The notes under the pieces were generated by a model, which worked only from the letters and a program-made list of their open reading frames with translations, did not search any database and was not told the DNA's origin. Positions 1 to 64,000 of a DNA stretch of 64,000 nt are shown here, piece after piece. Made by a program: the position numbers and the translations under genes. The number at the start of each line of letters is the position of its first letter. Positions within the stretch are counted from its first letter, which is position 1. Source of the stretch: Candidatus Latescibacterota bacterium (GTDB taxonomy: Bacteria; Latescibacterota; UBA2968; UBA8231); the NCBI GenBank assembly GCA_965242865.1, contig CBDETK010000013.1, positions 3,328,001 through 3,392,000 of the forward strand, in the 5' to 3' direction.

Positions 1-306
1 CGGCTCAGCGGCCACATCGACGGGACGCCCGGCTGCTACTTGGTCGGGCCGGCCGGGGGGCTAACGCTCCACCGCGGCGTGATCCGGGCCGCCCGCCACG
101 TCCACCTAAACCCGGCCGAGGCCGCGTACTACGAGGTCGGCCCGGGGGACTTGCTGCGGCTGGTGGTAGAAAGCGAGCAGGGCGGAGTGCTCGAAGGGTT
201 GATCTGCCGAGTCGGCGACCGCGAGCACTTGGAGGTTCACATCGACACGGACGAGGGCAATGCGATTGATTTGGTACATGCCCGCAAGGTATATTTGGAG
301 CGTTAA
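1..306 (+). CDS. pduL: Phosphate propanoyltransferase / BMC phosphotransacylase, 5' part outside window
   Basis: Frame open from base 1: RLSGHIDGTPGCYLVGP...RHVHL...HIDTDEGNA, the PduL metal-binding motifs; BMC genes follow. Confidence 0.9.
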   Translation, partial: RLSGHIDGTPGCYLVGPAGGLTLHRGVIRAARHVHLNPAEAAYYEVGPGDLLRLVVESEQGGVLEGLICRVGDREHLEVHIDTDEGNAIDLVHARKVYLER

Positions 307-343
307 ACGCAACAATCCGCACAATTACTTCAGGAGGTAAGGG

Positions 344-907
344 ATGTCGGATGCAATAGGCATGGTAGAAACCGTGGGGCTGGTCGGAGTCGTCGAGGCC
401 GGCGACGCCATGGCCAAGGCCGCCAGCGTCCAGCTTTTGGGCTGGGATCGCGTCGGCTCCGGCTTGGTGACAGTGTTTTGCTCGGGCGACGTGGCAGCCG
501 TTAAGTCGGCCGTGGACGCCGGTTCAACCGCCGCGGCCAAGGTCGGGGAGGTGCATTCGGTACACGTGATTCCCCGCCCGCACAGCGAGTTGACGGCCGT
601 CGTGCCCGAGCGCGACGACAGCAGCGACAGCGACGACCGCATCCGCGCCTTGGGCCTCATTGAGACGAAGGGCACCATCGGCGTGGTCGAAGCGGCCGAC
701 GCCATGAGCAAGGCCGCCGACGTGGAGATCGTCAAGCTCCAAGACATCGGCGGCGGGTACATCACCGTCATCGTCAGCGGCGACGTGGGCTCGGTACAGG
801 CTTCGGTCAGTGCCGGTGCTGAATCGGCCGAGCGCGTGGGCGAGCTCGTAGCGCAGCACGTGATTCCCCGCCCCCACGACGATCTCGTCGCGCTATACTT
901 GCAGTAG
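344..907 (+). CDS. BMC shell protein with two BMC domains
   Basis: Two copies of A(I/L)G(M/L)(V/I)ET...ADAMxKAA...GDVxxV...HVIPRPH; AGGAGG RBS. Confidence 0.93.
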
Positions 908-918
908 AGGAGAGAACA

Positions 919-1182
919 ATGAAAGCATTGGGTATGGTCGAGACCCGCGGTTTGGTTTGCGTCGTCGAAGCCCTCGACGCCATGTTAAAAACCGCGGACG
1001 TGAGCTATGCGGGCCAAAAGCGCGTGGGCAGCGGCCTAATCACCGTACTAGTCGAAGGCGACGTAGCGGCCGTCAAAGCGGCCGTGGATGCGGGAGCGCA
1101 AGCCGCCCAGCGCATCGGCGAGCTGCGCAGCGTCCACGTAATTCCCCGTCCAACTGAAGGACTGACCGATCACCTTGGTTAG
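919..1182 (+). CDS. BMC-H hexameric shell protein (EutM/PduA-like)
   Basis: ALGMVETRG...DAMLKTADV...[10 protein letters not shown]...HVIPRP, single domain, 87 aa. Confidence 0.95.
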
Positions 1183-1186
1183 CTAG

Positions 1187-1594
1187 ATGGCCGAGGCTTT
1201 GCACATCGACGTTCCGGTCGTCACCGGCGACGTGCTCGGGCGCACCCACCAGGGCGAGCGGGTCCTCAGCGTCTCCCCCGGTGCCATCCTGACGCCGACG
1301 GCTTGGGATTACATCCGCCAGCACCGGTTGCAACTGCGGCGCGGCGAGGCCGGCGAGGCCCCCGCCGACAGCGGTTGCGAGCACGAGGAATTTGGTTCGG
1401 GGTACGTTGAGCCAGCGCGTTGCGGCGATTGCGCTGTCCACCAGCGCAAGAAGGCCGGCGATGCCGCGGCGAGTTGCACCGGCTGCAATCGCTACAAGAC
1501 GCTTTTACAACAAATTGAGCAGGGCCAAGCCATCGCCCCAGAAGCCTTAGTTGAGCAGATCACCGAGCTAGTAATGCACCGGCTGGCAGACTAA
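1187..1594 (+). CDS. BMC-associated Cys-rich protein with a probable C-terminal encapsulation peptide
   Basis: N-terminal GAILTPTAWDYIR module (EutT/EutQ N-terminus-like), CGDC and CTGC motifs, amphipathic tail EALVEQITELVMHRLAD. Confidence 0.7.
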   Translation: MAEALHIDVPVVTGDVLGRTHQGERVLSVSPGAILTPTAWDYIRQHRLQLRRGEAGEAPADSGCEHEEFGSGYVEPARCGDCAVHQRKKAGDAAASCTGCNRYKTLLQQIEQGQAIAPEALVEQITELVMHRLAD

Positions 1595-1597
1595 GCA

Positions 1598-2176
1598 ATG
1601 GCCGGGGCAGTCGGCATGATCGAGGTGGAGGGCGTGGCCGCGGCCATTGTGGGGGCGGATGCGGCCTGCAAGGCCGCGGACGTGCAGCTCGCAGGCTGGG
1701 CATCGATCGGCGGTTATACCACGGCCTTTTTCACCGGGTCCATCAGCGATGTGGCCGCGGCACTGCAAAGCGGCGAAGAAGCCGCGCGAAGAATAATAGA
1801 ACACGTGGTAGCCGTACCCCTCCACCAACCCGCCGCGGCCTGTCGCCATTTTGTCGATTTTCCGGCCGGGGACCCCAGCGACGTTCCGGCTGGGGCCTTG
1901 GGGTTGGTCGAGACGCGCGGCTACGGGGTCCACATCCACACCAACGATCAAATGGTCAAGACAGCGGCTGTCGAGGTAATCAAGGTGCTGACGGTCCACG
2001 ACCGCGTGGTCTGTTCGCTGGTACTGGGCGACATCGGGGCTGTCACCGAAGCCATCGCGGTCGCGCAACAGCGGCTCGCCGGCTGCGAGCGCTTGCTGGG
2101 CACGGCCCTGATCCCGCAGCCCCGGCCCGAGGTCTTAGCTGCCTACGCCGGGCCGCTGGGAGCGAGCGGTGTCTAG
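1598..2176 (+). CDS. BMC shell protein with two BMC domains (divergent)
   Basis: AVGMIEVEG...ADAACKAADV and ALGLVETRG...DQMVKTAAV...IPQP. Confidence 0.9.
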   Translation: MAGAVGMIEVEGVAAAIVGADAACKAADVQLAGWASIGGYTTAFFTGSISDVAAALQSGEEAARRIIEHVVAVPLHQPAAACRHFVDFPAGDPSDVPAGALGLVETRGYGVHIHTNDQMVKTAAVEVIKVLTVHDRVVCSLVLGDIGAVTEAIAVAQQRLAGCERLLGTALIPQPRPEVLAAYAGPLGASGV

Positions 2177-3353
2177 CGGGGCAATCGGCGTCCTGGAGAC
2201 GCGCGGCATGGCGTCGCTCATGGCTTCCACCGACGCCATGCTCAAGGCCGCGGACGTGCAGCTCTGTGGGCGGCACGGCATTGGTTCGGGTTGGCTCACC
2301 GCCGTAATCGCCGGTCGAGTGGCTGATGTAGAAGCGGCCCTTGGCGTCGGCGAGGTCGAGGCGAACCGCACGGGCGAACTGATTGGTGCCCACGTGGTGC
2401 CGCGCCCGGTTGCGTCCGCCATGGACGCCATGCCCCACGCAGCGGGCCTCAGTGCCGAACAGGTCCCGGCCGGGGCGATTGGCCTACTGGAAACGCAGGG
2501 CCTGACGCCGCTCGTGGCAGGTGCTGACGCCATGCTCAAGGCCGCCCAAGTGACGCTCGGGGGTTGGGCCTTCATCGGCGGTGCCCTGTGCCACGCGCCG
2601 GTCTTTGGCGATGTAGCGACCGTGCAGACAGCCCTAGCGGCCGGCCGGCAAGCCGCCGAGCGGCTTGGCACCGTGTACGCGACCCTCGTTTTACCCCAGC
2701 CCAGCGACGGGCTAGGCCCGCTGATGCCACCTGCGCCGCCGGCCGCGCCGCGCTCCACCGGGGCCTTGGGCCTCATCGAGACCATTGGTTACGCCGCGGT
2801 CGTGGGCAGTGCCGACGCCATGCTCAAGGCCGCGGATGTCCAAATTGAGCGCTTGAGCATCGGCAGCGGCGGGCGGATCGCCGCGCTGGCCACGGGCCAA
2901 CTCGATGACGTGCAGGCCGCCGTGCGCGCCGGTGCCGAGTCCGCCACGGCCTTGGGGCAGCTCGACGCCTCGGCCATAGTCTCTGGGCCTGATCCCATGC
3001 TAGTAGCCCGCTTTGCGACCGCGCCCGAAGGGTTGGGGCCGGGGGCGCGGCAGGCCATGGGGCTGATTGAGACGCGCAGCACCGTGGCCTTGGTGCAGGC
3101 TGTCGATCGGATGCTCAAGGCCGCGGCCGTCGAATACGAGGGGGCCTATAAGGTGGGATACTACCTGACGGCCGCCGTCGTCCGCGGCGATGTCGGCGCG
3201 GTGCAAGTCGCCATAGACGCCGTAGGGCAGGCCCCCGTGCCTGCCCCAACCAGGGGGCCTGCCCCGCCCAGATCCCCAACCGGCGACTTGGTCTCGGCTT
3301 ACGCAATTCCCCAGCCTTACAGCGGCCTCGAAGGTCGCCTGCCGCACGTTTAG
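2169..3353 (+). CDS. BMC shell protein with four tandem BMC domains
   Basis: Four repeats of AxGx(L/I)ET...D(A/R)MLKAAxV in one 394-aa ORF. Confidence 0.9.
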   Translation: MSSGAIGVLETRGMASLMASTDAMLKAADVQLCGRHGIGSGWLTAVIAGRVADVEAALGVGEVEANRTGELIGAHVVPRPVASAMDAMPHAAGLSAEQVPAGAIGLLETQGLTPLVAGADAMLKAAQVTLGGWAFIGGALCHAPVFGDVATVQTALAAGRQAAERLGTVYATLVLPQPSDGLGPLMPPAPPAAPRSTGALGLIETIGYAAVVGSADAMLKAADVQIERLSIGSGGRIAALATGQLDDVQAAVRAGAESATALGQLDASAIVSGPDPMLVARFATAPEGLGPGARQAMGLIETRSTVALVQAVDRMLKAAAVEYEGAYKVGYYLTAAVVRGDVGAVQVAIDAVGQAPVPAPTRGPAPPRSPTGDLVSAYAIPQPYSGLEGRLPHV

Positions 3354-3365
3354 CGAGGACGCGAA

Positions 3366-4520
3366 ATGATTCGGATTGACGATGCAGTGATTACCGCTCA
3401 GACCTTGGAGAGCCGCCTAGCGGGCGAACGGCAGGTCGAGATCGGCCCCGGGGCTAAACTGACGCCCTCGGCGCAGGATTTTTTGCGCGTCCAAGGCGTT
3501 GAGGTGGTCCGCCGGGAAGCGGGTCGCCAAGCCCCGCCAACGCCAACGCCAACACCAGCGGCTCCTCAGGCATTTGCCGGCATTTTCTGCCCCAATGTCG
3601 TCCTTTTCGACCGCCAGAACGCGATCAACCACGCCGAGATGGAGCGCTACATCAACTGGCTGATTGAGGTTGGAATCCACGGGCTGTATCCCAACGGCAG
3701 CACGGGCGAGTTTGCCCGCCTGTCGCGCGAGGAGCGCGGAGATGTGGTGCGATTGGTCTGCGAGGTCAACAAGGGGCGCGTCCCGGTGCTGGCCGGCGCC
3801 AGCGAAGCCAATGTGCGCGATGTGCTCGAAATGGCCGAATACTACGCCTCGCTCGGGGTGGATGCCATTGCGCTGATGCCCCCCTATTACTATGAGATTT
3901 CCCCAGAAAGCCTCTTTGAGTACTTCGCCGAAATCGCCGAAGCATCGCCGCTGGACATCCTGCTGTACAACATCCCGCAATTTACCCAAGAGCTGTCGCT
4001 GGACTTGATGGAGCGGCTCTTGCCCTACGAGCGAATCTTCGGCACCAAGGACTCCAGCCGCGACCTGCCTCGGCTGCTCAACACCATGCACCGCCTGCGC
4101 CAACAGCGATCCGACTACGTGGTGATGACCGGCTGCGAGGAGATCGTATTCCCCGCGGTGATGATGGGCGCCAGTGGGGGCACCATCGCCACTTCGGGTA
4201 TCGTCCCGGAAGTCATCGTCGAGCTGTACGAAAGGGCCACGAGCGGCGACGTGGAGCGGGCCCGCGAGCTCCAATACCGCATCCTCGACCTAATTAACCT
4301 CATGCTCTTGGGCGTCAACTTCCCAGAGGGCTTTAAGACCGGGGTGGCAGCCCGCGGCTTCGACGTAGGCCCGGCGCGCACCGCGAGCAGCGCGGCCGAG
4401 CAGGAGTACCTGCTCAAGCTAGAGGGCCAAATCAACTGCGTCCTCGCGGATATGGGCTATCCCGTCCGCGGTCCCCGCGCCTGCCCGCCCACCGACCTGC
4501 CATCGATCGTCGGGCGCTAG
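3366..4520 (+). CDS. DHDPS/NAL-family class I aldolase with N-terminal BMC-associated module
   Basis: GSTGE, LLYNIP, GTKDSS (Schiff-base Lys); N-terminal GAKLTPSAQDFLR module then a PTPTPTP linker. Confidence 0.88.
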   Translation: MIRIDDAVITAQTLESRLAGERQVEIGPGAKLTPSAQDFLRVQGVEVVRREAGRQAPPTPTPTPAAPQAFAGIFCPNVVLFDRQNAINHAEMERYINWLIEVGIHGLYPNGSTGEFARLSREERGDVVRLVCEVNKGRVPVLAGASEANVRDVLEMAEYYASLGVDAIALMPPYYYEISPESLFEYFAEIAEASPLDILLYNIPQFTQELSLDLMERLLPYERIFGTKDSSRDLPRLLNTMHRLRQQRSDYVVMTGCEEIVFPAVMMGASGGTIATSGIVPEVIVELYERATSGDVERARELQYRILDLINLMLLGVNFPEGFKTGVAARGFDVGPARTASSAAEQEYLLKLEGQINCVLADMGYPVRGPRACPPTDLPSIVGR

Positions 4521-5594
4521 ATGGCCCTCGCGAGCGCGGGTGTGCTGGTGGTCGGGGCCGGTATCATCGGCCGCTCGATAGCCTATTTCCTCATGCGGCA
4601 AAACGCGCAGGTCACCCTGCTCGACGAGGGCATCGCTGTCGGCTCGCCCACGAGCCGGGCCTCTTTGGGCGTCCTTACCCACTGCAACGGCGGCGACAAT
4701 CCCTACGCCGAGCTTTTGCGCGACGGCCATGCCCTACACGCCCAGCTAGCCCGCGACCTCGACGCAGAGCTGGGGGCGGACGTGGGCTGGCGGCCCCTCG
4801 GCGGCATCGAGCTTTTTGCCGACCCATCCGAGCTAGAAGCGGTATGGCACTTCAATCGCGCCCGCGGCTGTCGGGTCGAGCGGCTCGACGCGCGGGCCTT
4901 GCGCGCTGCGGAGCCGGCGTTGGCTGGCGGCGAGGGCCTGTACTTTGCCGACGATCACCGGGTGGATCCCGTCAAACTGGGCGCGGTGCTTTGGGCGGCG
5001 GCCGCCCAGCGGGGTGCGGCCGCCGCTTGGGGCGAGCGCGTCTGGCGCGTTGCCCAAGCGGGCGAAACCGTTGAGGTCGCTACCAGTCGCGGAACGCACC
5101 GCGCCGATTTTGCGGTCTTGGCCGCTGGGGCCTGGACCGGCGGCTTGGCCGCCCAGCTCGGCGCCCGAGTCGCGTTGCGCCCGGTGCGGGGCCAGCAAGC
5201 GCGTTTTACGGGTGCCCCACTGCGCCACCTAGTGCGGGCAAACGGACGCCACCTCATTCCAGACAGCGGCGAAACGGTCGTGGGATCGACTGTGGAGGAG
5301 GTCGGCTTCCGGTTGGCAACGACCCGCGCGGCCGCGGTGCAGTTCGCCGCGGAGGTCCGTGCGGTGCTGGGGCGGTGCTTGCCCTTGTCGCGCCAGTGGG
5401 CCGGCCTGCGACCCAAGCCCCGGGGCGGGCGTCCGCTCATCGGCCCGCTGACGGACGCGCCGCGGGTTTTTGTCGCTGCTGGGCACTACAAAAACGGCGT
5501 CTTGCTCGGCCCGATTACCGGCCAAATCGTCGCTCGCTGGATCGCCGAGGGCACCCCGGGGCGCGACATGCGCCGCTTTGCGCCCGAGCGTTGA
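4521..5594 (+). CDS. FAD-dependent oxidoreductase, glycine oxidase ThiO/DadA family
   Basis: GAGIIG, PVRGQ, WAGLRP, GHYKNGVLLGP. Confidence 0.88.
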   Translation: MALASAGVLVVGAGIIGRSIAYFLMRQNAQVTLLDEGIAVGSPTSRASLGVLTHCNGGDNPYAELLRDGHALHAQLARDLDAELGADVGWRPLGGIELFADPSELEAVWHFNRARGCRVERLDARALRAAEPALAGGEGLYFADDHRVDPVKLGAVLWAAAAQRGAAAAWGERVWRVAQAGETVEVATSRGTHRADFAVLAAGAWTGGLAAQLGARVALRPVRGQQARFTGAPLRHLVRANGRHLIPDSGETVVGSTVEEVGFRLATTRAAAVQFAAEVRAVLGRCLPLSRQWAGLRPKPRGGRPLIGPLTDAPRVFVAAGHYKNGVLLGPITGQIVARWIAEGTPGRDMRRFAPER

Positions 5595-5627
5595 ACGTAG
5601 CTCCACCTAACACCGTTGAGGTTAAAC

Positions 5628-6569
5628 ATGCCATTGCAAAAAGAAGACCTACTCGCCGCGCTAAATTCGGTGACCTCCATCCCGGTGGTCCCCTTTCGCG
5701 GCGGGCGAATCGACTACGACGCCCACGCCAAGAACATCAACTACCTGATGGAAAACAACCACTTAGACGGCGGTCGGCCCCGGGTGATTGGCATCGCCGG
5801 CACCAGCTTGGTCCACCACATTAGCGCGGACGAGCAGGTGCGGTTGTTGGGATGTACCGGCGAGCTGATGGGAGGGCGCGGGGTGCTGATGGCCGGGATT
5901 GCCCCCAATCCGGTTGGGGATGCCGAGCGGTTGATCGAGCGGGAGGCCGCGCTCGAATACTCCCCGGATGTCTATCTCGTCATGCCGCTTACTGGCGTGG
6001 CCAATCCAGAGGGCATTTTTGCGTACTACGCGGATTTTGCCGAGCGGTTGGGGCGTGCGTGCGGAGCCAAGTTGCTCTACTACCTGCGCAACCAAGCCGA
6101 GCGCGAAACCGCCGTGCGGCTGATGAACGAGTCCGAGCACTTCGTCGGGCTGAAGATCGGCACCACGGTTGAGGACGTCGAGCCGATTGTCGCGGGGGTA
6201 AAAGAGGGAACGGCACTGGTGATATGGGGCGTGGGAGACCGCTCAACCGGGCCGGCCGAGCGCGGCACCAAAGGCCATACCTCGGGCATCAACGTGGCTT
6301 TCGCCCGCGCCTCCGACGCGATCAACAACGCCCAGCGCCGCGGCGATTTTGCGACCTCCCAGCAGATTGAAAACCAACTCGCGGCCCTGGAGGAGATTCG
6401 CTTCCGCAACGGCCGCATGTACAACTATTCAGCCGTAGTTGAGGCCATGCACTTGGGGGGGTTTAGGGATGTGGATGGCGGCGAGGGCGGCCCGTTCAAT
6501 CCGCGGGTGCCGGCCGAAGTCGCTGCGGAAGTGGCCGCGGCCATAGCCGACATTATGCACTATCACTAG
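5628..6569 (+). CDS. DHDPS-family protein (KdgD-like dehydratase/aldolase)
   Basis: SIPVVPF, LLYY, FVGLKIG; ATG at 5628 follows GAGG. Confidence 0.72.
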   Translation: MPLQKEDLLAALNSVTSIPVVPFRGGRIDYDAHAKNINYLMENNHLDGGRPRVIGIAGTSLVHHISADEQVRLLGCTGELMGGRGVLMAGIAPNPVGDAERLIEREAALEYSPDVYLVMPLTGVANPEGIFAYYADFAERLGRACGAKLLYYLRNQAERETAVRLMNESEHFVGLKIGTTVEDVEPIVAGVKEGTALVIWGVGDRSTGPAERGTKGHTSGINVAFARASDAINNAQRRGDFATSQQIENQLAALEEIRFRNGRMYNYSAVVEAMHLGGFRDVDGGEGGPFNPRVPAEVAAEVAAAIADIMHYH

Positions 6570-6868
6570 CCAACCCGGCGCAGCCGCGCCAGATAGGCGG
6601 CCCATTCGACCGGGAGCAGGTGCTGCTTTTGGCTGTTGCAGTGCTTGCAACAAGGGACCACGTTGGACTTGGCAGTTTGGCCGCCGCGGATGAGCGGCAC
6701 CACGTGGTCCATGGTCAGCTCTTCGGGCGCAAACGACTGCTCGCAGTAGTAGCATTGGCCAGCGGCCCGTTTGCGCTTCCACCACTCGGAGCGGCGCAAC
6801 CCCTTGGCCTTGGTTTTCTCTCGGGCGACGTGCTCGGCGTCGGCCGGGACGAAGTAGTTATTTTTCAT
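6566..6868 (-). CDS. HNH endonuclease
   Basis: CYYC...LTMDHVVPLIRGG...NVVPCCKHCN. Confidence 0.9.
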   Translation of the reverse strand: MKNNYFVPADAEHVAREKTKAKGLRRSEWWKRKRAAGQCYYCEQSFAPEELTMDHVVPLIRGGQTAKSNVVPCCKHCNSQKQHLLPVEWAAYLARLRRVG

Positions 6869-6926
6869 GGGAGATCAAGATGGCGCAGTTGTGAGCACCG
6901 TGCGAAGCCAATCACAAGTTCGGAAA

Positions 6927-7340
6927 TTACGCTGCTTGGTATCCCAAGTTCCACACGCGCAGGAGATCGCGACATCCCTGTTCAAAAGTTTGCGTAAAAT
7001 CGATTAACTGAATGGAAAACAGCGTCCAAGAAAGTTGCCCGTAGTTACAGGGTTGGTGCAAAAGGGGAATCATTTTGTTTTCAAAGTGATTCAGATGAAA
7101 AGAAAACATCAGTTCTTTCTTTACCCAAGTGGATCTCACTGAATTCGGCGATAAGACAAGCACAAACCAATCGCAGCGGAGAATCGCTTCACCAATTTCA
7201 TCATGCCATTGCTGGCCCCCAAGGACATTGGATCGACTGTACCAGACGCGAAGCCCATGCCGCCGCATCATGTCGACCAACTCTTCTACAAACTGCCGAT
7301 CTTGGTCAGAATGCGAAAGAAAAATTTCCGTTGGCAACAT
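6927..7340 (-). CDS. TIR domain protein (TIR_2 type)
   Basis: IFLSHSDQD...LVLSPNSVRSTWVKKEL; catalytic Glu present. Confidence 0.9.
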   Translation of the reverse strand: MLPTEIFLSHSDQDRQFVEELVDMMRRHGLRVWYSRSNVLGGQQWHDEIGEAILRCDWFVLVLSPNSVRSTWVKKELMFSFHLNHFENKMIPLLHQPCNYGQLSWTLFSIQLIDFTQTFEQGCRDLLRVWNLGYQAA

Positions 7341-7343
7341 AAT

Positions 7344-7790
7344 TCAAGAGATTGATGCAGATGTAGGCGGGGAGCTTGCTATATCGTTTTCCAGAATTGC
7401 CTGTGCGATTTGTTTAATCCCTTCTTCTTCCTCGTCGTATTCACCCATATCGATTATATGTAAGTGCCGAAGAATCCATGGAATCTCTTCTTTGGGTAGC
7501 TCTTCTGGATCGCCTACAAGGACGGGGATTAGGCGTTTGCGATAGTTTTGTTCGCCAAGAGCATACTCAATTTCCCGGCGTACCCAACTTGAACGCAGCG
7601 CGTCGGCGGTCAGGAGGACGACCATGGCTTCTGACTCTTTTAATGCCTGCGCTACCTTCTCCGTCAAAGTTTCCTCATACAGGATTTCACGGGTGGCATC
7701 CCACACGTCAAGGCCAGCTTTTTCTAAGCCTATCGCAACCTTCTTGACAAAAGGCTCATCCTTATACGCATGACTAATAAAGACTTTCAT
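7344..7790 (-). CDS. TIR domain protein (TIR_2 type)
   Basis: MKVFISHAYKD...VVLLTADALRSSWVRREI; start could be at 7832. Confidence 0.9.
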   Translation of the reverse strand: MKVFISHAYKDEPFVKKVAIGLEKAGLDVWDATREILYEETLTEKVAQALKESEAMVVLLTADALRSSWVRREIEYALGEQNYRKRLIPVLVGDPEELPKEEIPWILRHLHIIDMGEYDEEEEGIKQIAQAILENDIASSPPTSASIS

Positions 7791-7819
7791 AATCCAAACT
7801 ATCCTTTTCAACTTTTTAG

Positions 7820-8236
7820 CTACAAAGAGCACCTGCGAATAGCAGCTACGATGTTATTTGTTTGCCAACCAACCATTTCCTTGGCAAGGCACTGCACTTC
7901 AATCGGCACACGTTCTTGACCCCAAGGAGTAACTCCGATAATTGGCTTTTCATGGGATATGGCGATGGAGATTTCTTCCTGAATCCACTTTCTGTGGTTG
8001 ACATACATTCCAGAAACCACAAGAAAGCAGTTAATCGGGGCGATTTGTCGGTTAAGTGCTTGGCGTAGTTCCCCATCTGTCTTTGTTCCCAGTGGATCGT
8101 GCTCTGGAACTGAGTAATTGCGCCAATAGAAGTACGGTGCTTCATAGAGCAAACTCTCAAGGCGGTAGTACTCGGAGTTTTCGGCTCGACGCCATACATG
8201 ACTCAAAAAAAGATCATACATTTTAAGTTTTGGCAT
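7820..8236 (-). CDS. ThsB-like TIR protein (MTH538/DUF1863 type)
   Basis: LFLSHVW, NYSVP, GMYVNHRKWIQEEI, KPIIGV.PWGQER; AAGGAGGTG RBS. Confidence 0.85.
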   Translation of the reverse strand: MPKLKMYDLFLSHVWRRAENSEYYRLESLLYEAPYFYWRNYSVPEHDPLGTKTDGELRQALNRQIAPINCFLVVSGMYVNHRKWIQEEISIAISHEKPIIGVTPWGQERVPIEVQCLAKEMVGWQTNNIVAAIRRCSL

Positions 8237-8445
8237 ATCTACACCTCCTTATAATTTATTGATTGTAATGACCGAATCTTCCGAATATCATTTGCATGTT
8301 ACATTGTCTTTTTATACAATCTCCCTGCGTTGCCTCGTGTACACGGGGAGCCTTATGCCTAAGCAGGCTATGGCCCTATTCATTCATAGTGGCTTTAAGA
8401 AGATACAAAAGGAGCATAGCCTGCTCAAGCACTATGGGGCGCAAC

Positions 8446-9744
8446 TTAGCCAGCCGCCGAAGCCGCCTCGCGCAATGCCTGCCGAGTCCCAGCCAAGTCG
8501 AAACAGGCCTCTTGATTGCCGCGCATAAAGCGGGTCGCCAGCTCTATGGCTTCGGCTTCGGTCAGCAGGCCATCATCTACTTCGCCTTGGAGCGTGCGGG
8601 CGAGCCAGCGACGCGCCTGAATCGCGTAAGCCACCGAGCTGGTCGGCCAGCCCGTGTCGCCGCCAAAGGCGAAGAGCTTGGATGCGGGAGCGGCGTGGAT
8701 AAAGCGGCGCACAAAGTCGCACGCGCTGGCCGGGTCGATGGACCACGCCCAGCAGAGATCCGCGTACACGTTGCGGTAGTGTTTGGCCAGCGCGACCAAT
8801 TCGTTGGAATAGGGATAGGCAATGTGCATCAGCACAAAGCGGCAATCGAGGTAGCGAGCCAGCAAGGGGCAGAGGTGGCCGCTTTTAATGCGATCGACCG
8901 GCATGCGGTCGTTGCCTGCGTAGTAGCCGGTGTGGATCTTGAACGGCAGCTCGTACTCGATGGCCAGCTCGGTGCCCCGCGCCCAGCACCAGTCGCCCAA
9001 AAGCAACCGGCTCGGCTCGTCGAGCTCTGCGCCTCGGAGCAGGCGTTGGAGTACGCGCTCGGCGTCGGCGTCGGCACGCTCTTCCCAGCGCAACGTGCGG
9101 TTGTACGCGTGCTGCGCTTTGACCGCTATGGCATGGGGGCCGTGCTGGGCAAAAATCGCTTCCATGCCCTGCTTGAGGCTAGCCAAGCCCGTCACGACCA
9201 CGCCGGTTGCTCGCTCCATGGCCTCGGCGTCGATTTGGCCGTTGCAAAAGGTGGCCCAAGACAAGTCGTAGAGGAAAAAGTCCACGCCGGACTCGTCGGG
9301 CGGGCAGGGCCAAGAGAAGTCGTCGGTTTGCACGTGGTCTAGTCGGCCTACTTGGTTGAGCAGCTCGTAACGCCCGCCGGGCCGACGCCAAGCGTTGAGC
9401 TTTTCTTGCGCCTTGTGCAACTCGTCGCCGCTAAAATCGGCCATGCCATAGACCTCGTGCGCGAGGATGCGCACGGCCTCGCCGTAGCCGGTGAAGCGGA
9501 TGGCCGCAAAGGCCGAGCGGATGCGATCAAAGCGCGCGCCCAAGTCTGGATCGGCGGCATCGTTGAGCTTGTGCAAGTCCTCGCGGGTGGCACCCGCCGC
9601 GATCAGGTCGGCGGGCACGTAGTTGCCAAAAAGGTCTTGTAAAATGTCCGGGCCTTGCTCGACCCAGTCGCGCTCCCGGCGCAGATGTTCGTGCGTGTCG
9701 ATTAGCGGCGCGTCTGCTAGGTGCTGGTACAGGTCTGTGGCCAT
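8446..9744 (-). CDS. Amidohydrolase family protein
   Basis: LIDTHEH, KIHTG, LMHIAYP, FGGD metal-site motifs. Confidence 0.85.
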   Translation of the reverse strand: MATDLYQHLADAPLIDTHEHLRRERDWVEQGPDILQDLFGNYVPADLIAAGATREDLHKLNDAADPDLGARFDRIRSAFAAIRFTGYGEAVRILAHEVYGMADFSGDELHKAQEKLNAWRRPGGRYELLNQVGRLDHVQTDDFSWPCPPDESGVDFFLYDLSWATFCNGQIDAEAMERATGVVVTGLASLKQGMEAIFAQHGPHAIAVKAQHAYNRTLRWEERADADAERVLQRLLRGAELDEPSRLLLGDWCWARGTELAIEYELPFKIHTGYYAGNDRMPVDRIKSGHLCPLLARYLDCRFVLMHIAYPYSNELVALAKHYRNVYADLCWAWSIDPASACDFVRRFIHAAPASKLFAFGGDTGWPTSSVAYAIQARRWLARTLQGEVDDGLLTEAEAIELATRFMRGNQEACFDLAGTRQALREAASAAG

Positions 9745-9789
9745 GGCATTGCTCCGGTTTGAGGTGTCGCGTTTCCCAGCGGCTTTAAT

Positions 9790-10218
9790 ATGGACTGGCA
9801 TCCCTTCATCGTCCACTACCCCATCGCACTGTTGTCCCTGAGCCCACTGTGCGATCTAGGCGCGCTGTGGCTAGGACGCCGAGCCGGGCACCACCTAGCG
9901 TACGGCTTGCTGGTGTTGGGAGTGCTAGCGGCGACGGCCGGTGTGCTCAGCGGCAATGCGGCCGCGGCTACGGCTTGGGACGGACCAGCCGCCGCGCCAT
10001 TAGCCACCCACGAATCCCTCGCCACTTGGACCTTGTTTTTGGGATTGGGGGTCGTTCTCGGGCGCTTGCCCCTGCAGCTCAGGGGGCGGCTCGAAGGATG
10101 GCCGCTCTATGCGTGGATTGCCCTCGGCGTCCTGCTCGGTGGCTTGGTCTTGTGGACGGGCTACTGCGGTAGCGAACTGGTTTACATACACGGCTTGGGC
10201 GTGCGGGCCGATGGCTGA
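9790..10218 (+). CDS. DUF2231-like membrane protein
   Basis: HPFIVHYPIAL start, four hydrophobic segments, C-terminal ELVYIHGLGV. Confidence 0.75.
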   Translation: MDWHPFIVHYPIALLSLSPLCDLGALWLGRRAGHHLAYGLLVLGVLAATAGVLSGNAAAATAWDGPAAAPLATHESLATWTLFLGLGVVLGRLPLQLRGRLEGWPLYAWIALGVLLGGLVLWTGYCGSELVYIHGLGVRADG

Positions 10219-10294
10219 TCGATGGCTGGTTGACGCGGTTTGCTTGGCTTATTTTCGAGCCGCTACCAGCACTCAACGCCCCGAGGAGCAACCC

Positions 10295-11695
10295 GTGAAT
10301 CGCCCCAACATCCTGCTCATTATGACGGACGAACACGCGCCCATGTACAGCGGTCCCTACGGGCATCCGCTCGTGCAGACGCCCTTTATGGATCAACTAG
10401 CCGCCGAGGGCGCGACCTTTGCCAACTCCTATTGCAATTCCCCGCTCTGCCTGCCGTCGCGGATGTCGTTTATGACCGGCCGCTACATCAGCCCGATCCG
10501 GGCCTTTGACAATGCCAGCCCCTTGCCGTCGGATGCGGTCACTTGGGCCCATCGGCTGCGTGCGGTCGGCTACGATGTGGTCCTATCGGGCAAACAGCAC
10601 TTTTGCGGCCCGGATCAACTACACGGCTTCCGCGCCCAGCTAGCGCGCGATTTACACGCCGAGCTGTGGACCAAAAATGGCGTCCTGCGCGGCACCCCCG
10701 ACTGGAGCAAGGGCACGCCGCCAGCCAACAAGCCTTGGAGCGGCGTGACCGAGGCCGGGCCGGGGACGACCCTAGAGATCGAAGTGGACGATCTAGTAGA
10801 GGAACGAGCGCTGGCGTACCTGCGCGATCCGGCTCGCACGGAGCGGCCTTGGGCCCTAAATGTTTCGTTTATCGCGCCGCATTTTCCGCTCGTCGTGCCC
10901 GAGCGGTTTTTCAACCTCTATCCTCTCGACCAAATCGACATGCCGGAAATGCCCCCCGGCCACCTCGAAAACCAGCACCCGGTCCACCAGCGGATGCGGG
11001 CCATGTTTGGGGCGGGCCATTTTCCCGCCGAGCAGGTGCGCCGCGCCCGCGCCGGCTACTACGGGCTGATTACCTATCTCGACGAGAAGATCGGCCGCCT
11101 GCTCGCTGTCTTAGAGGAGACCGGCCAGCGCGACAACACATTCATCGCGCATTTCAGCGATCACGGGGAAATGAACGGCGAGCACGGGATGTGGCGAAAG
11201 TCGAGCCTGTACGAGGCGTCTGCCAAGGTGCCCCTGCAAATGGTCTATCCCGGGCACATTCCGGCCGGTCGGCGCATCGGCGAAGTGGTGTCGCTGGTCG
11301 ATCTGGTGGCGACCATCGTCGAACTCGCCGGCGCACCCAGCACGGGGCCGCTCGATGGCGATAGTCTGTTGGGCTTGCTGCAAGGGCGGGACGCGCACTG
11401 GAAAGACCAAGCATTTTCCGAATACCTTGCGCACGGCGTGGCGCGGCCAACGGCCATGTTGCGGCGCGGCCGCTACAAGCTCCACTACAGCTTAGGGGAT
11501 CCGCCCCAGTTATACGACGTAGAGGCCGATCCCAACGAGTTCGACGACCTAGCGAACCATCCGGCCCACGCGGCCCCCCTAGCCGACCTCCAAGAGCGGC
11601 TATTGTCCGAGTGGGACCCGGTCGCCTTAGAGAGGCAGGTGCGGCAAAGCCAACAGGATCGGCTCTTGATCGAGCGAGCCGCCCGCCTCGGCTGA
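10295..11695 (+). CDS. Sulfatase (choline-sulfatase-like)
   Basis: PNILLIMTDEH, CLPSR formylglycine motif, GKQH, SDHGEM.GEHG.WRK; GTG start after GAGGAG. Confidence 0.92.
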   Translation: MNRPNILLIMTDEHAPMYSGPYGHPLVQTPFMDQLAAEGATFANSYCNSPLCLPSRMSFMTGRYISPIRAFDNASPLPSDAVTWAHRLRAVGYDVVLSGKQHFCGPDQLHGFRAQLARDLHAELWTKNGVLRGTPDWSKGTPPANKPWSGVTEAGPGTTLEIEVDDLVEERALAYLRDPARTERPWALNVSFIAPHFPLVVPERFFNLYPLDQIDMPEMPPGHLENQHPVHQRMRAMFGAGHFPAEQVRRARAGYYGLITYLDEKIGRLLAVLEETGQRDNTFIAHFSDHGEMNGEHGMWRKSSLYEASAKVPLQMVYPGHIPAGRRIGEVVSLVDLVATIVELAGAPSTGPLDGDSLLGLLQGRDAHWKDQAFSEYLAHGVARPTAMLRRGRYKLHYSLGDPPQLYDVEADPNEFDDLANHPAHAAPLADLQERLLSEWDPVALERQVRQSQQDRLLIERAARLG

Positions 11696-11705
11696 ATGGC
11701 CAGCC

Positions 11706-13079
11706 ATGAATAACAGCTTCGTTTCCTTCGACGCCATGCAGCAGCGCGTGGTCAATATGCTCAAAAACGAGACAATTTCCGACGAGATTACTCCCATCTA
11801 CTTGGTGCGGGATCTGTTCGGAAAGGTGCGTATATCGGTGTCGGACGCAGTCCGAGAGAATAGTACGCTGCGACCGCGCAGCAAGCGTCGCCGGTTCGGC
11901 TACTCTCCCGTGTCGGACGCAGTCCAAGAGAATAGTACGCTGCAACGCCTCGCCGCTGGCCTACACAAAACGCTCGGCAAGCATGGCTACCCTGCGGACG
12001 ACGCCATGCTGTTCGTGGACGACGCCATGCTGCAAACACTCGACGACATGGCGCAAGCGCTCAAAGACGTGGCGCAAGAGATCCCGCCGGGCGTGTATTG
12101 GGTCGACCGCCTAGTAACCGGCCGCGATTGGTGGACCGTCGGCGATTTAGACCCGCAGAGGACGCCGATGCGCTACGCGCTGTTCTCGGTCAAAGGTGGT
12201 GTTGGACGCAGCACGACCGCCGCCGTTCTCGCGTGGCACTTGGTGCGCCGAGGCGAGCGAGTGCTAGTTGTCGATCTCGATCTGGAGTCGCCCGGGCTGT
12301 CGTCGGCCATGCTCGCACATAAGGAGCAGTCCGAATTCGGCGTCACCGATTGGTTCGTGGAGGACTTGGTTGGGCAAGGCGAGTGCGCGATTGAGCAAAT
12401 GACCGCAACTCCCGCGTGGGCGCAAGACTTTGAAGGCGACGTGTACGTAGTGCCCGCACATGGCAGTGAACCGGGCGAGTATCTGGCCAAGCTGGGGCGC
12501 GTCTATATGGACACACCGAATGAACCTTGGGCCGCACGTCTAGAACGGCTATTGAACGCCCTAGAAAACTATTGTAATCCGACCGTCGTTTTACTGGAGA
12601 GCCGTAGCGGATTGCACGACATTGCGGCGACGACTGTCACCCACCTCAATGCCGAGGTCCTGCTGTTTGCTGTCGACTCGGAGAGCAATTGGACGGATTA
12701 CAAAATCCTCTTCCGCCATTGGCAGACTCACGGCTTGGCTCCGAAAATCAGGGAACGCCTCTCGATGGTGTCCGCGCTGACGCCCGAGCTCAATACGAAA
12801 CAATACCTGTGCCGGTTTCAGGAGCAGGCGTGGGACCTGTTTCGGGACAACCTGTATGACGATGTGGACCCGTCAAACGAATCCGGGGCCGAGTTCTCCT
12901 TCGCACAGGACGCTGATCCCGCACCCCACAATCCGCTCCCCATTCACTGGACGCGCGGTCTCGCTGCGGGTGCCTCGTTGCGGAACCTAGAGACGACAAC
13001 CGTAGAGCAGGCCTACGCAGAATTTCTACGCCGCTTCGATCAACTTTTCAAAGTCGAGAACCGAGGAAAGGCACCATGA
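11706..13079 (+). CDS. ParA/MinD-like ATPase, KGGVGR-motif variant
   Basis: SVKGGVGRST, VVDLDLESPGL, ESRSG. Confidence 0.85.
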   Translation: MNNSFVSFDAMQQRVVNMLKNETISDEITPIYLVRDLFGKVRISVSDAVRENSTLRPRSKRRRFGYSPVSDAVQENSTLQRLAAGLHKTLGKHGYPADDAMLFVDDAMLQTLDDMAQALKDVAQEIPPGVYWVDRLVTGRDWWTVGDLDPQRTPMRYALFSVKGGVGRSTTAAVLAWHLVRRGERVLVVDLDLESPGLSSAMLAHKEQSEFGVTDWFVEDLVGQGECAIEQMTATPAWAQDFEGDVYVVPAHGSEPGEYLAKLGRVYMDTPNEPWAARLERLLNALENYCNPTVVLLESRSGLHDIAATTVTHLNAEVLLFAVDSESNWTDYKILFRHWQTHGLAPKIRERLSMVSALTPELNTKQYLCRFQEQAWDLFRDNLYDDVDPSNESGAEFSFAQDADPAPHNPLPIHWTRGLAAGASLRNLETTTVEQAYAEFLRRFDQLFKVENRGKAP

Positions 13080-14503
13080 CCACAATCGATATGAAGACAG
13101 CGCGCCAAGCACTCGCCGATCTGCCGGATGGGACGAGCCACGGCGAATCGCCAAAGCCTGAATCCGTATATCTGCCGCGATCCCATCTCAAGGCAACTGA
13201 CCCGAACAGCCTGCTCGTCACTGGGATGCGAGGAGCCGGAAAAACCTTCTGGTGGAGCGCACTTCAGGATAGCGATGTGCGTCAGCTAGTTGGGCAGTCC
13301 ACGGGTAAGGCGACCGTGACGCACACGGGATTCGGAGACCCCTCACGGGACGACTACCCGAGCAGAGACATATTGCAGGCTCTGATGAGCGATGGGGTTG
13401 ATCCGAGGATCTTATGGCGCACGGTACAAGCGTGGCAGCTTGCACCTAACAGTCATCCACTCCGACGACAAAATACATGGGCCGAGCGCGTGTATTATGT
13501 CTCCAACCACATAGAGCCGGTTGAGCACCTTTTTCGGGAATGCGACGATGAATTCAACCGACAAGGCGTCTATTGTCTAATTCTCTTCGATGCCCTAGAC
13601 CGTTGTGCCGACAACTGGCAGGACATGTATCGGATGATTCGCGGGCTACTGCAAACGGCACTCGACATGCGCGGCTACCAGCGGCTGCGGGTTAAGGTAT
13701 TTCTGCGGTCCGACCAAGTTGACCCGGCCAAGGTCGCCGATTTCCCCGACGCCTCAAAGGTCCTTTCTTCAGCCGTTGAACTGAACTGGCCTAGCCATGA
13801 GCTGTACGGCCTGTTATGGCACTACCTCGTCAATGGGCCGCACGGAGCCGATTTTCGCAGATTCCTCACAGGAGATGACGGTTGGTATGCCGTGAAAGCG
13901 GGCGGTCAGCGCGTATTCTCCGTACCGCGATCCTTAATCTCAAAAGGGGAAGATCAACGCGAAAAGTTCCATGTTATTGCCGGCCCATGGATGGGACGCG
14001 GCCCTAAACGCGGCTTTCCGTACACTTGGATTCCGAACCACTTAGCCGACACCGAAGGGCGGGTGAGTCCCCGCTCGTTTCTCGCGGCGTTGAAAACGGC
14101 GGCCGAAGACACCTCCGATTCGCACCCCGCCCACGACTACGCGCTGCATTACGACAGCATCAAGCGAGGGGTACAGAAAGCCTCAAAAATACGGGTCCGT
14201 GAAATCCAAGAGGACTATCCTTGGGTACACCAGATGCTATCTCCCCTTGAAGGTATGGTCGTGCCATGCGAGTTTGACGAAATCGCCAAATGTTGGCAGC
14301 GCGGCCCCCTCGCTGAAGAGGTCAAACAGGGCGAGGTAAAGTTGCCGCCTCGCCATATTGAGCAAGGCCCCGATGGCATTCGCGATGACCTCGAATCATT
14401 GGGAGTCTTCTTCCGCATGCGCGACGGACGGGTCAACATTCCAGACGTTTTCAGAGTGGGATACGGCCTCGGGCGAAGAGGCGGCGTCCGGCCGGTTCGC
14501 TGA
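13076..14503 (+). CDS. P-loop NTPase (STAND-like), coupled to the upstream ATPase
   Basis: Walker A GMRGAGKT, Walker B ILFDALD, KVFLRSD; ATGA overlap. Confidence 0.8.
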   Translation: MTTIDMKTARQALADLPDGTSHGESPKPESVYLPRSHLKATDPNSLLVTGMRGAGKTFWWSALQDSDVRQLVGQSTGKATVTHTGFGDPSRDDYPSRDILQALMSDGVDPRILWRTVQAWQLAPNSHPLRRQNTWAERVYYVSNHIEPVEHLFRECDDEFNRQGVYCLILFDALDRCADNWQDMYRMIRGLLQTALDMRGYQRLRVKVFLRSDQVDPAKVADFPDASKVLSSAVELNWPSHELYGLLWHYLVNGPHGADFRRFLTGDDGWYAVKAGGQRVFSVPRSLISKGEDQREKFHVIAGPWMGRGPKRGFPYTWIPNHLADTEGRVSPRSFLAALKTAAEDTSDSHPAHDYALHYDSIKRGVQKASKIRVREIQEDYPWVHQMLSPLEGMVVPCEFDEIAKCWQRGPLAEEVKQGEVKLPPRHIEQGPDGIRDDLESLGVFFRMRDGRVNIPDVFRVGYGLGRRGGVRPVR

Positions 14504-14521
14504 ATAGCTGCGGCATAACCC

Positions 14522-15604
14522 CTAGGCATCCGGCTCGTACTTCGGCTGCCTCGGCGCACGGTCCCGCTCCAGCCGATAGGCACTTCCGGCCAGTGGCAGC
14601 GTTACGCGGGCACCGCCGCGCTGGTGCGACTCGACAAATGCGAAAATCAGCTCGGTATTGGCCCGCGCCAGTTCTGCACCGCCGCGCGGCGGCTCGCCCG
14701 TATCGAGTGAGTGGACCAGATCTTCGACCAAGCAGAGCGTTGAAGCCCGGTGCTCGAAAGCAGGAAATTCCACCAAGCCCAGTATATCGCGGCCCCGGTG
14801 ATCGCGGGTTGCCGGTGCCCGCAACTGCCACTCCTTATCGTTGCCCAGTGCCGTCACCACGCCTTTTTCGCAGACGGCCTCCACTTCCATTCCCCGACCC
14901 GAATTGAGCGCGTACGCCGTGACCCCGTTGGCGAACTGGATAATGCCGTGCCCGACCGGGTCCTCGCGCAGGATATTCCCGTCGATTACTTCATCGCCAT
15001 TGGGCAAATGCGCCTGTACCCAAGCAGCGGGGGCGTCGGAGTTGAGACGCTGGAGCAGGTCAAAGCTGTGGCTGGCGCCGTTGAAGAGCGCACTGGTCTG
15101 GTGGATGACGAGGGTTTGCAACGCGCCGATTTCCCCGGAGTCAATGACGGCCTTCATTTGGTCGTAGCCGGGGTAGAAGCGGCGATTGGTTCCCATATTG
15201 AACACGACGCCGTGGCGCTGGCAGGCTTCGACCATGCGGTCGGCTTCGGCCAGCGAGGCCGCGAACGCCTTTTCCGCGTAAATCGCCCGAGCACCCGCTT
15301 CGGCCGCCGCCATGACGATCTCGGCCCGGTGCTCGGGCTGAGTGGCGACGCTGACGATGTCCGGGGCTTCGCGGGCGAGCATTGCGCGGTAGTCAGTGTA
15401 TTGCTTGTCCGCGGGAATGCCGTAGCGCTGGCCGACCCGCTCCATTACATCGACGCGCAGGTCCGAACAGGCGATGAGGTCCGTGCGCTCGCAAGCCTCG
15501 TACCCGGCGGCGTGCGAGTACGGGCGCATAGCGGGCGGAACCTCGTTGTCGATGAAAGCCCCCATGCGACTACAGCCGATGAGGACGGCTCTGTATTGGT
15601 TCAT
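14522..15604 (-). CDS. Gfo/Idh/MocA family oxidoreductase
   Basis: LIGCSRMG, DIVSVAT, AIYAEKA, NRRF. Confidence 0.9.
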   Translation of the reverse strand: MNQYRAVLIGCSRMGAFIDNEVPPAMRPYSHAAGYEACERTDLIACSDLRVDVMERVGQRYGIPADKQYTDYRAMLAREAPDIVSVATQPEHRAEIVMAAAEAGARAIYAEKAFAASLAEADRMVEACQRHGVVFNMGTNRRFYPGYDQMKAVIDSGEIGALQTLVIHQTSALFNGASHSFDLLQRLNSDAPAAWVQAHLPNGDEVIDGNILREDPVGHGIIQFANGVTAYALNSGRGMEVEAVCEKGVVTALGNDKEWQLRAPATRDHRGRDILGLVEFPAFEHRASTLCLVEDLVHSLDTGEPPRGGAELARANTELIFAFVESHQRGGARVTLPLAGSAYRLERDRAPRQPKYEPDA

Positions 15605-15618
15605 CACAAGCCTCCAAG

Positions 15619-17175
15619 TTAAAGCTGAGCCACGGCACGGAGTACCGTTGGGCCCAGCGTCTTGTTCGATTCTTTTCTTTTTACGTATTGGTATATATAA
15701 CCTAAGATCTCTTTTTGCAGCAAGTCTGCTCCGGTTTCTCTAGCCTTGAGGATTTCGAGCAGTTCTTTCGTCTGTCGCGTAACGAACTCTTCCTCGTCAT
15801 GATCGGGAAGAATGATGGGAGTTCGCAGGACGTATTTGGCCGAATTATTCGCGGAAGGATTGATCGCTTTAAGACATACCCAAAAGGGAGTGGAATTACA
15901 ATAAGCTAACAAAAACTCCAGACTGATTCTCTTTGGAAAAATTCCAACGATCGATTGATCGAATAGCGACTCCTGAATAAGTGATGCTGTTGGTTTTGTC
16001 GAGGTGACCATCGGAAAGCCAATTCCCTTTCTAAAGTAGTACGAAGAGTTCTGAAATCTTGCTTTTCGGTCGGACTTGTAATGGGCCACACACTCTTTAC
16101 TCCAGTTCACAAACCACATATTGGGCTTCAAAAAATGATAGCCTCCACCCTTGAGAATGGGGACAAACGTACGTCTTCCAGAAAGCCCGTTTAAGATATG
16201 TGGAACGCCTTCGGGCTGCCTCTCAATCCGATTGGAATCGACGATCTGATAGCCGTTTGATCGCTTGACTGAAATAGAAGCACACCGCAAAAAGTGTTTA
16301 TCATTTCCCGAGTAAAATCCAGTCGCGCAATCAGCAACATTAGCCACTGTTAATCCATTGCGAGATAACTCTTCTATCGCTATCTGTTCTGGAAAAACTG
16401 GAATGGTGTAACTATGAGTCTTCAAAATGTCCTTCTGTAGAAGGAAACTGGAATTTGCTTCGATATGATCAGGCGATTCAAATTCGCTTATTTCATCGAC
16501 AAACCTGAGTCGGAATGAGTGATTTGCTTTGGCCTTCTTCCGAGAGATTGAAACTATGCAAAGATCGGCATGGCCAAAAGAGATTCTTGGAAATAGGGAA
16601 GACTTGAACACATCTATCGTTTCAACGGAAAATTCTTTAAGAATATATTCTCTTAAAGATTCGTGTAGATGAAGGTAGAGAAATGTGTTTGGTATGATGA
16701 AAACCAGCTTTCCATTCTCCTTTAATAATCGCAAACATCTGAGCAGAAAAAGGGTATAGGTCTCACGGACGTAGAACCCCCGAAAACGCTTCTTCAAATC
16801 AGCTCTGCGCTCGCATTCTTGCCATCCGCCATAAGGGGGATTGGCAATAATTTTGCTAAAGCGTGGTCCCAATTTCTCTCGAAGTTCGAGATTGGGACAA
16901 AGTATGGTGTCCTCTTTAACTATTTGAACGGTAGGATCTTTAGAGAATTTCTTTTGCAGGTTGGAAATCTGATTGGAGTGAAGTTCATACGCAGTGATGT
17001 ATAGGTTGGAGTTCGCCTTTTGAACGGCCTCGATTAGATGACCGTCACCGGCTGCCGGCTCAAACACGGTATCACCCTCAACCAAATACAAGAGGCTAGC
17101 CATATATCTACCCAATGCCTCGTCGGCGGTGAAGAACGCCCGATATGGGTCTTTATGTCTTTCTCGAACTACCAT
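15619..17175 (-). CDS. DNA amino-methyltransferase, gamma class (Eco57I/TaqI-like)
   Basis: Motif I FEPAAGDG precedes motif IV IIANPPY; C-terminal TRD-like region; AT-rich. Confidence 0.9.
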   Translation of the reverse strand: MVVRERHKDPYRAFFTADEALGRYMASLLYLVEGDTVFEPAAGDGHLIEAVQKANSNLYITAYELHSNQISNLQKKFSKDPTVQIVKEDTILCPNLELREKLGPRFSKIIANPPYGGWQECERRADLKKRFRGFYVRETYTLFLLRCLRLLKENGKLVFIIPNTFLYLHLHESLREYILKEFSVETIDVFKSSLFPRISFGHADLCIVSISRKKAKANHSFRLRFVDEISEFESPDHIEANSSFLLQKDILKTHSYTIPVFPEQIAIEELSRNGLTVANVADCATGFYSGNDKHFLRCASISVKRSNGYQIVDSNRIERQPEGVPHILNGLSGRRTFVPILKGGGYHFLKPNMWFVNWSKECVAHYKSDRKARFQNSSYYFRKGIGFPMVTSTKPTASLIQESLFDQSIVGIFPKRISLEFLLAYCNSTPFWVCLKAINPSANNSAKYVLRTPIILPDHDEEEFVTRQTKELLEILKARETGADLLQKEILGYIYQYVKRKESNKTLGPTVLRAVAQL

Positions 17176-17907
17176 TCTAAATACTGTAGCAAATTATTAT
17201 CCGCAAAATGCTCCGCGGTCTCGGGGAGTAAATCCACGGCCCAGTCAATGTTGGAGGAGATCCACTCGCGCAACCCAAATCCGGTGTAATCGCCAATTTT
17301 GTTATAGGCATTCTCACTACAATAGGCCTCCCATACTTCGGAATTCTTCAAGGTCTGAAAATAGCGATTACTCTGATCTTCTCGCGCTCGGACGAGCAGG
17401 ATATTTTCGTAGTCATCCTCTAAATTGTGGTAGATCGTTGCTACCATTAACAACCGATTTGTGTTGCCCTTCTCATTTGATCCAAAACCACTCTTGAAAT
17501 CGATATTGACCTTTTTTCCACCGATCTCGGCATGGAAGTCAAGCTGGAGACTTATTTCGCCCGAGTCGACCAGAACCCAAACCTTTTCGTAGTATGCGAG
17601 AAGTTCTTCTTTTTGCTCAGACGACAGCGAAAGATCGGCAATATACTTCCCGATCTCTTTTCGCCGGCTTGATCGGACCTCAGAAAAAAGAGGAGGCACG
17701 AATGGCCTGATGTCTGCCACGGAATAGGAAAATGGAATGTGAACAAAACGCTCCCATAGTTCGCCAATTCTGCGAGAGAAGGCCATGTATTCGTATGGCC
17801 AAACTTGATTTCGAAGATCGAGCATTGCCACTTGTGTACAGTAGGTAGAAGCTAGAACTGAGTGCAATCTGTCTTCACTAGTCCACTCTTCTAATCTTGA
17901 CGTATTT
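17169..17907 (-). pseudogene. Probable type II restriction endonuclease, 5'-truncated at the IS
   Basis: LDFH...NIDFKSGF PD-(D/E)xK-like motif; frame stays open up to the IS end with no ATG or RBS; overlaps the MTase start. Confidence 0.7.
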
Positions 17908-18840
17908 AGAAGCGGTCTGAAAACTATATTTTTCTATTTGATTCGTTTAAGTACTAGGTGGATCATGGCGATCTGAATCAAGGCTTCGCTATGGCGCGTC
18001 AGGACCTCATACTCTCGGGCATGGCGTCTAAAATTCATCAACCATGCCCAGGTGCGCTCAACGACCCAACGCCGTTTGAGTACGGTACATCCGGGGCCTT
18101 GTTTGGCGACGATTTCCAAGTCGATCTTGTGCGTCTTTTTGAGGTTGGCCACCCATGTTCGGATCGCCGCGCCGCGATAGCCGCCATCGCCCCACAGTTT
18201 GCGTAACCGGGGAGTGCCGGTCGCCTGATAGCGGGTCAACACCTGCTTCAAGCCTGCCCGGTCTTCGACATCGGCGGCGGTGACCACCACCTGTTGAAGC
18301 AAGCCCAAGGAGTCGACTAATAGAGGACGTTTGCGTCCTTGGATTTTTTTCCGGCGTCATATCCAGTTGTTTTACCTTGGGTTGCAGTCTTTATCGTCTG
18401 GCTGTCGATACAGCCAGACGATGGCGTAGCCGCCCGGCCGGTACGACGACGTTCCTGCTGAGTGAGCCGACCCAACACCTGCGCCCAGACCCCTTGGCGA
18501 CTCCAGCGGCGGAAGGCATCATACACCGTCTTCCAAGGACCAAAACAAAGCGGCAACAACGCCCAAGGACAGCCGGCCTTCGTCAGATACAAAATACCAT
18601 GGACGATCGGGCGCCGGTCGCGCGGTGGCCGACCCGGACCCTTGGGACGCCAAATCGGAGCCGGCAGTACCGGTTCGATCGGCGGCCATTGCGCATCGGT
18701 TACATCGGTGGCATATTGACCATGCGGCGTACTCATTATACGAGCCTTTCTGTTCAGATTTTTTGGCGAAACCTGAAGATGGCTCAATGAGTACGCCAAC
18801 TCAAATACGCGATACATCACAGAGTTTTCAGACAGCTTCT
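17908..18840 (-). mobile_element. IS5-family insertion sequence
   Basis: 18-bp terminal inverted repeats AGAAGCGGTCTGAAAACT (17908-17925) and AGTTTTCAGACAGCTTCT (18823-18840), one mismatch. Confidence 0.92.
17934..18736 (-). CDS. IS5-family transposase in two frames joined by a -1 frameshift
   Basis: YATDVTDAQW, IDSQT, GYDAGKK|IQGRKR across an A7 run near 18344-18350, DGGY, RWVVERT. Confidence 0.88.
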
Positions 18841-19146
18841 CAGGTCAAAATCAAGGTGTATGCGGATTTTGCGCTTCTCATCATGGCGATGCACCAGAGA
18901 ACGAAAACCACCTAGATCAGTATAACCATAACCTATCTTTGTACGATCTGGATCGACTCCTGCGGAGCTTTGATACACCTCGACCATGTTTTGATACACC
19001 TCGACCATGTACTGCAGGGCCTGTAACACCGTTGATTTGCCCGAACTGTTTTTGCCAAACAGCAAGGTAATCGGGCGAATGGGGATGGTCACGGCATCGC
19101 CGATTCCCTTGAAGTTTTCTATGGTGATAGATGTAAGAGTAGCCAT
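18841..19146 (-). pseudogene. N-terminal fragment of an ABC-type ATPase (AAA_15/AAA_21-like), truncated at the IS
   Basis: ITIENFKGI...ITLLFGKNSSGKST; frame runs into the IS inverted repeat. Confidence 0.8.
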
Positions 19147-19389
19147 GATTCTCTCGCGATAGTAAAAGAATGGTAAAAACCTACTGGTGACAAGCAGCCA
19201 CGTCAAGGAACTTCCATTAGGAAATACTGTTCCCGATGCCCAGCTTTTTCTCGACGGCTCCTACCCGTGCGTCACTGCGGATTCTTCTAGCCATGATCCT
19301 ATCCTTTCTGTTCGGTTTAGACGGATGAGCTCTCGCTGGACAACGAGTTGACGCTACCCAGCGAGAGTTGAACGATATGCTAACGCAAC

Positions 19390-19752
19390 TCATCTTAAGA
19401 CATCTCGTCCTTCACCCACTTCCTCAATGAGCGTCCGGTTTGTTGCCGCCACAATGCGTACATCCACGCTGATTGGTTTGGATGCACCGAGGCGGACGAT
19501 CTCGCCTTCTTGAAGGACGCGCAACAATTTTACCTGCATGTCCTTGGGCAACTCGCCGATTTCGTCTAAAAAGAGCGTACCGCCATGGGCCGCCTCAAAA
19601 TGACCTTTGCGTGCGGCTTTTGCGTCGGTAAACGCACCTTTTTCGTGCCCAAACAGTTCGGCTTCCACGAGAGCGTACGGAATTGCACCGCAGTTTACCG
19701 CGATAAATGGCTTATCCTTTCGCAGGCTGTGTTGGTGAATGGCGCGGGTAAA
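19390..19752 (-). pseudogene. Internal fragment of a sigma-54-dependent activator AAA+ domain
   Basis: [39 protein letters not shown]; Walker A and HTH are missing. Confidence 0.8.
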
Positions 19753-19781
19753 ACTGCACGTTTCAGCAGTTCTGAGCGAAC

Positions 19782-20666
19782 CTATTCGCCGCGATGTGCG
19801 ACAACGCCGCGCGGATGCTCAAAGGCGTCGATCCACAAGCGGCACCATGTCTCGTGGTCGGTTAGCTCGCTGGATGGGGCGCGGCGGGAACGGGCGACGA
19901 AGTCGGGGTGGCCAGTGCGGCCGGTGGGCTGGCCGGTGGGTTGGTAGCGCAGGTCGAGGGACCAGCGGCACTGATCCGAGTAATTGGGGGTGGAGCGATG
20001 AGGCGTAAAGCGGCTCATGAGCACCACGTCGCCGCGCCTGCACTCCAAGGGAATGGGTGCGGTTTGGGGCATGGCCTCGGGGGCGATGGTGGTGCCGCCG
20101 GCCGACAAATGCCGGAGATAGCCGGTTTCGACGAGGCCGGGCAAGACCTCCATGCAGCCGGTCTCTACCGTGGCTTCGGCCAAAGGCAGCCAGCAGGTGA
20201 CCACGTCAGAGCCTTCGGCTTCTGGCATCATCACGCCGGCGTCTTGGTGCCAAGGCGCATTGTGGAAGGAGGGGCCTTCGCGGTTTTCGTAGGCTTGCGG
20301 CGGCTTGGCTCGCAAGTGCTGAATGGGGTTGCAGGTCAGTTCGGGACCCAAGAGCGATTCGAGGAGGTCGAGCAAGTTTTCGTTGCGCAAAAATTTGAAC
20401 ATCGCCCGCCCCCGATAGTGCATGATGTCCATTCCGCGCCCGATCGCAGGGCACTGCTTGAACAGCAAGCCGTAGCGCGTGGCAAACGGGGCGTCCTCGT
20501 GCAGGTCCGCTATTTCGCCCTCCGCGTGCAGTGCCCGCGCCCGCTCGTCGATCCACGCTGACAGCTCGTCGATTACCGGCTGCAAGTCGTCGTGGGTAAG
20601 CACCGCCCGGGCGATGATGACGCCGCGGGTGTTGAATTCTGCTAACTGCTCTGCTGTCAGTCTCAT
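19782..20666 (-). CDS. Phytanoyl-CoA dioxygenase (PhyH) family protein
   Basis: [24 protein letters not shown]. Confidence 0.9.
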
Positions 20667-20738
20667 CTCTTTTTGCTCCGCTGCTGAAAATCACTGATGA
20701 ACATACGCGGGAAAGCGACAGGTTCCTTGCTGATAGGG

Positions 20739-22721
20739 CTATCGCTGTCTCGCCACCTTGAACTTGAAGTTCTTTGCCGGTCGCGGCGTCGGCACATTCG
20801 TCATTTTCAGTTCGTAACCGGGCGGGTCTAGGACGAGTTCGGCCTCGTGCAGGATGGCCGCCAGCGTCAACAAGGTCTGCGCCTCGGCAAAACCGGCCCC
20901 CAAACACCGGTGCGTGCCCACGCCGAAAGGCACATAGGCATTGGGTTGCCTGTGCTCGGCGCGGTCGGGCAAGTAGCGGTCGATGTCGAAGCGGTCCGGG
21001 TCGGGAAAACACTCCGGCAAGCGATGCGTCACGGCCGAGGCGACGAACAGCGACCGGCCAGCGGGAATGCGGTAGCCAGCAAACTCGAACGAGTTTGATA
21101 CGGTGCGGGAAACGACGGGCGCGGCCGGATACATCCGCAGCGATTCCAACACCATGCGGTGGGTGACATCGAGTTGGCGCAGACGTTCTACCGTTGGCGG
21201 CCCCTCGGCGAACAGGGCGTCGGCCTCGGCCGTCATCTGCGCCATCAAATCCGGGTGCTTGAGGATGGCATAGAGCGTAAACGTGCAGGTGGTGCCAACG
21301 GTCTCAATCCCCACCAGATAGGGGGCCAGCACCATAGCCGTCATGTCGGTCTCGGGCATGAACTGCGGGTCCGAGCGGTGGAGGTCAATTACGTCGTTTA
21401 CCAAGTCGGTGGCGTCGCAATGCGGCCCTCCGGGCTCATGGGCCTTCAGCGTCTTTTGCGCCAACTCTTTGAGCCGCTCGTGAGCTTTCTTGAATCTGCG
21501 CCTGAACAAAAACGCGGGAAGCTGTTTCGATATCTTGGTCTTCAGCAATGTTTCGAGGAAGAAGGCCAAATCTTCCAAATAGTCGCCCGCCGATGCGCCC
21601 GACAAAATCGTGCCCATCTGATCGGCAATGATGCGTTGTACCGCGAGCAGCGGCTGGATCGGTTGATTGAGCGGCCAGGCCTTGGCGTGGCCGCGAGCAA
21701 TGTCGCTGGCGACATCGAGATGATTTTGGAACCGCGCCCGCGAGAAGGCCGGGGCGAAAGCCTGACGGTGGCGCACGTGTTCCGGCCCGTCCATGTAGAG
21801 CATCACCCGAGAGGCTTCAAGCCCATCAGCCAGCCCTCGCCAAGACTCGTACGAGCGGAGAAAGAACCGCCCCTTCCGATTGACGAATTGGTTGGCTTCC
21901 GGCCCGGCGAGGACGAGCATCTTCCGACGGAGGAGGCGAATTTCAAACACCGGCCCCAGTTCCAAGTACTGCTGATGCAGAAAACTGCGGATGTCCTTGG
22001 CGGCATCCAGTGCGCTGCCGAATATGGGCAATCCCTTGACAATGGGTATCTGCTTGGGCGCGACCACTGCGCCCGGAGCGGTCAACGCTTCGGCGGATTC
22101 GCGCACTGCCTCGGCGACGGCTTGGCCGATCAGGTCCATGCGCGAAACGATGGCGACGCGCTCACTGGCCTCCTGCAACTCTTCTTTTGACAGGATTTTC
22201 TCGAACATGCCACAGGCGTCGGCCAAGCAGATGAGCACGATGTCGCGCGGGTCGGGTATGTCGTCGCTGAACAGAACGCGCATGATCCGCAGTTGCACTT
22301 CCTGTTCGGCCTTGCCTTCCACAATGGGATAGCGGCGGGAACGCGCCACCCCACGCGCCAGAGCGATGGCCCCTTCCTCGGCCGAGGCCAGAATGCCGGT
22401 TTTTAGCAGGCGAGCGAGCGCGAGGTTGCGAATTTGCTCGCCGGTTTGCGCGATGCGGCGCACGTAGTATTGGGCATTGTGCGTTCCCGCGGTCTGCGCG
22501 ATGTCAGCCAGCGTGGGGTCCAGCAGGTCGTCTTCAACCGGCGTGGAATCGACCAAAATGAGCTTTTCGAGATCCGCGTCAATCCGATTTTCAAGGGCCA
22601 AGTCCATGAGCACGGCCCCGGCGAGCGCGAGGTTCAGATGCGGCTCGGGCACAAAGGCGAGATCGCCGCGATCCTCGTTGAGGATCAGCAGCAGCAGTTC
22701 TTCGGCAAATCGCAGGGCCAT
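20739..22721 (-). CDS. GPP34/GOLPH3-family domain fused to cytochrome P450
   Basis: N-terminal AEELLLLIL...LAGAVLMDLAL; P450 motifs ESLRMYP, PDRFDIDRY, FGVGTHRCLG. Confidence 0.85.
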   Translation of the reverse strand: MALRFAEELLLLILNEDRGDLAFVPEPHLNLALAGAVLMDLALENRIDADLEKLILVDSTPVEDDLLDPTLADIAQTAGTHNAQYYVRRIAQTGEQIRNLALARLLKTGILASAEEGAIALARGVARSRRYPIVEGKAEQEVQLRIMRVLFSDDIPDPRDIVLICLADACGMFEKILSKEELQEASERVAIVSRMDLIGQAVAEAVRESAEALTAPGAVVAPKQIPIVKGLPIFGSALDAAKDIRSFLHQQYLELGPVFEIRLLRRKMLVLAGPEANQFVNRKGRFFLRSYESWRGLADGLEASRVMLYMDGPEHVRHRQAFAPAFSRARFQNHLDVASDIARGHAKAWPLNQPIQPLLAVQRIIADQMGTILSGASAGDYLEDLAFFLETLLKTKISKQLPAFLFRRRFKKAHERLKELAQKTLKAHEPGGPHCDATDLVNDVIDLHRSDPQFMPETDMTAMVLAPYLVGIETVGTTCTFTLYAILKHPDLMAQMTAEADALFAEGPPTVERLRQLDVTHRMVLESLRMYPAAPVVSRTVSNSFEFAGYRIPAGRSLFVASAVTHRLPECFPDPDRFDIDRYLPDRAEHRQPNAYVPFGVGTHRCLGAGFAEAQTLLTLAAILHEAELVLDPPGYELKMTNVPTPRPAKNFKFKVARQR

Positions 22722-22767
22722 TGCCCACCTCCTGTCGGTGCTAGGCGTCGCCTGTCGGCGGTTGATA

Positions 22768-22880
22768 TAGCAATCCTACATCATTCAAGACTGGATTCCC
22801 GCTTTCGCGGGAATGACGCTTCATAGGCAAAAAACAGTGCCGATCAACACTCCATGCTTTCGAGTCATTTAGGACTGCTA
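22768..22880. mobile_element. MITE with TA target duplication (IS630/Tc1-mariner type)
   Basis: Imperfect TIRs TAGCAATCCTACATCATTC / GAGTCATTTAGGACTGCTA, TA on both flanks; removing it restores the sulfotransferase C-terminus. Confidence 0.8.
22791..22817. repeat. Palindromic repeat CTGGATTCCCGCTTTCGCGGGAATGAC
   Basis: Hairpin; related copy at 25185-25238. Confidence 0.75.
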
Positions 22881-24022
22881 TAGTTCCACTCTTCCACGGC
22901 GAACCGCCATTTCTTCCCGACCCGGTCAATAATCGCTGGATCGAGTTGGAACGCGTTCTTGCGATAATCGGCGATGGTCTTGAGGTACGCGGCGATCTGG
23001 GGCTGGGCGTTTTCCCAATCGGGCAGGTCGAGTTCGGCGTAGAGCCGCGCCAGTTCGCCGAGCGGGTCGCGCTCTAGGTCTTCAAAGCGCACTTCCGCTA
23101 AGTGACCGGCCGGAATCAGAGCGCGGTCCGCCAAGTACTTCTGCATCACCACCGGATAGGCATCGGTGACAAACTGCTCTATTTCCGACCAGTCGTAGTC
23201 GTCGAGTTGATACACGCGCAGCAACTCGCGGTACAGATGCAGGAGTGACGGATACAAGTTGTATGGATTGCGGACGATGTGAATGAACTTGGCGTCGGGA
23301 AAGAGGCGCAGCAGGTGATCGACCCGGCCGATGTTGACCACGTTTTTCAATAGGAGCGGCCGGCCGCCGGTGTGGAGCGTCGTCTTTTGCAAGACGCGCA
23401 GGTACGCCCGCTCCCACCGGCGCAATTCGCTTGCCGTCAAACGCTCGCCCTCGCTCGCCCTCGCTCGCCCTCGCTCGGGAGCTGCGCCCATCAGCACGTA
23501 CTTTTCAAACAACCGCCAACGCAGTTGCGGAAACGTGAGGTGGTGGATAGCGGACAGAGTGGTTGAGCTAGCGAGTGCCGCATCTTCTTCTTGCGGCGTA
23601 TCCAAATCGACTTTCACGTTGTCCATCGGCCGAGTTTGTGCGCCCAACTCCGCCAGCCCCTTTTCCATCCGGCGTTTCAACCATCCCCGCCCGACCAGCG
23701 AAAAGGTTGAGGTCATAATCTGATAGGTAGATACGTACCCGTACGCGGGGTCTTGCGCCAGCAGATTCTGTAGGTGCGTCGTGCCGGACCGCCCAAACCC
23801 CAAGACGAACAAGGGCGCGTGCTCAATTTTTGTGTTGGCGATTTGCCGGGAATACAATAGCCATTCCGCTAGGCGCAACGGCGTGGCCATGGCGGAGGCG
23901 ACCAGAATCCGCGCGAGTTTGCCCCAATACGGCTTGGGCACACCCCGGTTCGCCAGAATGAGACGCAACCACACGAGAGGCGGCGCGAACGTAGATGGGT
24001 GGAATTCGTTTTGCATGGGCAT
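22865..24022 (-). CDS. Sulfotransferase (Stf3-like family)
   Basis: PAPS motifs GFGRSGTTHL and IHIVRNPY..YPS. Confidence 0.9.
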   Translation of the reverse strand: MPMQNEFHPSTFAPPLVWLRLILANRGVPKPYWGKLARILVASAMATPLRLAEWLLYSRQIANTKIEHAPLFVLGFGRSGTTHLQNLLAQDPAYGYVSTYQIMTSTFSLVGRGWLKRRMEKGLAELGAQTRPMDNVKVDLDTPQEEDAALASSTTLSAIHHLTFPQLRWRLFEKYVLMGAAPERGRARASEGERLTASELRRWERAYLRVLQKTTLHTGGRPLLLKNVVNIGRVDHLLRLFPDAKFIHIVRNPYNLYPSLLHLYRELLRVYQLDDYDWSEIEQFVTDAYPVVMQKYLADRALIPAGHLAEVRFEDLERDPLGELARLYAELDLPDWENAQPQIAAYLKTIADYRKNAFQLDPAIIDRVGKKWRFAVEEWNYSSPK

Positions 24023-24029
24023 CTTCGGT

Positions 24030-25163
24030 TTAGGCGTCGCCGCTCGGCGGTCGATAGTTCCACTCTTCCACGGCGAACCGCCATTTCTCATCAACCCGGT
24101 CGATGATCGCTGGATCGAGTTGGAACACATTCTTGCGATAACCGGCGATGGTCTTGAGGTACGCGGCGATCTGGGGCTGGGCGTTTTCCCAATCGGGCAG
24201 GTCGAGTTCGGCGTAGAGCCGCGCCAGTTCGCCGAGCGGGTCGCGCTCTAGGTCTTCAAAGCGCACTTCCGCTAAGTGACCGGCCGGAATCAGGGCGCGG
24301 TCCGCCAAGTACTTTTGCATCACCCGCGCATAACTCTCGACGAGGAACTCCTCCACTTCCGACTGGTCGTAGTCGTCGAGTTGATACAGGGGAAGCATGG
24401 TGCGGTACAACTTCATGAGCGATGGGTACACGTTGTATGGATTGCGAATGATGTGAATGAACTTGGCGTCGGGGAAGAGACGCAACAGGTGATCGGCCCG
24501 GCCGGTATTGATGGTATTTCGCAACAAGAGTTGTCGCCCGTCGGCGTGGAGCGTCATTTTCCGCAAGATGCGCAGGTACGCCCGCTCCCAACGACGCAGT
24601 TCGCTTGCCGTCAAACGCTCGCCCTCGGGGTCCGCGCCCATCAGCACGTACTTCTCGAACAACCGTCGGCCCTGCTGCGGAAAGGAAAGTTGGTGGGCAA
24701 AGGACAGGTCGCTCAAGTTGGCGAGGGCGACATCTTCTTCCTGCGGCGCGTCCAGCGAGATTTTCACGTTATCGACCCCACGGGTTTGCTCGCCCATGTT
24801 TTTTTCCATCAGGCGTTTCAACCTTCCTCGGCCGACCAGCGAAAAGGTCGGCAGGACCATCTGGAAGGCCGTCAGGTATCCGTACGTGGGGTCTCGCGTC
24901 ATCAGATTTTGCAAGTGCGTCGTGCCCGAACGGGCGAACCCCAAGATGAACAAGGGGGCAGGCTCGATCTTTGTGTTGGCGATTTGGTGGGAATACAACA
25001 GCCATTCCGTTAGGCGCAACGGCGTGGCTAGGCCGGTGGTGATCAGAATCCGCGCGAGTTTGCCCCAATACGGCTTGGGCACGCCCCGGTTCGCCAGAAT
25101 GAGACGCAACCACACAAGGGGCGGCGCGAAAGTGAGTGGGTGAAAGTCGTTTCGCATGGGCAT
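24030..25163 (-). CDS. Sulfotransferase (Stf3-like family), tandem paralogue
   Basis: GFARSGTTHL, IHIIRNPY..YPS; close to its neighbour at DNA level. Confidence 0.9.
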   Translation of the reverse strand: MPMRNDFHPLTFAPPLVWLRLILANRGVPKPYWGKLARILITTGLATPLRLTEWLLYSHQIANTKIEPAPLFILGFARSGTTHLQNLMTRDPTYGYLTAFQMVLPTFSLVGRGRLKRLMEKNMGEQTRGVDNVKISLDAPQEEDVALANLSDLSFAHQLSFPQQGRRLFEKYVLMGADPEGERLTASELRRWERAYLRILRKMTLHADGRQLLLRNTINTGRADHLLRLFPDAKFIHIIRNPYNVYPSLMKLYRTMLPLYQLDDYDQSEVEEFLVESYARVMQKYLADRALIPAGHLAEVRFEDLERDPLGELARLYAELDLPDWENAQPQIAAYLKTIAGYRKNVFQLDPAIIDRVDEKWRFAVEEWNYRPPSGDA

Positions 25164-25184
25164 TCTCCCTTCGCTACCAATTTT

Positions 25185-25238
25185 CTGGATTCCCGCCCCG
25201 TGTCGGAGCACGGGGTGACGTTCTTGCGCGGGAATGAC
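25185..25238. repeat. Palindromic repeat with an inserted inner hairpin
   Basis: CTGGATTCCCGC...GCGGGAATGAC enclosing CCCCGTG-TCGGAG-CACGGGG. Confidence 0.7.
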
Positions 25239-25335
25239 CGCTCGCGTCGTCATGCAAGACTAGCCAAAAGCAACATGAGTTTTAAGAACGCTTCTCCGTT
25301 CTGCTCACTCTCGCGGCGATAGTCTGTCAGTACAA

Positions 25336-26265
25336 CTAAGGTATATCTTCGGCGTGTTCTGCAACATAGCGCTCGATGTCCTCCCCGCTCATTGCGCCGG
25401 TAAAGGTTCCGCCCGGCGGCATGTAGTAGAAGGCCTCGGCGTAGTCTAAGGCATAAGACGCGCCGATGCGCTGGTACTCTTGCAAGCCGAAGAGGCGGAT
25501 GTACTGGCGGTCGGCTTCCTCGTCGTCGTCGCCCAAGGCCGGCAGGTACTGGCCCTGACGCGCCAGCCGCGCCTTGAGGCGGCGACCGTGAGCACCGGCC
25601 GGTCCTTGGGCCTTATTGGCGCTCAGCGCGGCCACCTTTTCCTCCAGATAGGGCGCGATGTCAACGACCGTGTTGTAGGGCTGTCCGGGGCGGCAGGTCC
25701 AGTAGTAGAGGTCTTGCACCGAGTGGGGCTGCAGGCCGCAGGCGAGTTGTTCGGGGTAGTCCTTGTCCATGCCGGCCATCCAGCGCGCGGCTTCGACGGC
25801 TTGGCCGGTAACGTAGTGATCTGGGTTTTCCTCCCAGTGGCCCCAAGGACTGAAGGTCGTAATGGTGTCGATTTTGAGGGCGCGAATCAGAAAGACTAGG
25901 CGGGCGCGGAGCTCGGTGGGCGCGGCTTCGTCGAGGAAGTGATTGCGGTAGCCGAGGTGGATGACCTGTTTGAAGCCCAACGCCTCGGCTAGCACTTCGA
26001 CTTCGCGCTCGTTTTGGCGGATGGTTTCGCCCATCGTCCCCGGGCCGCACTTCTCGTCGTTGGTGGTCTGGATCAAGTAGGCGGTGTAGCCTTCGGCGAT
26101 GAGCTTGGCGACGAGGCCGGCGCAGAAGAAGGGAATATCATCCGCATGGGCTTGGACAGCAGCCAGCACTTTGCCTCGGTGGGGTCGGCTTGCGGCGTGT
26201 TTTTCTACGGTTACTGCACCGACGGGGGTGTACCAAGGAATGCGCGGATCGGGACTAGCGGCCAT
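25336..26265 (-). CDS. PIG-L family deacetylase
   Basis: AHADD and EENPDH motifs. Confidence 0.85.
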   Translation of the reverse strand: MAASPDPRIPWYTPVGAVTVEKHAASRPHRGKVLAAVQAHADDIPFFCAGLVAKLIAEGYTAYLIQTTNDEKCGPGTMGETIRQNEREVEVLAEALGFKQVIHLGYRNHFLDEAAPTELRARLVFLIRALKIDTITTFSPWGHWEENPDHYVTGQAVEAARWMAGMDKDYPEQLACGLQPHSVQDLYYWTCRPGQPYNTVVDIAPYLEEKVAALSANKAQGPAGAHGRRLKARLARQGQYLPALGDDDEEADRQYIRLFGLQEYQRIGASYALDYAEAFYYMPPGGTFTGAMSGEDIERYVAEHAEDIP

Positions 26266-26332
26266 GGTCGTTTCCTTTATGTCGTAAGGACGGCTATCTC
26301 TATAAACATATAAAGATCGGGAGCTTAATGCG

Positions 26333-26402
26333 CTACGCTAAGTACGGCATTTTCTGGTGTTGCCGCTGCGTCCGGGATCGAGGGCAAGATGCCCTCGATC
26401 CC
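26333..26402. repeat. Intergenic REP-like element, copy 1
   Basis: CTACGCTAAGTACG leader plus hairpin GGATCGAGGGCAAGATGCCCTCGATCC. Confidence 0.8.
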
Positions 26403-26445
26403 AGGAACCCGGGCAGGCGGGGGCTGATGTCGTATAGCGAGCAGC

Positions 26446-27975
26446 CTACGAAAGGGCGTTGCGGTCGAGGGCGCGGTATTGGATGGCCTCGGCCAAGTGC
26501 CGCGGCTGGATGGTGCTGTCGTCGGCTAAGTCCGCGATGGTGCGGGCGACTTTGAGGATGCGGTCGTAGGCCCGGGCCGAGAGCCCGAGGCGGGCCATGG
26601 CTTTTTCGAGCAGGGACTGCCCGGCCGCGTCGAGCGAGCAGTGGCGGCGGATGTGCCGCGGACCCATCTGGGCGTTGCAAAATAGCTCGCCGGCAAAGCG
26701 GTCGAGTTGCCGCCGGCGGGCGCCGTTGACGCGCTGGCGGATGTGCGCTGAGTTTTCGCTGTCTTGCTCGTTGGCCAAGTCGTCGTAGGCCAGAGTCGGC
26801 ACTTCGATGTGGATGTCGATGCGGTCGAGGAGCGGCCCGGAAACGCGGGCGCGATAGCGGCGGATTGCGGCCGGCGAGCAGGTACAAGGGTGGCGGGCGT
26901 CCGCCAAGTAGCCGCAGGGGCAGGGATTCATCGCCGCGACCAGGGTAAAGTCCGCGGGATAGGCGAGCGCGATTTGCGCCCGCGTGATGGTGACGGCGTG
27001 GTCTTCGAGCGGCTGGCGCAGGGCCTCGACGACGTTGCGGCGGAACTCGGGCAACTCGTCTAGGAAGAGCACGCCGTGATGGGACAGCGACACCTCGCCC
27101 GGGCGGGGGTACGCTCCGCCGCCGATGAGGCCGGCGTCCGAGATGGTGTGGTGCGGGGCGCGGAAGGGCCGCGTCGCGACGAGGGCTTGGCCGGCGGGAA
27201 GAATCCCGGCGACCGAGTGGATCTTGGTGGTGTCGAGCGCCTCTTGTAGGGTCGGCGCCGGGAGGATCGTGGGCAGGCGGCGAGCGAGCATGGTCTTGCC
27301 CGATCCCGGCGGCCCGACCATGAGCAAATTGTGCCCCCCGCTGGCGGCGACTTCAAGGGCACGCTTGGCGTGGTCTTGGCCGCGCACTTCCGCAAAGTCA
27401 ACCCCGTAGTTGGCGTTGCTGCTAAACACTTCCTCCACATTCAATTCGTAGGGTCGCTGGCGGGCGTCGCCGGCCAAAATGGCGAGGGCCTCGTTTAGCG
27501 AGCTAACGCCATAGACCAGCGGCCCATTGGCAATGGCGGCCTCGCGGGCGTTTTGCGTCGGCACGATCATGCCGTACAGCCCCTGCTGGTGCAGGGAGGT
27601 GGCCATGGGAAGCATGCCGTGTACCGGGCGCACGCTGCCGTTGAGCGACAGCTCGCCCAAGAGCGCGAACTTGGCGAGGCACACGGGCTTGACCTGCTGA
27701 GAGGCCGCCAAGACGCCGACGGCTATGGGCAGGTCGAACGCCGAGCCTTCCTTTTTGCGGTCGGCTGGCGCGAGGTTGATGGTGATCTTGCGGCGCGGCC
27801 ACTGATAGCCGGCGTTTTTGATGGCCGCCAAGACGCGCTCCTTGCTTTCGCGGACTGCGGAGTCGGGCAGGCCGACGACCGTGAAGGTCGGCAAGCTGCG
27901 GTCGGTATCGACTTCGACGTGGACCGGGTACGCGTCAATTCCGAGCGTAGCGGCCGAGAGGACAGTAGAAGGCAT
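26446..27975 (-). CDS. comM: YifB/ComM Mg-chelatase-like AAA+ ATPase
   Basis: INLAPAD, GPPGSGKT, RAPHHT, LFLDELPEF, AMNPCPCG. Confidence 0.93.
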   Translation of the reverse strand: MPSTVLSAATLGIDAYPVHVEVDTDRSLPTFTVVGLPDSAVRESKERVLAAIKNAGYQWPRRKITINLAPADRKKEGSAFDLPIAVGVLAASQQVKPVCLAKFALLGELSLNGSVRPVHGMLPMATSLHQQGLYGMIVPTQNAREAAIANGPLVYGVSSLNEALAILAGDARQRPYELNVEEVFSSNANYGVDFAEVRGQDHAKRALEVAASGGHNLLMVGPPGSGKTMLARRLPTILPAPTLQEALDTTKIHSVAGILPAGQALVATRPFRAPHHTISDAGLIGGGAYPRPGEVSLSHHGVLFLDELPEFRRNVVEALRQPLEDHAVTITRAQIALAYPADFTLVAAMNPCPCGYLADARHPCTCSPAAIRRYRARVSGPLLDRIDIHIEVPTLAYDDLANEQDSENSAHIRQRVNGARRRQLDRFAGELFCNAQMGPRHIRRHCSLDAAGQSLLEKAMARLGLSARAYDRILKVARTIADLADDSTIQPRHLAEAIQYRALDRNALS

Positions 27976-28094
27976 GCGGTTCCTTTCGTTGAGATAGGCA
28001 AGATCAAACAAGAACCGTGCCAGCGGGGACGCGCTCTAAGGGCGGTAGGAATGTTGGGCTGTAGAATGGGGATTAGGCGATACGGCGTTGGCAC

Positions 28095-28910
28095 CTAAAG
28101 GGTACAGCCGTGCGCCTGCTGCCAAGCCGCGTAAAACTCCGCCATGGAGCGGTAGCGCGCGGCGCGTTGCGTACGACAGGCGCGGCGCACCACCTCCCCG
28201 ATCGCACCGCCGATGTCGTGGCCGAGGAAGGCGATTGCGGCGCGGCCCATGGCAAAGACGGTGGTGCGCTCGTCGATTTGTGCGCCGCGCTCAAATTCCT
28301 CTGGACTCATAAAGCGCGTCGAGCCAAACATCCGCCCCATCCGGTTGGTGAACGCCCCCAAGCGATACATGTCGAGATCGACGATGTGCGCGACGTGGCG
28401 CTCAAAATCGTACATCAGGCAGCCATCGTAGAAATCCACGGCAATCCACCCGCGCCGAGCGAGTTGGACATGCAAATCGTAGATCGCGTCGAGCACCGCG
28501 AGAATGGCGGCGCTGGGCAGGCGGCGAAACCGCTGATGGGCCGATTGGGGGTCGTCGCGTCCGCCGTATAGGCACTCGCCAGCGACCCAGTCGTACACGA
28601 GCGCCGGGCCGTGCGCGGTTTCGACGATGCCATGCAGGGCTGGTAAGGTGGGATGGTCGCAGCTTTGCCGGAGCCGCGCCGCGTTGTACAGGAGGGCCAC
28701 GCGGGTCAGGTGGTCGCTAAAGCTCTCGGCCTCGGGATCGGTGGTTTTGACGAAGAACCGCTCGGCGCCAACCTGCACGCCATAAGAGACATTGCCGGAG
28801 TCTTGGGTGAGTGGGCCAAAAACGGCGAAGATGGTGCCGATTGCCGCGAGATACGGCCCGGGCGGCCCGTCAATGCGCTCGAGGTCGCGCAGGGGGTGGG
28901 CGGTGCTCAT
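28095..28910 (-). CDS. Ser/Thr protein kinase-like protein
   Basis: FFVK, AVDFYDGCLM, VDLD, FMSPEE. Confidence 0.75.
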   Translation of the reverse strand: MSTAHPLRDLERIDGPPGPYLAAIGTIFAVFGPLTQDSGNVSYGVQVGAERFFVKTTDPEAESFSDHLTRVALLYNAARLRQSCDHPTLPALHGIVETAHGPALVYDWVAGECLYGGRDDPQSAHQRFRRLPSAAILAVLDAIYDLHVQLARRGWIAVDFYDGCLMYDFERHVAHIVDLDMYRLGAFTNRMGRMFGSTRFMSPEEFERGAQIDERTTVFAMGRAAIAFLGHDIGGAIGEVVRRACRTQRAARYRSMAEFYAAWQQAHGCTL

Positions 28911-28913
28911 GCT

Positions 28914-30524
28914 TTAGCTGTCGAGCAGCCGGAGCGCGAGGCGTTTGGCTTCGTCCAAACTTTCGACGAAGCGGTCTGCGGGGACGTCGTCTAGGATGCC
29001 GAGGGCGCGTAGGGTGTGGGCCACCGAACCGGACAAGCCCATGATCACGCATTCCGTGTTTTCGTCCGCGGCCGTTTCGAGCAGGCGTTCGACGACCATG
29101 GCGGTGCTGTCGTCTATGTGCTTGGTGGCCGAGAAGTCGAAGATCACGGCCTCGTGCTCTCGGATGTCCTCGCCGATGACGCGCACCAACTCGGTTGAAG
29201 AGGCAACAGAAAATCGGCCCCGCAGGGCAACTAGGCCGACGCGCGCCGAGTAGGGGTCGGACGCCTGCGCGGGGATGAGCGTCTGATCGAGGAACGGCAC
29301 CGAGACCACGCTGTCCAGTTCGAGGGACTTTGACCGTTGCGAGCTGGCCATGCCAGCGGCGATCAGCCCAATCGCCACGGCCGTGACGATATCCACGAAT
29401 ACGGTGAGCCCAAGCGTCAGAAACATTACGACCAGATGATCGCGCGGGATTTGGCGGACACGCTTGAGGAAGCGCCAGTCGATGATGTCCCAACCGACCT
29501 TCATCAGGATGCCGGCGAGCACGGCATGGGGAATCTGCTCGGTGAGCCCGCTCAACCCCAACCCCAGCCCCAGCAGGAGAAGCGAGCACAACGTGCCAGA
29601 CACCCGCGTTCGCCCGCCCGCCCGCACATTCACCACCGTACAAGTCGTCGTCCCCGACCCGGGCAGCCCGCCCAAGAGACCTGCCATGATGTTGCCGGCC
29701 CCTTGCCCGACCAGTTCGCGGTTGGGCTTGTGGCTCGTCCGCGTGATCGAATCGGCCACCAGCGAGGTCAGCAGGCTGTCGATGGAGCCGATCAGCGCGA
29801 TAATGAAGGCCGGTTCGAGGACGCCGAGCAGGAAAGAGGGGGACAGCACCGGCCAGTTCAGGCTCGGCAGGCCCGCCGGCATCGGGCCGAGCACGGGGAC
29901 ATCGTCCAACCACGCTAGACTGATGAGCGTACCCGCCGCTAGGGCCGCCAGCGTCGGCGGGCACAGTTTGCCTAGCCGGTGGGGCCAGTAAAAGGCCACG
30001 GCTAGGGTCAGCAGGACGCAGAGGATCGCGTCTGCGTTGACCGTTGCGGCAGGCCAAGCGAGGATCGCCTCTACCAAGCCTCCCGGCGGGGTTTTGGTCC
30101 CGCAAATGGCCAGCACTTGCAGCAGGATTATGATAACGCCAATACCCGACCTGAACCCGGAGACTACCGAGTACGGGGTGTACTCCACAAAGCTGCCGAT
30201 TCGCAGGACGCCCAGCGCGATTTGCAAGAGGCCGCCGAGCATGACGATGGTGAGAGCTTGGGCGAGGCTGTCTGCGTACCCGGCCACGATGACGACCATG
30301 GCCACGGTCATCGGGCCGGTGGGGCCGGATATTTGCGCTGGGGTCCCGCCGAATATCGTCGCGAAGAAGCAAACCGCGATCGCACTATAAAGACCCGCTA
30401 GCGGCCCCATGCCGGACGCCACGCCAAAGGCCAATGCTTTCGGCAACAGCACGACCGCGGCCGTGAGGCCGCCGAAAGCATCGTTGCGGAAGGTGCGGAG
30501 ACCGTAGGGGGTGCGCTCGCTCAA
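28914..30524 (-). CDS. SulP-family anion transporter with STAS domain
   Basis: DAFGGLTAAVVLLPKALAFG, QISGPTGPM, C-terminal IFDFS; TTG start inferred from overlap with the upstream stop. Confidence 0.9.
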   Translation of the reverse strand: MSERTPYGLRTFRNDAFGGLTAAVVLLPKALAFGVASGMGPLAGLYSAIAVCFFATIFGGTPAQISGPTGPMTVAMVVIVAGYADSLAQALTIVMLGGLLQIALGVLRIGSFVEYTPYSVVSGFRSGIGVIIILLQVLAICGTKTPPGGLVEAILAWPAATVNADAILCVLLTLAVAFYWPHRLGKLCPPTLAALAAGTLISLAWLDDVPVLGPMPAGLPSLNWPVLSPSFLLGVLEPAFIIALIGSIDSLLTSLVADSITRTSHKPNRELVGQGAGNIMAGLLGGLPGSGTTTCTVVNVRAGGRTRVSGTLCSLLLLGLGLGLSGLTEQIPHAVLAGILMKVGWDIIDWRFLKRVRQIPRDHLVVMFLTLGLTVFVDIVTAVAIGLIAAGMASSQRSKSLELDSVVSVPFLDQTLIPAQASDPYSARVGLVALRGRFSVASSTELVRVIGEDIREHEAVIFDFSATKHIDDSTAMVVERLLETAADENTECVIMGLSGSVAHTLRALGILDDVPADRFVESLDEAKRLALRLLDS

Positions 30525-31507
30525 TTCTCGTCCATCACCGCTTGGATCATGGCTTGGATATAGCCGAACTCGTAGGCAAACGCTTGGCGCATGCTGTGGG
30601 GGTCTTTGTGCCCGGGCGCGTGGTCCGGGACGCACATGTGCTGATAGCCCACTTCCTTGAGGGCCTGCATGTTGCGGTGCATGTTCATCACCCCCTCGTC
30701 GGGCCAGACCTCTTGGAACTTGTTGCGCTTGCCGACGATGTTGCGAAAATGGCAGAGGAAAATTTTGTCGCGCTTGCCTAAGTAGCGGATGATTTCGGGC
30801 ACCTCGTTGAGCGGGTCTTCGACGCTTTCGGCCATGCAGCCCAAGCAAAGATTGACGCCGTGGTAGGGGCTGGGGCAGATCTCGATAAACTGCTTGAAGC
30901 CGTCAAAGCCACCCATCACGCGATCGACGCCCTTAAAGCCGGGCGGCAGCCAAGGGTCGCAGGGATGGCAGGCCATGCGAACCTTGCACTCGGTGGCCAC
31001 CGGGATGACCCGTTCTAGGAAGTACGTGATGCGCCGCCAGTTTTCCTCGGCGGTGACAGGTTCGTCGTAGCGAGGCGTATCCGCGTCGGCCTTTTCGAGG
31101 TCCCAAGTGCTGAAGATGGACCCGCCGCGCCCGGGGGGCGTGCTTGCGGTGCGCTGGTTTTCGAGGGCGCAGAGGTAGTATTTGACGGCTGGGATGCCGG
31201 CTTCGGCCGCCTGCCGCACCATGTTGATGACCAGCTCAATCTCCTTATCGCCCTCTTCGTAGTTGCCCATCATAAAGTTGGGGACGCCTTCGCCGCTGAC
31301 GTTGAACTGGGCCATGGGCAGGGCGACCATCTCCAAGTTGATGCCGAAGCGAGCGCACTTCTCCTTCTTGGCGACTAACTCTTCGACATCCCAACCGTAT
31401 TCCCGGTGGAACGCGATGAAGTTTTCGTTCTTGTTGAAGACTCCGTGCCGCGCCAGATATTCGAGGTCTTCGTCCGATGTGTTAAACTGCTGAGTGCCGA
31501 CGTGCAT
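30521..31507 (-). CDS. Mannonate dehydratase (UxuA) family protein
   Basis: YFLERVIPVA, HPCDP, HFRN, PDHAP. Confidence 0.85.
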   Translation of the reverse strand: MHVGTQQFNTSDEDLEYLARHGVFNKNENFIAFHREYGWDVEELVAKKEKCARFGINLEMVALPMAQFNVSGEGVPNFMMGNYEEGDKEIELVINMVRQAAEAGIPAVKYYLCALENQRTASTPPGRGGSIFSTWDLEKADADTPRYDEPVTAEENWRRITYFLERVIPVATECKVRMACHPCDPWLPPGFKGVDRVMGGFDGFKQFIEICPSPYHGVNLCLGCMAESVEDPLNEVPEIIRYLGKRDKIFLCHFRNIVGKRNKFQEVWPDEGVMNMHRNMQALKEVGYQHMCVPDHAPGHKDPHSMRQAFAYEFGYIQAMIQAVMDEN

Positions 31508-31851
31508 GAGAAGCTCCTTGGTGAGGGGGAAGCAAAAAGCGCAAATCTTATTTTATCCAATTGGACTCCTTTTTGCAATCTCACCACAGAGGAGGCACGG
31601 CATGGCCCAACCATTGGGCGCGGCCTACAAACAGACCGCGGGGCAGTGGTTGGCGGAGGGCGAGCGATGCCGGAGGGGTTGCGGAAGGCGGTGGGGTTAG
31701 ATGCGGAAGGTATGACTTGACACATCGTAGGAGCTGAGTACATTCTTCACGTAGCACGAGTTGGCACAGCCAAAAACACTCAGATATAGAAGATACATGG
31801 ATGAGCAGCTATACTATCTACGCATTACGGACCTCGACGAGATGAGGAAAA

Positions 31852-32628
31852 ATGGTTAGCATCCGAGTGGAAGATGAACTGCCGAATGCAGTAGTTGACT
31901 TCCTTAAACATTGCTATCGGTTTGTTAACGAGGAGTGGCAGCACACAGATCGCGACAACCTGCCTGATCAGGGATTTGAACGTAATTTCCGGGCCGGTTG
32001 TATTACTAGTTTGAGTAGTTGGGAGATTTCTCAGGAGCGAGAAATGCGCCTCGGTTCTGAGATGTCTACTGCATCCGGTGTTCTGCACGAAATCGACATC
32101 GTGGCCAAGCACCCAGATGTCACTGCTATAATGGAGTTGAAGAACCGGCAGGGGCCTCCAGAGAAAAACGACGTAATAGTCTTCTTTGCCAAGATACTAG
32201 ACTATCTCGCCCTCAATCCGGATTTGTTATTGAAGGAGTTGTGCCCTGTATTCATGTCTACCGCGGCGTTCGACCCCAACGGCTTGGCTGCGTGTCTTGG
32301 GCTTGGCATCCACCCGGTAAGCCCTAGTTTGAGACCTGTTCCCATACTCGTTGATAATGCAAAGAGGATTAACGTGGAACTGCGTCGGGGTCTCCAAGTT
32401 TCAGAAGAATTCCATGACCGGTTTCAAGATTTTTGTGCCGAGCTTAACAATGTATGGCTGAAGTTAATGGATAATTGGATCAGCAGTAGGTTCGGCTATC
32501 GTTCTGAAAATACTATTGTGTTAAAGGCGGGTGCTGAATCTGAACCTCAGGTAATCAGCCATTCGCTTCGGCAGCTTAACGTGGACTGTAATTGGCTTTT
32601 AGCCAGTGCCCGGGAGGCGATGCAGTGA
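31852..32628 (+). CDS. Putative Mrr-like PD-(D/E)xK nuclease
   Basis: QGFE helix, SGVLHEIDIV, IMELKN, FMSTAAFD; AT-rich relative to flanks; GAGGA RBS. Confidence 0.7.
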   Translation: MVSIRVEDELPNAVVDFLKHCYRFVNEEWQHTDRDNLPDQGFERNFRAGCITSLSSWEISQEREMRLGSEMSTASGVLHEIDIVAKHPDVTAIMELKNRQGPPEKNDVIVFFAKILDYLALNPDLLLKELCPVFMSTAAFDPNGLAACLGLGIHPVSPSLRPVPILVDNAKRINVELRRGLQVSEEFHDRFQDFCAELNNVWLKLMDNWISSRFGYRSENTIVLKAGAESEPQVISHSLRQLNVDCNWLLASAREAMQ

Positions 32629-33716
32629 ATATAACTAGCTACAACGTAACCGATGTTGGCTATCACTATATCGGACTGCGCGTATTGGCAGGTTTGCCTT
32701 CTAGTGCTCGCCGAGAGGAGCAGACAGACACAATTGCTAAGAGCGTCCGCAAATATGTCAGTGACAAAGCTTTGCGGCTAATGTTACCGGAGCCGAGGGG
32801 TACATTCGAGACCGTGGGTGAAAAAATTTGTCCTGAATTGGTACATCTCCAATTTGCCAAGTCCGTCAAGAGGAGGGCGTATGAACTGACGGATAAGGGC
32901 AGGGCAGTTTTATCCCTTCTTGATAATCGTCAATTCCAAAAACTGCGGCGCGTTATGGCTACGGAGCATTTGCGGACTTATGATAATCTCCGATTGGTAG
33001 TCAAGAAGCACTTAGAATTGGAGGCTATTTGGCGTCCAGTAGTAAGTGCTGACAGATTTGATAACAGTGATTACATCACTGGTTTACTTGTTCCTACATT
33101 CGGTGAAGAAGCAGCTAAGCAGGCCGACCAAGTATTATCGACACTGAATGGTAGTAATCCTAAGAAAATGGAGGATGCCTTACGTCATCGCATTCTGCTA
33201 AAGGCGGTTCCCGAAATGCGTATAGGCGTTCCCATATTCAGAGCGATTTGTGATCGATTGGTAAGTCTCCGATTATTAAACCAAATGAAGCATAACCAGA
33301 AAGGTTATGAGTTCTTAAAGACGTATACTCCTTGTATGGCGAATTTTCCTCCGAATGATTGGCATGTCCCACTAGATGTTCGTCTTAACTCGGACGAATC
33401 TTTCAACATATATTTTTGCGAACCGGACATAGCTGATTCTAAAGTACTCGACAAACTCCTTAAGGCCATTTACGAGGTGTTCGACAGCTTGACTCCGATC
33501 GCCGGATACTATGACTTACCTGAGGTCCGGGATAGGGTCAGCGAATATTTGAAGATACCAGAAGCGGCGTTCGACGAGGGCCTCAACCATATCCTTGACT
33601 TGGACCCTCGCCCCTTAACGGTCGGCCTACAATACGAGGGTATCACCGGTCGGCGAAAGCCATTGGTGCGTGACCGGGGTTCTACCCAAATCTATAACCT
33701 TATCAGGAAGGCATAA
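32625..33716 (+). CDS. Hypothetical protein, probably with multiple winged-helix domains
   Basis: YELTDKGRAVL wing motif, further wHTH-like segments (CDRLVSLRLL; LPEVRDRVSEYLKI); GTGA overlap and GGAGG RBS. Confidence 0.6.
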   Translation: MNITSYNVTDVGYHYIGLRVLAGLPSSARREEQTDTIAKSVRKYVSDKALRLMLPEPRGTFETVGEKICPELVHLQFAKSVKRRAYELTDKGRAVLSLLDNRQFQKLRRVMATEHLRTYDNLRLVVKKHLELEAIWRPVVSADRFDNSDYITGLLVPTFGEEAAKQADQVLSTLNGSNPKKMEDALRHRILLKAVPEMRIGVPIFRAICDRLVSLRLLNQMKHNQKGYEFLKTYTPCMANFPPNDWHVPLDVRLNSDESFNIYFCEPDIADSKVLDKLLKAIYEVFDSLTPIAGYYDLPEVRDRVSEYLKIPEAAFDEGLNHILDLDPRPLTVGLQYEGITGRRKPLVRDRGSTQIYNLIRKA

Positions 33717-35077
33717 TGATGCTAAGAGTACCTAAGAAGGGCCTACAACAAACGACTTCTCCCTATAAAAAACTTGGTCTGAAAGACTTGCCATTTCCTA
33801 ACGACCCTGTCTCTGATCCATATAATACTGACCCTCGGCGCAATGGTACCATTTATGCTGAGGGACCGATGCGTCCAAGCATCGAAAAATTTGAGCAGCT
33901 TTTGATTCGTCCCAACGATTTCCAAAATAGAGTTCGGCTTGCCTATCTTTGGTCCAAGGGAGACACTGAGTCGAGCCGAGGCATGGGCAAGACAGCGTTG
34001 CTCCGTTACTTTCGGCAGCGTATCAACCAAGACTGGGGGTGGACGGAATTCGATGGGCAATTCTCTGCGCTGGTGGTTTACGTATCTTTTCCTAACCAAG
34101 TAGACCGGCGCTTTATGGAGCAGTTGGCTTTGTCGGCATTGGTTGATGTGTGTGAAAGCGGCGTACTGAGAGCATCGCAGGCCGCTCTACGAATGCAGCA
34201 TCTGACAGACCAAGAAGTTCAACAGGTTGAGACAAAACCAGACGGAACCCGAGATCCCGCTAATCTGTTGGCTGACGACATATTGCACGCCAACGGGATA
34301 GACGCTGTGTAACTGAACCTAAAGGTTACGAACCAGCTAACTACAGAAGGAATACGACCCGAATCAGCATCAGCTCTTGCCACAGGCGGGTTTGAAGACT
34401 ATCTGAAGTCCTTTAGAAAGGACAACAGTCTCAAACCGTTCTATGTTCCCCGTGACACAAAGCTATTGGATCTCTCACGCGATTTTCTTTTCAATGACAT
34501 AGTCCTCTACTTGAAATCCGCTGGTTTCGCCGGAGGATATCTCTTTATTGATGACATAGAGAACCTTGTCGACCAAATGGCGCGTAGACATCGCGTGGAG
34601 TTTGCAAAGGAATTCGCCCTATGCACTGTTCGCCCAGGATATGCAAACACAGCACACAACTTTTTTTCTTGCGTACTGACTACCCACCAACAGGCCTCGG
34701 TAGGCTTGTCTACAGCTTGGGGGGAAGCGGGGTTGGCAGGAGTTGCCCGATTGGATCCTAGCGATCCCAATTCAGTAGAACTTCCGCTTCCGAGTACGGA
34801 CCAAGCCAGAGAGATCATAGTTGCCCACCTTGACTACTATCGGGACAATCCCGGAGACCGTGGCACCATTAAGCCCTTCACTGAAGACGGGATGGCGGCC
34901 CTGTTGAAGAATAGACAACATCCTCGCATCCTGTTGAGACCAGCGGCTTCGGTGGTCAGTCGTGCTGCCCAAGAAGGGGTAACTTCAATAGATGCGGCGT
35001 ATGTGGATGCGGTAAGCGAGGGTGCAACGGTTCAATCCACGTCCGACTGCACTGAAGGTATTGAAGGCGCAGTGTAG
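33716..35077 (+). pseudogene. AAA+ P-loop ATPase (ExeA/Cdc6-like) with one in-frame TAA at 34310-34312
   Basis: YKKLGLKDLPF start, RGMGKT Walker A, YLFIDDIE Walker B, PFTEDG...HPR lid; both halves are in one frame and the sequence between them is open. Confidence 0.78.
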
Positions 35078-35235
35078 AGCCGCTGGGGTTAGCCCGCCAA
35101 TCATCGATCATATTTGAGTCACCGGAAGCACCTCTGCCACTTCCCTACGCTGATCCCATCCAAGCAATCAGGGTCGAGAAGGCGATTACCGTACCGACTG
35201 ATAGTGTCATTCCCGGTTCACCATTAGGACTCTGC

Positions 35236-35328
35236 GCTCGAGGTGGCCACCTCGTCGGCGGTAAAAAACGGGCGCAGGACGACGGAGCCAAAGGTCTGAA
35301 AGTGCTGGTATTGTTCGCTGCTGAGCAT
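35236..35328 (-). pseudogene. 5' remnant of a PhyH-family gene at the island edge
   Basis: MLSSEQYQHFQTFGSVVLRPFFTADEVAT, a typical PhyH start with an AGGAG RBS; similarity is lost on entering the AT-richer island. Confidence 0.6.
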
Positions 35329-35351
35329 GGGAACTCTCCTGTGGGGTGTGC

Positions 35352-35930
35352 CTATCCCGCGTTGAGGATCTGGCTGCGGCGGAAGCAGCCGAGTACGTGG
35401 TCGTTGACCAAGCCGGTGGCCTGCATGTGGGCGTAGATGACGGTTGAGCCGATGAATTTGAAGCCGCGGCGCTTGAGATCTTTGCTCAAGGCGTCGGATT
35501 CGCGGCTGGTGGCCGGCAAATCGGCGAGGGTGCGAAACTCGTTGACCAGGGGCCGGCCATCGACAAAGCGCCAGATATAGGCGGCGAAGCAGCCGAATTC
35601 GTCCTGCACGGCGAGGAAGTGCCGCGCGTTTTCTACGGCCGCGCTGATCTTGCGGCGATTGCGAATCAGCCCGGGGTCTTGGAGCATCTGTTCGATGTTG
35701 GCCGCGCTGAAGCGAGCGACCTTGGCCGGGTCAAATTCGGCGAAGGCTTGGCGGTAGTTGGCGCGCTTGCGCAGGACGGTGTACCAACTGAGGCCGGCTT
35801 GGGCGGACTCGAGGGTGAGAAACTCAAAGTGCTTGCGGTCATCGTGAACGGGGACGCCCCACTCGCGGTCGTGGTACGCGACGTAATCGGGCTTGTCGAG
35901 GTCGAGCCATGGGCAGCGTTGGAGAGCCAT
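35352..35930 (-). CDS. tag: DNA-3-methyladenine glycosylase I
   Basis: RCPW, YHDREWG, LESAQAGLSW, NDHVLGC. Confidence 0.95.
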   Translation of the reverse strand: MALQRCPWLDLDKPDYVAYHDREWGVPVHDDRKHFEFLTLESAQAGLSWYTVLRKRANYRQAFAEFDPAKVARFSAANIEQMLQDPGLIRNRRKISAAVENARHFLAVQDEFGCFAAYIWRFVDGRPLVNEFRTLADLPATSRESDALSKDLKRRGFKFIGSTVIYAHMQATGLVNDHVLGCFRRSQILNAG

Positions 35931-35931
35931 A

Positions 35932-38337
35932 TCAGCGAGCGGGAAAATCAAACGCGGCTTGGTGCTCCGGCCCGAGCTTCAACCGCGCGTCGAATTTGTG
36001 GCCCTTTTTGCTTTTGAAGCCCTTGATCAGGCCGGTTTTGCCCTTGGCGATCAAGGTGTGGATTTGCTTTGCGGTCAACTGCTTACCGGCCATTTCCTTC
36101 CACACCACAAAGTTGCATCCTTGGCGATAGCGATTGCAGCCAAAGCCGCGCTGGCCCTCGATGATTTGGCCCTGCCGACACTTGGGGCAGGTGAGGGCGG
36201 GGGCTGGCTCTCCTGACCGAGCGGAGCCATTTTGCGGCGGATCGTCAAACGCAAATACTACTTTGAACTCGTCGTCGAATTTGAGCCGCGCCGCAAACTT
36301 CTTGCCGGCTTTGGAGGTAAAGCCCTGCATCTTTTCGGTGCGGCCATTGGCTAGCAACAACTGGGCCTGCTTTTCGGTCAGCCGCTTGCGCGCCACCGTC
36401 TTCCAGATAGTCAAGTTGCAGCCGTCTCGGTAGCGGCTGCAGCCGTACGCCTTGGCGTTTTCTACTACTTGGCCCTCCTTGCACTTGGGACAAGGTCCCA
36501 ACACTTTGCCGCGGCCTCGCTTCTTGCCTCGGGCCTCGGCCGCTTGCTCAGGCGAGAGTGCCGGCCCCTGCTGGACTTTGGGGACCAGCGATTTCACTAA
36601 GCCGGCGATCTCGGCGTAGAATTTCGCGGCTGGACGCTGCCCCTCCTCCACTTCCTTGAGCTGCTGCTCCCATTCGGCCGTCAGCGCTGGACTACGCAGC
36701 GGTTCGGCCACCAAGCTCACCAGTGCTTTGCCCTTCTCGGTCGAAGTGATCGCCTTGCGGTCGCGGACGACGTAGCCGGTGCGAATCAGCTTCTCAATGG
36801 TCTCGGCCCGCGTGGCCGGCGTCCCCAGCCCGGATTCCTTCATGGCCGCGGCCAATTCGTCGTCCTCGATTTCGCGGCCGGCGTTTTTCATGGCCGCTAG
36901 GAGCGTGGCGTCCGTGTAGGGGCGCGGCGGCTGGGTTTCCTTCTCGACCACATCCATGCGCGTCACGCGAACTTGCTGACCTCGTTGCAACGGCGGGAGG
37001 GCCACTCGCTCCTCCTTTCCTTGGCCCGGGGGTCGGATGGCTACCACTGTCCAGCCGGCCTCTAAGACGACCGACCCTTTGGCCACAAAGTCGGCGCCGC
37101 CGATGTCGATGAGTACCGTGGTTTCCTCAACCACTTGGTCGGGCAGAAAGACCCCGACAAAGCGCGCCACGATTAGGTCGTACACCTTCTGTAAGTCCGG
37201 CGCCAGATTGGGGGCGGGCTGTTGCCCGGTGGGAATAATGGCGTGGTGGTCGGTGAGCTTGGTGCGATCGACATACGCCTTGCCGAGCCGATGCCCACCG
37301 CGCAGACGCGCCAGCGCGGCCTCGGCCTGCGGGTGCGCTAACTTTGCTAGGATGCCGGGCAGCTTAGGCACCATATCCTCGGAGATGTGGCGGCTCTCAG
37401 TGCGCGGGTACGTGATGAGCTTGTGGGTTTCGTACAGGGCTTGGGCGCGTTCGAGGGTTTGCGCCGCAGTAAAGCCAAAGCAGCGGTTGGCGTCGCGCTG
37501 GAGGTTGTTGAGGTCGTAGAGGGCGGGTGGCCGGTGTTTTTTGACTTTCTGCTCAATTTTGCGGACGGTGCCGACCTCGTGGGGGCTGAGTTGGCGATGC
37601 AGGCGCTCGGCTTCCTCTTTTTGGTCGATGCGCGTCTGCCCATCCTTGCAGTACTTGGCGGCAAAGCCCTCGGCTAGCTGCGCCACCAACTCGTAAAAGT
37701 ACGCCTTTACAAAGCGGGCAATCGCTGCATCGCGCTGGACCACCATGGACAAGGTCGGCGTCTGCACTCGGCCAATGGTGCAGAGCGCGTTGTTGTGGAC
37801 GGTATAGGCGCGGGTCAGGTTCATGCCCATCAGCCAATCGGCTTGGCTGCGCGCCCGGGCGGCCGCAGCCAGAGGATCGAAGGCCGCTCCCTCCTGCAAG
37901 GCGCGAAAGCCGCTCTGGATGGCCTCGTCGGTCAGGCTCGAAATCCACAGCCTGTCAACCGGCTTTTTGCAGCGGGCGTGCTCGTAGATCAGGCGAAAGA
38001 TGTGCTCGCCCTCGCGCCCGGCGTCCGTCGCGCAGATGACGCGCTCGGTCTGCGGGCTGTTGAGCAATTTTTTGACGATTTGGTATTGGTCGGCGGTCGA
38101 GCGCGTCGTCTTGAGCTTCCACTGCTCGGGGATCATCGGCAGTTGGGTAAAGGACCAGCGGCCATTCCAAGGCGGGCCGTAATCGTCTGGCTCGGCGAGT
38201 TGCACGAGGTGCCCTAGGGCCGAGGTGACGATGTAGCCGTTGCCTTCGACGTAGCCTGGGCCGCGTTTGTTGACGCCGAGGACCCGGGCAATGTCGCGTG
38301 CCACACTGGGCTTTTCGGTGAGGACGACGATGGCCAT
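35932..38337 (-). CDS. topB: DNA topoisomerase III
   Basis: EKPSVA, ATDAGREGE, GRVQTPT, ITYPRT, GLGTPATRA, C-terminal Cys repeats. Confidence 0.93.
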   Translation of the reverse strand: MAIVVLTEKPSVARDIARVLGVNKRGPGYVEGNGYIVTSALGHLVQLAEPDDYGPPWNGRWSFTQLPMIPEQWKLKTTRSTADQYQIVKKLLNSPQTERVICATDAGREGEHIFRLIYEHARCKKPVDRLWISSLTDEAIQSGFRALQEGAAFDPLAAAARARSQADWLMGMNLTRAYTVHNNALCTIGRVQTPTLSMVVQRDAAIARFVKAYFYELVAQLAEGFAAKYCKDGQTRIDQKEEAERLHRQLSPHEVGTVRKIEQKVKKHRPPALYDLNNLQRDANRCFGFTAAQTLERAQALYETHKLITYPRTESRHISEDMVPKLPGILAKLAHPQAEAALARLRGGHRLGKAYVDRTKLTDHHAIIPTGQQPAPNLAPDLQKVYDLIVARFVGVFLPDQVVEETTVLIDIGGADFVAKGSVVLEAGWTVVAIRPPGQGKEERVALPPLQRGQQVRVTRMDVVEKETQPPRPYTDATLLAAMKNAGREIEDDELAAAMKESGLGTPATRAETIEKLIRTGYVVRDRKAITSTEKGKALVSLVAEPLRSPALTAEWEQQLKEVEEGQRPAAKFYAEIAGLVKSLVPKVQQGPALSPEQAAEARGKKRGRGKVLGPCPKCKEGQVVENAKAYGCSRYRDGCNLTIWKTVARKRLTEKQAQLLLANGRTEKMQGFTSKAGKKFAARLKFDDEFKVVFAFDDPPQNGSARSGEPAPALTCPKCRQGQIIEGQRGFGCNRYRQGCNFVVWKEMAGKQLTAKQIHTLIAKGKTGLIKGFKSKKGHKFDARLKLGPEHQAAFDFPAR

Positions 38338-38478
38338 AGATGTATGCTACCAATCGACTAGCGCCGACGCAATGGCGACTCCTTTTAGCTATTCGCCAAC
38401 GGACCGTATCGCGCTATATTCAAGCGCAGATTGAATCCTTCAACTTCGACCCTTCCCTACCGCAAAAAGGCCCGCCTC

Positions 38479-39807
38479 ATGCCCTCACCCATCCTCCTGA
38501 CCGACGCCCAAGTCCAAGCCTATTTGACCCAAGGCTACATCACCGTGCAAACCGCTCACCCGCCCGCGGTCCACCAAAACATCCACCGCCAAATCGAAAC
38601 CCTCTTCGCCGCCGACGGCAATCCCGGCAACGATATCCTCCCCAAAGTCCCAGACCTGTACCAAATCCTCCAAGACCCGGCGGTTGACGGCGCGCTCCAG
38701 AGCCTCCTCGGCCCCGCCTACCTCATTCACCCGCACCGCCACTGCCACCACAACCCCAGCGGGTCCCCAGGCCAAGGCATGCACCAAGATAGCTATGAAA
38801 ACGACCAGAACGTCCGCCACCACCGCACGCGCTGGACCATGGCCTTCTACTATCCACAGGACGTCGGCTTGGACATGGGACCGACCGCGATTTTGCCCGC
38901 CACCCAATACTACAATTCGTCTGAGCAGGCCCACGAGCGGCAGGAGCAGCCGCTCTGCGGTCGGGCCGGAACGGTGACCATCGTCCACTACGACCTCTGG
39001 CACCGCGCCATGCCCAATGCCAGCGACCACGACCGCTTCATGGTCAAGTTTCTCTTTACCCGCATGGGCGAGCCGCAGGCTCCCTCGTGGAATTATCGCG
39101 GTGGCACTTGGCGGGCCGAAGGTGCGGAGCCGCCCGCCGCGCTATGCCGTCGCGCCTGGGACTGGATGCGAGGCACCGATACCGCAGCTCCTACGGCGGC
39201 TGCGCTCAACGAGTTGCGTCGGGCTTTAGAAGCCGAAGCCGAAGCCGAGCGGTTGCGTGCCGTATATGCCTTGGCCACGCACGGCGAGGAAGCAATGCCC
39301 CTCCTCTTGAACGCGCTGCGCCGCGAGGCCAAAACGCGCCTCAAAGCCAATCTAGCGAACGCACACACCAACCCCAGCCAACTCGACGCGGTCTTTGCCC
39401 TTTCCGCTGTTGGTCGCGCCGCAGTGCCCCACGTGGTGGAGTTGCTCGGCGAAAACGAGTGGTGGCTCCGCGCTGCGGCCGCCGATGTACTCGGCGACTT
39501 GGGCACCACAGCGTCCGACGCCGTGCCCCAGCTCACTCGCACGCTCGACGACGAGGCCGAGTGGGTGCGGCGCAATGCGGTTGAAGCACTCGGCCACATC
39601 GGTCCGGCCGCGGCCGACGCCGTGCCCGCCTTGAGCCGTTGCCTACGAGATTCCGAGAGCTGGATCCGCCACAACGCCGCCCTCGCGCTGGCCAAGATCG
39701 GCCCGGCTGCGGCCGAGGCTGCGCCTGCCCTGCGCCAAAGCATCGACGACGAGGACTATTACGCCCGGGCCAACGCGGCCGTGGCTTTGGAGCGCATCAG
39801 CCCTTAA
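38479..39807 (+). CDS. PhyH-family dioxygenase fused to HEAT repeats
   Basis: MHQD, HYDLWHR; C-terminal L.D....VR..A..ALG.IG repeats. Confidence 0.85.
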   Translation: MPSPILLTDAQVQAYLTQGYITVQTAHPPAVHQNIHRQIETLFAADGNPGNDILPKVPDLYQILQDPAVDGALQSLLGPAYLIHPHRHCHHNPSGSPGQGMHQDSYENDQNVRHHRTRWTMAFYYPQDVGLDMGPTAILPATQYYNSSEQAHERQEQPLCGRAGTVTIVHYDLWHRAMPNASDHDRFMVKFLFTRMGEPQAPSWNYRGGTWRAEGAEPPAALCRRAWDWMRGTDTAAPTAAALNELRRALEAEAEAERLRAVYALATHGEEAMPLLLNALRREAKTRLKANLANAHTNPSQLDAVFALSAVGRAAVPHVVELLGENEWWLRAAAADVLGDLGTTASDAVPQLTRTLDDEAEWVRRNAVEALGHIGPAAADAVPALSRCLRDSESWIRHNAALALAKIGPAAAEAAPALRQSIDDEDYYARANAAVALERISP

Positions 39808-39936
39808 CAACCGGCTGGCACTTCCGACGAATGGAAATGCGGCAATCGCCGCGCATCTTGCGCTTGTGGATGGAGCGCGAGGCGGCGTGAAGGCCGAAGG
39901 CTTCAGGCGATGGCAGGAACTGGGAAGAAGGATCGG

Positions 39937-41049
39937 CTACAATCCTTTGAACAGGATCGCGCCCATGGTGGACAGCCAGCTAGCTAAGACGATGCCGATG
40001 GTCCAGCGGAAATAGGCTCCGAGCTTGTTGTGGAAATCGCGCACGATCGCGTCGTACTTATTATGCAGATTGCGCTCTACCGCGTCGATTTTGTCATGCA
40101 GTTCCCGATGCGCCACGGCACTCTCCTTGCGAAGCGTCTGCACGGACGCGGCATTCTCCGCTCGGATCGTCTGCACGGACGTGTCGATTTTCTCGTTCAG
40201 GCTCTGATAGGACGCGGCATTTTCGTCGCGGAGTATCTGCACGGACGTGTCGATCTTCTCATGCAGTTCCCGATGCGCCACGGCACTCTCCTCGCGGAGC
40301 GTCTGCACGGACGCAGCATTCTCGTCGCGGAGTATCTGCACGGACGTGTCGATCTTCTCATGCAGGCTCCGATGCGCCACGGCACCCTCGTCGCGCAGGG
40401 TCTGCACGGACGCGGCATTCTCGTCGCGGAGTATCTGCACGGACGTGTCGATCTTCTCATGCAGGCTCCGATGCGCCACGGCACCCTCGTCGCGCAGGGT
40501 CTGCACGGACGCAGCATTTTCGTCGCGGAGTATCTGCACGGACGTGTCGATCTTCTCATGTAGGCTCCGATGCGCCACGGTACTCTCCTCGCGGAGCGTC
40601 TGCACGGACGCGGCATTTTCGTCGCGGAGCGTCTGCACGGACGTGTCGATTTTCTCATGCAGTTCCCGATGCGCCACGGCACTCTCCTCGCGGAGTATCT
40701 GCACGGACGCAGCATTTTCGTCTCGGAGTGTCTGGACGGACGTGTCGATTTTCTCATGCAGTTCCCGATGCGCCACGGCATTCTCGTCGCGGAGTGTCTG
40801 GACGGACGTGTCGATTTTCTCATGCAGTTCCCGATGCGCCACGGTACTCTCGTCGCGGAGCGTCTGCATGGAAGCGGCATTCTTATTGTGCAGCGTCTGC
40901 ACCGCCGCATCCTGCTTTTCATGCAGACCTTGAACGGACACATCGAGCTTATCGCTGACGGCTCGCACGTCGCTTTCAATCAACTCTAAGCGGCGGTTGA
41001 TCTGCTGTAATACGTCGCGGGTGGTTATCTCGGATGTCTCAGGGGTCAT
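39937..41049 (-). CDS. Membrane-anchored coiled-coil protein with 11-aa repeats (DUF1640/CCDC90-like)
   Basis: Units HEKIDTSVQTL, RDENAASVQTL, REESAVAHREL; C-terminal RWTIGIVLASWLSTMGAILF helix. Confidence 0.75.
   Translation of the reverse strand: MTPETSEITTRDVLQQINRRLELIESDVRAVSDKLDVSVQGLHEKQDAAVQTLHNKNAASMQTLRDESTVAHRELHEKIDTSVQTLRDENAVAHRELHEKIDTSVQTLRDENAASVQILREESAVAHRELHEKIDTSVQTLRDENAASVQTLREESTVAHRSLHEKIDTSVQILRDENAASVQTLRDEGAVAHRSLHEKIDTSVQILRDENAASVQTLRDEGAVAHRSLHEKIDTSVQILRDENAASVQTLREESAVAHRELHEKIDTSVQILRDENAASYQSLNEKIDTSVQTIRAENAASVQTLRKESAVAHRELHDKIDAVERNLHNKYDAIVRDFHNKLGAYFRWTIGIVLASWLSTMGAILFKGL
40085..40925. repeat. Coding tandem array of 33-bp units
   Basis: Recurrent TCTGCACGGACG and CGATGCGCCACGG at 33/66/99-bp spacing. 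Confidence 0.92.
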
Positions 41050-41247
41050 CTCGGTATTGCTCCTTGATTGGGGTTAAAATAGACAACAGAAACAGACAAG
41101 CAAAATGCGAGCCACCTTTTTTCTCTAAGGGAATCGCCGTTGTATTGCCTCTTTTTTTGTATCTAATGGCAGACAATGTGACCCCTGTCCTATACAGTCG
41201 ACTCCCCCCTTGATAGCGGCCCGTCAGGCCCTATCTTGTTTGTCGCC

Positions 41248-42291
41248 ATGACTGCACCTTTTCGCATAGGCGTCACCCGCGACTTTCTCAAGGCCGACGG
41301 CACCCTCGGGTTCGGCGATATTGGTCTCGACCTGCTCGACGAAGCGCCAAGGGTCGAGTGGGAATTTCTAGCGGAAAACACCACCGAACTGCGGCCCGAC
41401 CAGATTCGCGGCTACGACGGCTTGCTGGTCCTCACCGCGACAATCAGCGCCGAGACCTTGCAGGGCACGGGCAAGCTGGCGATCGTCGCCCGCTTTGGCG
41501 TCGGCTACGACAGCGTCGACGTCGAAGCCTGCAACGAGCGGGGCGTGCTGTTGACGATTACCCCCGATGGGGTGCGCCGGCCCGTGGCGGTCATGGCCCT
41601 GACGTACCTCTTGGCCCTCAGCCACAAGATGCTGGCCAAGGATCGCCTAGTGCGCGAGGGCCGCTGGAACGAGCGGCTCAATTACATGGGCATGGGCGTC
41701 ACCGGCCGCACCCTAGGGCTGGTCGGCCTAGGCAATATCGGCCGCGAGATCTGCACTTTAGCCAAGCCCTTCGGCATTCGCTGCATGGCCGCCGACCCTT
41801 TTGTCGATGCGGCACAAGCCCGCGCCGCTGGGGCCGAACTGGTTGAACTCGACTCGTTGCTGCAACGCGCCGATTATGTCTGTATTTGCTGCGCCCTCAC
41901 TGAGGCGACCCATCACCTCATCGGCGAGCGCGAGCTCGCACTGATGAAGGAGAGTGCCTATCTCATCAACGCGGCTCGCGGCCCCATCGTCGATCAGCAG
42001 GCCCTGACCCGCGCCCTGCAGCGGGGGCAGATCGCCGGTGCTGGCCTCGACGTTTTTGAAACAGAGCCTGTATCCCAAGACGAGCCGGTGCTGGCCCTCA
42101 CCGACCAGACCATCGTCGCTCCGCACGGGCTTTGCTGGACCGATGAGTGTTTCCGCCTCATTGGCCGCAGTGCCTGCCGCAGCATCCTAACGGTCGCCTC
42201 GGGTCGCTTGCCCGAATACGCGGTCAACCCCCAAGTGGCCGAGCATCCTCGTCTCAAAGAAAAACTGAACCACTATCGAGCTATCGGATGA
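41248..42291 (+). CDS. D-isomer-specific 2-hydroxyacid dehydrogenase
   Basis: RFGVGYD, GLGNIG, INAARG, AGLDVF..EP, APH. Confidence 0.92.
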   Translation: MTAPFRIGVTRDFLKADGTLGFGDIGLDLLDEAPRVEWEFLAENTTELRPDQIRGYDGLLVLTATISAETLQGTGKLAIVARFGVGYDSVDVEACNERGVLLTITPDGVRRPVAVMALTYLLALSHKMLAKDRLVREGRWNERLNYMGMGVTGRTLGLVGLGNIGREICTLAKPFGIRCMAADPFVDAAQARAAGAELVELDSLLQRADYVCICCALTEATHHLIGERELALMKESAYLINAARGPIVDQQALTRALQRGQIAGAGLDVFETEPVSQDEPVLALTDQTIVAPHGLCWTDECFRLIGRSACRSILTVASGRLPEYAVNPQVAEHPRLKEKLNHYRAIG

Positions 42292-43070
42292 AACCCAACA
42301 AAGTCAAACGCGCCCTCAAAGAGGGCGGCACAGTCATCGGCACCATGACCCTTGAGTTTTGCACCCCAGGCATTGCTCGTCTCTCTGCCGAGGCGGGGGC
42401 CGAATTCATTATGTACGACATGGAGCACACTGGCTGGAGCGTCGAGACGGTGCGCGACCTGATTGCCACCACCAACGCCGGCCACATCGAGCCTTTTGTG
42501 CGGGTGCCGGCGACCCAATACCACTTCATCGCCCGCGTCCTCGACGTCGGGGCGCGGGGCATCATGGTGCCGATGGTTGGCGACGCGCAGCAGGCCGAGG
42601 TCATCGTGCAGTCAGGCAAGTACCCGCCCCTAGGCCAGCGCGGCGCGGCCTTTCAAATCGCACACGACCACTTCGCTGCAGGCTCCATCGTTGGCAAGAT
42701 CGAGCACGCCAACGCCGAGGGCCTGCTGATCGCTCAGATCGAAAACCGCCCCGGGCTCGAAAACGTAGAGCGCATTGCCGCGGTAGAAGGGATTGACGTG
42801 CTGTGGATAGGGGGGTTTGACTTGAGCAACTTCTTGGGGATTTCCGGGCAGTTTGACCACCCCGAATTCACCGCCGCCCTCGAGCGCGTCGTCGCGGCTT
42901 GCGACCGCCACGGCAAGGCCGCGGGCTACTTGGTCAATACCATTGAGGAGGGAACGGAGATGCTGGGCCGCGGCTTTCGCTGCATAGCTTATGGCGGCGA
43001 CTTGTGGCTCTATCGCCGCGCCTTGAGCGAAGGGATTGAAGGGCTGCGGACGAGGGTGTGGCGGGGGTGA
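42288..43070 (+). CDS. HpcH/HpaI aldolase family protein
   Basis: DMEH, VRVP, LDVGARGIMVPMV, QIE, IGGFDL. Confidence 0.9.
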   Translation: MKPNKVKRALKEGGTVIGTMTLEFCTPGIARLSAEAGAEFIMYDMEHTGWSVETVRDLIATTNAGHIEPFVRVPATQYHFIARVLDVGARGIMVPMVGDAQQAEVIVQSGKYPPLGQRGAAFQIAHDHFAAGSIVGKIEHANAEGLLIAQIENRPGLENVERIAAVEGIDVLWIGGFDLSNFLGISGQFDHPEFTAALERVVAACDRHGKAAGYLVNTIEEGTEMLGRGFRCIAYGGDLWLYRRALSEGIEGLRTRVWRG

Positions 43071-43124
43071 GATGAGAAGGCGCGTAGGGCAGGGCGAGCC
43101 GCTTGCATCCCGTATTAACCCGGC

Positions 43125-44846
43125 TTACGACGAGTGCATTTCCGAAATAAGCCGCCTAGTATCCTCTAACAGGCTATTGAGTTCTTGGAAGAGGTCGCTA
43201 CGCGATTGTTGCATGTCTCTGAGTTTTTCGAGTTCCTCATCTATCTCCGCAATGCGCTGGCCGATGGTTTGATCCGCATAAGTGGCAGTCGCTTTATCGT
43301 AATGGAGTTCGACTGCGTGGGCGGCTTCATCAAACCCCGCCCGCACCGCCACCCGGCCTTCGCGCAATTCCCGTTCCAGCTTGGCGGCATCGGCGTCTTC
43401 TTTGATTTGAAGCGCAATGCTCAAAACAACCCCTGCTACGGACAAAACCCGACCAGCGTTTGCAATATTTCGCGTCCACTTCACTGCCTCCCACGGCTTA
43501 AAGGATTTCCCAAAGAAATGACCTATATTTTTGACCATACCGTGAGTTGCTGTACCCGAATACTGGTTGAGTTTGAACAGACCGGAGAAGGTCGAGGTTG
43601 TGGGAGTGAAAGACTTACTTACTAGAAATGACCCAAGTCGGTAGGTTACATCTCCACCTTGTTTCATCTTAGACAACGTCTCAGGATCCATGTCGAGATC
43701 TTGGACTCTTTTTCTTAGCCTCGACAGCAACTCTTTAGCTAATTCGCTCTCCGCGATTTGCTCTACCCTCTCCGCGAGATTGTTGATACCCTCTTCCATC
43801 GTTTTCTGAATGAGTCCAGACAACTCATCCACTTGCTTTTCAACACGCCCTTGGGCAGCCGTTAATTCCCGATTGACAGCATCGGAGTCCGCGCCTCCAC
43901 GAATTAGGTCCGCCGCCTTACGTCCTTCTTCCCTAATCTCATTTACAGTCTGTTGGACCTTACTTTCCACGGATTGAGAAACCTGTGCCTTACCATTCAC
44001 TAATGCACGTCGTTGCTGAGTAAGCAATTCTTGCAAAGCATCTACATCGATATCACCGCTCGACTCGGCTGCGAGGGCCTCTTGAAGCACCTGTTCAAGG
44101 GTGTAGAGCGATGTTGTATAACGTGCAGTTAGTCCCTTCTCTTCCACGAACGCATTGAAATTATCGAAGAAATCGTCAAAACCACTTCTTTTGTGGAAAA
44201 TTTTGCGAAACTCTTCGTCTCGCTCTGCACGGGCCTCAAGCGCGGCCTCAGCATCTACAAAAGAGAGGCGAAGCTGTTCCGGGGTAAACGGTACGAGGAC
44301 TTTTCGGAGGTCTTCCCGGAGTACGCCCTGAACTTCTGGTGTATTTCCCTTAGCGCATCGCTGCATCTTGTTTACAACCAACAGCATCTCGTGAGCTTTT
44401 TCCTGTTCAATCGCGAGCTTCCTGAAATGCTCCGCGATATGGGCGTCAAATAGTTCGTTGGTCACAACAAAGACCAAAAGGTCGGCTTTACTAATCGCCT
44501 CGTACGTTATTACGTCGTGGTCGGGCCGTATCTCTGTGTGGACGCCGGGCGTATCTATCACCGTGATTCCGTTCCAGTCGAGCTGTTGTACCTGTTGAGT
44601 CGTAATACCAGCCCCAATAGCTATGTCTTCTCGCCCCGTCATCACCTTGAGAATCGAAGACTTGCCAGCACTGTATTGACCGGCAAAGACTACATGGACA
44701 GCTTTATCAGGCGGTGCAACTTCTTTCGGAATCCGTTGAGCAAGCTCTCGCACCTTGTCAAAAGGCGCATCTTTGATAACTCTTTCTGCCTTCTTGAGTA
44801 GAGTCTGTCCCCTTTCCAAGCATGATTGAATATGTACAGTTTTCAT
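43125..44846 (-). CDS. Dynamin-like GTPase, LeoA-like
   Basis: GQYSAGKSS, ITT, DTPG, NKMQ; long helical stalk with a hydrophobic paddle; AT-rich. Confidence 0.8.
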   Translation of the reverse strand: MKTVHIQSCLERGQTLLKKAERVIKDAPFDKVRELAQRIPKEVAPPDKAVHVVFAGQYSAGKSSILKVMTGREDIAIGAGITTQQVQQLDWNGITVIDTPGVHTEIRPDHDVITYEAISKADLLVFVVTNELFDAHIAEHFRKLAIEQEKAHEMLLVVNKMQRCAKGNTPEVQGVLREDLRKVLVPFTPEQLRLSFVDAEAALEARAERDEEFRKIFHKRSGFDDFFDNFNAFVEEKGLTARYTTSLYTLEQVLQEALAAESSGDIDVDALQELLTQQRRALVNGKAQVSQSVESKVQQTVNEIREEGRKAADLIRGGADSDAVNRELTAAQGRVEKQVDELSGLIQKTMEEGINNLAERVEQIAESELAKELLSRLRKRVQDLDMDPETLSKMKQGGDVTYRLGSFLVSKSFTPTTSTFSGLFKLNQYSGTATHGMVKNIGHFFGKSFKPWEAVKWTRNIANAGRVLSVAGVVLSIALQIKEDADAAKLERELREGRVAVRAGFDEAAHAVELHYDKATATYADQTIGQRIAEIDEELEKLRDMQQSRSDLFQELNSLLEDTRRLISEMHSS

Positions 44847-46976
44847 TCAATGGCTCCTTTCTGAGTTCATCACATGGAGTTCGGTTAGCTGTTGCGCCAA
44901 CTTGATCCGATAGATGCCAACCGAGTCGAGTGGTCCTATAGGCACATGCGCGACTTGAATTTTTGATTCAATACTGACTTTGTCCGGATCACAGTTGCGT
45001 CCGATGGCTTGGGATAGAATTGATTTTTCGTCGCGAGTGTTGACCACAAACCAGACATTTTCTCCAAGCAGTTTCCCCAAACTCTTACGCACTTCCTCCG
45101 GGAACTTAGTTTCAATCAGCAGCATGATAGACAGTCCAGGAACTCGCGCTATATCCGATATGAGATTACCACTGTCTTTATTTTTTAGTTGCTCAAGTGC
45201 TTTGTTGATCAAGGCACGGTGCAATTCTTTCTGTTGCTTGTTGATTCTCCAAGCCAAGGCCCTCTGTCTATCTGCCAGTTCTAAGGTGCTCGATATGATC
45301 AACTGAAAGTCTTGGAGAAGGACATCAACTTGCTCTCTGAGAAGGCGTTGGTAGAACCAATCCTTTAGCTCCTTTTGGAGGCTGCGTTCTATTTTTTTCA
45401 CATCACTTTTAAGCCTGTCTTCAAGTTTTTTGCGTTGCCTCCTCGCCTTTTCTTCTCGGTCTCCGAAGAACCAAGAAAAGATACGTCCTATGACCCCAAA
45501 TGCTGCTGCTACCAAACCAAGAGGACCGCTGGAAAGAATCAAAGCAGCGAGACCAAGCCCGCTAGCAGTAATCGTGGTCATCCATTTCCAAGCACGTTTT
45601 GCGTCGAATATAGAGTCCATGCTAATTCTGCGTTCGCCAGCAAACGTACCGACAAACTTCAGTTCGGATTCAAGTTGTCGTGAAACTTCTGACAGTTCAC
45701 TTTGCATTTCGTTCTGAATCTGCTCAATAAGTTTATTTCTCTTTCGCTCAATGCCTTGACTCTCAACTAGGTGCTTCCAGCGTTCGCCAGCATCCCGTGA
45801 TTCGTAGTTGTCTTCCGCAAATCCCGGAATTTTAGCGCGTAGCGAGTTCATCTCTTTTTCGACGAATGTATCAATGCGCTCTTTGCCACTTTTGCGAAAT
45901 CGATCAGACCACGACTTAACTTGGCGATTCTTGTCTATGAGAACTCTGCCACTGGACGAGTTCTGGGCACTAAAGTCCAACAATTTTTCGCTAAACTCAA
46001 ACATTGGAACGACAGCACCATCAATGAAGCTCTTCCATCTCAAGAATGTTCCACGTTCGACTACTTCCGATACAATTTGCTTTTCGACAGCGTTGAAGCG
46101 ACTCGCGTGTTCCAACTCGCTATGCTGAGGTTCACCGGGCTGCTGAGATAGAAATTTTGATTGCAAATGGGTGTAAACGAAATATATTCGCCTACCCGGA
46201 CTGTATCTTTCCGCAAACTCGTGGAATTGTCGGACGATAGCATCGAAATCCTTTCGTTTTCGGTTGAACCAATTCCTTTTTAGAAAAAGGCTCACATCGT
46301 CTGCATCGTTGAGAGCGGTTTTAACATTGCAGATACCCACAATCGGTTTGCCGAGAGCCCGAACACGTGCGAAACACTCCGCTTCCTCGTTCTGTGGCGC
46401 ATCGTCAGTAATTAGAAAAAGCACGAGGTCCGATTGCTGGGCGGCTTCGAACGCCTTTTCTTCGTCCTCACGGCCCTCAAACGCAGCTATACCGGGCACA
46501 TCGGTAATTTTGAGCCCTTCCCAGTCATAGCTACGCACATCTCGAGTCGTGCGCTGGCCTCCCTTGCCGATGGACGAACCGTCGCCGTTAGTCAAAATCT
46601 CCATCAACGTTGATTTACCTGTCATCGTGCGGCCAAAGAGGGCAATAGAGAATTTGTCTAACCGTGTATGGTTCTCTTCTACTTGGCGCACCTGTTTTTC
46701 GTGCAACGAATAGAGTTCCGACACCACTTGTTGTAGCTGTTTTTGGGTCTTCTTTTCAATGTCAGAGGTCTGGATATTTCCATCTTTCAGGCTTGTCAGT
46801 TGTTGTTTCAAATCCTCTGAAATCTCGTCTATAGCAACCTTGATTCCGTCGAGGTTGCCCTTTGCAATCTTATATCCTTCACGGGCTGATCGAGAGCATT
46901 TATCAAGGGCCTTCTGCAACTCGGTCTTTTTTTGAAAAATTCTTGAGATTCTTGAAATTGCTCTATTCATTAACAT
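44847..46976 (-). CDS. Dynamin-like GTPase, LeoBC-like
   Basis: GRTMTGKST, RTT, DVPG, NVK; paired hydrophobic helices; AT-rich. Confidence 0.78.
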   Translation of the reverse strand: MLMNRAISRISRIFQKKTELQKALDKCSRSAREGYKIAKGNLDGIKVAIDEISEDLKQQLTSLKDGNIQTSDIEKKTQKQLQQVVSELYSLHEKQVRQVEENHTRLDKFSIALFGRTMTGKSTLMEILTNGDGSSIGKGGQRTTRDVRSYDWEGLKITDVPGIAAFEGREDEEKAFEAAQQSDLVLFLITDDAPQNEEAECFARVRALGKPIVGICNVKTALNDADDVSLFLKRNWFNRKRKDFDAIVRQFHEFAERYSPGRRIYFVYTHLQSKFLSQQPGEPQHSELEHASRFNAVEKQIVSEVVERGTFLRWKSFIDGAVVPMFEFSEKLLDFSAQNSSSGRVLIDKNRQVKSWSDRFRKSGKERIDTFVEKEMNSLRAKIPGFAEDNYESRDAGERWKHLVESQGIERKRNKLIEQIQNEMQSELSEVSRQLESELKFVGTFAGERRISMDSIFDAKRAWKWMTTITASGLGLAALILSSGPLGLVAAAFGVIGRIFSWFFGDREEKARRQRKKLEDRLKSDVKKIERSLQKELKDWFYQRLLREQVDVLLQDFQLIISSTLELADRQRALAWRINKQQKELHRALINKALEQLKNKDSGNLISDIARVPGLSIMLLIETKFPEEVRKSLGKLLGENVWFVVNTRDEKSILSQAIGRNCDPDKVSIESKIQVAHVPIGPLDSVGIYRIKLAQQLTELHVMNSERSH

Positions 46977-47034
46977 AATGTCCTTATTTGAACTTGAACG
47001 ATAGTTCTTAACCGGCGCGAGCGGCACTATTCAC

Positions 47035-47823
47035 CTACTCCCCCTCCAACGCCCGCCGCATCGCCTCCCCTTGCTCGCGCCAATACCCGTACAGCAACGA
47101 TATATCCGTGCCGACGCAAAAGTGCCGCACCCCCATGTCGAGATAACGCTTGGCGTCGTCGGCTGAGTTGATCTCGGCGCGCGGATGGATGCCCATTTCC
47201 AAGGCGGTCTTAAAGACCTTTGCTTCGGCGGCGGCAATTTCCGGTGCGCCGCGCTGACCGGCCTTGCCGACGCTCATGGAGTAATCGGCCCCTCCCCACT
47301 GGACCATCTCGACTCCTTCCACCGAGAGCATGGCCTCCAAGTCGGCGACAGCACTCTGCTTTTCGATCATCAACACCACGACCACGTCGCGCAACGCTTG
47401 AACGTACTCCGGGGTGCCGCCGTAGCTCATATAGGCAAAGCGCCGCATGGCGACCCCGTAGGTGCCTTCGTCGCCGGGCGCATCGGCGCGCACACAGCGC
47501 ACACAGGCCCGGGCGTCGTCTGGATCGCGCACATCGGCAAAGAGGACGCTGCCAAAGCCCGACCCAATGGCCCGTTGGGCCACGTAAGCGCGGTTTTCGG
47601 CATCGACCTTGATCATCGTTCCCAAATCCCATAGCTCGGCGGCTCGGGCGAGATTGTCCAAGTCGTGCAGGTCAAAGGGGGCGTACTCGGCGACAAACTC
47701 CACGTAGTCGTACGCGCCGGTATGCCCTAGAGCTTCGACGACCGACGGCCAAGTGGTGTGAATGTGGGTGGCGAGCGTCGGCTCACCGGCGTTGAGTTTT
47801 TCGCGCAGCTTGTTGGGTCTCAT
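47035..47823 (-). CDS. HpcH/HpaI aldolase family protein
   Basis: MRPNKLREKL, MIEK, QWGGADYS. Confidence 0.85.
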   Translation of the reverse strand: MRPNKLREKLNAGEPTLATHIHTTWPSVVEALGHTGAYDYVEFVAEYAPFDLHDLDNLARAAELWDLGTMIKVDAENRAYVAQRAIGSGFGSVLFADVRDPDDARACVRCVRADAPGDEGTYGVAMRRFAYMSYGGTPEYVQALRDVVVVLMIEKQSAVADLEAMLSVEGVEMVQWGGADYSMSVGKAGQRGAPEIAAAEAKVFKTALEMGIHPRAEINSADDAKRYLDMGVRHFCVGTDISLLYGYWREQGEAMRRALEGE

Positions 47824-47840
47824 GGTTCCTTTCCCTTCCT

Positions 47841-48812
47841 TTAAGATTGAACCTCGTCGCGGTCAGTAGCGGGCGGCGGCGCAATCGAAAGCGCCGACAC
47901 CTCATCGCGCATCTCGGCAGATATGGCAAAGTCGAGCGCGGCGAGCGATGGCTTGAGTTGGTCGAGATCGCGCCCGCCGACAATCGGCGCGGTCACGTCT
48001 GTGTGCCCCATAACCCAAGCGACCGCCAAGGTCGCCGGATGTACGCCCTTGGCGCCGGCATAGCGCACGAAACGCTCGGCGATTTCGTAGAACACCGGGT
48101 TGGCGTAGCGTTTGATGTAATTGTCCTGCTGCAAGAGACGCCCCCGTGCGGGCCGCTTGTCGATCCCGTACTTGCCGGTCAGCAAGCCGCCGCCTAACGG
48201 GCTATAGGTAATCACGCCTAAGCCTTCGGAGCGGGCCAGCGGCAGGATTTCTACCTCCACTTGCCGCTTGGCCAAGTTGTACATGGGCTGAATACACGCA
48301 AAAGACGCCAGCCCTTCGCGGGCGCAGTGGCCGAGGGCTTTGGCCATTTGCCAAGCGGCCCAGTTGCTCACGGCCGGATAGAGGATTTTGCCGCGGCGCA
48401 CCAAGTCGTCGAGCGCGGCGAGGGTCTCTTCCATCGGTGTCTCTTCGTCGAAATTGTGGACGAAGTAGAAATCGAGGCGGTCCGTCTGCAACCGCCTGAG
48501 ACTGGCCTCAACGGCCTGCACAATGTGCCGCCGCGACAAGCCCCGGTCGTTGGGGCCATCCCCCATCGGCCCGCAGACCTTTGAGGTGATGACCAACTCG
48601 TCGCGCTCGCCTTGGATCAACCGACCCAAGATCTCCTCGGACCGCCCGTTGGAATAGATGTTAGCCGTGTCGAAGAAATTGATCCCCAACTCGCGGCAGT
48701 AGCGGTACATCTGCCCAGATGTCGCCTCGTCCGCATCGCCGCCAAAGGCCATGGTGCCGTAGCACAGGGAAGACACTTTGACGCCCGTGCGACCTAGGGT
48801 GTTGTATTGCAT
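47841..48812 (-). CDS. Aldo/keto reductase
   Basis: LGRTG..VS, FDTANIY, SEEILG, YSPLGGG. Confidence 0.93.
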   Translation of the reverse strand: MQYNTLGRTGVKVSSLCYGTMAFGGDADEATSGQMYRYCRELGINFFDTANIYSNGRSEEILGRLIQGERDELVITSKVCGPMGDGPNDRGLSRRHIVQAVEASLRRLQTDRLDFYFVHNFDEETPMEETLAALDDLVRRGKILYPAVSNWAAWQMAKALGHCAREGLASFACIQPMYNLAKRQVEVEILPLARSEGLGVITYSPLGGGLLTGKYGIDKRPARGRLLQQDNYIKRYANPVFYEIAERFVRYAGAKGVHPATLAVAWVMGHTDVTAPIVGGRDLDQLKPSLAALDFAISAEMRDEVSALSIAPPPATDRDEVQS

Positions 48813-48939
48813 TTTTCCATCTCCTCAGCGGGGCAAGCTAAGAAAGACTGCACCCGCTATCAAGCGGCGTCATTGGCCGCACCGCACGGCCGTTCTATAT
48901 TAAACGCGCACCCCGCATTACAGGAGCAATTCAACCCCC

Positions 48940-49224
48940 ATGGCCGCACCCCGCCAACGCCTGCTCTACTTGCAGGCCCGCACCCCCAGCGTCATGTCCA
49001 ACATCATCGGCCTCACGCTCATCGAGCCGGTCGCGGGCTTTGTGCCCGAAATCCGCGCTGAATCAGCACCCGACTGGCCCTACCAAACCGTACACGACGC
49101 CGTAGTAGATGGCTGGCAAATCGTCCAATTCCCCCATCTACAGGCCCCGTTCGACGACCGGGAGTTGGACGTAATAGGCTATGAGTTCATCTTACAGAAA
49201 ATGGAGGATATCGCCGATGGATAA
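48940..49224 (+). CDS. Hypothetical protein
   Basis: AGGAG RBS, overlaps the next gene, PYQTVHDAVVDGWQIVQFP. Confidence 0.6.
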   Translation: MAAPRQRLLYLQARTPSVMSNIIGLTLIEPVAGFVPEIRAESAPDWPYQTVHDAVVDGWQIVQFPHLQAPFDDRELDVIGYEFILQKMEDIADG

Positions 49225-49996
49225 GCATTTGCTCAGCGACGCCGAAGTGGCCCGTTTCCTCGTCTCCGGCTACCACCTCGTCGAGCCGGAGTTGCCCGCC
49301 GGACTCAACGAGTCCATCGCCGCCCAGCTCGACTCTTTAGACTACAACCCCGGCGACGCCATCACCGACGCCGTGCCCCTGCTCTGGCAGGTGCTCGACC
49401 ATCCGGCCGTCACCGGCGCCCTCGTCAGCCTGCTCGGGCCGGACTACGAGGTGCAGTCGCATCGCCACTGGCATTGCAAGCAGCCAAACTCCCCGCAGAT
49501 GAGCTGGCACCAAGACGGCCTCAACAACCGCGACGTCCTGCTCAACCGCTTCTTGGGGCTGTACTACCCGACCGACGTCACGCCCGACATGGGGCCGACG
49601 ATCATCGTCCCCGGCACCCAGTTCCGCAACGCGCCGACGGACCGCATGGCCACGTACACCAACATCCGTGGCCAAGTGCCGCTGGTAGTCAAGGCCGGTA
49701 CTGTGGCCTTCACGCACTACGACCTGTGGCACGGCACGGCCGCCAACCGCTCGTCGCACAAGCGCCACATGATCAAGTTCCTCTTCCGCCGCACCCGGGA
49801 CAACACCGCCCCCACTTGGAACCACGACCCGGCCGCGGCCAACAAGCCCACCGACTGGAACGAGCGCGACCGGGCCGAGGACGTCACCAACATCCTCAAC
49901 TTCACCAATCCGCTCGGCGTCTCCCAGAGCGACCACTACAAGGAGCGAGCCATCCGCCGCCAAAACTGGAACTACCTCATGGGCCGGTCGGCCTAA
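49217..49996 (+). CDS. PhyH-family dioxygenase
   Basis: WHQD, YYPTDV..DMGPT, HYDLWHG. Confidence 0.88.
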   Translation: MDKHLLSDAEVARFLVSGYHLVEPELPAGLNESIAAQLDSLDYNPGDAITDAVPLLWQVLDHPAVTGALVSLLGPDYEVQSHRHWHCKQPNSPQMSWHQDGLNNRDVLLNRFLGLYYPTDVTPDMGPTIIVPGTQFRNAPTDRMATYTNIRGQVPLVVKAGTVAFTHYDLWHGTAANRSSHKRHMIKFLFRRTRDNTAPTWNHDPAAANKPTDWNERDRAEDVTNILNFTNPLGVSQSDHYKERAIRRQNWNYLMGRSA

Positions 49997-50024
49997 TCCC
50001 AACCTCTAGCCAAGAAAGCACACC

Positions 50025-50702
50025 ATGACCATCCAAATCGCTCGCGTTGAAGAGCGTTTCAAATGCCCCGGCCCTCAGCCCAATGGGCTGCAAGCCGCGC
50101 CCGACGGCCTCTGGTGCATCGACCAAGTTGACCTCAAGGTCTATAAATTCGACTACGAAAGCGGCGAGACCCTTTTTGCGGCCCAGACCGACACCGAGCA
50201 CTCCAGCGGCATCACGCTCGGCGGCGGCTCTCTGTGGATCGCCTCGACCTTTGAACTCAAGATCGCCCGCCTCGACCCGGCGACCGGCCAAACCATCGCC
50301 AAGCTAGATTCGCCCGGCAATGGCGTCGTCGCTTGGGTGGCCGACCAGCAGCATGGCCGCGTCACCGGGGCGCACGGCTTAGAGTGGCAAGACGGCCAGG
50401 TGTACGTGGCCTCGCCGCCCTCGCAATTCGTCCACGTGATGGATGCCAACACCTGGGAAGAAGTCCACTCCTTCCGCGTCCCCGGCCTCCGGGTCCACGG
50501 CCTAGCGTGGGCGGGCGACGGCACCCTGTGGGCCGCGGACACCTCGGCCGGCACCATCAATCGCCTCGACCCCCGCGACGGGCGCATCTGGGAGGTCGTC
50601 CGCGTTGAGGCCCCCACCGAGGTCCACGGGCTGACCATCCACGAGGGCGTGCTCTGGTACTGCGACGCGGCCACGCGCGCCATCGGCCAACTCCACCTCT
50701 AA
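50025..50702 (+). CDS. Beta-propeller protein (Vgb/glutaminyl-cyclase-like)
   Basis: Repeated (H/N/S)G(L/I)...G.LW blades. Confidence 0.65.
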   Translation: MTIQIARVEERFKCPGPQPNGLQAAPDGLWCIDQVDLKVYKFDYESGETLFAAQTDTEHSSGITLGGGSLWIASTFELKIARLDPATGQTIAKLDSPGNGVVAWVADQQHGRVTGAHGLEWQDGQVYVASPPSQFVHVMDANTWEEVHSFRVPGLRVHGLAWAGDGTLWAADTSAGTINRLDPRDGRIWEVVRVEAPTEVHGLTIHEGVLWYCDAATRAIGQLHL

Positions 50703-50716
50703 AGAAAGGGACTCCA

Positions 50717-51838
50717 TTGAAGATCACAGAGGTCAAAACCGCTCAAGTGCGCGTCCGGGCCGGCTATCTCTACCACTACGTCCGCATCCACACGGATGAG
50801 GGCCTCTACGGCACAGGCGAGGCCAGCCACGTCGATGGCGGCTGGCGCGGCTCCACCCAATCCATGGCCGCCCAGCTCATCGGCAAGGACCCGCGCGATG
50901 TCGATGCGCTCTTTGAGGGCATCCGCCGCAGCTACATCTTCCGCGGCGGCATGGCGGGCTTGGCGATTTCGGTGCTGACCGGCCTTGAGATCGCGCTTTG
51001 GGACTTGGCCGGTAAGGCCCAGGGCGTCCCCGTCTATCGGCTCTTGGGCGGCAAATTCCGCGACCGGGTGCGCCTCTACGTCGATAGCGCGCATTCGGAT
51101 TACAAAAGGCGCGCCGAGGACGTGCGGGCCCAAGGCTTCAACGCGATTAAGTTCGACCTCGACGACTCAAGCCACCCCGAAAAGCTCGATCCTTGGAACT
51201 GGTCGGTGGCCCCGGCCGAGTTGGAAGACTTAGTCGATCAAGCCCACCAGATCCGCGAGGCGGTTGGCCCCCATATCGACTTGGCCATTGACCTGCACGG
51301 CCGCTACGATGCCACCGCCGGCATGAAGTTCGCCCACGCGCTAGAGGGCCTGAATCTGATGTGGCTCGAAGAGCCGGTCCCGCCCGAGAACATCGACGCC
51401 CTCAAGCGCGTCACCCGCTCGACCCGCACCCCGATTTGCGCTGGCGAGAATGCCTATTTGCGCTATGGCTTCCGCGACATGCTCGAACAGCAAGCGGTCG
51501 ATATCATCATGCCCGACATTTCCAAGTGCGGCGGCCTATCCGAGTGTCGCAAGATCGCCAACATGGCCGAGGCGTACTACATCCCCTTTGCCCCGCACAA
51601 CAATTCGAGTGCCTTGAGCACGGTGGCCGACGCCCACGTCTGCGCCAGCGTCCCCAATTTTCTCGCCTTGGAGTTCCATCGCTACGACGACCCGACGTGG
51701 TGCGAGGTGGTCCTCGCCGACGAGCCGGTGATTCAGGAGGGACACGTGGTGTTGAGCGAAAAGCCGGGGCTGGGGGTGGAGCTAAACGAGGCGTTTCTGC
51801 AAAGTTCGCTGGAAGACGGGGAACCGCTCTGGCAGTAG
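50717..51838 (+). CDS. Mandelate racemase family enolase (galactonate dehydratase-like)
   Basis: IALWDLAGK, KFD, IDLHG, WLEEP, AGEN, PHN. Confidence 0.9.
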   Translation: MKITEVKTAQVRVRAGYLYHYVRIHTDEGLYGTGEASHVDGGWRGSTQSMAAQLIGKDPRDVDALFEGIRRSYIFRGGMAGLAISVLTGLEIALWDLAGKAQGVPVYRLLGGKFRDRVRLYVDSAHSDYKRRAEDVRAQGFNAIKFDLDDSSHPEKLDPWNWSVAPAELEDLVDQAHQIREAVGPHIDLAIDLHGRYDATAGMKFAHALEGLNLMWLEEPVPPENIDALKRVTRSTRTPICAGENAYLRYGFRDMLEQQAVDIIMPDISKCGGLSECRKIANMAEAYYIPFAPHNNSSALSTVADAHVCASVPNFLALEFHRYDDPTWCEVVLADEPVIQEGHVVLSEKPGLGVELNEAFLQSSLEDGEPLWQ

Positions 51839-51846
51839 GAGGAAAG

Positions 51847-52236
51847 ATGACCCAACGCACCGCACACAACCCGGCTTGGCCTTGGGCCGAGAAATTCCGC
51901 ATCGCACAAGCCGTGCAGGTCGGCACTACGGTCTATGTCTCCGGCCAAGGGCCTATTGATCCGGCAGGGAATCTCGTCGGCGAAGGCGACATGGCCGCCC
52001 AGTCGCGCCAAGTTTTTGCCAACATCCGCGCCGTGCTCGCCGAAGCCGGCGCGACCATGGACGACGTGGTCAAAATTACCTCGTTTATCACCGACACCCG
52101 CCTCTATCCCGAATACTCGGCCGCCCGCGCCGCCGCCTTTCCCAATCGCGTCCCCGCCAGTTCCACTGTGACGGTCGCGGACTTAGTGCTGCCCGGGATG
52201 CTCGTCGAGGTCGAGGCCATTGCCGTGCTACAGTAG
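51847..52236 (+). CDS. RidA family protein
   Basis: VYVSGQ, DVVK, PASS, LVEVEAIA. Confidence 0.9.
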   Translation: MTQRTAHNPAWPWAEKFRIAQAVQVGTTVYVSGQGPIDPAGNLVGEGDMAAQSRQVFANIRAVLAEAGATMDDVVKITSFITDTRLYPEYSAARAAAFPNRVPASSTVTVADLVLPGMLVEVEAIAVLQ

Positions 52237-53463
52237 AATCCCGGCCACGCAGGCCGTCATAAAACAGGCCAACGAGCCGCCGAGCATGGCGCGGAAGCCC
52301 AAGCGCGCTAGCTCGCTGCGCCGCGCCGGGGCGATGGCGCCAATGCCGCCGAGCTGGATGCCAATACTGCTGAAGTTGGCGAAACCGCACAGGGCATACG
52401 TCAAAATGGCCACCGAGCGCGGACTCAACTCTACGCCCGAGCCGGGCTGGAGCCACTGGCTCAGTTGGAGATATGAGACAAATTCGTTGGCCACCATTTT
52501 CTTGCCCAACAACTCGCCAGCCGCCAAACAATCTCCGGCTTCAATGCCCATCAAGTAGGCAAAGGGCGCGAAGAGGTAGCCCAACGCCGCGGACAAAGAC
52601 CACTCCAAGCCCTCCAGGCCGAGGAGGTAGGACGCGCCCCGGCCCAATAAACCCAGCGCCCCGTCCAACAGGGCGATCAACCCCAAGGCGGCAATGAGCA
52701 TGGCCGCCACGTTCAGGGCCAGCCGCAAACCATCCAAGGTGCCGTTGGCCGCGGCCTCCACCACATTGGTAGCCGTGCGCTCCACCTCGATAGCGACCTG
52801 CCCCAAGGTCTGGGACGCCTCCACTTCCGGCTGCATCACCTTGGCCACCAACAGCGCGGCCGGGGCCGAAATCACCGAGGCGGCCACCAAGTGCCCGGCG
52901 TCGATTCCCAAGCCCACGAAAGCCGCCAATACGCCGCCGGCAATGGTGGCAAAGCCGCCGACCATCAAGGCCATTAGCTCCGACCGGGTCATGCTGGCCA
53001 CGTACGGGCGCACGACCAGCGGGGCCTCGGTTTGGCCGACGAAGATGTTGGCGGCCGCGGCCAAGCTCTCCGCGCCCGAGGTGTGCAGGGTGCGGCGCAT
53101 GACCCACGCGAAGGCCGCCACCACGGGCTGGATCAAGCCCAAGTGGTAGAGCACGCTCATCAGGGCGGAAACGAAAATAATGGTCGGCAGCACCTTGAAG
53201 GCGAAAAAGTGCTCGCCGAAATTCGCGCCAAAAACAAATTCGGACCCGGCATCGACATAGCTGAACAAGGCGGTAAAGAAAGTGCCGATATAGCTAAAAA
53301 ACGCCTGTCCGAACTGGGTCTTGAGAACGAGCACAGCCAAGGCGAATTGAAGCCCTAGTCCTCCCAACAGGATTCGTCGCTTCACCTGGCACCGGTCGGC
53401 ACTCAAGGCAAAGGCCAAGGCGACCATGATCAGAAGTCCAAACAGGCTGATGAGTCGTTCCAT
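52228..53463 (-). CDS. CNT/NupC-family nucleoside transporter
   Basis: FAFKVLPTIIF, IFVGQTEAP, NEFVSY, CGFANFSSIGI. Confidence 0.93.
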   Translation of the reverse strand: MERLISLFGLLIMVALAFALSADRCQVKRRILLGGLGLQFALAVLVLKTQFGQAFFSYIGTFFTALFSYVDAGSEFVFGANFGEHFFAFKVLPTIIFVSALMSVLYHLGLIQPVVAAFAWVMRRTLHTSGAESLAAAANIFVGQTEAPLVVRPYVASMTRSELMALMVGGFATIAGGVLAAFVGLGIDAGHLVAASVISAPAALLVAKVMQPEVEASQTLGQVAIEVERTATNVVEAAANGTLDGLRLALNVAAMLIAALGLIALLDGALGLLGRGASYLLGLEGLEWSLSAALGYLFAPFAYLMGIEAGDCLAAGELLGKKMVANEFVSYLQLSQWLQPGSGVELSPRSVAILTYALCGFANFSSIGIQLGGIGAIAPARRSELARLGFRAMLGGSLACFMTACVAGILL

Positions 53464-53488
53464 CTGCCCTCACTTGTCGCGGTGTCCG

Positions 53489-53515
53489 GGATCGAGGGCA
53501 AGATGCCCTCGATCC
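53489..53515. repeat. Intergenic REP-like hairpin, copy 2
   Basis: GGATCGAGGGCAAGATGCCCTCGATCC. Confidence 0.8.
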
Positions 53516-53553
53516 TTGTAAGGCTGCTGCCGACCTCTTCCCCCGCGCACCGC

Positions 53554-56500
53554 TCAATAGGTGTAGCGCAAGCCGACCTGCACCTCGCGCGGATCGCCCA
53601 AGCCCGACTGCACGGTGCCGTCAAAATTGAACAGCAGACCGGCGCTGGAGGGATCGCGGAAGTTGTCCGTGTTGAACAGGTTGAACACCTCGACGAGGAG
53701 CTCCAATTGGCCGTTGCCCACGGGAAAGGGCCGCGACAGCCGCACGTCATAGGAGAAAAATGCGTTGTCCTTGCGCAGGGTGTTGCGCTTGATGATGGAG
53801 CCATCGCCGCATATCCGGTCGGAATCGGCCCCCCACGGGTTCGTTGAAGGCGTGCCCGAGCCTCGGTTGTCGTCGCCGCAGGATTCGGAGGTCGGCTGCG
53901 CCGAATAGTAACTCACGCGCTGGTTGAGCAAGACCGCGCCGGGCAACTCGGCCAAGGCCCACCCGTTGAAGCGGTGGCGCTGGTCGCGGTCTGAGTAGGA
54001 CCACTCGCGTTCCAACTGCGTTGGATCGACGTAGCGGAACGTGAAGGGGTCGCGCTCGTTGTCGTCGTCGGACCGATCCCACGACAAAGTATAGTTGAGC
54101 TGGAACTGCAAGCGCTCGTGTACCATCTGCCGCAACCCAACGCTGAGGCCGTGGTAGCGCGACTTGGCGGTGCTCTCGACCACGGTCAAATCGCCTATGC
54201 CGTTGCTGCCGTCTGCGCCCAAGCCGGTTGACCACGGGGCACCAAAGACCGGGTCGTTGTGGTTGACAAAGCGCGTCAGATTATCGGTGCGGGCGTAGGT
54301 GTAACCGAGCGATCCCACCAAACCCCCCGGATGCAACTCGCGTTCAATGCCCACGTTGGTACTGAGGGTGCGCGGGTTCTCAAAGTTTTGATCGACGACA
54401 AAGATACTGGGCCGGAAGGGATCGCCTGCGGGCGTGGGCAACAGCTCGCCGTAGGTCGGCGGCCGCCCCAAAACGGGCGTCAGCTCGCTGGAGCGGAAAA
54501 TTCTCTGGCCGCGCGAGCCATTGGTCGATCTCGTACTGGCCACGTTCAAGCCCGGGATGCGGGCGTAGTACAGCCCGACACTGCCGCGCAACAAGGTCTT
54601 GTTGTCGCCCTGTACATCGTAGGCTACCCCTAGCCGCGGCTGGAACATATCCCAGTCCGAGGGGATTTTGCCGTTGGAGGGGAAAGTGTAGGTGCCGGTG
54701 TCGTTGGTTTTCGTTTGGCCAATAAAATCGGCGAAGAACACCTCGTCTGGCTCGGTGAGTACGTCGGGCTGGATTTGGGCCTCCCAGCGCAGACCGTAAT
54801 TGAGCGTGAGCTGGTCCGAGGGCTTCCAACTGTCTTGCGCGAACAGGGCCAACTCGTGCTGGGGGATGCTTTGCGTACCCACCTCTTCCACGGTGAGGCT
54901 GCCGACGCCGGTTTGCTGCAAATAGACCAAGACCGGGCCGGTGATAGTCGCCTCCTCGGGACAGACCCCGTCCATGCTGGTGCTGCCGTCCGAGCACTCG
55001 ACATAGCCGTTGCCCTGCTCGACGAAGTTGAGGAAGCCATCGACCGAATTGAAGATGTAGCGGCCATTGGCAAAGCCGACGAAGGTCTGGGTAGAGCCGA
55101 CCAGATTCCACTCGGCACCGGCTTTGATCAAGTGATCCCCCCTGCTCACGGAAACATTGTTGAGCAGTTGAAGGCGGGTGTCGTAGTAATCAACCGGAAT
55201 GAAGAAGGGCATGCCAAAGCGATAGCCCGCGACAAAATCCATGCCCGTATCGGGAAAAGGCCGCCCGGTGTCGGGGTTGTCCGGCCCCCGGTACGGACGC
55301 GGCCTATCCTCGCGGGCGATCTGGAAGCGGAACTCGTTGGTCGCGGTGGGGGACAGCACCGACAGCAAGCTGCCGTTGAACGCATGGGACCAGTCCCGCT
55401 CGACCGCGTTGGCACTGCGGGCCCACGAATCCACATCGAAGGTGCCGTTTTTCTGTTCCGACCAAGTGTAGTTGTATTTGAAGGTGGCGTAGTGCGCCTC
55501 GGACAAGCGGTAGTCGATCTTGGCGAGAAAGGCGCGGGCGTCGTTGGTGCGGTTGATGGCCCGGTAGTCTCCGGCCAACGCTCCGCCGAACTCCCCGTCC
55601 ATGAACTCGCGCAAGCGGCCGTCTATGCGCTCAACGTCGTCCTGCTTGGTGTCTTCAAAGACCTGCTGGTCGTACGCGGTAAAAAAGAAGGCTTTGTCCG
55701 CGATCAGGGGGCCGCCCAAGGTAAAGCCGGACTGCACTTGCCTGAAATCGGGATCGCGTTCCACCCCTTGGTGCCGGGCGGTCCCGGACAAGGCGTCGTG
55801 CTTGCCAAAAAAATGCACGGACCCGTGCAGGTCGTTGGTCCCCGACTTGGTGATGACGTTGACAAACCCGCCGCTGGAGCGGCCAAATTCGGCGTTGGCT
55901 CCTTGGGGCACCACGACGATTTCTTGTACCGCGTCCAAATTAAAGGTGAAGGCCGGGCGCTGCCCGCCGCGTTGTTCGCCGAAGAAGGGGTTGTTGAAAT
56001 CGGCCCCATCCACTGAGACGTTGTTGTGGATGCCGCGCTGGCCGGCAATGGTCAGTTCGTCGCCATCAGGCCCCTGCACAATCGCGACGCCCGGGGTCAA
56101 TAGGGTCAGGTCGAGGAAATTGCGCCCGTTGTTGGGCAAGTCCTGCACGGCTTCTTCGGGCAGGCGCGTGGCCGGCTCGCTCTGGGTGATGTCCACCGCG
56201 GGGGCCGTTGCCTCAACGACCAGCTCCTCCAACTGCGGCACCATTTTGACGGTCAGCTCCACGGTCTCGCCGACCCGCACTTGCACCCCGGTCTGCCGCA
56301 TGTCGCTGTGCCCGGCCGCCTGCACGGTTACTTCGTAGTGCCCCAAGGGCAGCAAGGTCGCCGTGAACAGCCCCAGCTCAGACGAGGTGAGGGTGCGCTC
56401 GTAGTTGGTCCGCGTCTCCTTGAGCGAGATCGTGGCGTTGCCAATGGGCTGGTTGAACTGGTCCTGCACCAAGCCGCGGATGACGCCGGTGGTCGCTTGG

Positions 56501-56586
56501 GATTGGGCCGAGGCGGGTTCGCCCAACAGGACGGTGCCCAATAGCGCGGTGAGAAGGGCGAAAAAACAAACTCGGTTCGTCGGCAT
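53554..56586 (-). CDS. TonB-dependent receptor (Oar-like)
   Basis: Signal peptide, carboxypeptidase-regulatory-like N-domain, LPNNGRNF, ITKSGTN, terminal QVGLRYTY. Confidence 0.9.
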   Translation of the reverse strand: MPTNRVCFFALLTALLGTVLLGEPASAQSQATTGVIRGLVQDQFNQPIGNATISLKETRTNYERTLTSSELGLFTATLLPLGHYEVTVQAAGHSDMRQTGVQVRVGETVELTVKMVPQLEELVVEATAPAVDITQSEPATRLPEEAVQDLPNNGRNFLDLTLLTPGVAIVQGPDGDELTIAGQRGIHNNVSVDGADFNNPFFGEQRGGQRPAFTFNLDAVQEIVVVPQGANAEFGRSSGGFVNVITKSGTNDLHGSVHFFGKHDALSGTARHQGVERDPDFRQVQSGFTLGGPLIADKAFFFTAYDQQVFEDTKQDDVERIDGRLREFMDGEFGGALAGDYRAINRTNDARAFLAKIDYRLSEAHYATFKYNYTWSEQKNGTFDVDSWARSANAVERDWSHAFNGSLLSVLSPTATNEFRFQIAREDRPRPYRGPDNPDTGRPFPDTGMDFVAGYRFGMPFFIPVDYYDTRLQLLNNVSVSRGDHLIKAGAEWNLVGSTQTFVGFANGRYIFNSVDGFLNFVEQGNGYVECSDGSTSMDGVCPEEATITGPVLVYLQQTGVGSLTVEEVGTQSIPQHELALFAQDSWKPSDQLTLNYGLRWEAQIQPDVLTEPDEVFFADFIGQTKTNDTGTYTFPSNGKIPSDWDMFQPRLGVAYDVQGDNKTLLRGSVGLYYARIPGLNVASTRSTNGSRGQRIFRSSELTPVLGRPPTYGELLPTPAGDPFRPSIFVVDQNFENPRTLSTNVGIERELHPGGLVGSLGYTYARTDNLTRFVNHNDPVFGAPWSTGLGADGSNGIGDLTVVESTAKSRYHGLSVGLRQMVHERLQFQLNYTLSWDRSDDDNERDPFTFRYVDPTQLEREWSYSDRDQRHRFNGWALAELPGAVLLNQRVSYYSAQPTSESCGDDNRGSGTPSTNPWGADSDRICGDGSIIKRNTLRKDNAFFSYDVRLSRPFPVGNGQLELLVEVFNLFNTDNFRDPSSAGLLFNFDGTVQSGLGDPREVQVGLRYTY

Positions 56587-56698
56587 AAATGATCTCCTGA
56601 AAGTAAGAAGGTGCGTACTGAGAAGGTGTGATTCAGAATAATTTACAGTTTTCAAGCGACAGCCTTTTTTGTCGCCAAAATTTGGCCTTGTTGGTCGC

Positions 56699-57463
56699 CT
56701 AGTTGCGCGAGTTGTTTATATCCGATTCCCATTTTAGGGGATTGTTTTGGACGTAAGCCCGGATGTTGTCCAAAGATTCCTCGTTCCTGATGATGTGGTC
56801 GTGAAACGACCGTTGCCACAGTTTTCCATCAAAGGATTTCCAGCCATTATTTTTGACGCCTTCCATATATCTGTGGGTTGTAAATGATTTGAACCGATGT
56901 ATGATGTCCGATAATGACAGTGCCGGGACGACCGATAGTGACGCCGTCGGGCCTGTCGCCGGGCCTGTCGCTGGGCCTGTCGCTGGGCCTGTCGTCGGGA
57001 TCGTCGTCGGGATCGTCGTCGGGATCGTCGTCGGGACCCCCGTTGGGGCTGTCGTCGGGATCGTCGTCGGGCCTGTCGCTGGGACCGTCGCCGGTCCCAG
57101 CGTTGGGACAACCCCCTGTGGTTGTCCCGTTCCCGGCTTGGGCTTGGGACAGGCACGGGGGCCTGTCCCAACGGGGCCTGTCCCAACGGGGCCTGTCCCA
57201 ACGGTTCCGATAATGATAATGATGCCGTGGAGGTGGTTGGGCATTATTTGGAATTGGTCTATTTGGATGCCGCGATAAAATTTCGGCAATTCATTCCATG
57301 TTCTTTCCACCATTCTCCCCGCGTCGTTTGTAACCATCTGTCGATCTATTATTTCCCCGAACAATAGCTGTTTGTTTTGCGTGCAGATTGTAACGAAATA
57401 ATATCCCGCCTGAGAATAATCGTAATTTCGCAGCCGATTTGGTTTTCTGTTACGATTCTTCAT
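56699..57463 (-). CDS. REP-associated tyrosine transposase (RAYT, Y1/HUH)
   Basis: YFVTICT, MPNHLHGI, LWQRSFHDHIIR, YVQNNP; internal repeat insertion. Confidence 0.88.
   Translation of the reverse strand: MKNRNRKPNRLRNYDYSQAGYYFVTICTQNKQLLFGEIIDRQMVTNDAGRMVERTWNELPKFYRGIQIDQFQIMPNHLHGIIIIIGTVGTGPVGTGPVGTGPRACPKPKPGTGQPQGVVPTLGPATVPATGPTTIPTTAPTGVPTTIPTTIPTTIPTTGPATGPATGPATGPTASLSVVPALSLSDIIHRFKSFTTHRYMEGVKNNGWKSFDGKLWQRSFHDHIIRNEESLDNIRAYVQNNPLKWESDINNSRN
56943..57203. repeat. In-gene 12-bp and 15-bp tandem repeats plus a REP doublet
   Basis: GTCGTCGGGATC / GTCGCTGGGCCT units; GGGACAACCCCCTGTGGTTGTCCC; GGGACAGGCACGGGGGCCTGTCCC. Confidence 0.85.
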
Positions 57464-57487
57464 TATCACCTCAAAACGACAGTAATG

Positions 57488-57640
57488 ACATCGTGGGGAT
57501 GGCCCCTAACGACATCGTACGGACGCCCCCTAACATCGTACGGACAACCCCCTGTGGTTGTCCAGCGTCTAGCACGGGCCAGCATCCAGCACGGTCCTGT
57601 ATTTCGCCTGCATTCGGACAGACACGGGGGTCTGTCCCTA
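57488..57640. repeat. REP cluster upstream of the RAYT
   Basis: ACATCGT(A/G) units, GGACAACCCCCTGTGGTTGTCC, GGACAGACACGGGGGTCTGTCC. Confidence 0.8.
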
Positions 57641-59359
57641 GCGCGGCTCTCGATAGACATCCGGCCCAGAGCCGCCGACCAAGATATCCAGATCAACGCC
57701 CCTGTCGGCTTGCAACACATGCTGAATGTACAGCCCAGCATAGCCCCGCGTCTCTCGCGGCGCCGGCGGCGTCCACGTCCGGCGTCTTTTCGCCAGCTCC
57801 TCGTCGGACACGGCCATGTTCAATGACCGCTTCTCCACGTCCAGCTCGATCCGGTCGCCTTCTTGCACCAGGGCCAGCGGCCCGCCCACGGCCGCTTCGG
57901 GCGCGACGTGCAAAATCACCGTGCCGTAGGCCGTGCCGCTCATCCGCCCGTCCGAGATGCAAACCATGTCGCGCACCCCTTGCTGCAACAGCTTCTTGGG
58001 CAAGCCGAATTTTCCGGCTTCGGGCATGCCGGGAAACCCTTTTGGCCCAATGCCTTTCAAAATCAGGACGCAGTCCTTGTCAACGTCGAGGGCGGGATCG
58101 TCGATCCGCGTTCTGTAGTCCTCTATGTCTTCAAAGACTACGGCGCGCCCGCCGTGCTGCATGAGCGCGGGCGAAGCGGCCGAGGGCTTGATAATGGCCC
58201 CATCCGGGCAGAGGTTGCCCCGAAGCACGGCGATTCCCGCCGCTTCCTTGAGCGGCTCGTCGATGGAGGCGATGACCGCCCGGTTGTAGCATTGGGCCTC
58301 GGCTGTGTTCGCCCCGAGCGACTGGCCAGTCACCGTCAAGGTGTCTAGCTGTAGATGCTCCTTCATCTCTTGGATTACGACCGGCAAGCCCCCGGCGTAA
58401 AAAAAATCCTCCATCAGGTACTCGCCCGCGGGCATTAGGTTGACCAAGTGCGGCATGCGGCTGCCCAAGCGGTCGAAGTCGTCTAAGTCGAGCGCGACGC
58501 CGATCCGCCCGGCAATGGCCAATAGATGCACCACGAAATTGGTTGAGCCGCCCAGCGCGGCATTGACCTTGATGGCGTTTTCTATGGCCGGCCGCGTCAA
58601 AATGCGCGACATGCAAAGGCCCTCGCGGACCATCTCGACGATGCGATTGCCGGCCAAATGCCCCAAGCGCTTGCGCCGCGCGTCCGGTCCCGGGATCGCC
58701 GCGCCGCTCGGCAGGGTCAGCCCGAGGGTTTCGACCATGCAGGCCATCGTCGAGGCCGTGCCCATGGTCATGCAGTGCCCGTCGGAGCGGGAAATCCCGG
58801 CCTCGGCCTCTAGGTAATCCGAGCGCGAGATGCGCCCGGCCCGCCGCTCGGTCGTAAAGCGATAGACGTCCGTGCCGGAGCCGATGTTCTGATTGCGGAA
58901 TTTGCCGTTGAGCATCGGCCCGCCCGTCACCGCGATGGTCGGCAAGTCCACGCTCGCCGCGCCCATCAGGCAAGCGGGCGTGGTTTTGTCGCAGCCGGTC
59001 AGCAGCACCACCCCGTCGAGCGGATTGGCGCGGATGCTTTCCTCCACATCCATGCTCGCCAAGTTGCGGTAGAGCATGGTCGTGGGCTTCATCATGGTCT
59101 CGCCGAGGGAGGTGACTGGAAACTCGAGCGGAAAGCCCCCAGCCTCGTACACCCCGCGCTTGACCTGCTCGGCCAAAATCCGCAGATGGGCGTTGCAGGG
59201 ATTCAAGTCCGACCACGTGTTGCAGATCCCGATCACGGGCCGGCCGTCGAACATCTGCTCGGGATGGCCTTGGTTTTTGGCCCAGCCGCGGGACACAAAC
59301 CCTTGGTGCCACTCGTCGCCAAACCACGCCGCACTGCGGAGCTTGTCGTCGCCCGTCAT
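57638..59359 (-). CDS. IlvD/Edd family dehydratase (L-arabinonate dehydratase-like)
   Basis: PCN, GCDKT, HCMTMGTASTM, GGSTN, SDGRMSGT. Confidence 0.93.
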   Translation of the reverse strand: MTGDDKLRSAAWFGDEWHQGFVSRGWAKNQGHPEQMFDGRPVIGICNTWSDLNPCNAHLRILAEQVKRGVYEAGGFPLEFPVTSLGETMMKPTTMLYRNLASMDVEESIRANPLDGVVLLTGCDKTTPACLMGAASVDLPTIAVTGGPMLNGKFRNQNIGSGTDVYRFTTERRAGRISRSDYLEAEAGISRSDGHCMTMGTASTMACMVETLGLTLPSGAAIPGPDARRKRLGHLAGNRIVEMVREGLCMSRILTRPAIENAIKVNAALGGSTNFVVHLLAIAGRIGVALDLDDFDRLGSRMPHLVNLMPAGEYLMEDFFYAGGLPVVIQEMKEHLQLDTLTVTGQSLGANTAEAQCYNRAVIASIDEPLKEAAGIAVLRGNLCPDGAIIKPSAASPALMQHGGRAVVFEDIEDYRTRIDDPALDVDKDCVLILKGIGPKGFPGMPEAGKFGLPKKLLQQGVRDMVCISDGRMSGTAYGTVILHVAPEAAVGGPLALVQEGDRIELDVEKRSLNMAVSDEELAKRRRTWTPPAPRETRGYAGLYIQHVLQADRGVDLDILVGGSGPDVYREPR

Positions 59360-59360
59360 G

Positions 59361-60242
59361 CTACACCGGCATTTCCCGCCGCGTGTGTACTCGCCCGACC
59401 CGAGCGGTTTCTTCGTTCCCCCCGGAGAGTACGCGCGCTCCAGCGTCAATTTTCTCCGCGACCGTGGCGGGTGTGGCACCATCCAAGAAGGCCACGCCGT
59501 TTTGCCGACACGCCGCCTTGACCCGCTCGTGCGTCTCCTGCATCTGCGCGGGCCACGGCTGCGGCATCGCCCGATACCCCAGCGAAAGGCTCAAGTCGCC
59601 CGGCCCCATTTCGGCAAAGCCGATCCCCGGGACGGATAGGATTTCCTCGATGTGCGGCAGGGCCGCGACCGACTCGATTTTCAGCCCTAGCAGCAACTCG
59701 CCGGCTGGATTGAGCGGCCAAGGATCGGCCTTGGCGAGATACTCGCCGCGGCTCGTGCCCCACACGCCCGTACATACGCCCTCTGAGCCGACGCCGCGCG
59801 TCCCCCGGCCCAAGTCGGGGCCGACGCCGATGGTGTTGACCGGATAGCGGCACGATTCGACAAAGGCCCGGACAGCCGCAGCCGATTCGGCTTGGCACAG
59901 CAAAATTCCGTGCGCCCCCCGGCCCAAGATCTGCCGAAACTGCCAAGCGTTGTAGCGCACGATCTCCTCGGACCGGCCCTCGACCGGGGCCTCGACGATG
60001 ACCGCCGGCGTCCGGTGCCCACTGCGAGTCGGCCCGCCGGCGATCAAGCCGCGTAGGTATTCGTCGAGCCCGGTCATGTCAAACGAACCGTGTTCCATGC
60101 CGACATTGATGTAGTCGGCCCAAGTTGCGGCGTCCTTTTGGCCCTGCTCGTAGGTCAGCACGTGTCCGGCGTGGGCCCCTGTGTAGTAGATTGGCTGATC
60201 CGCGGCGAGGAGTTCGATGGCGCGGTTGATTTTCTCACTCAT
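59361..60242 (-). CDS. HpcH/HpaI aldolase family protein
   Basis: MEHG, LGLKIES, EMGPGDL. Confidence 0.8.
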   Translation of the reverse strand: MSEKINRAIELLAADQPIYYTGAHAGHVLTYEQGQKDAATWADYINVGMEHGSFDMTGLDEYLRGLIAGGPTRSGHRTPAVIVEAPVEGRSEEIVRYNAWQFRQILGRGAHGILLCQAESAAAVRAFVESCRYPVNTIGVGPDLGRGTRGVGSEGVCTGVWGTSRGEYLAKADPWPLNPAGELLLGLKIESVAALPHIEEILSVPGIGFAEMGPGDLSLSLGYRAMPQPWPAQMQETHERVKAACRQNGVAFLDGATPATVAEKIDAGARVLSGGNEETARVGRVHTRREMPV

Positions 60243-60272
60243 TGAATCGCTCCTTGAGAGGGTTTTATCGTC

Positions 60273-60336
60273 CTACGCTAAGTACGCGACTTTTCTGTTG
60301 TTGTGTCCGGGATCGAAGGCAAGATGCCCTCGATCC
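60273..60336. repeat. Intergenic REP-like element, copy 3
   Basis: Same CTACGCTAAGTACG leader and hairpin as at 26333, one hairpin mismatch. Confidence 0.8.
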
Positions 60337-60397
60337 TTAGGACTGTCTGAAGCAATGCCCGAATATATCCAATAGCATACTGGGTCTTGGATATACA

Positions 60398-61303
60398 TCA
60401 GGCGACCGGCCGATCCCGTTGGTTTTGGCCGCCGTAGCGGAAGCCGGGGACGTTGTCCGCGCAGTACGTGCCGCGGAACAAGGTCTGCCGCATCGGAGGC
60501 ATCTGCTCGACGAGGGCGGCCGGCGGCGACCACGAGCTCCAGCGCGATCCCACGCTATTGTAGAGGTTGAAGATGCCGACCCGCTCGTTGTCGGCATTGG
60601 TCCACCGCGAGGTGCTGTGCGCGAGGGCCTCGGTAAAGAACAACACCGATCCGGCTGGGCACTCGTAGGTTTCCCACACGGCCGAATGCGGCTTTTGAAT
60701 GGCGGCGGGCGCGGGGTATGCGGCCTTGTGGCTGCCCGTGGCTAAGAGCGTGCCGCCCTGCCCCATTTTGACCGGGGCGAGCTCCCACACCACCCGCGTC
60801 AACCCGCTAAAGGATTTGCCGGGAATGCTCTGGTAGTGGTGCGAATCCACGGCAAAGCGAAAGAAGCCGCTGCCGTTGTGCGGGTTGAAAACGCCCTCTC
60901 GCTCGGGAGTGGCCGCTGGATTGCGCAAGTTGCTGCCCTCCATCCGAAACCCGTAGCACTCGGCGCTCGACAGCCCGGGGAAGGCCAGAAATTCATTGAG
61001 AAAGCCCACTACGACCGGATGATCGGTCAGCTTCTCCAGAGGCCCGGCCACAAAAGAACGCTCGTGCTCCGGCAGCGATTCTGGGCGGTGCTGCACGCGC
61101 AAGGCGTACTCGCGCATGGCCTCAATCTCATCGTCGGCCACTACCCCGGGCACCAAGAGCCACCCGCGCACATCGAAGAGGTATTTCTGCTCGTCGGTCA
61201 GCGCGACGACCGGCTCGCCATCGGCGTTTGTTTGCGGCAGGTCGCCTTCTTCCACCAGCAACGGCTGCCCTAGGTTTTTATCTACTACGTATGCTTGGCT
61301 CAT
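60398..61303 (-). CDS. PhyH-family Fe/2OG enzyme, HxG variant
   Basis: EQKYLFDVRGW, PHNG, GSHK, FTEALAH. Confidence 0.8.
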   Translation of the reverse strand: MSQAYVVDKNLGQPLLVEEGDLPQTNADGEPVVALTDEQKYLFDVRGWLLVPGVVADDEIEAMREYALRVQHRPESLPEHERSFVAGPLEKLTDHPVVVGFLNEFLAFPGLSSAECYGFRMEGSNLRNPAATPEREGVFNPHNGSGFFRFAVDSHHYQSIPGKSFSGLTRVVWELAPVKMGQGGTLLATGSHKAAYPAPAAIQKPHSAVWETYECPAGSVLFFTEALAHSTSRWTNADNERVGIFNLYNSVGSRWSSWSPPAALVEQMPPMRQTLFRGTYCADNVPGFRYGGQNQRDRPVA

Positions 61304-62172
61304 CGGCTGCATCCCCTTTTGGTTTTGGCTTGCGGAAATGGTTCGGCTGGCGACTTGTCTTCCGGGCTTACTTCGTATTCGTCCGGCGGAAAATTCTGGC
61401 ACAACGCGCCTTTGCGCAGCACCCAAGGGAAGGTGCCCCAAGTGCGGGTGGAGCGGTTGGCGAGCGTGGGTGTGGTATAGACGCCGGCGATGCCAATTCG
61501 GCTCTGTTTACTCGCGTTGACCGGGCTGTAGTGCCACAAACTGCTGTGCCAGCAGACGACATCCCCCGGGGCCAGTTCAATGTGCTCAACGCCGCGCTCG
61601 GCCTTGAGGGCCGCGACCCGCTCCCGCGGCAGTTCGCCGTGGATGCTGTCGGCATAGAGCACGTGCTCGACGATCTCGGTTTGGTGGCTGCCCGGAATGA
61701 ATTGTAAGCAGCCGTTGTCGCGCCGTGCGGGGTCGAGGGCCATCCAGAAGTTGAACGGCTCGGTCTCGCCATCGCGCCACAGCCCGTTGTCTTGGTGCCA
61801 AGGCGTGGCCGCTCCGGTATGGGCCGGCTTGACGAAGACGCTGCTGAACTTGAGCAGAATGTCCTCGCCTAGATAGTGCCGCGCCAGCGGGACCATCGCT
61901 CCGGCGTGTACTGTGTGCCAGATCAGCGGCGCGGTGTGGCACCAGCGGTTGAACTTGCGAAAGCGTTGCGCCCGCGCCTCGGGCGTAGCGCCCATTGGAT
62001 CCATGGGGTCGGCGTCCGTGCGCACGTTTGGGGGCTCGGGCGTGTACAGGACGTTTTTGATCACCCCGCGCATCTCGGCTGCTTGGTCGGCCGTCGCGAT
62101 CCCGGGTACCGTAAAATAGCCCTTCTCGGCCCAAGTTTGGGCTTGGTCTGGGGTGGGTTGCCAGCGTTTCAT
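61300..62172 (-). CDS. PhyH-family dioxygenase
   Basis: TPWHQD, NGCLQFIPGSH, WHYSPVN; ATGA overlaps at both ends. Confidence 0.9.
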   Translation of the reverse strand: MKRWQPTPDQAQTWAEKGYFTVPGIATADQAAEMRGVIKNVLYTPEPPNVRTDADPMDPMGATPEARAQRFRKFNRWCHTAPLIWHTVHAGAMVPLARHYLGEDILLKFSSVFVKPAHTGAATPWHQDNGLWRDGETEPFNFWMALDPARRDNGCLQFIPGSHQTEIVEHVLYADSIHGELPRERVAALKAERGVEHIELAPGDVVCWHSSLWHYSPVNASKQSRIGIAGVYTTPTLANRSTRTWGTFPWVLRKGALCQNFPPDEYEVSPEDKSPAEPFPQAKTKRGCSR

Positions 62173-63314
62173 GCGTCGTGCCTTTCGACGACCAGCGAGC
62201 GGAACTTCTCCTCGTCCCACTCCGCGCCCCAACCCGGCCCATCCGGGGGCGCGATGTGCCCTTCCTCGATCAAGGGCGCGTTGAGCAAACCCCAGCGCGC
62301 CCCGGTCTGCCGCAAGCTGTCGGCCGTGCCCCCGAAAAACTCGTAGAAGTCCGTGTTGTCGATACAGCAGCCCAAGTGCGCGTGGACCAGCCCGTCCAAC
62401 GCGCCGCCGCCATTGAGCTCGATATTCGTGCCGTGCAACTCGGCCAGATGCGCCAGCTTCAGCACCTGCGTGGTCCCGTGCCGGGCATTGCCCCGCAGCC
62501 GGTCGGTCGCCCCTTGGATCAGCCATTGCGCCGTCAAGTCGATGTCGTGCATCAGCATCTCGGTTCCCATCACCGGAATGGTCAACGCTCGGCACAGCTC
62601 CTGATATTGATTCATCTTCTGCTCGTGCAGCGGCTCTTCCAACCACACAAAATCCAGTTCCTCTAGCACGCGCCCGACCTCAATGGCCTCGCGCAAGTCA
62701 TAAGAGCACACGGGATCGGTGATCAACTCGTAATCCGGCCCCACGGCATCCCGCACCGCCCGGTAAATGGGAATGTCGGCCTTTCCGCCTTTGTACGTGT
62801 GAAACTTGTACGCGCCAATCCCCATTTCCCGGCCGAGCGCTACGGCCCTGAGATACCCCGCTATATCCGCATCGCCGCCGGTCAGATACGCGGGCAGTCG
62901 CGGCCGCACGCGCCCGACCAACGCATAGACCGGCAGCCCCGCGGCCCGGCCCAAAATGTCCCACAGACAGTTGTCAAACGCTCCAAACCACCCCGGCGGC
63001 TGGTACACCCACCGGGTTCCCTTGCAAAACTGCTGAAACAACCCCTCGCGCTCCCACGGGCTGCGCCCCAGCGCGTGATACCGCACGATGTCGGCCTGAT
63101 AGGGCGTCATGGATGTGTCGCTGCGCCCCACAATCCCCTCGTCCGTATGCACCTCCAAAAAGCTCTGGCGCACCGGACGCAACTCCCGGTCGGGCCTTCC
63201 CCGATGCGTGTATTGGATCCTCCGCAGCCCCTCTACCTGCGCGATAGAATGCCCGACGCTTCCCCGGTGGCTTGGGTCTTCCAACACCAGCAATTTTACA
63301 GCGGTGATTTTCAC
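62169..63314 (-). CDS. Mandelate racemase family enolase
   Basis: DNCLWDILG, YKFH, WLEEP, PGWG; GTG start after AAGGAGG. Confidence 0.88.
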   Translation of the reverse strand: MKITAVKLLVLEDPSHRGSVGHSIAQVEGLRRIQYTHRGRPDRELRPVRQSFLEVHTDEGIVGRSDTSMTPYQADIVRYHALGRSPWEREGLFQQFCKGTRWVYQPPGWFGAFDNCLWDILGRAAGLPVYALVGRVRPRLPAYLTGGDADIAGYLRAVALGREMGIGAYKFHTYKGGKADIPIYRAVRDAVGPDYELITDPVCSYDLREAIEVGRVLEELDFVWLEEPLHEQKMNQYQELCRALTIPVMGTEMLMHDIDLTAQWLIQGATDRLRGNARHGTTQVLKLAHLAELHGTNIELNGGGALDGLVHAHLGCCIDNTDFYEFFGGTADSLRQTGARWGLLNAPLIEEGHIAPPDGPGWGAEWDEEKFRSLVVERHDA

Positions 63315-63392
63315 GGTCGCCTCCTTTATCGGCAAATTTGAATACCCTATATTTCATCGCCCCTCGACACCTGTCAACCTCAGAGACCCATC

Positions 63393-64000
63393 ATGAAGAT
63401 CGCTGCTATCGAAGCCTTTGACCTTAGCTGCCCCCTTGAGCACCCCTTTGGCTGGTCGCAGGGATGGCTCGCCGAGCGCAGCACCACGCTCGTCAAAGTC
63501 ATTGCGGACGACGGCCTCGTCGGCTGGGGCGAAGGCGCGAGTGCCGCCCTCATCAATGGCCTGCTCGCCCCGCTGCTGATCGGCCAAGACCCCATGGACC
63601 GCACCGGCCTTTGGGAGCGCATGTTCCACGCGCTGTACAACGGCAACAACGCGGTCGGCCTAGCCGGCAGTGCCCTTTCCGCGCTCGACATGGCCCTTTG
63701 GGATCTGGCGGGCAAGGCCGCCGGTCTCCCGGTCTGCGCCCTCCTCGGCGGCAAGGTCCGCGATAAAGTCGCTGTCTATGCCACCGGCCTCTACTACACC
63801 GAAGGCGAGTTCCCCGACCGCCTGCTCGACGAGGCCCGGGCCTATGTGGCCGAAGGCTTCAAAGGGATGAAGACCAAGGTCGGAGGGCTGTCTATCGCCG
63901 AAGAGGTCGCACGCGTCCGTGCGTTGCGGGCTGCCATCGGCCCGGACATTAACCTCATGGTCGATGCCAACGAAGCCTACAACGCCACCACGGCGATTCG
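63393..64000 (+). CDS. Mandelate racemase family enolase, runs off the window end
   Basis: MKIAAIE, DMALWDLAGK, YATGLY, MKTKVG, MVDANEAY read from the DNA. Confidence 0.88.
   Translation, partial: MKIAAIEAFDLSCPLEHPFGWSQGWLAERSTTLVKVIADDGLVGWGEGASAALINGLLAPLLIGQDPMDRTGLWERMFHALYNGNNAVGLAGSALSALDMALWDLAGKAAGLPVCALLGGKVRDKVAVYATGLYYTEGEFPDRLLDEARAYVAEGFKGMKTKVGGLSIAEEVARVRALRAAIGPDINLMVDANEAYNATTAI

Follow-up and report, generated by a model that had tools for sequence, protein, structure and literature searches.

Microcompartment shell tiles are understood as symmetric hexamers or trimers whose pores inherit this symmetry. The closest described relatives of the protein presented here, designated Q, are the BMC-Ts proteins (PduT, CcmO and Haliangium BMC-T1), which have in common with Q the fusion of non-permuted PF00936 domains, placed (as proposed for Q) side by side in a pseudohexameric tile. 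A BMC-Ts chain carries two domains and assembles as a three-fold homotrimer, whereas Q carries four and would combine with a two-domain partner into a tile of no true symmetry. The best structural match to Q, by way of its first two domains, is the synthetic tandem BMC-H of Haliangium ochraceum (6NER), which shows that a shell can still form when adjacent hexamer positions are covalently linked. Unlike Q, 6NER is man-made, contains two identical domains and forms a symmetric trimer. Hexagonal tiles of different paralogous BMC domains are known from β-carboxysomes, in which CcmK3-CcmK4 heterohexamers are thought to tune permeability. Those heterohexamers consist of separate single-domain chains in variable ratios; in contrast, the positions in a tile of Q and its partner would be fixed by linkage and by 1:1 coupling.

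Full-text literature searches yielded no description of four-, three- or multi-domain BMC shell proteins, and the phrase "three tandem BMC-domain dimers" found there denotes ordinary trimers rather than a multi-domain chain. The text of the 2021 BMC catalogue (PMC8217296) distinguishes the classes H, Hp, P, Ts, Tsp and Tdp, none of which is for four domains.

The Q locus and its four-domain shell protein

The downstream half of a microcompartment operon occupies positions 1–6569 on the plus strand of the window, the whole 64,000-nucleotide stretch of DNA that was analysed, which comes from a sponge-associated bacterium. Its features are as follows.

1–306, plus strand: 3′ end of a PduL-type phosphotransacylase gene (profile match)
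344–907, plus strand: T1, a conventional two-domain BMC-T (two PF00936 domains; conserved upstream)
919–1182, plus strand: BMC-H, a single-domain hexamer protein (PF00936)
1187–1594, plus strand: conserved Cys-containing protein of 135 aa between BMC-H and T2 (ORF)
1598–2176, plus strand: T2, a divergent two-domain BMC protein of 192 aa, the proposed partner of Q (two PF00936 domains)
2169–2176, plus strand: 8 nt in which the end of T2 (stop TAG) and the beginning of Q (start GTG) overlap (ORF coordinates)
2169–3353, plus strand: Q, a shell protein in which four canonical BMC domains are fused (ORF, 394 aa, GTG start)
2175–2432, plus strand: Q1 domain, h-type, about residues 3–88; predicted contact with T2b
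2469–2720, plus strand: Q2 domain, a-type, about residues 101–184
2757–3008, plus strand: Q3 domain, b-type, about residues 197–280
3048–3338, plus strand: Q4 domain, h-type, about residues 294–390; predicted contact with T2a
3239–3274, plus strand: Pro-rich in-frame insertion of 36 nt in the last helix of Q4, missing in close relatives
3366–6569, plus strand: three genes for candidate cargo enzymes, in the same order in relatives

Genes for an acylating aldehyde dehydrogenase (PF00171; NCBIfam PRK15398, 658 bits against a cut-off of 403) and a BMC-P pentamer protein lie 5′ of the window, as does the start of the PduL phosphotransacylase gene, with PF06130 (PduL) and PF03319 (BMC-P) matched directly upstream of the BMC-domain genes. 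The presence of aldehyde dehydrogenase, PduL and BMC-P beside BMC-domain genes identifies the locus as that of a metabolosome. The 135-aa protein matches no Pfam family, and relatives have an ORF of 148–150 aa in its place. The candidate cargo enzymes are, in order, a DHDPS/NAL-family enzyme extended at its N terminus by about 70 aa, a DAO-family FAD oxidoreductase and a second DHDPS-like protein. This is the sole BMC-domain locus of the 6.0-Mb genome, with nine BMC domains in total; a satellite locus holds three further BMC-P genes.

The 394-residue translation of Q has no internal stop, and PF00936 matches it in four separate stretches (E = 7.4e-70, 231 bits), above the gathering score of 24.5 that defines BMC-domain shell proteins. 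A six-frame search of the genome likewise places the four domains in a single stop-free frame. The AlphaFold2 model of Q, calculated from an alignment of 68 homologues, has a pLDDT of 91.2 and a pTM of 0.90, and pLDDT falls below 50 only at residues 360–369, the stretch of the Pro-rich insertion. DSSP analysis of this model shows the canonical β-α-β-β-α-β-α order in all four domains. The domains are non-permuted, as they match positions 1–75 of the Pfam profile in order and retain the canonical sequence of strands and helices. Thus, Q differs from BMC-Tdp and BMC-Tsp, which have circularly permuted domains, as well as from BMC-Ts, which has exactly two PF00936 domains. The best NCBIfam model for Q is CcmO, with a score below the cut-off, and Foldseek matches include PduT (3PAC, 3N79) and the H. 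ochraceum BMC-T (5DIH). The Q1 and Q2 domains together (residues 3–189) superimpose on 6NER_b with a Z score of 27.0 and an rmsd of 1.8 Å over 178 residues, so consecutive Q domains are placed like neighbours in a hexamer. Singly, Q1, Q2 and Q3 match the BMC-H chains of PduA, EutM and CcmK with Z scores of about 16–17. Q4 is absent among the 50 structural matches listed, and its fold rests on Pfam and on the DSSP analysis of the model. The domains are joined by three linkers of comparable length, about 15–25 residues.

A set of 168 genomes, assigned to Latescibacterota by record titles, gave 86 matches to Q at E ≤ 1e-30, three of which were set aside as weak and interrupted by internal stops. 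The remaining 83 genomes carry Q orthologues with 48–100% identity and fall into three families of one class. About 78 of the orthologues are full-length and stop-free, many of them on closed chromosomes; this conservation excludes a chance open frame. A protein collection contained 852 proteins matching Q at E ≤ 1e-5 among the scored candidates, and over 120 clusters of proteins about 380 aa long. Nearly all of the best 120 of these 852 homologues are about 370–400 aa long, with 52–89% identity and coverage mostly of 96–100%, and their named sources are metagenome-assembled genomes of Latescibacterota or, under older labels, Gemmatimonadetes. Q is widespread in one class of Latescibacterota, and the family is common in marine and sponge-associated members of the phylum. 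Beyond the Latescibacterota group, the genome scan gave no Q-type fusion; its Firmicutes and cyanobacterial matches were either BMC-H genes standing separately in arrays or CcmO-like genes with two domains.

Public contigs from two sequencing runs, possibly the source itself, are identical to the window over 1598–3353. A sponge-metagenome contig from another study covers 1639–3353 with 27 listed substitutions and an open Q frame, and has 12 more in-frame nucleotides inside the Pro-rich insert of Q4, which varies in length between strains. That the Q frame is an artefact, whether through misassembly, gene decay or a gene call that fuses neighbours, could be argued from interruptions in two single metagenome contigs, an in-frame TAG in the Q2–Q3 linker of one and a frameshift before Q4 in the other. 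The stop-free orthologues, the protein clusters and the independent contig refute this explanation for the family, every Q domain being conserved, and leave it a negligible probability for the ORF in the window. The initial annotation had recognised four BMC repeats in this ORF, and the Pfam domain count, the confident fold and the homologue survey, in which the four-domain protein emerges as a conserved family, all agree with it; neither a stop or frameshift splitting the gene nor a domain departing from the BMC fold was seen. We conclude that Q is a real metabolosome shell protein of ancient origin, with four domains. Classes by domain number thus go beyond one and two, and the current classification lacks them.

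The family appears to have entered the 2021 catalogue in another guise. The BMC-Ts tree of that catalogue (PMC8217296) has a basal "hazel" clade of proteins of 187–194 aa from "Gemmatimonadetes" CME genomes, typed MUF2, and in the main text MUF2 is only a type of unknown function. By locus tag, the hazel-clade protein CME28_01115 adjoins CME28_01110, a Q homologue of 382 aa that is 60% identical to Q and was deposited as "hypothetical protein". From these neighbouring locus tags and the matching lengths, it appears that the Q locus was filed as MUF2 and T2 as an odd BMC-Ts. No mention of a four-domain protein for MUF2 was found in the text of PMC8217296, and the locus diagrams in its Supplementary Data 2 may show one. 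In the literature searched, no source other than the catalogue and its preprint uses the term MUF2.

Linkage of T2 to Q and the modelled complex

The T2 protein has exactly two PF00936 domains, as BMC-Ts requires, and its gene is closely tied to that of Q. Orthologues of T2 occur in 84 of the 168 phylum genomes, namely the 83 with Q and one further genome in which T2 is cut by the contig end. This shared presence is not specific evidence, as the locus is passed on as a unit. A two-domain gene lies immediately 5′ of Q in 32/32 genome loci with upstream sequence, and its stop overlaps the Q start or lies within about 10 nt of it in 31 of them, the exception having a gap of 184 nt. At least three types of junction occur, namely the overlap by 8 nt of the window, an overlap by 1 nt in TGATG, and TAG-ACC-GTG with both genes in the same frame. 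The overlap likely leads to translational coupling. A metagenome scan seeded with the T2 alignment retrieved 73 loci, 61 of which include the whole T2b domain. Q1 is next after T2 in all 52 of these loci that have at least 350 nt downstream, and Q1–Q4 follow in order in 41 of the 42 with at least 1300 nt; the one exception has a frameshift inside Q1. T1 and BMC-H lie kilobases off or outside the fetched region in four loci. T2 and Q are also similarly divergent, unlike T1 and BMC-H, which remain close to each other.

A six-domain fusion of T2 and Q was sought among the homologues. None longer than 690 aa was found, a null result of little weight, and no fusion is present among the best 120 near-length matches or the best 150 representatives. 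Open frames of 480–791 aa in 12 relatives had been candidates, and their extra part overlaps T2 in another frame.

The complex of Q and T2 was modelled with ESMFold2, with Q represented by its alignment and T2 by one of 22 rows. The three runs gave ipSAE values of 0.78, 0.74 and 0.64 (median 0.74), with at least 87% of contacts in common and a partner pLDDT of at least 87, while the best of three control pairings, with unrelated proteins rather than BMC proteins, reached 0.02. The pass mark for this score is reached by 116 of 157 solved complexes and by 2 of 215 mismatched pairs, counts that hold only roughly for Q and T2 as custom alignments were used. Confident contacts join residues 6–89 of Q (Q1) to residues 108–138 of T2 (T2b), and residues 304–334 of Q (Q4) to residues 5–85 of T2 (T2a). 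At both contacts the helix-A side of one domain faces the sheet side of the next. Such uniform polarity implies a closed head-to-tail ring, T2a-T2b-Q1-Q2-Q3-Q4, in which the domains would follow one another in gene order.

By this model, the four domains of Q would take four adjoining positions of a hexagonal shell tile and the co-translated T2 would fill the remaining two, ring positions 1 and 2, giving a 1:1 heterodimeric pseudohexamer. We consider it probable that Q makes up four of the six positions of a heterodimeric tile and that T2 supplies the rest. The initial annotation had pointed to the overlapping gene at 1598–2176, which it took to be as divergent as Q, as the obvious partner in a 4+2 tile. 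Both the overlap, with adjacency in every locus that has context, and the matching divergence are confirmed, and the tile itself gains computational support from the two-chain model that closes the ring. The pass of the model may derive from its memory of solved BMC hexamers, a known risk for families with solved complexes. It indicates that the pair is compatible with one ring, without implying a preference for T2 over T1 or over two BMC-H chains.

The different assembly of Q into a homotrimer would place twelve domains, a number divisible by six, in a pair of pseudohexamers that are joined covalently and lie either stacked or next to each other, leaving T2 to form a BMC-T homotrimer. The double-stacked trimers of BMC-Tdp described in the catalogue text (PMC8217296) offer a precedent, and the similar lengths of the interdomain linkers fit; T2 could indeed be an ordinary homotrimer, as an invariant residue close to its pore loop, Cys139, would fit a site in a symmetric trimer. 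However, AlphaFold2 puts all four Q domains in a single confident arrangement, the complex model requires a contiguous four-domain arc, and two rings built from three chains would demand either non-equivalent chains or a broken intrachain interface. Moreover, the stacking BMC-Tdp class is permuted whereas the Q domains are not, and the dedicated, translationally coupled two-domain partner would be left unexplained. We regard the homotrimer as unlikely.

Domain lineages

When 135 domains taken from 16 loci were placed in one tree, T1a, T1b, H, T2a, T2b and Q1–Q4, the nine positions of the locus, each came out as a single clade with SH-aLRT support of 70–100, and the same holds with support of 94–100 in a subset of 72 domains. 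Since each position is monophyletic, the fusion and the individuality of the positions predate the divergence of the families. The group of T1b, T2b and Q3 is split from the rest with support of 94 and 90, and H, Q1 and Q4 come together with support of 88 in the 135-domain set and 47 in the 72-domain set. Constraining T1a, T2a and Q2 to a common group gave trees 39 and 8.7 log-likelihood units above the quick free searches. Profile-profile scores agree with the tree on the nearest types: by HHalign, H is nearest to Q1 and Q4, Q2 and T2a are nearest to one another as well as to T1a, and T1b and T2b are nearest to Q3.

Written by type, the order of the operon is a-b-h three times, as T1a-T1b-H, T2a-T2b-Q1 and Q2-Q3-Q4. 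This repetition suggests that a cassette of BMC-T and BMC-H was triplicated and that the second H, the third T and the third H were then fused. Three cassette copies are the best-scoring picture suggested by these trees rather than a demonstrated history: with 72 domains, an origin of Q by duplication of a T-T unit (Q1 paired with Q3 and Q2 with Q4) scores worse than the free tree by 4.3 and 2.6 log-likelihood units, where the a/b/h constraint improves on that free tree by 8.7, and is not rejected (p-AU 0.41 and 0.46). If the cassette origin holds, the proposed ring would be a pseudo-two-fold (a-b-h)×2.

The placement in the best tree of Q1 and Q4 with BMC-H, and of Q2 and Q3 with the first and second BMC-T domains, would also fit a cross-linking role, in which the H-like ends and the T-like core of Q belong to different tiles and staple the facet together. 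Linkers of 15–25 residues could reach across a tile edge. Three results count against this arrangement: Q1 and Q2 are modelled as in-ring neighbours, as judged by their superposition on the solved tandem chain; the pTM of Q is not that of independent beads on a string; and homohexamers of Q1 or Q4 would not lead one to expect six distinct pore loops, each conserved in its own right. Cross-linking by Q is accordingly rated very unlikely, and the heterodimeric ring of Q and T2 is retained below.

Pore loops and tile edges

The pore loops of the six domains are all different. Those of T2a, Q1, Q2 and Q3 are small and Gly-rich, that of T2b has the pattern His-Asn/Asp-Arg, and that of Q4 has Gly-Tyr-Tyr/Phe. 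Conservation among orthologues is likewise particular to each position. The pore region of Q1 has an invariant His36 and a near-invariant Trp42; Q2 has invariant Trp133 and Gly137, with His142 among the invariant or near-invariant residues; Q3 has an invariant Gly-Tyr (207–208) and Arg236 in its pore loop; Q4 has an invariant Lys328 and a near-invariant Tyr331 in its loop; and in T2b Arg136 and Cys139 are invariant or near-invariant. T2b and Q3 have in common the Gly-Tyr after strand 1 and a loop arginine in the same alignment column, and T1b has neither. Because of these common residues, the contact between T2b and Q1 would be the counterpart of that between Q3 and Q4 within the Q chain.

The common residues bear on the choice of partner. 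In silico, the gap left by Q might be closed equally well by T1 or by a pair of BMC-H chains, with T2 assembling separately: both are encoded in the Q locus, BMC domains pack generically, and T1, being of type (a,b), fits the same slots as T2. Yet it is T2 and not T1 that is joined to Q in every locus, T1 and BMC-H lying kilobases away in some, and T2b rather than T1b has the Gly-Tyr and pore arginine of Q3. T2 and Q have also diverged to a similar degree, in contrast to the mutually close T1 and BMC-H. Completion of the ring by T1 or BMC-H thus has a small chance of being right.

In the ring of Q and T2, T2b and Q3 would be opposite each other. The proposed pore would then combine the opposed invariant arginines T2b Arg136 and Q3 Arg236 with His, Trp, Lys and Tyr residues from Q1 and Q4. 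We infer from these residues that the pore may be basic, partly occluded and non-symmetric, and suited to an anionic metabolite or cofactor. Each tile position would have its own gene segment, so that the six loops could diverge independently and the central pore would lack rotational symmetry. A fully asymmetric pore had been foreseen for a 4+2 tile; the six different loops favour it, and the domain tree hints at a pseudo-two-fold ring, so that the expectation is best narrowed to a pore of no true symmetry. In an otherwise conventional shell of BMC-H, T1 and BMC-P, the 4+2 pore would probably be a specialised or closed conduit. A bolder version of this reading, which we advance tentatively, is that the 4+2 tile is obligate and arose from three a-b-h cassettes, that its ring is pseudo-two-fold with two opposed pore arginines, and that it would be the first natural BMC tile with every position separately encoded and evolvable.

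The tile edges are conserved in part. The edge lysine of the D-x-x-x-K motif, known from studies of PduA to make tile-to-tile contacts, is kept in at least 90% of orthologues in Q1–Q4, T2a and T2b. With this lysine in all six domains, every edge of the tile could dock to its neighbours. In the P-R-P edge motif, Q1 and Q3 retain the arginine and T2a, T2b and Q2 have another residue in its place, a change that could result in altered or weaker tiling.

If the 4+2 tile is correct, six independently evolving pore loops would permit a binding site or gate that is impossible in a symmetric tile, and nature would offer a template for shell engineering that addresses each of the six positions separately. 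Together with three-domain proteins, it would extend the partitions of a shell tile to 6×1, 3×2, 2×3 and 4+2.

Natural three-domain BMC proteins exist and could close a ring as dimers. They are not orthologues of pieces of T2 or Q, scoring 30–104 on the domain profiles versus 126–146 for a true orthologue.

Three-domain BMC proteins and possible partitions of six domains

BMC proteins with three domains occur naturally. Among the best 150 matches, 27 representatives of 276-569 aa other than Q, the four-domain BMC shell protein, were selected by length, and 14 of these, all of 283-330 aa, contain three PF00936 stretches:
P0130, P0134, P0135, P0137, P0138, P0139, P0141
P0142, P0146, P0156, P0157, P0187, P0190, P0204

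Several of these proteins are present on multiple contigs, with sizes up to 214 kb, and the possibility that the three-domain proteins are pieces of Q or of T2, the two-domain BMC protein encoded directly upstream of Q, was ruled out. No description of three-domain BMC proteins was found in a literature search. With two of these chains, a ring of six domains could be completed.

In two metagenome contigs the Q gene is interrupted:
L181, 304-1449: an in-frame TAG within the linker between domains Q2 and Q3, with a TTG immediately after it
L158, 3294-4428: a stop and a frameshift downstream of Q3, with Q4 beginning at its own conserved ATG

These interruptions may be sequencing errors, and the coverage of L158 is ~5; alternatively, L181 and L158 may show the same six domains divided naturally as 2+2+2 and 2+3+1. 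At two other loci, L026 and L109, T2 and Q share a reading frame and are separated by TAG-ACC-GTG alone, such that a single stop-codon change in this lineage would yield a six-domain chain.

Domain arrangement and the insertion in Q4

Comparison of the predicted model mfd230862f3ed with the PDB using Foldseek aligned natural BMC-Ts (two-domain) chains, namely PduT (3PAC/3N79), 3NWG and the HO BMC-T (5DIH), over ~180 columns, but with rmsd values of 15-16 Å and TM scores of ~0.4. For the synthetic tandem BMC-H 6NER, the fit to the same model is at 2-4 Å. Either the BMC-Ts alignments are out of register or the consecutive domains of Q are arranged unlike those of the natural BMC-Ts chains.

The last helix of Q4 is broken by a 36-nt in-frame, proline-rich insertion (window 3239-3274), which is disordered in the predicted model, contains a short direct repeat and is lacking in close relatives. 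The insertion is longer by 12 nt in one contig from another study, and resembles a surface loop prone to slippage.

Candidate enzymes and neighbouring genes

The candidate enzymes of the operon comprise a DHDPS/NAL-family protein, a DAO-family FAD oxidoreductase, a second DHDPS-like protein, an acylating aldehyde dehydrogenase and PduL, encoded at:
Window 3366-6569
L010 15897-17309

The Pfam match of the DHDPS/NAL-family protein begins at residue 70, and the preceding region is a possible encapsulation extension. All three non-core enzymes scored below every NCBIfam equivalog cut-off. The D-hydroxyproline route consists of an FAD dehydrogenase, a DHDPS-type deaminase and a semialdehyde dehydrogenase, and we take the enzyme combination of the operon to be reminiscent of it. 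Such a putative route would suit a sponge habitat, with its collagen.

A conserved protein of 135-150 aa with two Cys pairs (window 1187-1594) is encoded between the BMC-H and T2 genes in every close relative. It matched no Pfam family, and beyond that only residues 19-50 gave a signal, aligning at borderline significance (E 0.00099) with the C-terminal end of TIGR02536, a hypothetical protein of ethanolamine utilisation.

Outside the window, a satellite locus (G000:C13:5462503-5463298) carries three adjoining genes for BMC-P, the pentamer protein, in addition to the single BMC-P of the main locus. This trio resembles the 'BMC-P triplet' pattern set out in the 2021 BMC catalogue (PMC8217296).

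Just downstream of the operon lies one further gene:
Window 7344-7832 (-): TIR-domain protein (PF13676, E 2e-25; also matched by ThsB_TIR)

It is situated within a low-GC stretch (0.459 at window 7001-8000 versus ~0.62-0.71 in the surroundings) and looks like an inserted defence gene.
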